DNA of 12,246 nucleotides from a virus (lineage: Duplodnaviria; Heunggongvirae; Uroviricota; Caudoviricetes): the IMG/VR virus record IMGVR_UViG_3300040801_001888; one strand, written 5' to 3'. This document shows positions 1-12,246 of this stretch, one piece after another. The notes below the pieces were generated by a model, which saw only the letters and a program-made list of their open reading frames with translations, did not search any database and was not told where the DNA came from. How positions within the stretch are numbered: position 1 is the first letter of the stretch; each line of letters opens with the position of its first letter. Made by a program: the position numbers and the translations under genes.

Positions 1-170
1 CAGTGAGTCAGTGCATTCTTCATGCAACACCAGGGAACGGGCGCGGTCTGCTTCGGTCAACTGGAGAATGCGACACGGCAGCAAACAACCTGGGAATTCC
101 CGTCCTATCCGTTGCATAAAGAGCGTAAAGGCGCGATGATAGAAGAGAAACCGTGTCAAAGGGCGCGGAT

Positions 171-190
171 ACCCGAATTAACCCGATTTA
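171..190. repeat. 10-bp tandem repeat (ACCCGAATTA / ACCCGATTTA) just upstream of the terS RBS
   Basis: Two adjacent 10-mers, 9/10 identical, followed by ACCGGAG; AT-rich relative to the surrounding sequence. Confidence 0.6.
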
Positions 191-205
191 ACCGGAGAAT
201 GACCC

Positions 206-685
206 ATGGCGGCTCGCGCAGCATCCAACTCAATCGGCACAACACCGTCCAATGAAGTCAGCGGAAGTGCCTTCGATACGCGCAAACCCCCGAGCATCCC
301 CAACGGACTCCGCCGGGATGTTCGCGGGCAGGTAAAGCGAATCCTGGAACACAATGTCCACCTCTGGGATGAGTCCCAGATGCCGGCTATTTTACGCCTG
401 GCTCGCCTTCAAGCCGACATCGAACTGATGAACGACGAGATCGATAAAGTCGGCTTTATGGTCATGACCGAAAAGGGCGACGAGAAGATCAATCCAATGA
501 TCGCCACGCGCGATGGGGCAATGCGCGGCGCGCTCGCCCTTGAACGCCAGCTCTCCATCACGTTCACCGCCCGTGGCGCCGGCGTGAAAAAGTCAGAGCA
601 AGTGAAGCCCGCCGCCCCAGCGAAAAGCACCGGGCAGGCTAAGCCTCCCGCCGGCGCGCCGGTGCGTAAGCTGCGCCTGGCATGA
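206..685 (+). CDS. terS: Terminase small subunit, P27/HK97-like family
   Basis: 159 aa; GGAG RBS at 194-197, 8 nt before the ATG; PP..P near the N-terminus and G.....G..K.NP......A......L..L.IT..AR near the C-terminus, typical of P27-family TerS; lies upstream of terL. Confidence 0.85.
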   Translation: MAARAASNSIGTTPSNEVSGSAFDTRKPPSIPNGLRRDVRGQVKRILEHNVHLWDESQMPAILRLARLQADIELMNDEIDKVGFMVMTEKGDEKINPMIATRDGAMRGALALERQLSITFTARGAGVKKSEQVKPAAPAKSTGQAKPPAGAPVRKLRLA

Positions 686-900
686 CACGTAGACCCGATT
701 TGACGCCGGAGCAACGCGATCGCGTCTCCGGACTCATCCAACGGGCACACGTTGCCATCAACCATCCGGTGACGGCGGGACCGCGTTGGGCCAAGTACGA
801 TTCGAAGCGCGTGCGGTTGGCGCTAGACGCCCTATGGGAGTCCCATTTGATCCTGACAGGCGGGCACGTGAAAGACACGGAAGGCAATGAAGCTTCCTGA
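682..900 (+). CDS. Hypothetical protein, 72 aa, between terS and terL
   Basis: ATGA overlap with the terS stop (682-685) and 14-nt overlap with the terL start; no recognised motif. Confidence 0.65.
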   Translation: MTRRPDLTPEQRDRVSGLIQRAHVAINHPVTAGPRWAKYDSKRVRLALDALWESHLILTGGHVKDTEGNEAS

Positions 901-2686
901 CAACCCCCTGGCGCGGGCCTGCGAGCAGACCCTGCGCCGCCAATTCAACGCCGCCGAACCGGGATCGAGCCAGCACCAGATACTGAAACGGGTGCTGGAG
1001 TTCCCGTTCTCGAAGTACCCCGACACCACGGCACCGTGGCATCTGCTGACGCACGACCCGGCGCACATGCGCTGGGATCACGTCGCCGATGTCATCGAGA
1101 TCATAGATAGCCTGCGCCAGCCCACGGGCAGTTCCATGGGGCAGCCGATCACGTTGGAACCGTTCCAGGTGATCATCGTGCTGGCGTTCCTCGGTCCGGA
1201 AGACCCTATTACGCAGAAGCGGGTGGTCCGCGAAGGCTTGCTGACCCTTTCGAGAAAATCGGGGAAAACCGCGTTGATAGCAGGGTTAATTACCGCCCTG
1301 CTCTCCCTCAGCCCAGACAACTACGGTCTGCTTGGACAAGAGATCCAGGTAGGCGCGTCCGACCGCGAGCAAGCGGGCATTCTGTTCCAGATGGTCGATC
1401 GCATGATCAGCCTGGACAACTCGCTCGGCATCAGCGAAAAGTTCAAATCGGTCCCATCGAAAAAACTGCTCAAGCATTCGAGTACGCTGACGCAATTGCG
1501 CTGCCTCTCATCGGACGCGCATCGCCATCACGGTGGTAATGCTGCAATCATTCTGATCGATGAGATCGGCAACGTGAGCAGCGCGCAAGCGGAGGAGTTC
1601 TATTCCGTTCTGACCACGGGCGATGGCGCACAGGCGGAACCGCTGACGTTTCTCTTCTCGACGCAAGCGGCGACGGACCAGCACTTCTTCAGCGTCGCGG
1701 TCGATCGGGCGAAAGCGCTCAATGAAGGCAAGCTCACCCCGGACTCCTTCGCCGGGTTCGTTTTCGAGTTGCCAGAGACGGACGCCGCCGGCGAGAAAGT
1801 CGACCCCTACGACGAGGATTATTGGTATCTCGCCAATCCCGGACTGGGCACGATTACCAATGTGCGCTCGATTCGCGACTGGGCGACCAAGGCGAAAGAG
1901 ATGCCCTCGCTGGAGAACAAGTACCGTCTTCTGAAAATGAACCAGCGGGTGAGCGAGACATCCGGTTACGTCTCGCGCACGGTCTGGGAAGAGAACGCAG
2001 GCGGCGGGCTACCGGACCCCTCTGAACTTTACGGGCGTGCATGCTGGCTCGGACTCGACCTGTCCGAGACCACCGACTTGACCGCGCTGGTGGCGATCTT
2101 TGAGCCGCCCCTGGATGACCTCGACGGGCTCATGGACGTGTTGCCCTACTTCTGGATACCCGGCGACGACCTGGAGGCGCGCTCGAAGCGCGATCACGTT
2201 CCCTATACGCAATGGGCGCGCGAGGGTCTCATCGACACCAGCTCGGCGCGCACGATCGACTACGGCAGCATCGCGGACCGGATCATTCACATGATCGAGA
2301 ACTACGACGTGCAAGGCCTCGGCTTTGACCGCTACCGCATGAAGTACGTCATCGCGGCGCTCGCCGAGAGGAAGTACGAGTGGGGCGAGGACGACACGTT
2401 CCTGGTGCCGATCGGACAGGGCTTTCTTGATCAGACCCGGTCGCTGCAGGTGCTGGATGACCTACTGCTAAACCGGAAGCTGCGCCACGGCAACCACCCC
2501 ATCCTGAAATGGAATGCCGCTAATGCCGTGGTAGTCAAAGACCCGGCGAACAACCGCAAGATTCAAAAGGCGCGGTCATTCGGGCGGGTCGACGGGCTGG
2601 TCGCTCTAGCGCTTGCCGCGCACGTCCGGGGCGACTCGGGGCTGGTTAGCTCGGTCGAATTCTCAGCGGAAGCCTTGATCGGCTAG
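887..2686 (+). CDS. terL: Terminase large subunit (HK97-like, Terminase_1 type)
   Basis: 599 aa; ITLEPFQ motif, Walker A SRKSGKT, Walker B IILIDE, nuclease-domain motifs GLDLSETTDLTA, FDRY and VDGLVALALA. Confidence 0.97.
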   Translation: MKLPDNPLARACEQTLRRQFNAAEPGSSQHQILKRVLEFPFSKYPDTTAPWHLLTHDPAHMRWDHVADVIEIIDSLRQPTGSSMGQPITLEPFQVIIVLAFLGPEDPITQKRVVREGLLTLSRKSGKTALIAGLITALLSLSPDNYGLLGQEIQVGASDREQAGILFQMVDRMISLDNSLGISEKFKSVPSKKLLKHSSTLTQLRCLSSDAHRHHGGNAAIILIDEIGNVSSAQAEEFYSVLTTGDGAQAEPLTFLFSTQAATDQHFFSVAVDRAKALNEGKLTPDSFAGFVFELPETDAAGEKVDPYDEDYWYLANPGLGTITNVRSIRDWATKAKEMPSLENKYRLLKMNQRVSETSGYVSRTVWEENAGGGLPDPSELYGRACWLGLDLSETTDLTALVAIFEPPLDDLDGLMDVLPYFWIPGDDLEARSKRDHVPYTQWAREGLIDTSSARTIDYGSIADRIIHMIENYDVQGLGFDRYRMKYVIAALAERKYEWGEDDTFLVPIGQGFLDQTRSLQVLDDLLLNRKLRHGNHPILKWNAANAVVVKDPANNRKIQKARSFGRVDGLVALALAAHVRGDSGLVSSVEFSAEALIG

Positions 2687-2886
2687 CTCGCAGCAGGCAG
2701 CAGAGGCCCGGACCGATGCTTGCGGTTCTTGTCGATCTGCTTGCAGCGGTTGGAGCAGAACTTCCCGGTCTTGATGCCTCGGAAGTGCGTCCCGCAGACC
2801 GCGCAGTTGTGATCGACGATCTCCCGTTTGGCGGCGGCTTCGCGGGGAGTCATTGGCTTTCGGTCAGTGATTCGTCTGTTCATCAT
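2683..2886 (-). CDS. Small basic C4 zinc-finger protein (CxxC...CSxxC), antisense to the late operon
   Basis: 67 aa; CAVCGTHFRGIKTGKFCSNRC has the four-Cys spacing common in small phage Zn-finger proteins; its TAG overlaps the terL TAG in the palindrome CTAG (2683-2686). RBS is weak. Confidence 0.7.
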   Translation of the reverse strand: MMNRRITDRKPMTPREAAAKREIVDHNCAVCGTHFRGIKTGKFCSNRCKQIDKNRKHRSGPLLPAAS

Positions 2887-2918
2887 GTGTTCGCTACGGT
2901 GTCCAAATAGTAAACCCC

Positions 2919-2947
2919 AGTATAAGAGGCTCTAGTGTCAATGTATA
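2919..2947 (-). promoter_or_regulatory. Candidate leftward sigma70-type promoter for the Zn-finger gene
   Basis: Minus strand TATACA (2947-2942), 17 nt, TATACT (2924-2919). A perfect TTGACA (2941-2936) is also present but only 11 nt from this -10, so the geometry is ambiguous. Confidence 0.3.
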
Positions 2948-2968
2948 GTCCCCGCTTCCACGAAAAAG

Positions 2969-2996
2969 TTGACATTTCCTGCGCGGTCGCTATCCT
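2969..2996 (+). promoter_or_regulatory. Sigma70-type promoter (TTGACA-N16-TATCCT), expected start near 3003-3004
   Basis: Perfect -35 at 2969-2974, -10 at 2991-2996, A-tract (AAAAAG) directly upstream, AT-rich island in GC-rich DNA. Confidence 0.65.
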
Positions 2997-3002
2997 GCTG
3001 GG

Positions 3003-3212
3003 TATGTGCGAAGCGCGAAACAGACCCCCGCCAGGTCAGCGCCGAAAGAAGGACCAGCCCCCCTTCGACGGCGACTAGCCTTCGCACGCCTCATTCTTAC
3101 CGAGCAACGGACCCCCGGTCTCGGTAGCCACCTACCTCTTGGTGCGGCTACCATGCTCGATTCTCGCTTCCTGACTCACCTCCTTTTGACCCGCCTTGCG
3201 GCGGGTTTCTTT
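3003..3212 (+). ncRNA. Putative structured RNA or attenuator leader (~210 nt)
   Basis: Bounded by a promoter and a terminator. Stems: GTGCGAAG 3006-3013 / CTTCGCAC 3080-3087; TACCGAG 3098-3104 / CTCGGTA 3120-3126; GGTAGCC 3123-3129 / GGCTACC 3146-3152; anti-SD tract TCACCTCCTT 3176-3185. Family not identified. Confidence 0.55.
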
Positions 3213-3248
3213 GTGCGCGCGTCATTCGCGCGGGATGAGCGTCCGTGA
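3153..3248 (+). CDS. Candidate 31-aa leader peptide spanning the terminator (MLDSRFLTHLLLTRLAAGFFVRASFARDERP)
   Basis: ATG 3153 with GGTG 8 nt upstream; its TGA (3246-3248) overlaps the GTG (3245-3247) of the next ORF. This is the 3' part of track ORF 3006..3248. Could be incidental. Confidence 0.3.
   Translation: MLDSRFLTHLLLTRLAAGFFVRASFARDERP
3188..3212 (+). terminator. Intrinsic (Rho-independent) terminator
   Basis: Stem ACCCGCC 3189-3195 / GGCGGGT 3200-3206, loop TTGC, with TTTCTTT at 3206-3212. Confidence 0.8.
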
Positions 3249-3421
3249 GTGCCGAGCAATCCGGCGGGGTCTCGTCCTGCGAGCGCCCAATGACGCTGCT
3301 CGAGATTCTCACGCGTCGGCCCATGACCGAAGAAGAGTCCGCCGCGTTTCAGAACCTGCTGCGCAACATCGAGAGTGCGCGCAACCCGGAACACCTTGAT
3401 AGCGAGGACGCCCCCGCATGA
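3245..3421 (+). CDS. Small hypothetical protein, 58 aa from GTG 3245 or 43 aa from ATG 3290 (not in ORF track)
   Basis: Translates (M)SAEQSGGVSSCERPMTLLEILTRRPMTEEESAAFQNLLRNIESARNPEHLDSEDAPA; the TGA at 3419-3421 forms an ATGA overlap with the protease start; GGGATGAG lies upstream of the GTG. Confidence 0.55.
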   Translation: MSAEQSGGVSSCERPMTLLEILTRRPMTEEESAAFQNLLRNIESARNPEHLDSEDAPA

Positions 3422-4062
3422 ACAAGAAATTCACGACCGGCTACATTCAGAAAGTCGCTCCTGCGTCATCTTCTGACGACGATATGGAGCTGGACGAGCC
3501 AGACGTGCCCGCCTACGCAGGCAGTTTCGTCCTGAACGAAGAGTCTCCGGATCGAATGGGCGACGTGATCGTCGCGTCGGGCTGGGACTTAGCCAACTTC
3601 AAGCGGAATCCGATCGCCCTATGGATGCATGAGTCGGACGAACCGATCGGCACCTGGGAAAACGTCAAGGTCGCGGGCAAGCAACTGGTCGGCGATCTGA
3701 AACTCGGCACGAATGACATGGCCCAGATGACGCGTAAGCTGATCGAGGAGGGCATCCTTCGTGCCGTGTCGGTCGGCTTCCGGGTGCTCGACTATGAGCC
3801 GATGGATCAGCAAGATCCCTGGGGTCCGTGGTTGATCAAAGCCGCTGAATTGCTTGAGGTTTCCGCAGTATCAATTCCGGCCCATCCAAACGCCCTCCGT
3901 ATTTCCAAAGAGTTCGGCCTGAACCGGGCTCAACGTGAACTGATCTTCGGCGCGTCTTCTCCCGCCGTGCAGATCGATCCCGCCGTTCGGGAAAAAGCGA
4001 CCCATCCAGCGGTTATCCGCGCCCGGCACATCCTCGCGGATGCCCAAAAATCCCTGCGCTGA
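3418..4062 (+). CDS. HK97-family prohead maturation protease
   Basis: 214 aa; DRMGDVI...GWDL..FKRNPIALWMH, AVSVGF and ELLEVSAVSIPAHPNA, carrying the His and Ser catalytic motifs of caudoviral prohead proteases; GAGG RBS upstream. Confidence 0.95.
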   Translation: MNKKFTTGYIQKVAPASSSDDDMELDEPDVPAYAGSFVLNEESPDRMGDVIVASGWDLANFKRNPIALWMHESDEPIGTWENVKVAGKQLVGDLKLGTNDMAQMTRKLIEEGILRAVSVGFRVLDYEPMDQQDPWGPWLIKAAELLEVSAVSIPAHPNALRISKEFGLNRAQRELIFGASSPAVQIDPAVREKATHPAVIRARHILADAQKSLR

Positions 4063-4104
4063 ACGCCCATCGGCGAACGCGCGAACATCTCATGGAGTAA
4101 GTAC

Positions 4105-5598
4105 ATGAACCTTTCCGAACGTATCCAGAAGTTGAGCGAGTCTATTGGTCCCCTGAAGGACCAGCTGAAGGCCCAGATGAAGACCGCCGAGGACTTGCAG
4201 AAGAAGTTCGAGTCCGACGACGCGGAAGAGGGCGACGAGAACCTCCCGGCCATGCTTGCCGCTGCCTCTGACGAGATCGTCAAGACCAAAGGCGAACTGG
4301 ACAAGCTGACCGAGCAGCGCGACAACCTGCTCAAGTTCGAGAAGTCCTTATCCGGTCGCGCCGCGCCCGCCACCCCTACGGCGCCGAACGTCATCAAGTC
4401 CCAGTATCGCAGTGACGACGACCGCCCCGGCATGCTGTTCGCCAAGATGCACGTTGCCGCAGCGATCGCCTACGCCCGTGGCGTGCAAACCGACCAAGTG
4501 ATGGACGACATCTACGGCGAAGACGAGAAGGTCATGGCCGTCTCGCAGTTCGTTCGGCAGAAGGCGGGCGTCGTTCCGGCTACCACGACTGGCGTGGGCT
4601 GGGCGGCTGAGCTGGTCCGCAACGAGACGCGTGGCTACCTCGACACCCTGCGCACGACCTCCATCGGCGCCGCGATCGCGACCCGTTCGATGGTCCTCGA
4701 TTTCGGCTCGGCCAACAGCGTGACCGTTCCGCGCCGTAACGCGATCGGTCTGCCTCCGACTGAGCCGGCGTGGGTAGGTGAAGGCGGCGTGATCCCGCTC
4801 CAGCAGTTCTCGTTCGGCGCCACCACGCTGAACCGCTACAAGCTGGCCTCGATCACTCCGTACACCGAGGAGATCGCCGAGCAGTCTATCCCGCAGATCG
4901 AGACCCTGCTCCTGTCCGCCATGGACGAGAGCTACACCGTCATGCTCGATACCGCCGTGATGTCCGCTGGTGCCGCTGTCGGTGGCATCCGCCCCGCCGG
5001 CCTGCTCAACGGCGTTACCCCGCTGACCGGTAGTGCTGCCGGCGGCTACGAAGCCATCGTTGCCGACATGAAGGCGATGATGACTGAGCTGTCCAACGCC
5101 CGTCTTGGCACGTCTCCGCTGTTGATCCTGAACGACGCCGACGCACTGTCCGCCAGCCTGGCAATGAACCCGCTGGGCCAGATGCCGTTCGCTTCCGACA
5201 TGGCTTCCGGTACGCTGCTGGGCGTTCCGTTCATCGCCAGCCAGAACCAGCCGCTCGGTCGCGCCACCATGGTTGACTGCGCCGCTTTGGCGACCGCGTT
5301 CGGTGCTCCGCAGATCCGCATGAGTTCCGAGGCGACCCTGACCATGGCCGACGCTGGTGCAGGCGCCCCGACTCAGGCTGATGATGGCTCGGGTGCCCTC
5401 GGCACCGCTGGACAGGTTCCGCCCGGTGGCGGCGCCAAGATCTCGGACATCGGCAGCGCCGGTGCCGCGTTCGCGGGCATCCAGGCGGTCAGCCTGTTCC
5501 AGACCGCCTCCATGGCGATTCGCGGTATCTGGCCGACCTCCTGGGGTGCCATGCGCCCGGGCCTGGTCTCCTCGACCGACGGCATCAACTGGGCGTAA
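4105..5598 (+). CDS. Major capsid protein, HK97 fold, with N-terminal coiled-coil delta domain
   Basis: 497 aa; GGAG at 4094-4097; charged helical N-terminus; AWVGEG..IP, YKLASIT, RPAGLLNG and VSLFQT...AIR motifs; strongly biased C-ending codon usage; follows the protease. Confidence 0.95.
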   Translation: MNLSERIQKLSESIGPLKDQLKAQMKTAEDLQKKFESDDAEEGDENLPAMLAAASDEIVKTKGELDKLTEQRDNLLKFEKSLSGRAAPATPTAPNVIKSQYRSDDDRPGMLFAKMHVAAAIAYARGVQTDQVMDDIYGEDEKVMAVSQFVRQKAGVVPATTTGVGWAAELVRNETRGYLDTLRTTSIGAAIATRSMVLDFGSANSVTVPRRNAIGLPPTEPAWVGEGGVIPLQQFSFGATTLNRYKLASITPYTEEIAEQSIPQIETLLLSAMDESYTVMLDTAVMSAGAAVGGIRPAGLLNGVTPLTGSAAGGYEAIVADMKAMMTELSNARLGTSPLLILNDADALSASLAMNPLGQMPFASDMASGTLLGVPFIASQNQPLGRATMVDCAALATAFGAPQIRMSSEATLTMADAGAGAPTQADDGSGALGTAGQVPPGGGAKISDIGSAGAAFAGIQAVSLFQTASMAIRGIWPTSWGAMRPGLVSSTDGINWA

Positions 5599-5666
5599 TT
5601 GCTCCGTGATGTGATCACTCGCGCCAGGGACGGCGCAACGCCAGCGGACTCAATCAGGAGGCACCT

Positions 5667-5942
5667 ATGCCTACCATCCTAGTGAACAAGAAGTTCAAGC
5701 TGATCAAGAAAGATGAGCTTGACGCGATGCTTGCCGCCGGCACGGCGCGCAAGTTCCCCGGCATGCCGATCTACGAGCAGTTGGAGACGCCTGCAGTGGC
5801 GGCGCCAGTGCCACCCAAGCAACCGGACCAGCCCGCCCCCGGTCCAGAGGACGACGAGAACGCGCCGACGCAGGACTACGCCACCAGAGAAATGCGGTCC
5901 AGTCGCGCGGCGTTGCGCCGGACCACGCGGAAGACCTCCTAA
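5667..5942 (+). CDS. Small hypothetical protein, 91 aa, Pro-rich middle and basic C-terminus (YATREMR)
   Basis: Strong AGGAGG RBS at 5656-5661; fills the gap between capsid and portal genes. Confidence 0.85.
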   Translation: MPTILVNKKFKLIKKDELDAMLAAGTARKFPGMPIYEQLETPAVAAPVPPKQPDQPAPGPEDDENAPTQDYATREMRSSRAALRRTTRKTS

Positions 5943-5969
5943 GGTCGTGCTATTCAGCAGAACCTTTTT
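5941..5969 (+). terminator. Weak terminator-like hairpin before the portal gene
   Basis: AAGGT 5941-5945 / ACCTT 5962-5966 outer stem, TGCT/AGCA inner stem, loop ATTC, T5 run at 5965-5969; contains a 2x2 internal loop. Confidence 0.3.
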
Positions 5970-5981
5970 CGGGGGCCGCTA

Positions 5982-7472
5982 ATGTCCGACTCCACCAACA
6001 ATCCGACGTGGCTACGGGGCGAAGCCCTCGATCGTTACATAGCCACAGGGCACGACCCCCTCGATGGCTACGCAAAGTCAGGCGGGAATTCAGGACGCGG
6101 ATTTGACCTGGTCGACTCACGCGGTCGCCCGCTGGTCATCGAGAAGGCGAACGGCGAGTGGAACGGTCCGTTCTTCGGCGCGGGCGAGAACGGAAATCTG
6201 TTCGAACTCGGACCGCTTGAACATCCCTTCCAACGCAATCTGCGGATCGGCGGGCAGGACGGCAACGCTGCCGCCTACGCATCCATCGCTGCCTATGCGC
6301 AGACGATGGCGACGATGGGCATGTACCACTACCGTCAGCTCGATAACGGCGGACGGGAGATGATCACCACGTCGGCGCTGTCGCGGATCTTGCGCTACCC
6401 GAACTGGTATCAGCATCTCAGCGACTTCATGCTGAACTTCGTCTTTGCGCTGATGACCACGGGCAACGCCTATGGGGTCGTGTTCCGCAACGACCGCAAC
6501 GAAGTCGACTCGATCCATTTGGTCCCCAGCACCAGCACGACGCCTTACGTCGAGACCGAGACGCAGTCGGTCTTCTACGGGATCGGGCCTAATCCGATGC
6601 TGCAGACCCCGATGATGCTGGTCCCGGCTCGCGACGTGCTGCATGTGAGGCTGTTTACCCCGCAGCACCCTCTGATCGGGGTCTCTCCGATCCGGTACGC
6701 GGCTTCTGCGATGTCGATCAACAACGCGATCTCGGGCAACCAGGCCGCGTTCTTCTCGAACATGTCGCGCCCGTCGGGCGTTCTCTCGACTGACGAGAAG
6801 CTGAACAAGGAGCAGATGGACGCGTTGCGCGCCGCGTGGGAGGCTCGGAGTAAGGGCATCAACGCGGGCTCGGTGCCGATCCTCTCTTGGGGTCTCAAGT
6901 GGCAGCAGATGACGATCACTTCCGAGGACGCCCAGCTGATCGAGGCGTACCGGATGTCTACCGAGGATATTGCTCGGGTATTCCGTGTGCCGCTCGCCCT
7001 GATCGGCGACTACACCAAGGCGACCTACAACAACACCGAAACCATGATCAACGCGTGGCTCTCCACCGGGCTGGGCTTCCTCATGGAGCACGTCGAGCGC
7101 AGCTTCGAGCAGTTCTTCAAGCTGCCCCCAGACCAAGGGGTCAACTTCGACGAGACCGTGTTGCTACGGACCGACTTCGACACGCGCATCAACGGTCTGA
7201 CCAAGGCGGTCGCCGGCGGCGTCTACTCGCCCAACGAAGCCCGGGCACGCGAGAACCTGCCAGCGGTCGAGTACGGCGATGAGCCGCGCGTTCAGGCGCA
7301 GAATCTTCCCCTGTCCGCTGTCGGGACGATGCCAGAGACGCCTGCTACGCCTGCCACGCCCGCCACGCCGGGCGACCAGCCGCCTACCGATCCGGCGACC
7401 CCGGCGGACGAGCAGGCGAGCATAGGCGAGGCTCACGACGTCATTTTGAAAAGCATGGGGATTGCGGCATAA
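5982..7472 (+). CDS. Portal protein, HK97 family
   Basis: 496 aa; ILRYPNWYQ, MTTGNAY, DVLHVR....HPLIGVSPI, FFSNMSRPSGVL, IARVFRVP..LIG, TYNNTE, GVYSPNEAR..ENLP..EYGD motifs. Exact start uncertain. Confidence 0.96.
   Translation: MSDSTNNPTWLRGEALDRYIATGHDPLDGYAKSGGNSGRGFDLVDSRGRPLVIEKANGEWNGPFFGAGENGNLFELGPLEHPFQRNLRIGGQDGNAAAYASIAAYAQTMATMGMYHYRQLDNGGREMITTSALSRILRYPNWYQHLSDFMLNFVFALMTTGNAYGVVFRNDRNEVDSIHLVPSTSTTPYVETETQSVFYGIGPNPMLQTPMMLVPARDVLHVRLFTPQHPLIGVSPIRYAASAMSINNAISGNQAAFFSNMSRPSGVLSTDEKLNKEQMDALRAAWEARSKGINAGSVPILSWGLKWQQMTITSEDAQLIEAYRMSTEDIARVFRVPLALIGDYTKATYNNTETMINAWLSTGLGFLMEHVERSFEQFFKLPPDQGVNFDETVLLRTDFDTRINGLTKAVAGGVYSPNEARARENLPAVEYGDEPRVQAQNLPLSAVGTMPETPATPATPATPGDQPPTDPATPADEQASIGEAHDVILKSMGIAA
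7338..7370 (+). repeat. 9-bp tandem coding repeat (Thr-Pro-Ala x3 plus TP) in the portal C-terminal tail
   Basis: ACGCCTGCT ACGCCTGCC ACGCCCGCC ACGCCG. Confidence 0.8.
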
Positions 7473-7473
7473 T
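7446..7473 (+). promoter_or_regulatory. Sigma70-type promoter (TTGAAA-N16-CATAAT) in the portal 3' end, expected start near 7480
   Basis: -35 at 7446-7451, -10 at 7468-7473 (5/6 each); the -10 includes the portal stop codon. Confidence 0.55.
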
Positions 7474-7480
7474 GAATGCC

Positions 7481-7570
7481 GCACTGGGTAGGGTAGCTCC
7501 CGAACAAGCGGTTTACCGTGCCGCTTTCCCAGTGCCCCCCTTCCACGGTGCGATCAGTAACGGTGCTGAT
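7481..7570 (+). ncRNA. Structured cis-regulatory RNA leader (three-way junction plus pseudoknot or kissing loop)
   Basis: GCACTGGG 7481-7488 / CCCAGTGC 7528-7535; GGG-TAGCT-CCC 7491-7501; AAGCGG 7506-7511 / CCGCTT 7521-7526 with loop TTTACCGTG complementary to CACGGTG 7544-7550; ATCAG 7553-7557 / CTGAT 7566-7570 abutting ATG 7571. Confidence 0.6.
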
Positions 7571-9097
7571 ATGAAACGTCTTGATCTTACCGGACAGCGG
7601 TTCGGGCGCCTTGTCGCTGAGTCTATTGCTGGGCCTGAGTGGCTATGCCGATGTGATTGCGGCGGGCAAACGCTGGCTCGCGCCGGGCACCTTCGGCACG
7701 GCAACGTCACGTCATGTGGATGCTCGCGCGATTTTGATAGTGACATTATCGGGAAGCGTTTCGGACTGCTGACGGTCACGGGAAGAGACTCAAAGGGCTA
7801 CGTGGCTCAGTGCGACTGCGGGAACACTACGCACGTTACGCGACGATCTCATCTGACCGGTGGCGGTGTTCGATCCTGCGGGTGCATCCGAGGACAGAGC
7901 CGGATACGCGACATTACGGGGCAACGATTCGGTAAGCTGATCGCGCGCTCGCGCACGCATGAAGGCGAGTGGGTGTGCGAATGTGACTGTGGCGGGACGA
8001 CGACGGTCCGGACAGACCACCTGACCGGCGGGCGCACCGTGTCGTGCGGGTGCCAGAGGGTGGAGTCTAAGCGAGTCAATACCGAGGTAAATGCCGTTGG
8101 AGAAACCTTCGGCAAGCTCACCGTCACGGAAGTCTCGTGGCGCGAAGATAGATGGCACAGCGTCGCGTGGGCCAATGGAACGTGTGAATGCGGAAACACG
8201 TTCGAGTCGCGTCTAGCTGATCTCAAGAATGGCACGACCCGTACCTGCGGGTGTGGTACGCACGTCTCCGGGATAGAAGAGGAGTTCGTCAGCTTTCTGC
8301 AGGATCTCGCGCCAGTGCGTCCGCAGTACCGTATCGGACGAAGAGTCTTCGATGCCGCGTTACCGGATAGGAACCTGTTGTTCGAATTCAACGGGGTTTA
8401 CTGGCACAGTTACCCCAGAACAAAGCGCGCGGCTCATGCTGACAAGAGGCGCGCTGCCGAAGACCTCGGGTTTCGCGTCATCTACGTATGGGAGGATCAA
8501 TGGCTTTACCGGACCCAGCAAGTCAAAGACTACCTGGAGCGCGTGCTGCTAGGGGCGAAGCGCAAAATAGGCGCACGGCAACTGATACCACACGACGTCC
8601 CACGTACCGACGCGGTGGCATTTCACGAGCAGTTCCATCTGCAGGGCTTCAAGAACACGATCTCCACGCTGCACTTCGGGCTGAGTTCGAAGCAAGGCGA
8701 ATTGCAAGCCGTGGCTAGCTTCTCACCTGACGGGACGCTGCACCGGTACACCGTTCGCTCGGGGGTATCCGTAGCCGGCGGGCTACCGCGAATGGTGAAA
8801 GCGTTTAGCGCGGCCACGCCGACTGCCAGCAAAGTCATCACGTTCTGCGATCGTGACCACTTCTCCGGCGGTGTCTACGAGCAAGCGGGCTTCCAGAAAA
8901 CGGGGCATTCACTGACAATGAGCTACGTGCAAAGACGCCGCAGACTTCGCCGTGAGCATTTCCAGAAGCACAAGCTCCCCGGTATTTTCAACGATGTCGA
9001 TATGTCACAGAGAGAGATCGACATCTGCGCGGCGAACAGCATCTACGCGTGCTGGAATTCGGGCGTGGACCGCTACGAACTGAGTCTCCGAACATGA
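7571..9097 (+). CDS. Hef-like putative homing endonuclease: four Cys4 Zn-binding repeats, Vsr/DUF559-like nuclease, C-terminal Mom-like GNAT-type domain
   Basis: 508 aa from ATG 7571 (541 aa from ATG 7472, which overlaps the portal stop). Four D(L/I)xGxxFGxL...CxC...(S/T)CGC repeats (7571-8254); SxxE...FD...FEFNGVYWH...GFRVIYVWEDQW nuclease motif (8267-8503); FHLQG..HFGL..ELQAVASF..LHRY..GG..VITFCDR..GGVYEQAGF tail. Confidence 0.8.
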   Translation: MKRLDLTGQRFGRLVAESIAGPEWLCRCDCGGQTLARAGHLRHGNVTSCGCSRDFDSDIIGKRFGLLTVTGRDSKGYVAQCDCGNTTHVTRRSHLTGGGVRSCGCIRGQSRIRDITGQRFGKLIARSRTHEGEWVCECDCGGTTTVRTDHLTGGRTVSCGCQRVESKRVNTEVNAVGETFGKLTVTEVSWREDRWHSVAWANGTCECGNTFESRLADLKNGTTRTCGCGTHVSGIEEEFVSFLQDLAPVRPQYRIGRRVFDAALPDRNLLFEFNGVYWHSYPRTKRAAHADKRRAAEDLGFRVIYVWEDQWLYRTQQVKDYLERVLLGAKRKIGARQLIPHDVPRTDAVAFHEQFHLQGFKNTISTLHFGLSSKQGELQAVASFSPDGTLHRYTVRSGVSVAGGLPRMVKAFSAATPTASKVITFCDRDHFSGGVYEQAGFQKTGHSLTMSYVQRRRRLRREHFQKHKLPGIFNDVDMSQREIDICAANSIYACWNSGVDRYELSLRT

Positions 9098-12000
9098 ACG
9101 TCACTGAATTCACTCCGCGTCACGTCGCCGAGGCGACCGGGCGCATCATCAAGCAGCAGCGCGAAGAGATCGGTGTCGAGCTGACGCGTCTGGAGAACGG
9201 ACTCAACGACCTCTCGGATGCCATCGTCTCGACAGACAAGGCGATCCGCGATGACGCCAAGGCAACCTACGCCAACCTGCAGAATGGTCTTGGCGAGCTG
9301 AAGCACCGGATCGACCTACTCGATCAGCAGGTCAAGGCAGCTCCGCGTGAGGATCTCGGACCGCTGCGCGAGTCCATTGCGGAGCTGCGGGCGCACGTCA
9401 AGCTGGTCGAGAAGATGACCGGTCCGCGTGGCGCGAAGGGAGACCCTGGACAGCGTGGTCCGGAAGGCGCGCGCGGGCAGAACGGCAAAGACGCGAACCC
9501 GAAGGACGTTGCGAAGGTGCTCGCCACCGAGCACCGCGACATTCTCCGGGGCGAAAAAGGCGACCCAGGCGTCCAAGGACCAGCTGGTCGCGATGGCGCC
9601 GATGGCAAAGACGCCACGCCCATCGACCCGTCGCACGTCGCCAAGGCGCTTGTCAGTGAGCACCGGGACATCCTCCGGGGCGAGAAAGGCGATCCAGGCG
9701 TTCAAGGTCCAGCGGGGCGCCCTGGCGCCGACGGCAAAGACGCCCTACCAGTTGATCCGAAGCACGTCGCCAAGGCGCTCGCCGAAGAGCACCGCGACGC
9801 CCTGCGCGGCGAGAAGGGTGACACTGGTCCCGCCGGTCCCCCCGGACAGGGTCTCGTCGGTGCGCAAGGCGACCCGGGCCCGGCGGGACCGCCCGGGCGG
9901 GACGCTGATCCGGAAGAAGTCGCACGCAAGATGGCGGAACGCTACGCGTACCTGCTCACAGGCGAGAAGGGCGCGAAGGGCGAACGTGGCGAGAAGGGCG
10001 AACGTGGCGAAGCGGCGTCCCCGCAAGCGGTCGCGCGCGAATTGGTCCTCGATCACCGTGACCTGCTCAAAGGCGAGCGTGGCGAGCCCGGCAAGCGCGG
10101 CGAGAAGGGCGAGCCAGGTCCGCGCGGTCCGGATGGGGCGCCCGCCGATCCAGCGGTTGTTGCGAACATCCTGGTCGAGAAGTACGCCGAGATCATCTCG
10201 GGCAAGCGGGGCGAGAAAGGCGACCCAGGACCCACGGGTCCGATCGGCCCGAAAGGCGCGGACGGCTTCGCCATCGGAGCCAACGCGCCGTTCTGGGAGC
10301 GCGGCGCCATCTACGTTGAAGGCGACGTCGTCCAGTACGGCATGGGCAAGCTTGCCCGCTGCATTAAGCGGACGAACACCAACCCGCGCAACCGCACCGA
10401 CTGGGAGCGCATTGGCGCGGTCGGGCTGGACTACCGGGGCTATGTCAAGGCGGAAGATACAAGCACGCTCGAGAACGGCGACTTCTTCACGCAGGACAAC
10501 TCGATCTTTCTGAAGTACGGCGACAAGGTGAAGCTCGTCGTGAAGCGTCCGAAGCCGGGCGACCCCGGGCGGGACGGGCGCGACGGCAAGGACGGCGCGG
10601 ATGGACCGACCCCTCTCGCGGTTGCCGTGAAGGACGGCAAGCTGGTGTCGCTATGGAGCGACGGCAACGAGATTGAGTTCACCGGGTTTGAGGACGCGCT
10701 GGAGCGCAAGGTCAAGTTCTTCATGGAGCAGTCCGAAGAGGACCGTTTGCGCCAGATCGAGATCGAGCGCGGCATTCCGCTGCGCGCTTTCAAGGGTTCG
10801 CACAACCGCACGATCGCCTACACCAAGGGCGACATCGTCAGCGCATCGAAGAAGCAGTACATCGCGATCAACAACGTGCCGGCTGACCGCAGCATCAACC
10901 CGCAGGACTGGTCGGAGTTCAGTGGTGGCGGTGGCGGTGGCGGCATGGCGTCTTCCTCCGCGTCTCTCGGAACGGCGGGCTGGTATAACGAGCGCAAGGT
11001 CTACAAGCCGGGCGACTACACGACAAACTACGATCCGAGTCGCCCTACCACGTTCACCACGATGTGGCAGAACCAGACTGGCGCCAGCATCGGGCCTGAG
11101 CCATGGGATGTATCCCAATGGACCCCGATCAGCTCCAGCTACTACTCGGCGTGGGGACAAGAGTTCACCAACACCGGTCTGGTATCCGGCGGGCAGATCA
11201 CCGTCACGGGCGCGACCCAGCTCACGGTAGCCCCGGGGCAGGCGCTGTTCGTGGACTCGTTCAATTCCAGCAACGTCACGTCGAACCTCGTCGAATGGAC
11301 CGACCCGATCGTCGTCGACATCCCGGACATCGTCACGGACCACTTCTATTACCTGTACATGATCAGTACAGGGGAGATTCGCCACTACACGAATCAACCG
11401 AACACCGCGACCAACCGTTTCCAGGTCTTTCTGGGCACCGTAGCGGTGGACCCGGACAGACCGTTCCAGATCGGTGATCTGTTGAACTGGCCCTATCTGG
11501 CGCAGGAAACAGCATCCAGCTTCCACGATGTCCAGCAGTTGTTCTTCAAACCGCAGGTTGTCTCTGGTGGTGCGATCTCACCCGTAGACGGCGCGTTGCA
11601 GGTCAACATGGCGCCAGCGCGGCTGTACGCCCGTGGATGCAACTTCTACAACAACCCGGCGCAGCCGAACGAAAAGACTTCGGCGGGTTTCTCGCCGCTG
11701 GAGTTTGAGTACGTCATGGACGGGGCCACGGTATCCAGCCCGCCGTTGTCCGATTTCGACTCCGCGCAGTACAACACCATCATGAGCGGCGGGCTTCAAC
11801 CGGTCGATCCAGGCAAAGCGCAGATACAGCTGATCTACTTCTCGCTTGCGGTGGAGAAGTTCTACGTCATCTACGGGCAAGAACTGTATGACACGCTAGA
11901 CCAAGCGATCAACCAGATCCCCAACTATTCCGCGTCTGTCATTTTGCCGAGAGCATTGACAGAGAACGGGCTGTTCGTTGGCTACGTGGTCATGGTTGCG

Positions 12001-12246
12001 AATGCGACCAATCTCGCGGATAAGACCACGTCGCTTGTGCGCAGTGCAGCGGGTTCGCAGGCGCAAGGCGCGGGGCAGGTCGTTGAGGAACTCGACGGTC
12101 TGACTGACGTGACCTTGTTCGACCGTCGACAAGGGCAGACGCTGGTCTTCGACCAGGCGGCGGGCAACTGGACCAACCAGACCCCTAGCAACCTTGGCGT
12201 CTGGATAACACAAGCCAGTCACGGGCTTAGCGCCGGGCAGGCAGTG
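9094..12246 (+). CDS. Large collagen-like virion fibre or decoration protein, partial (1051 codons, open at window end; not in ORF track)
   Basis: ATGA overlap with the endonuclease stop; I translated it with no stop to 12246. N-terminal coiled coil, eight Gly-X-Y blocks, three W/F-x-Y-xx-GD aromatic modules, Gly7 linker, duplicated VSGGxI motif, and LDGLTDV..GQTLVF...WTN fibre motif. Confidence 0.92.
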   Translation, partial: MNVTEFTPRHVAEATGRIIKQQREEIGVELTRLENGLNDLSDAIVSTDKAIRDDAKATYANLQNGLGELKHRIDLLDQQVKAAPREDLGPLRESIAELRAHVKLVEKMTGPRGAKGDPGQRGPEGARGQNGKDANPKDVAKVLATEHRDILRGEKGDPGVQGPAGRDGADGKDATPIDPSHVAKALVSEHRDILRGEKGDPGVQGPAGRPGADGKDALPVDPKHVAKALAEEHRDALRGEKGDTGPAGPPGQGLVGAQGDPGPAGPPGRDADPEEVARKMAERYAYLLTGEKGAKGERGEKGERGEAASPQAVARELVLDHRDLLKGERGEPGKRGEKGEPGPRGPDGAPADPAVVANILVEKYAEIISGKRGEKGDPGPTGPIGPKGADGFAIGANAPFWERGAIYVEGDVVQYGMGKLARCIKRTNTNPRNRTDWERIGAVGLDYRGYVKAEDTSTLENGDFFTQDNSIFLKYGDKVKLVVKRPKPGDPGRDGRDGKDGADGPTPLAVAVKDGKLVSLWSDGNEIEFTGFEDALERKVKFFMEQSEEDRLRQIEIERGIPLRAFKGSHNRTIAYTKGDIVSASKKQYIAINNVPADRSINPQDWSEFSGGGGGGGMASSSASLGTAGWYNERKVYKPGDYTTNYDPSRPTTFTTMWQNQTGASIGPEPWDVSQWTPISSSYYSAWGQEFTNTGLVSGGQITVTGATQLTVAPGQALFVDSFNSSNVTSNLVEWTDPIVVDIPDIVTDHFYYLYMISTGEIRHYTNQPNTATNRFQVFLGTVAVDPDRPFQIGDLLNWPYLAQETASSFHDVQQLFFKPQVVSGGAISPVDGALQVNMAPARLYARGCNFYNNPAQPNEKTSAGFSPLEFEYVMDGATVSSPPLSDFDSAQYNTIMSGGLQPVDPGKAQIQLIYFSLAVEKFYVIYGQELYDTLDQAINQIPNYSASVILPRALTENGLFVGYVVMVANATNLADKTTSLVRSAAGSQAQGAGQVVEELDGLTDVTLFDRRQGQTLVFDQAAGNWTNQTPSNLGVWITQASHGLSAGQAV
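9532..9822 (+). repeat. 129-bp (43-aa) period coding repeat in the collagen region
   Basis: HRDxLRGEKGD anchors begin at 9532, 9661 and 9790; the first two units differ mostly at third codon positions. Confidence 0.9.

Follow-up and report, generated by a model that had tools for sequence, protein, structure and literature searches.

Two structured RNAs behind strong promoters in a phage late region are probably unrelated: an int-alpA-type leader of a homing-endonuclease cassette and a lineage-restricted three-way junction

The window considered here, 12,246 nucleotides of Caudoviricetes DNA (IMG/VR record IMGVR_UViG_3300040801_001888), contains two noncoding elements about 4.5 kb apart, E1 (3003-3093) and E2 (7480-7550), and raises the question of whether they are members of one RNA family. 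The resemblance that led to this proposal is present in the sequence. Two 17-mers, at 3057-3073 in E1 and 7534-7550 in E2, are identical at 15 of 17 positions, and CTGGGTA is found at 2998-3004 and again at 7484-7490. The motif AG(C/T)AACGG occurs as AGCAACGG at 3103-3110 of E1 and as AGTAACGG at 7556-7563 of E2, a hairpin directly adjoins an ATG in each element, and each element is preceded by a -35/N16/-10 promoter-like site; no other site on the + strand reaches a 10/12 match (Table 1). Both E1 and E2 are structured RNAs behind strong sigma70-like promoters. We nevertheless consider it likely that they are two different RNAs, with E2 an int-alpA-type leader of a homing-endonuclease cassette, E1 a separate lineage-restricted structured RNA, and the common 17-mer a coincidence. 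The main practical outcome is negative: E1 and E2 should not be treated as a single family.

Table 1. Features of the two elements and their surroundings (positions in the window)
Feature	Position	Strand	Basis or detail
Sigma70-like promoter of E1	2969..2996	+	TTGACA-16-TATCCT
E1 three-way junction	3006..3087	+	minimum-energy fold; comparison with L180, X4 and X6
E1 closing helix	3006-3013/3080-3087 plus 3015-3016/3078-3079	+	
E1 junction strand GAAACA	3017-3022	+	
E1 hairpin A	3023-3026/3034-3037	+	
E1 hairpin B	3039-3044/3069-3075 plus 3048-3052/3062-3066	+	
Hairpin H3, conserved loop CRACGGACCNCCGG	3099..3125	+	comparison with L180 and L181
Intrinsic terminator closing the E1 transcription unit	3188..3213	+	~210 nt from predicted start
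Sigma70-like promoter of the endonuclease cassette	7446..7473	+	TTGAAA-16-CATAAT, 10/12 match; predicted start at first bases of P1
E2 core, int-alpA-type three-way junction	7480..7536	+	R2 46.4 bits, E 5e-12; orthologue L060; family covariation
E2 P1	7481-7488/7528-7535	+	8 Watson-Crick pairs
E2 conserved strand UAGGGUAGCUCCCGAAC	7489-7505	+	includes P1a 7491-7493/7499-7501
E2 P2	7506-7511/7521-7526, loop 7512-7520	+	part of junction core
Site 1, CACGGU	7544..7549	+	putative pseudoknot partner of P2-loop ACCGUG 7515-7520; read off sequence
Hairpin 7553-7557/7566-7570 with ATG 7571-7573	7553..7573	+	loop holds site 2 ACGGU 7560-7564 and Shine-Dalgarno-like GGUG 7562-7565
Free-standing homing-endonuclease gene, 508 aa	7571..9097	+	phrog_559, phrog_374, phrog_3339 (HNH/homing endonuclease), E 1e-48

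For E2, the original prediction had the parse right, from P1 through a 3-bp mini-hairpin, GAAC and the P2 hairpin to the pairing of the P2 loop with a 3' strand. This arrangement fits the int-alpA fold (Rfam RF02996), which goes back to Weinberg et al. 2017 (PMC5737381) and is a candidate structured RNA typed as an sRNA. As in the int-alpA consensus, an 8-bp P1 holding both ends of the motif is followed by UA, a short P1a hairpin, GAAC as the GAAA/GAAC junction strand, and a 5-6-bp P2 with a 9-nt loop; a pyrimidine-rich linker then leads to a purine-rich strand downstream of P1 that is complementary to the P2 loop. The last P1 pair departs from the consensus, being G-C instead of C-G. The 9-nt P2 loop of E2 resembles the 16S rRNA end.

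The assignment is carried by a covariance model, R2. Its 17 source copies come from phages and are independent, and all three that were tested (L140, L064 and L093) pass the Rfam cut-off. The R2 score of E2 is given in Table 1; Rfam itself calls family copies int-alpA at 44-46 bits. A model from a plain MAFFT alignment, R1, captured P1 only and was not used. Rfam's own RF02996 does not report E2 in cmscan, even at E<=10. Because every structural feature is present, we ascribe this to the limits of Rfam's model. The E2 orthologue L060:1348-1404 scores 41.5 bits with R2 and 31.7 bits with RF02996, below the gathering cut-off of 35.8 bits. It lies in the same portal-to-fibre slot and differs from E2 by compensatory changes in every helix, P1 and P2 included; P1 of E2 is replaced there by GCGCUGAC/GUCAGCGU. 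A search for related viral loci based on the portal gene found none. The window adds a diverged copy, missed by Rfam, to a family catalogued without an assigned function.

Covariation across the family is strong: pairing holds in 92% of cells, both sides vary in 14 of 16 pairs, and none of 500 shuffles reaches the score. More than 100 copies are found in viral contigs, UAGGGUAGCUCCCGAAC being the commonest form of its strand, and most stand ahead of homing-endonuclease genes, chiefly of HNH, GIY-YIG or endonuclease VII types. Of 83 copies, 43% have a -10-like hexamer immediately before P1 (9% in shuffles). In 82% of the same 83 there is a complement to the loop of at least 5 nt, mostly 8-12 nt after P1 (18% with swapped loops), and in 65% a second such complement, also of at least 5 nt (17% in controls), usually between positions -18 and -6 relative to the start codon. 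The start codon itself typically follows P1 by 26-43 nt. Neither the linker nor the pseudoknot strand is conserved in sequence across the wider family. Together, an own promoter, a decoy site, a masked ribosome-binding site and several unrelated endonuclease folds support a role for int-alpA as a translational gate of mobile homing-endonuclease cassettes.

The endonuclease gene downstream of E2 belongs to such a setting, and the cassette is missing between the portal and fibre genes of the relatives L180 and L181. The proposal of a reusable RNA control module travelling with an accessory insertion holds for E2, given the >100 family copies and this absence, but not for E1. The endonuclease fragment P0003 is 100% identical.

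In our reading, promoter, leader and homing-endonuclease gene form a mobile cassette. P1 of E2 closes a three-way junction holding the P1a and P2 hairpins and, as a junction strand, GAAC. A decoy site lies 9 nt beyond P1; the P2 loop can pair with it, giving a pseudoknot, or alternatively with a second copy of the site that contains the ribosome-binding sequence, and the choice between the two pairings would set the level of nuclease translation. Because the loop can pair with either the decoy or the ribosome-binding site, E2 probably gates translation of the endonuclease; its transcription start, pseudoknot and regulatory switch are predictions from sequence. Transcripts from the cassette's own promoter would carry a complete P1, whereas in read-through transcripts ribosomes ending the portal gene at 7472 may cover the 5' strand of P1 and alter the fold.

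Structures that mask the ribosome-binding site are established at the homing-endonuclease genes I-TevI, mobE and segB (PMC3014915). E2 is like these T4 (I-TevI, I-TevII/III, segB) and Aeh1 (mobE) examples (PMC3014915) in being a leader structure of a selfish nuclease gene able to mask the ribosome-binding site, and in that the outcome probably hinges on the promoter from which the transcript originates. The T4 and Aeh1 examples, however, are simple gene-specific hairpins, whereas E2 combines a conserved three-way junction with a putative pseudoknot and decoy site common to many unrelated endonuclease genes. Nor does E2, like most viral copies examined, fit the picture of a stand-alone sRNA beside int and alpA genes; it behaves as a cis leader of a homing-endonuclease gene.

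E1 presents a different structure. Its minimum-energy fold, a three-way junction with a closing helix and hairpins A and B, has a z of -4.7, and none of 200 shuffles folds as well. The core has one difference in ~90 bases in L180, compared with ~10-13% divergence in the flanks. In X4 and X6, C3042T and G3071A are compensatory and support hairpin B, whose loop tolerates indels. In L180, A3103G and T3121C are compatible with the downstream hairpin H3, and L181 has an identical H3 loop with two pairs swapped. The promoter is kept in L180 as TTGACA-15-TATTCT, with TTGACT-17-TACTCT at its position in L181, and the terminator is kept in L180, where a single C-to-T change yields a G-U pair. A 32-codon ORF at E1 is frameshifted in L180, and the ATG beside the E1 hairpin is unconserved. 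E1 belongs to a predicted promoter-to-terminator unit just ahead of the head genes and is made of a tight three-way junction, a conserved-loop hairpin and a hairpin beside an unconserved ATG.

The distribution of E1 is narrow: three or four copies were found, all from close relatives, along with a partial one in L181. Rfam reported nothing credible at E1, and blastn of the region against the phage database gave no match. A pattern for the H3 loop, ACGGACCNCCGGNNNNGGTAG, had 6 matches in viral contigs and >120 in metagenome contigs (9 in a hairpin context), with no credible E1 homologue among them, and the junction pattern had 8 matches in 185,579 genomes, all in unrelated coding-type contexts of GC-rich genomes. 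A likeness of 3031-3059 to SRP RNA domain IV was dropped: Rfam gave no SRP match, and the E1 fold pairs these bases otherwise.

Lying between the terminase and head genes in a group of uncultured phages, E1 is a small three-way-junction RNA with strong conservation. As to what it does, our most likely guess is that it acts as a leader or small RNA controlling read-through into the protease-capsid-portal genes, so that late-gene read-through may be under its control. In lambda, PR'-6S RNA-tR' with Q, and in HK022, the put RNAs, are promoter-proximal leader and terminator units ahead of phage late genes. E1 shares this layout, with a strong promoter, a conserved, highly structured RNA and an intrinsic terminator ~200 nt on, directly ahead of morphogenesis genes. 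The likeness is one of layout only; sequence features resembling Q or put were not identified.

Could E1 still be related to E2 in another way? We think it unlikely, but worth setting out, that E1 and int-alpA are related by circular permutation, E1 having the same three-way core while its RNA ends lie in the P1a arm and a loop closes P1. Read around its junction, E1 runs from hairpin B (closing pair C3075-G3039) through UA, G3078-C3016 and its helix, GAAAC(A), hairpin A and a single A back to hairpin B, which matches the order P1, UA, P1a, GAAAC, P2, N, P1 of int-alpA; the UA and GAAAC strands with their G-C closing pairs (C/UA/G and C/GAAAC) appear in E1 in the permuted order only. A descriptor of the permuted topology matches E1, and in a control of 16 Mb of strands 28 matches pass its thresholds, none with helices as long as those of E1. 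The descriptor, however, was designed from E1 itself, which makes the test post hoc, and in 1.6 Mb of int-alpA-rich phage contigs it showed no enrichment, with 3 real matches against 13 in the reversed control. R3, the covariance model of E1, finds no relatives, and the more distant L181 retains some of hairpin B and of H3 but lacks the junction. E1 also lacks a loop-complementary site ~9 nt after its closing helix, and no endonuclease gene follows it. We give similarly little weight to the corollary that E1 is a permuted int-alpA junction that came to serve the head-gene operon, as its promoter-proximal leader or as a small RNA, instead of heading an endonuclease gene. If true, E1 and E2 would be related by permutation, with the int-alpA core acting as a self-contained structural module in more than one connectivity and context.

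The original prediction itself, in which E1 and E2 are collinear, each with P1, a mini-hairpin, GAA(A)C, a hairpin and a pseudoknot to GG(C/U)G, E1 having a 16-nt insertion, is very improbable and already largely refuted. The 15/17 match and common CTGGGTA are real, and E1 can be aligned by hand to the Rfam consensus through UA, GUGC-GAA-GCGC, GAAAC and a hairpin with a C-rich loop. In X4, however, both of the proposed E1 pairings are disrupted. The CCAGC strand, taken as the 3' strand of P1, loses A3056 and G3057 to indels in the loop of hairpin B and carries C3055T, and G3071A breaks the proposed GGCG:CGCC pseudoknot while being compensated by C3042T in another helix, hairpin B. The 5' side fares no better: CTGGGTA is GGCGGTA in L180, and GCTGG 2997-3001 is upstream of the predicted transcription start, as had been cautioned. 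The three-way junction competing with the collinear fold is the minimum-energy fold and has many more GC-rich base pairs. Moreover, E1 does not have the collinear P1/P1a/P2 architecture that the int-alpA family model can score. The model of each element fails on the other, with R2 giving no match at E1 at E<=10 with filters off and R3 none at E2, which speaks against one family in both directions.

The 17-mer shared by E1 and E2 does not rescue this relationship. In E1 it makes up the loop of hairpin B together with its 3' strand, and in E2 it contains site 1, part of a strand whose sequence the wider int-alpA family does not conserve. Tests of whether the match exceeds chance are equivocal. 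Window-wide, 36 same-strand pairs of 17-mers reach at least 15/17, and the blastn-short E of the match is ~0.5-1.2; only 1 of 300 dinucleotide shuffles reaches 15/17 when the two promoter-downstream segments alone are compared, a framing chosen post hoc. In X4 the 17-mer has four substitutions, one insertion and a lost first G, and the corresponding region of L060 is GCGTCCCTTCTTTTCGGTG. This lack of conservation in orthologues of either element argues against a conserved RNA segment and equally against a shared protein site. The motif, at structurally non-equivalent positions in E1 and E2, is a C-rich sequence coincidence.

We give hardly any credence to the related idea that the 17-mer is a DNA site of a phage regulator. 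Both copies are 60-75 nt downstream of the sole two strong + strand promoter-like sites, and a third, partial copy, CCCCGCTTCCACG, is found at 2950-2962. In addition to the absence of conservation, the spacing differs: the motif lies 61 nt from the -10 hexamer in E1 and 61+ nt, in a different register, in E2, and CTGGGTA follows the -10 by 2 nt in one and 10 nt in the other. Elsewhere in viral contigs, copies that are exact or nearly so lack a similar context; an exact scan of these contigs for GCCCCCCTTCSACGG gave 45 matches, none in comparable surroundings.

Finally, the notion that E2 is coding, with the endonuclease starting at ATG 7472 overlapping the portal stop and 7475-7570 encoding an N-terminal extension, is just as implausible. 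An open frame does run from 7472 and is the one used by ATG 7571, but in L060 its counterpart ends after three codons whereas the helices of the RNA covary, copies across the family stand before unrelated proteins at the start-codon spacing given above, and the conserved N-terminal repeat of the endonuclease begins right after M34.

The window, a 12.8-kb fragment from an uncultured tailed phage, has two structured RNA elements, E1 (3003–3093) in the gap between the terminase and prohead protease genes and E2 (7480–7550) in the gap between the portal and homing endonuclease genes. The plus strand has only two sigma70-like promoter matches at 10/12 positions, and each element lies just downstream of one. 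The original prediction placed both elements in one RNA family, a reusable module travelling with accessory insertions. Its observations are partly confirmed, and every string that it quoted is found at its coordinates, but the one-family reading fails whichever element is modelled: a homologue-built covariance model of the E2-type family (R2) gives E1 no score with filters off, and R3, a covariance model of the E1 junction, recovers E1 alone, scoring neither E2 nor any site in endonuclease-rich phage contigs totalling 0.9 Mb. The idea of a mobile module holds for E2 but not as a family uniting the two.

Genes and RNA features of the window
Feature	Coordinates	Strand	Remark
Small terminase	206–685	+	
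Large terminase (TerL)	887–2686	+	
Zinc-ribbon ORF, 67 aa	2683–2886	−	
E1 closing helix	3006–3013/3080–3087	+	minimum-energy fold
E1 hairpin A	3023–3037	+	minimum-energy fold
E1 hairpin B	3039–3075	+	minimum-energy fold
Intrinsic terminator	3188–3213	+	downstream of hairpin 3099–3125
Prohead protease	3418–4062	+	
Capsid	4105–5598	+	
Portal	5982–7472	+	
Homing endonuclease, 508 aa	7571–9097	+	
Collagen-like fibre	start about 9049	+	

E2 adds a diverged new member to the known int-alpA family (RF02996), in which helix P1 closes a three-way junction containing hairpin P1a, a GAAC strand, and hairpin P2. On the viral contig L060, an endonuclease homologue (41% identity) occupies the equivalent slot (portal, 88-nt gap, endonuclease, fibre gene). 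The gap aligns with E2 and shows compensatory replacements in P1 (CUGGG/CCCAG to CUGAC/GUCAG), in P2 (AAGCGG/CCGCUU to GGGAGG/CCUCCU), and likewise in the pairing of the loop with the 3′ strand and in the hairpin that precedes the start codon, whereas the 17-mer UAGGnUAGCUnCCGAAC (7489–7505) is unchanged. The window has a reading frame that runs open through E2 but is closed in L060, so E2 is non-coding. A scan of viral contigs with this 17-mer gave at least 119 loci, several of which Rfam calls int-alpA (46.3, 46.0, and 43.8 bits; the gathering cut-off is 35.8); the L060 copy reaches 31.7 bits. R2 was built on P1, P1a, and P2 from 17 copies, none of them from the window's phage or L060. In its alignment 92% of cells are paired, both sides change in 14 of 16 pairs, and none of 500 shuffles attains the observed covariation score. 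With filters off, R2 finds 7480–7536 at 46.4 bits (E = 5e-12) and nothing above 10 bits in the rest of the window. Rfam 15 cmscan returns no int-alpA match for 7480–7536, even when 161 nt were searched at E ≤ 10; as no structural element of the consensus is missing from E2, we regard this miss as a limit of the model's sensitivity. Rfam-based annotation probably under-counts diverged phage copies of int-alpA.

Some viral contigs (L099, L105, L097) carry two int-alpA-type copies. The second copies have a diverged P1a region (e.g. GCC-GACA-GGC, CGC-AA-GCG) and escape the exact 17-mer pattern, so the family is broader than the UAGGGUAGCUCCCGAAC subgroup. In another contig an int-alpA copy is followed about 1 kb later by a group I intron (L159:1584–1939; Rfam, 53.6 bits), which again points to an abundance of selfish elements in these contigs.

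Among 83 non-redundant E2-type copies, 82% have a Watson-Crick complement of the P2 loop (at least 5 nt) in the 45 nt that follow P1, mostly 8–12 nt 3′ of it, compared with 18% after loop swapping between copies. A second complement of at least 5 nt follows further on in 65% (17% in controls), usually at −18 to −6 from the start codon, the Shine-Dalgarno position, and a −10-like hexamer directly precedes P1 in 43% (9% in shuffles). The genes behind these elements are mainly HNH, GIY-YIG, endonuclease VII, NUMOD, and AP2 endonucleases, with a minority of other accessory genes. In E2 itself, loop ACCGUG (7515–7520) can pair with CACGGU (7544–7549) or, alternatively, ACCGU with ACGGU (7560–7564), which overlaps GGUG, 5 nt before ATG 7571. 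The endonuclease cassette is absent between the portal and fibre genes of the relatives L180 and L181; L180 has an int-alpA copy elsewhere (16601–16657, 44.5 bits). Together, these features fit E2 as the leader of a mobile promoter-leader-endonuclease cassette that gates translation: the P2 loop would pair with either 7544–7549 or the ribosome-binding site region, and this switch would set translation. Such a leader would be comparable in purpose to the hairpins that mask the ribosome-binding sites of T4 I-TevI and segB and Aeh1 mobE (PMC3014915).

At E1, Rfam gives nothing credible. Searching with TerL recovered L180 (95% identical TerL) and L181 (72%). The entire block from promoter to terminator has an orthologue in L180 (87% identity over 325 nt), with a single difference in 3003–3093 (C3027A, in a loop) compared with about 10–13% divergence in the flanks; the 32-codon ORF after ATG 3153 is frameshifted there. 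A three-way junction is the minimum-energy fold of the transcript from the predicted start (z = −4.7), and the rebuilt sequence of X4, which with X6 comes from soil and urban metagenome runs (about 90% identity), retains it. Downstream, hairpin 3099–3125 keeps its loop in the window, L180, and X4; its stem carries A3103G and T3121C in L180, and two pairs differ in L181.

The pairings proposed as shared with E2 do not survive in these relatives. CTGGGTA is GGCGGTA in L180. The presumed P1 strand CCAGC is destroyed in X4 and X6 by deletion of A3056 and G3057 and a change of C3055, and the presumed GGCG:CGCC pseudoknot is broken by G3071A, while the co-occurring C3042T keeps the pair in helix 3039–3044/3069–3075. 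Could E1 instead be an int-alpA junction opened in P1a rather than P1? Followed round its junction, E1 runs from a C-G closing pair through UA, a G-C pair, a helix, GAAAC, a hairpin, and a single base back to the first helix, the order and sequence of int-alpA so opened. A permuted-topology descriptor matches E1, and in controls totalling 16 Mb-strands none of its matches has helices as long as those of E1. That descriptor, however, was designed from E1 and is not enriched in real phage contigs, E1 lacks a loop-complementary site after the closing helix, and the junction is not kept in L181, so that we consider this permutation improbable. Given the mutual misses of R2 and R3, the orthologue conservation, and the fold, E1 is a real RNA unit preceding the head genes, conserved but restricted to its lineage and distinct from E2: an uncharacterised structured RNA of narrow distribution. 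Its layout suggests a leader or small RNA affecting read-through.

The 15/17 match (3057–3073 with 7534–7550) that had suggested kinship is real but unremarkable as a bare sequence match (blastn-short, E about 1). The window has 36 same-strand 17-mer pairs at this level compared with 7–14 in dinucleotide shuffles, an excess probably due to fibre-gene repeats. For the two leader segments alone, 15/17 was reached in 1 of 300 shuffles, which makes the coincidence non-trivial under a framing chosen post hoc. In the E1 fold the motif provides the second hairpin's loop and 3′ strand, and in X4 and X6 its first G is missing and it shows one insertion and four substitutions. The C-rich motif has a third, partial copy, CCCCGCTTCCACG (2950–2962; 12/13 identical to 7535–7547), which lies immediately 5′ of the E1 promoter −35 and is unconserved in L180.

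The hairpin A loop CCCGCC (3027–3032) repeats the 5′ arm of the terminator (arms within 3189–3205) and is complementary to the 3′ arm GGCGGG (3200–3205); CCGCC:GGCGG complementarity is kept in L180. The loop could in principle compete with terminator formation, or the complementarity may be chance, given a GC-rich sequence of low complexity.

The minus-strand zinc-ribbon ORF (CxxC...CxxC) is convergent with TerL, overlaps its stop codon, and is faced by a promoter-like site (2947–2919). It has weak similarity to an internal part of HNH endonucleases (phrog_1271, E = 8.5e-6), its DNA is about 90% conserved in L180, and it may be either a small regulator or what remains of another endonuclease gene. 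In relatives, the stretch separating TerL from the protease/capsid genes is an accessory-gene hot spot, holding a dCMP deaminase (L183), a cytosine DNA methylase with many small ORFs (L184), or three small ORFs (L180), and several TerL homologues contain inteins (PF14528: P0129, P0150). The closest relative's copy (L180:1–9100, on a 61-kb contig) adjoins bacterial metabolic genes (heterodisulfide-reductase-like, MTHFR, aminotransferase); it thus probably represents a prophage and offers a clue to the host.

Follow-up and report, generated by a model that had tools for sequence, protein, structure and literature searches.

A divergent int-alpA leader RNA with two sites complementary to its own loop precedes a predicted phage homing-endonuclease gene

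Introduction

Does the short stretch between the portal gene of a tailed phage and the putative homing-endonuclease gene behind it encode a regulatory RNA and, if so, to which family does this RNA belong and how might it act? The ribosome-binding sites of phage homing-endonuclease genes are often masked by structure, as for I-TevI, mobE and segB (PMC3014915). In the window analysed here, the whole stretch of 12,246 nucleotides, a first-pass annotation had described a compact three-way junction ahead of such a gene, with a hairpin loop complementary to two copies of a short motif, and had read it as a two-state RNA switch to which it could give no family name. We show that the stretch is a genuine conserved folded leader RNA of a catalogued family, int-alpA in Rfam, and every detail of the earlier structural observation is confirmed. 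The int-alpA motif was described as a candidate structured RNA by Weinberg et al. 2017 (PMC5737381) and is listed in Rfam as type sRNA, function unknown. As to this function, we lean towards antisense control of the start of translation, by an RNA built like the c4 RNA of phage P1 and the CI RNA of phage P4.

Results

A three-way junction at a predicted transcript start

Folded alone, the core (Table 1) reaches its energy minimum, -26.1 kcal/mol, as the three-way junction. When 7481-7580 is folded with a pseudoknot-free model, an alternative in which the 5' strand of P1 is taken up by site 1 beats the consensus fold by 1.8 kcal/mol. Relatives of the core were gathered by means of a 14-mer taken from the window, GGGTAGCTCCCGAA. 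Because a MAFFT alignment of all 58 cores misaligned their 3' half, a seed of 27 sequences with a hand-given structure was used instead. The resulting covariance model R1, built from these 27 relatives with the window left out, matches the window's core over its full length with 40.5 bits (E 2e-12) and all 15 pairs formed; this match at 7481-7535 is the sole one in 12 kb. Covariation in P1 and P3 is pronounced, with 274 cells altered on both sides as compared with 86 ± 8 after shuffling, and a score of 0.642 versus at most 0.116 when the partners are slid.

Table 1. Features of the leader and of the genes on either side of it (window coordinates).
Feature	Position and sequence	Strand	Remarks
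Portal protein gene	5982..7472	+	Pfam Phage_portal E 4.6e-75; stop TAA 7470-7472
Sigma-70-type promoter-like site	TTGAAA 7446-7451, 16-nt spacer, CATAAT 7468-7473	+	10/12 positions match
Three-way-junction core, int-alpA type	7481..7535	+	R1 model match, P1/P3 covariation, minimum-energy fold
P1 of core	7481-7488 GCACTGGG with 7528-7535 CCCAGTGC	+	direct sequence reading
J12 of core	TA 7489-7490	+	
P2 of core	7491-7501: GGG 7491-7493, loop TAGCT, CCC 7499-7501	+	direct sequence reading
J23 of core	GAACAA 7502-7507	+	
P3 of core	7508-7524: GCGG 7508-7511 with CCGC 7521-7524	+	direct sequence reading
L3, loop of P3, variable antisense loop	TTTACCGTG 7512-7520	+	complementary to 7544-7550 and 7560-7565
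J31 of core	TTT 7525-7527	+	
Spacer from P1 to site 1	CCCCCTTC 7536..7543	+	pyrimidines only
Site 1, proximal L3 partner	CACGGTG 7544..7550	+	pseudoknot-forming; duplex -9.6 kcal/mol
Hairpin P4	7553..7570: stem 7553-7557 ATCAG / 7566-7570 CTGAT, loop TAACGGTG 7558-7565	+	
Site 2, second L3 partner	ACGGTG 7560..7565	+	duplex -7.8 kcal/mol; holds Shine-Dalgarno-like GGTG 7562-7565
Hef-like homing-endonuclease gene (predicted)	7571..9097	+	508 aa from ATG 7571

The junction lies where the first-pass annotation had placed it, at the expected start of a transcript. The promoter-like site falls within the last 27 bases of the portal gene, and the predicted start about 7 nt past it (approximately 7480-7481) coincides with the first base of P1. 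Taken alone, the promoter scan lacks significance, with 3 sites against an expected 2.0. Among the relatives, a TANNNT hexamer stands 3-11 nt before P1 in 35 of 59, versus 9 of 59 when the interval is shifted by 15 nt as a control. We infer that the promoter-like site fires.

A divergent member of int-alpA

The earlier annotation had tentatively placed a core of the type GGGTAGCTCCCGAA in the leaders of other phage genes, and such leaders do exist in numbers: over 119 viral contigs that share this layout are recovered with the 14-mer. A blastn comparison of 7300-7700 with 50,697 phage records gave no match. A family can also be named. Eight of 12 tested relatives that share the 14-nt core pass the gathering threshold of Rfam RF02996, the int-alpA RNA (36.7-50.5 bits; threshold 35.8 bits). 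The window's own copy went unmatched, with nothing at the gathering threshold, int-alpA included, when the whole window was compared with Rfam, and no int-alpA match for 7380-7680 at E up to 10, where just a chance PhotoRC-I match (9.4 bits, minus strand) appeared. Since four of the 12 clear relatives fail the curated int-alpA model too, this model is narrower than the family, part of which is missed by the Rfam threshold. The core itself is identical in the window and in eight relatives that score as int-alpA (L064, L043, L019, L006, L009, L014, L029 and L077).

The likeness extends to the architecture. The int-alpA motif consists of P1, UA, a short P2 hairpin, GAAAA, P3 with a loop of 7-10 nt, CU and the second strand of P1, followed by a 3' tail complementary to the P3 loop; the window has the same order of parts, with a P1-P2-P3 junction and a P3 loop complementary to the tail at site 1. 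J12 is identical, J23 reads GAACAA instead of GAAAA (one insertion, one change) and J31 has UUU in place of CU. P1 is closed by a G-C pair in the window and usually by C-G in the family, a compensatory change that L136 and L137 display likewise. Different, too, is the genomic context, in which portal and Hef-like endonuclease genes take the place of the namesake int and alpA. Taken together, the element in the window is a divergent member of int-alpA, a known but uncharacterised family. In the literature searched, the int-alpA motif carries no assigned function and its name occurs only as a gene order and a list entry; neither the identifier RF02996 nor a description of this leader element in connection with homing endonucleases was found there.

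In 78 relatives from viral contigs, the genes behind the leader mostly encode nucleases, DUF1376 or replication proteins, and small ORFs. Eleven of the 78 fall into phrog_374, the window's own family, and the Pfam matches comprise HNH (10), HNH_3 (6), Endonuclease_7 (3) and GIY-YIG (2). An endonuclease gene follows the leader in a minority of relatives; the other features of the layout are shared, with covariation, by more than 50 independent ones. Model R1 detected no copy of the leader with the relatives of the endonuclease in viral contigs (L121-L132).

Loop L3 matches two sites in its own leader

The motif ACGGTGC occurs at 7545-7551 and 7560-7566 and nowhere else in the whole window. L3 can form 7 pairs with site 1, through its nucleotides 7514-7520, and 6 with site 2, one of them G-U in either case, in agreement with the complementarity reported before. 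At least two complementary sites of at least 5 nt arose in only 0.3% of 20,000 dinucleotide-preserving shuffles of the leader. The family displays the same pattern. At least one complementary leader site is present for 61 of 63 distinct loops, compared with 13.2 ± 3.2 when loops are permuted among loci, and at least two sites for 42 of 63, compared with 2.1 ± 1.4. Of 63 family members, 53 have a partner in the site 1 zone (5.2 ± 2.2 permuted) and 48 have one at the position of site 2 and the Shine-Dalgarno sequence (8.7 ± 2.7 permuted). Relative to the start codon, the family medians are -28 for site 1 and -13.5 for site 2, and the window's own sites lie at -27 and -11. When loops were compared for orthogonality on one contig, L047, its two leader copies shared a 5-nt CCTTG/CAAGG match.

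Site 2 is framed by the hairpin P4, whose loop displays it together with the Shine-Dalgarno sequence and whose stem ends at 7570, adjoining ATG 7571-7573, as the first-pass annotation had stated. In relatives, the best stem around site 2 measures 5.3 bp on average, versus 3.97 ± 0.16 bp with the 3' strands permuted, and reaches at least 5 bp in 28 of 38 (11.1 ± 2.5 permuted). The 3' strand of P4 includes the AGG of the Shine-Dalgarno sequence in many relatives; in the window, the Shine-Dalgarno sequence is a weak GGTG, 5 nt upstream of ATG 7571, and sits in the P4 loop. Covariation, which the annotation had proposed as a check, is thus found for the stems P1 and P3, for the loop with both sites and for P4, and this pattern in related sequences argues strongly for the fold, the two L3 pairings and P4. 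Because the Rfam model ends after site 1, P4, the Shine-Dalgarno sequence with site 2, the start codon and the promoter lie outside it.

A proposed model for antisense control of translation

In the reading that we favour, the transcript made from TTGAAA-16-CATAAT would begin with the first base of the three-way junction. The junction and P2 would serve as the conserved scaffold, and L3 as the variable antisense sequence that matches two sites in its own leader. In the nascent full-length mRNA, L3 would pair with site 1 first and more strongly, yielding a pseudoknot that leaves the ribosome-binding site available. An L3 that is not occupied by site 1 would instead enter a loop-loop complex with site 2 and block the 30S subunit. 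Such a free L3 might come from separate junction RNAs, set free when the transcript ends or is cut within the pyrimidine-rich spacer, or it might be that of the same molecule after its pseudoknot has opened. Nuclease synthesis would thereby be confined to a low, self-limiting level. The logic is that of the antisense RNAs c4 of phage P1 and CI of phage P4, which are excised from the very transcript that bears both of their targets.

Site 1 is the stronger L3 partner in the window and in 28 of 38 relatives (mean duplex energies in relatives -8.9 versus -7.8 kcal/mol for site 2), so that the Shine-Dalgarno sequence should be mostly free in cis. For this reason, repression would need a pool of free RNA, and copies of the junction RNA would be expected to act in trans. 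Pairing at site 2 would probably repress rather than activate translation, although the related IsrK RNA activates. Neither a U-tract nor another terminator that could release free RNA was found after P1 in the window.

The same energies bear on the toggle between a decoy copy and the ribosome-binding site within a single molecule, as put forward in the first-pass annotation. Such a purely intramolecular switch, in which L3 flips from site 1 (on) to site 2 (off) upon a trigger (temperature, a ligand, a protein or ribosome traffic) sensed by the conserved junction and P2, is rather unlikely. It would account for the presence of both sites in one leader at fixed distances and for mean duplex energies that are close. 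Junction nucleotides and P2 are, moreover, conserved far beyond the apparent need of an antisense scaffold, although for P2 this conservation is uninformative by construction, because the loci were gathered with the window's 14-mer. A trigger, however, is not known, and without one the partition would be static and nearly all 'on', because site 1 is transcribed first, lies nearer and binds more strongly (-9.6 versus -7.8 kcal/mol in the window). In addition, the sequence of P2 differs between sister copies on the same contigs, contrary to a fixed ligand pocket at this place.

A purely structural 5' module is improbable. Here, the pseudoknot at site 1 would lock the junction, which would shield the 5' end against degradation or act as a processing mark; tRNA-like processing by RNase P would split the cassette mRNA from read-through late transcripts, and the likeness of site 2 would be non-regulatory. 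This idea fits with P1 beginning at the predicted transcript start, with P1 and P3 together amounting to about 12 bp, possibly like an acceptor/T-arm stack, and with an Rfam model that ends after site 1; c4 and CI RNAs, too, are matured by RNase P. Yet it offers no reason for the covariation of L3 with site 2 at the Shine-Dalgarno position, nor for the covarying hairpin around site 2, and a consistent CCA after P1, as an RNase P-type substrate would have, was not seen by eye.

Still less probable is attenuation of the P4 CI kind, in which L3 pairing would halt transcription, by a Rho-dependent or intrinsic mechanism, before the nuclease gene is reached. The P4 CI RNA does terminate transcription prematurely via seqA and seqC (PMC4825925), and a U-rich run follows P1 in 18 of 59 relatives. 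In the family, pyrimidines make up 68% of the 8 nt that follow P1, compared with 45% in downstream ORFs. In the window, by contrast, the spacer is C-rich, not U-rich, and no terminator-like site is present between 7536 and 7571. Across the family, site 2 coincides exactly with the Shine-Dalgarno sequence, and this position suggests the ribosome as the target.

A putative endonuclease cassette

Judged by its sequence, the gene behind the leader probably encodes a Hef-like homing endonuclease, in line with the earlier assignment. Its product consists of N-terminal LTGxRFGxL...CxCxCG repeats, a Vsr/REase-like region and a C-terminal domain, and matches the profiles phrog_559 (E 1.2e-48), phrog_374 (2.2e-48) and phrog_3339 (9.5e-48); in tblastn, annotated Hef-like homing endonucleases of Campylobacter phages were covered to 83-96% at 22-26% identity. 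That 7472-7570 holds no RNA element and encodes a 33-residue N-terminal extension of this enzyme, translationally coupled to the portal gene via TAATG, is hardly credible: ATG 7472 does overlap the portal stop and shares the reading frame of ATG 7571 without an intervening stop, but 33 open codons have a chance of about 0.4 at the local G+C (estimated from base composition), no Shine-Dalgarno sequence precedes 7472, family profile matches begin only at residue 32-34 of the longer ORF, several proteins behind the same leader in relatives start immediately behind site 2 with M-x(3-6)-L-[TS]-G-x-[RK]-[FI]-G, like the window's, the leader is intergenic in other phages such as GF-2, and the helices covary as RNA. 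In Edwardsiella phage GF-2, the motif occupies 2533-2584 of L133, equivalent to record bases 4134-4185. The endonuclease gene should be annotated as starting at 7571, not at 7472.

On balance, we regard the leader as the 5' part of a self-contained cassette comprising the promoter-like site, the leader RNA and the Hef-like homing-endonuclease gene, flanked in the phage by the portal gene and a collagen-like gene. Portal-protein relatives, sought in order to find the empty site of the cassette, were not found in viral or genome contigs. Among sequencing runs, the stretch is listed for DNA runs only, namely a microbial mat sample, perhaps its source, and, with small shares, soil runs; no RNA run contains it.

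The window and its relatives give int-alpA, for which no assigned function was found, a concrete and testable job. If confirmed, antisense control would explain the low expression of many phage mobile nuclease and add-on genes without a protein regulator, and would provide a small scaffold that can be retargeted by changing one loop and two short sites. More tentatively, the int-alpA class might be a widespread programmable antisense module that travels with homing-endonuclease and add-on cassettes across phages of very different hosts. Its released copies could then act as cassette-specific trans repressors, a c4-like single-gene immunity, and its invariant scaffold could be read by a universal host factor, for instance RNase P or the ribosome.

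Discussion

In the c4 RNA of phage P1, one complementary site covers the ribosome-binding site. With c4 (P1/P7) and P4 CI RNA, the leader described here has in common a three-way junction whose second hairpin carries an antisense loop (Rfam RF01695 C4, clan CL00128), and its place in the leader of the very operon that would be under its control. The targets of the P4 CI RNA are seqA and seqC, a pair of complementary sites within the transcript that encodes it (PMC4825925); the window likewise has two, one of them at the ribosome-binding site. Unlike in P4, where the sites flank the RNA upstream and downstream, both lie downstream in the window (compare a1b1/a2b2 and seqA/seqC), and helix P1 comprises 8 bp instead of about 17 bp in c4 and CI. 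The C4 model leaves the window unmatched, with phage P4 as the positive control scoring 74.9 bits, and model R1 leaves phage P4 unmatched. For c4 and CI, RNase P processing and an immunity function have been demonstrated.

Similar in another respect is IsrK of the Salmonella prophage Gifsy-1 (RF01394; PMC4825925), a promoter-proximal prophage RNA that occurs in two forms, a short sRNA and the 5' portion of a read-through mRNA, and that acts on a downstream leader to set the translation of the next gene. IsrK differs from the window in fold and sequence, activates translation by opening an inhibitory helix (PMC4825925), and has a clear Rho-independent terminator that the window lacks.

The hairpins of the T4 type (I-TevI, I-TevII/III, Aeh1 mobE and T4 segB; PMC3014915) likewise place local structure at the translation start of an endonuclease, beside a promoter of its own, with low or delayed nuclease synthesis as the presumed purpose. 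These hairpins are simple, hold the Shine-Dalgarno sequence or the AUG in the stem and are mutually non-homologous, whereas in the window a hairpin loop displays the Shine-Dalgarno sequence, to which the distant loop of the conserved junction is complementary, and the leader holds a second site that matches this distant loop.

A conserved leader RNA ahead of the endonuclease gene

The first-pass annotation had placed a leader RNA before a homing-endonuclease gene, with a three-way junction (helices P1 to P3), two sites complementary to the P3 loop (L3) and a hairpin, P4, displaying the second site; as read from the sequence, all of these elements are present (see table). The L3 duplex has an energy of -9.6 kcal/mol with site 1 (7544-7550) and -7.8 kcal/mol with site 2 (7560-7565), and dinucleotide-preserving shuffling of the leader yields two L3-complementary sites in 0.3% of cases. 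The core alone folds into the three-way junction. For 7481-7580, the consensus fold loses by 1.8 kcal/mol to a pseudoknot-free alternative under an energy model that cannot count the loop pairing. This alternative pairs the P1 5' strand 7481-7487 (GCACUGG) with the site 1 region 7543-7551 (CC-ACGGUGC), an arrangement not noticed as a general feature among relatives.

Features of the window
Feature	Position	Detail
Large terminase	887-2686
Prohead protease	3418-4062
Major capsid	4105-5598
Portal	5982-7472
Promoter-like site	7446-7473	TTGAAA-16-CATAAT; predicted start 7480-7481, the first base of P1
P1	7481-7488 with 7528-7535	read from sequence
P2	7491-7501	GGG, loop TAGCT, CCC
P3	7508-7524	loop TTTACCGTG at 7512-7520
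Spacer after P1		CCCCCTTC
ACGGTGC copies	7545-7551, 7560-7566	no other occurrence in window
P4	7553-7557 with 7566-7570	loop contains GGTG 7562-7565; stem adjoins ATG 7571
Collagen-repeat protein, long	from about 9049 onward	open at window's end

The core 14-mer that the first-pass annotation linked to other phage gene leaders, GGGTAGCTCCCGAA, does recur, in at least 119 viral contigs. For a 14-mer such a count could by itself be chance; the contexts are not. In nearly all matches listed, a variable 5' strand leads into (C)TA, the 14-mer and AAG; a variable hairpin and CTG come next, then the complement of the 5' strand and, after P1, two short loop-complement copies, the second immediately upstream of ATG. 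Of 12 such loci, eight pass the threshold of the Rfam family int-alpA (RF02996), which the window copy does not match at threshold or at E values up to 10. A covariance model built from 27 canonical relatives with the window excluded (R1) nevertheless finds 7481-7535 at full length as its sole match in the window (40.5 bits, E 2e-12). Gathering the loci with the window's own 14-mer guarantees conservation of P2 and its flanks; the remaining parts supply the independent evidence.

Second leader copies occur on the same contigs in four cases (L016:1640-1693, L047:2061-2114, L114:4930-4983 and L042:3843-3896). They keep the junction (CTA ... GAAAAG ... CCTG) and have their own loop/target pairs and a quite different P2 (for example, ACCGATCATC and CCTTTAGCGGGG). 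P2 is therefore not invariant across the wider family, and several cassettes of different specificity are possible in one phage. In several other contigs (L003, L021, L032; L050, L098, L103, L113), the 14-mer lies a few bases past a tRNA-gene-like 3' end (GGTTCGAATCC... or GGTTCAAATCC...); in the last four, GTC replaces CTA ahead of it and the downstream layout differs. They may form a separate class with only the core in common.

Covariation and position of the conserved parts

Across the relatives, P1, P3, the loop-site pairing and P4 all covary, in keeping with the fold first described. In the model-fitted alignment of 62 sequences, standard pairs fill 89% of the P1 and P3 cells compared with 61% in shuffles, both sides have changed in 274 cells compared with 86 +/- 8, and the covariation score of 0.642 falls to at most 0.116 with partners slid by 1-3 columns. 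Of these sequences, 48 close P1 with C-G, 12 with A-U and one with G-C; the closing pair in the window is G7488-C7528, and a G-specific pattern search found G-C in two further contigs.

Loop pairing was scored with one locus per distinct loop (63 loops), counting as a site any perfect complement of 5 nt or longer within the final 50 nt of the leader. At least one such site was present for 61 of the 63 loops and at least two for 42, against 13.2 +/- 3.2 and 2.1 +/- 1.4, respectively, with loops dealt out among loci. Relative to the start codon, the sites have median positions of -28 and -13.5 in the family; those of the window are at -27 and -11. The best stem around site 2 averages 5.3 bp (3.97 +/- 0.16 with 3' strands permuted) and reaches 5 bp or more in 28/38 loci (11.1 +/- 2.5 expected from the same permutation). 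The spacer after P1 is 68% pyrimidine, compared with 45% in ORFs, and U-rich in 18/59 loci. A -10-like TANNNT ends 3-11 nt upstream of P1 in 35/59 loci, compared with 9/59 for a control window shifted by 15 nt. The conserved unit thus consists of promoter, junction, spacer, site 1, P4 with site 2 on the Shine-Dalgarno sequence, and start codon.

Gene context and start codon

The window is a 12.2-kb fragment of an IMG/VR viral contig. The ORF between its portal and collagen-like genes has profile matches to PHROG homing-endonuclease families (E about 1e-48) and aligns, across 83-96% of its length, with Hef-like homing endonucleases annotated in Campylobacter phages. Its G+C content (58-61%) is slightly below that of the flanks (63-70%). 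Among deposited phages, the portal is closest to those of Burkholderia and Ralstonia phages (32-37% identity).

Profile matches to the protein start at residue 32-34 of the longer ORF, and several leader-borne relatives open with M-x(3-6)-L-[TS]-G-x-[RK]-[FI]-G right behind site 2, as does the window protein from ATG 7571. We therefore place the gene start at 7571 (508 aa). ATG 7472, which overlaps the portal stop (TAATG) and is in frame, giving a 541-aa ORF, is disfavoured and best explained by the -10 box happening to fall on the portal stop codon. Gene callers are likely to choose the 541-aa ORF, and such a call would bury the leader RNA within the CDS.

Among 78 downstream ORFs scanned in the family (counts overlap), 11 belong to phrog_374, the family of the window gene, and Pfam matches comprise HNH (10), HNH_5 (7), HNH_3 (6), Endonuclease_7 (3), NUMOD4 (3) and GIY-YIG (2). 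Nine encode DUF1376 or primosomal-type proteins and two Bro-N proteins; small ORFs are numerous. By eye, about 30 of the 78 are nuclease-like. In Edwardsiella phage GF-2, a head-morphogenesis gene and a 56-codon ORF flank the motif, which is intergenic there.

Several other features of the window deserve mention. In HK97-type head modules the portal gene normally directly follows the terminase gene; the order at 887-7472 (terminase, protease, capsid, then portal) is unusual. The portal C-terminus (7330-7420) carries a proline/alanine/threonine repeat, PATPATPATP... The ORF at 9049-12246 (>1066 aa), a possible fibre-protein gene, contains collagen triple-helix repeats (Pfam Collagen, E 1.8e-21); the GTG listed as its start creates a 49-nt overlap with the endonuclease gene and may be a wrong call. 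The terminase-protease gap (2919-3207) holds the window's best promoter-like site (TTGACA-16-TATCCT, 2969-2996). About 190 nt past this site, 8 pairs followed by TCTTTG make up a strong terminator-like hairpin (3188-3207), and the gap may contain a short independent transcript or small gene.

Proposed mechanism and comparison with known systems

We hold with high confidence that the L3 pairings with sites 1 and 2 are functional, and the leader likely controls translation initiation. Masked ribosome-binding sites are the rule for phage homing-endonuclease genes (PMC3014915). The first-pass annotation had interpreted the leader as a two-state switch in which L3 toggles between a decoy and the ribosome-binding site. 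We confirm the observation behind it and find partial support for the interpretation: the fold and both loop-complementary copies stand, but a toggle within one molecule seems less likely, as it has no known trigger and site 1 is the stronger partner. Lying 8 nt past P1, site 1 is the first to be transcribed, and it is predicted to bind L3 more strongly in the window and in 28/38 relatives (mean duplex energies, -8.9 kcal/mol for site 1 and -7.8 kcal/mol for site 2). Being earlier, nearer and stronger, it should hold the intramolecular equilibrium mostly in the pseudoknot, with the ribosome-binding site free.

We propose instead that in full-length mRNA L3 would be taken up by site 1, whereas junction RNAs lacking site 1, produced by termination at the U-rich run of some relatives or by cleavage in the spacer, could pair with the displayed site 2 of other transcripts and would thereby block translation initiation. 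This scheme as a whole accommodates all three conserved elements. We infer both that the effect is repression and that it is exerted in trans; in IsrK, a similar layout can activate translation (PMC4825925).

The c4 antisense RNA of phage P1 and the CI RNA of satellite P4 are arranged like the proposed scheme. The CI RNA is also a three-way junction, with its antisense loop in the second hairpin (Rfam C4 match), and acts on two complementary sites within the transcript it comes from (PMC4825925). The likeness lies in the apparent mode of working; the window element is not a member of this group, as it has no model match and both its sites lie downstream. With int-alpA it has in common the architecture, junction and pseudoknot, as well as direct sequence kinship with Rfam-accepted members, although the window copy falls below the curated threshold and lies in another gene context. 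The Rfam model stops after site 1. In the literature searched, whose coverage was incomplete, we found no paper that assigns a function to the motif or describes its second site on the Shine-Dalgarno sequence, P4, the promoter or a homing-endonuclease link. We class the window element as divergent int-alpA RNA: a new member, missed by Rfam, of a known but uncharacterised RNA family, with a proposed mechanism that is now concrete and testable.
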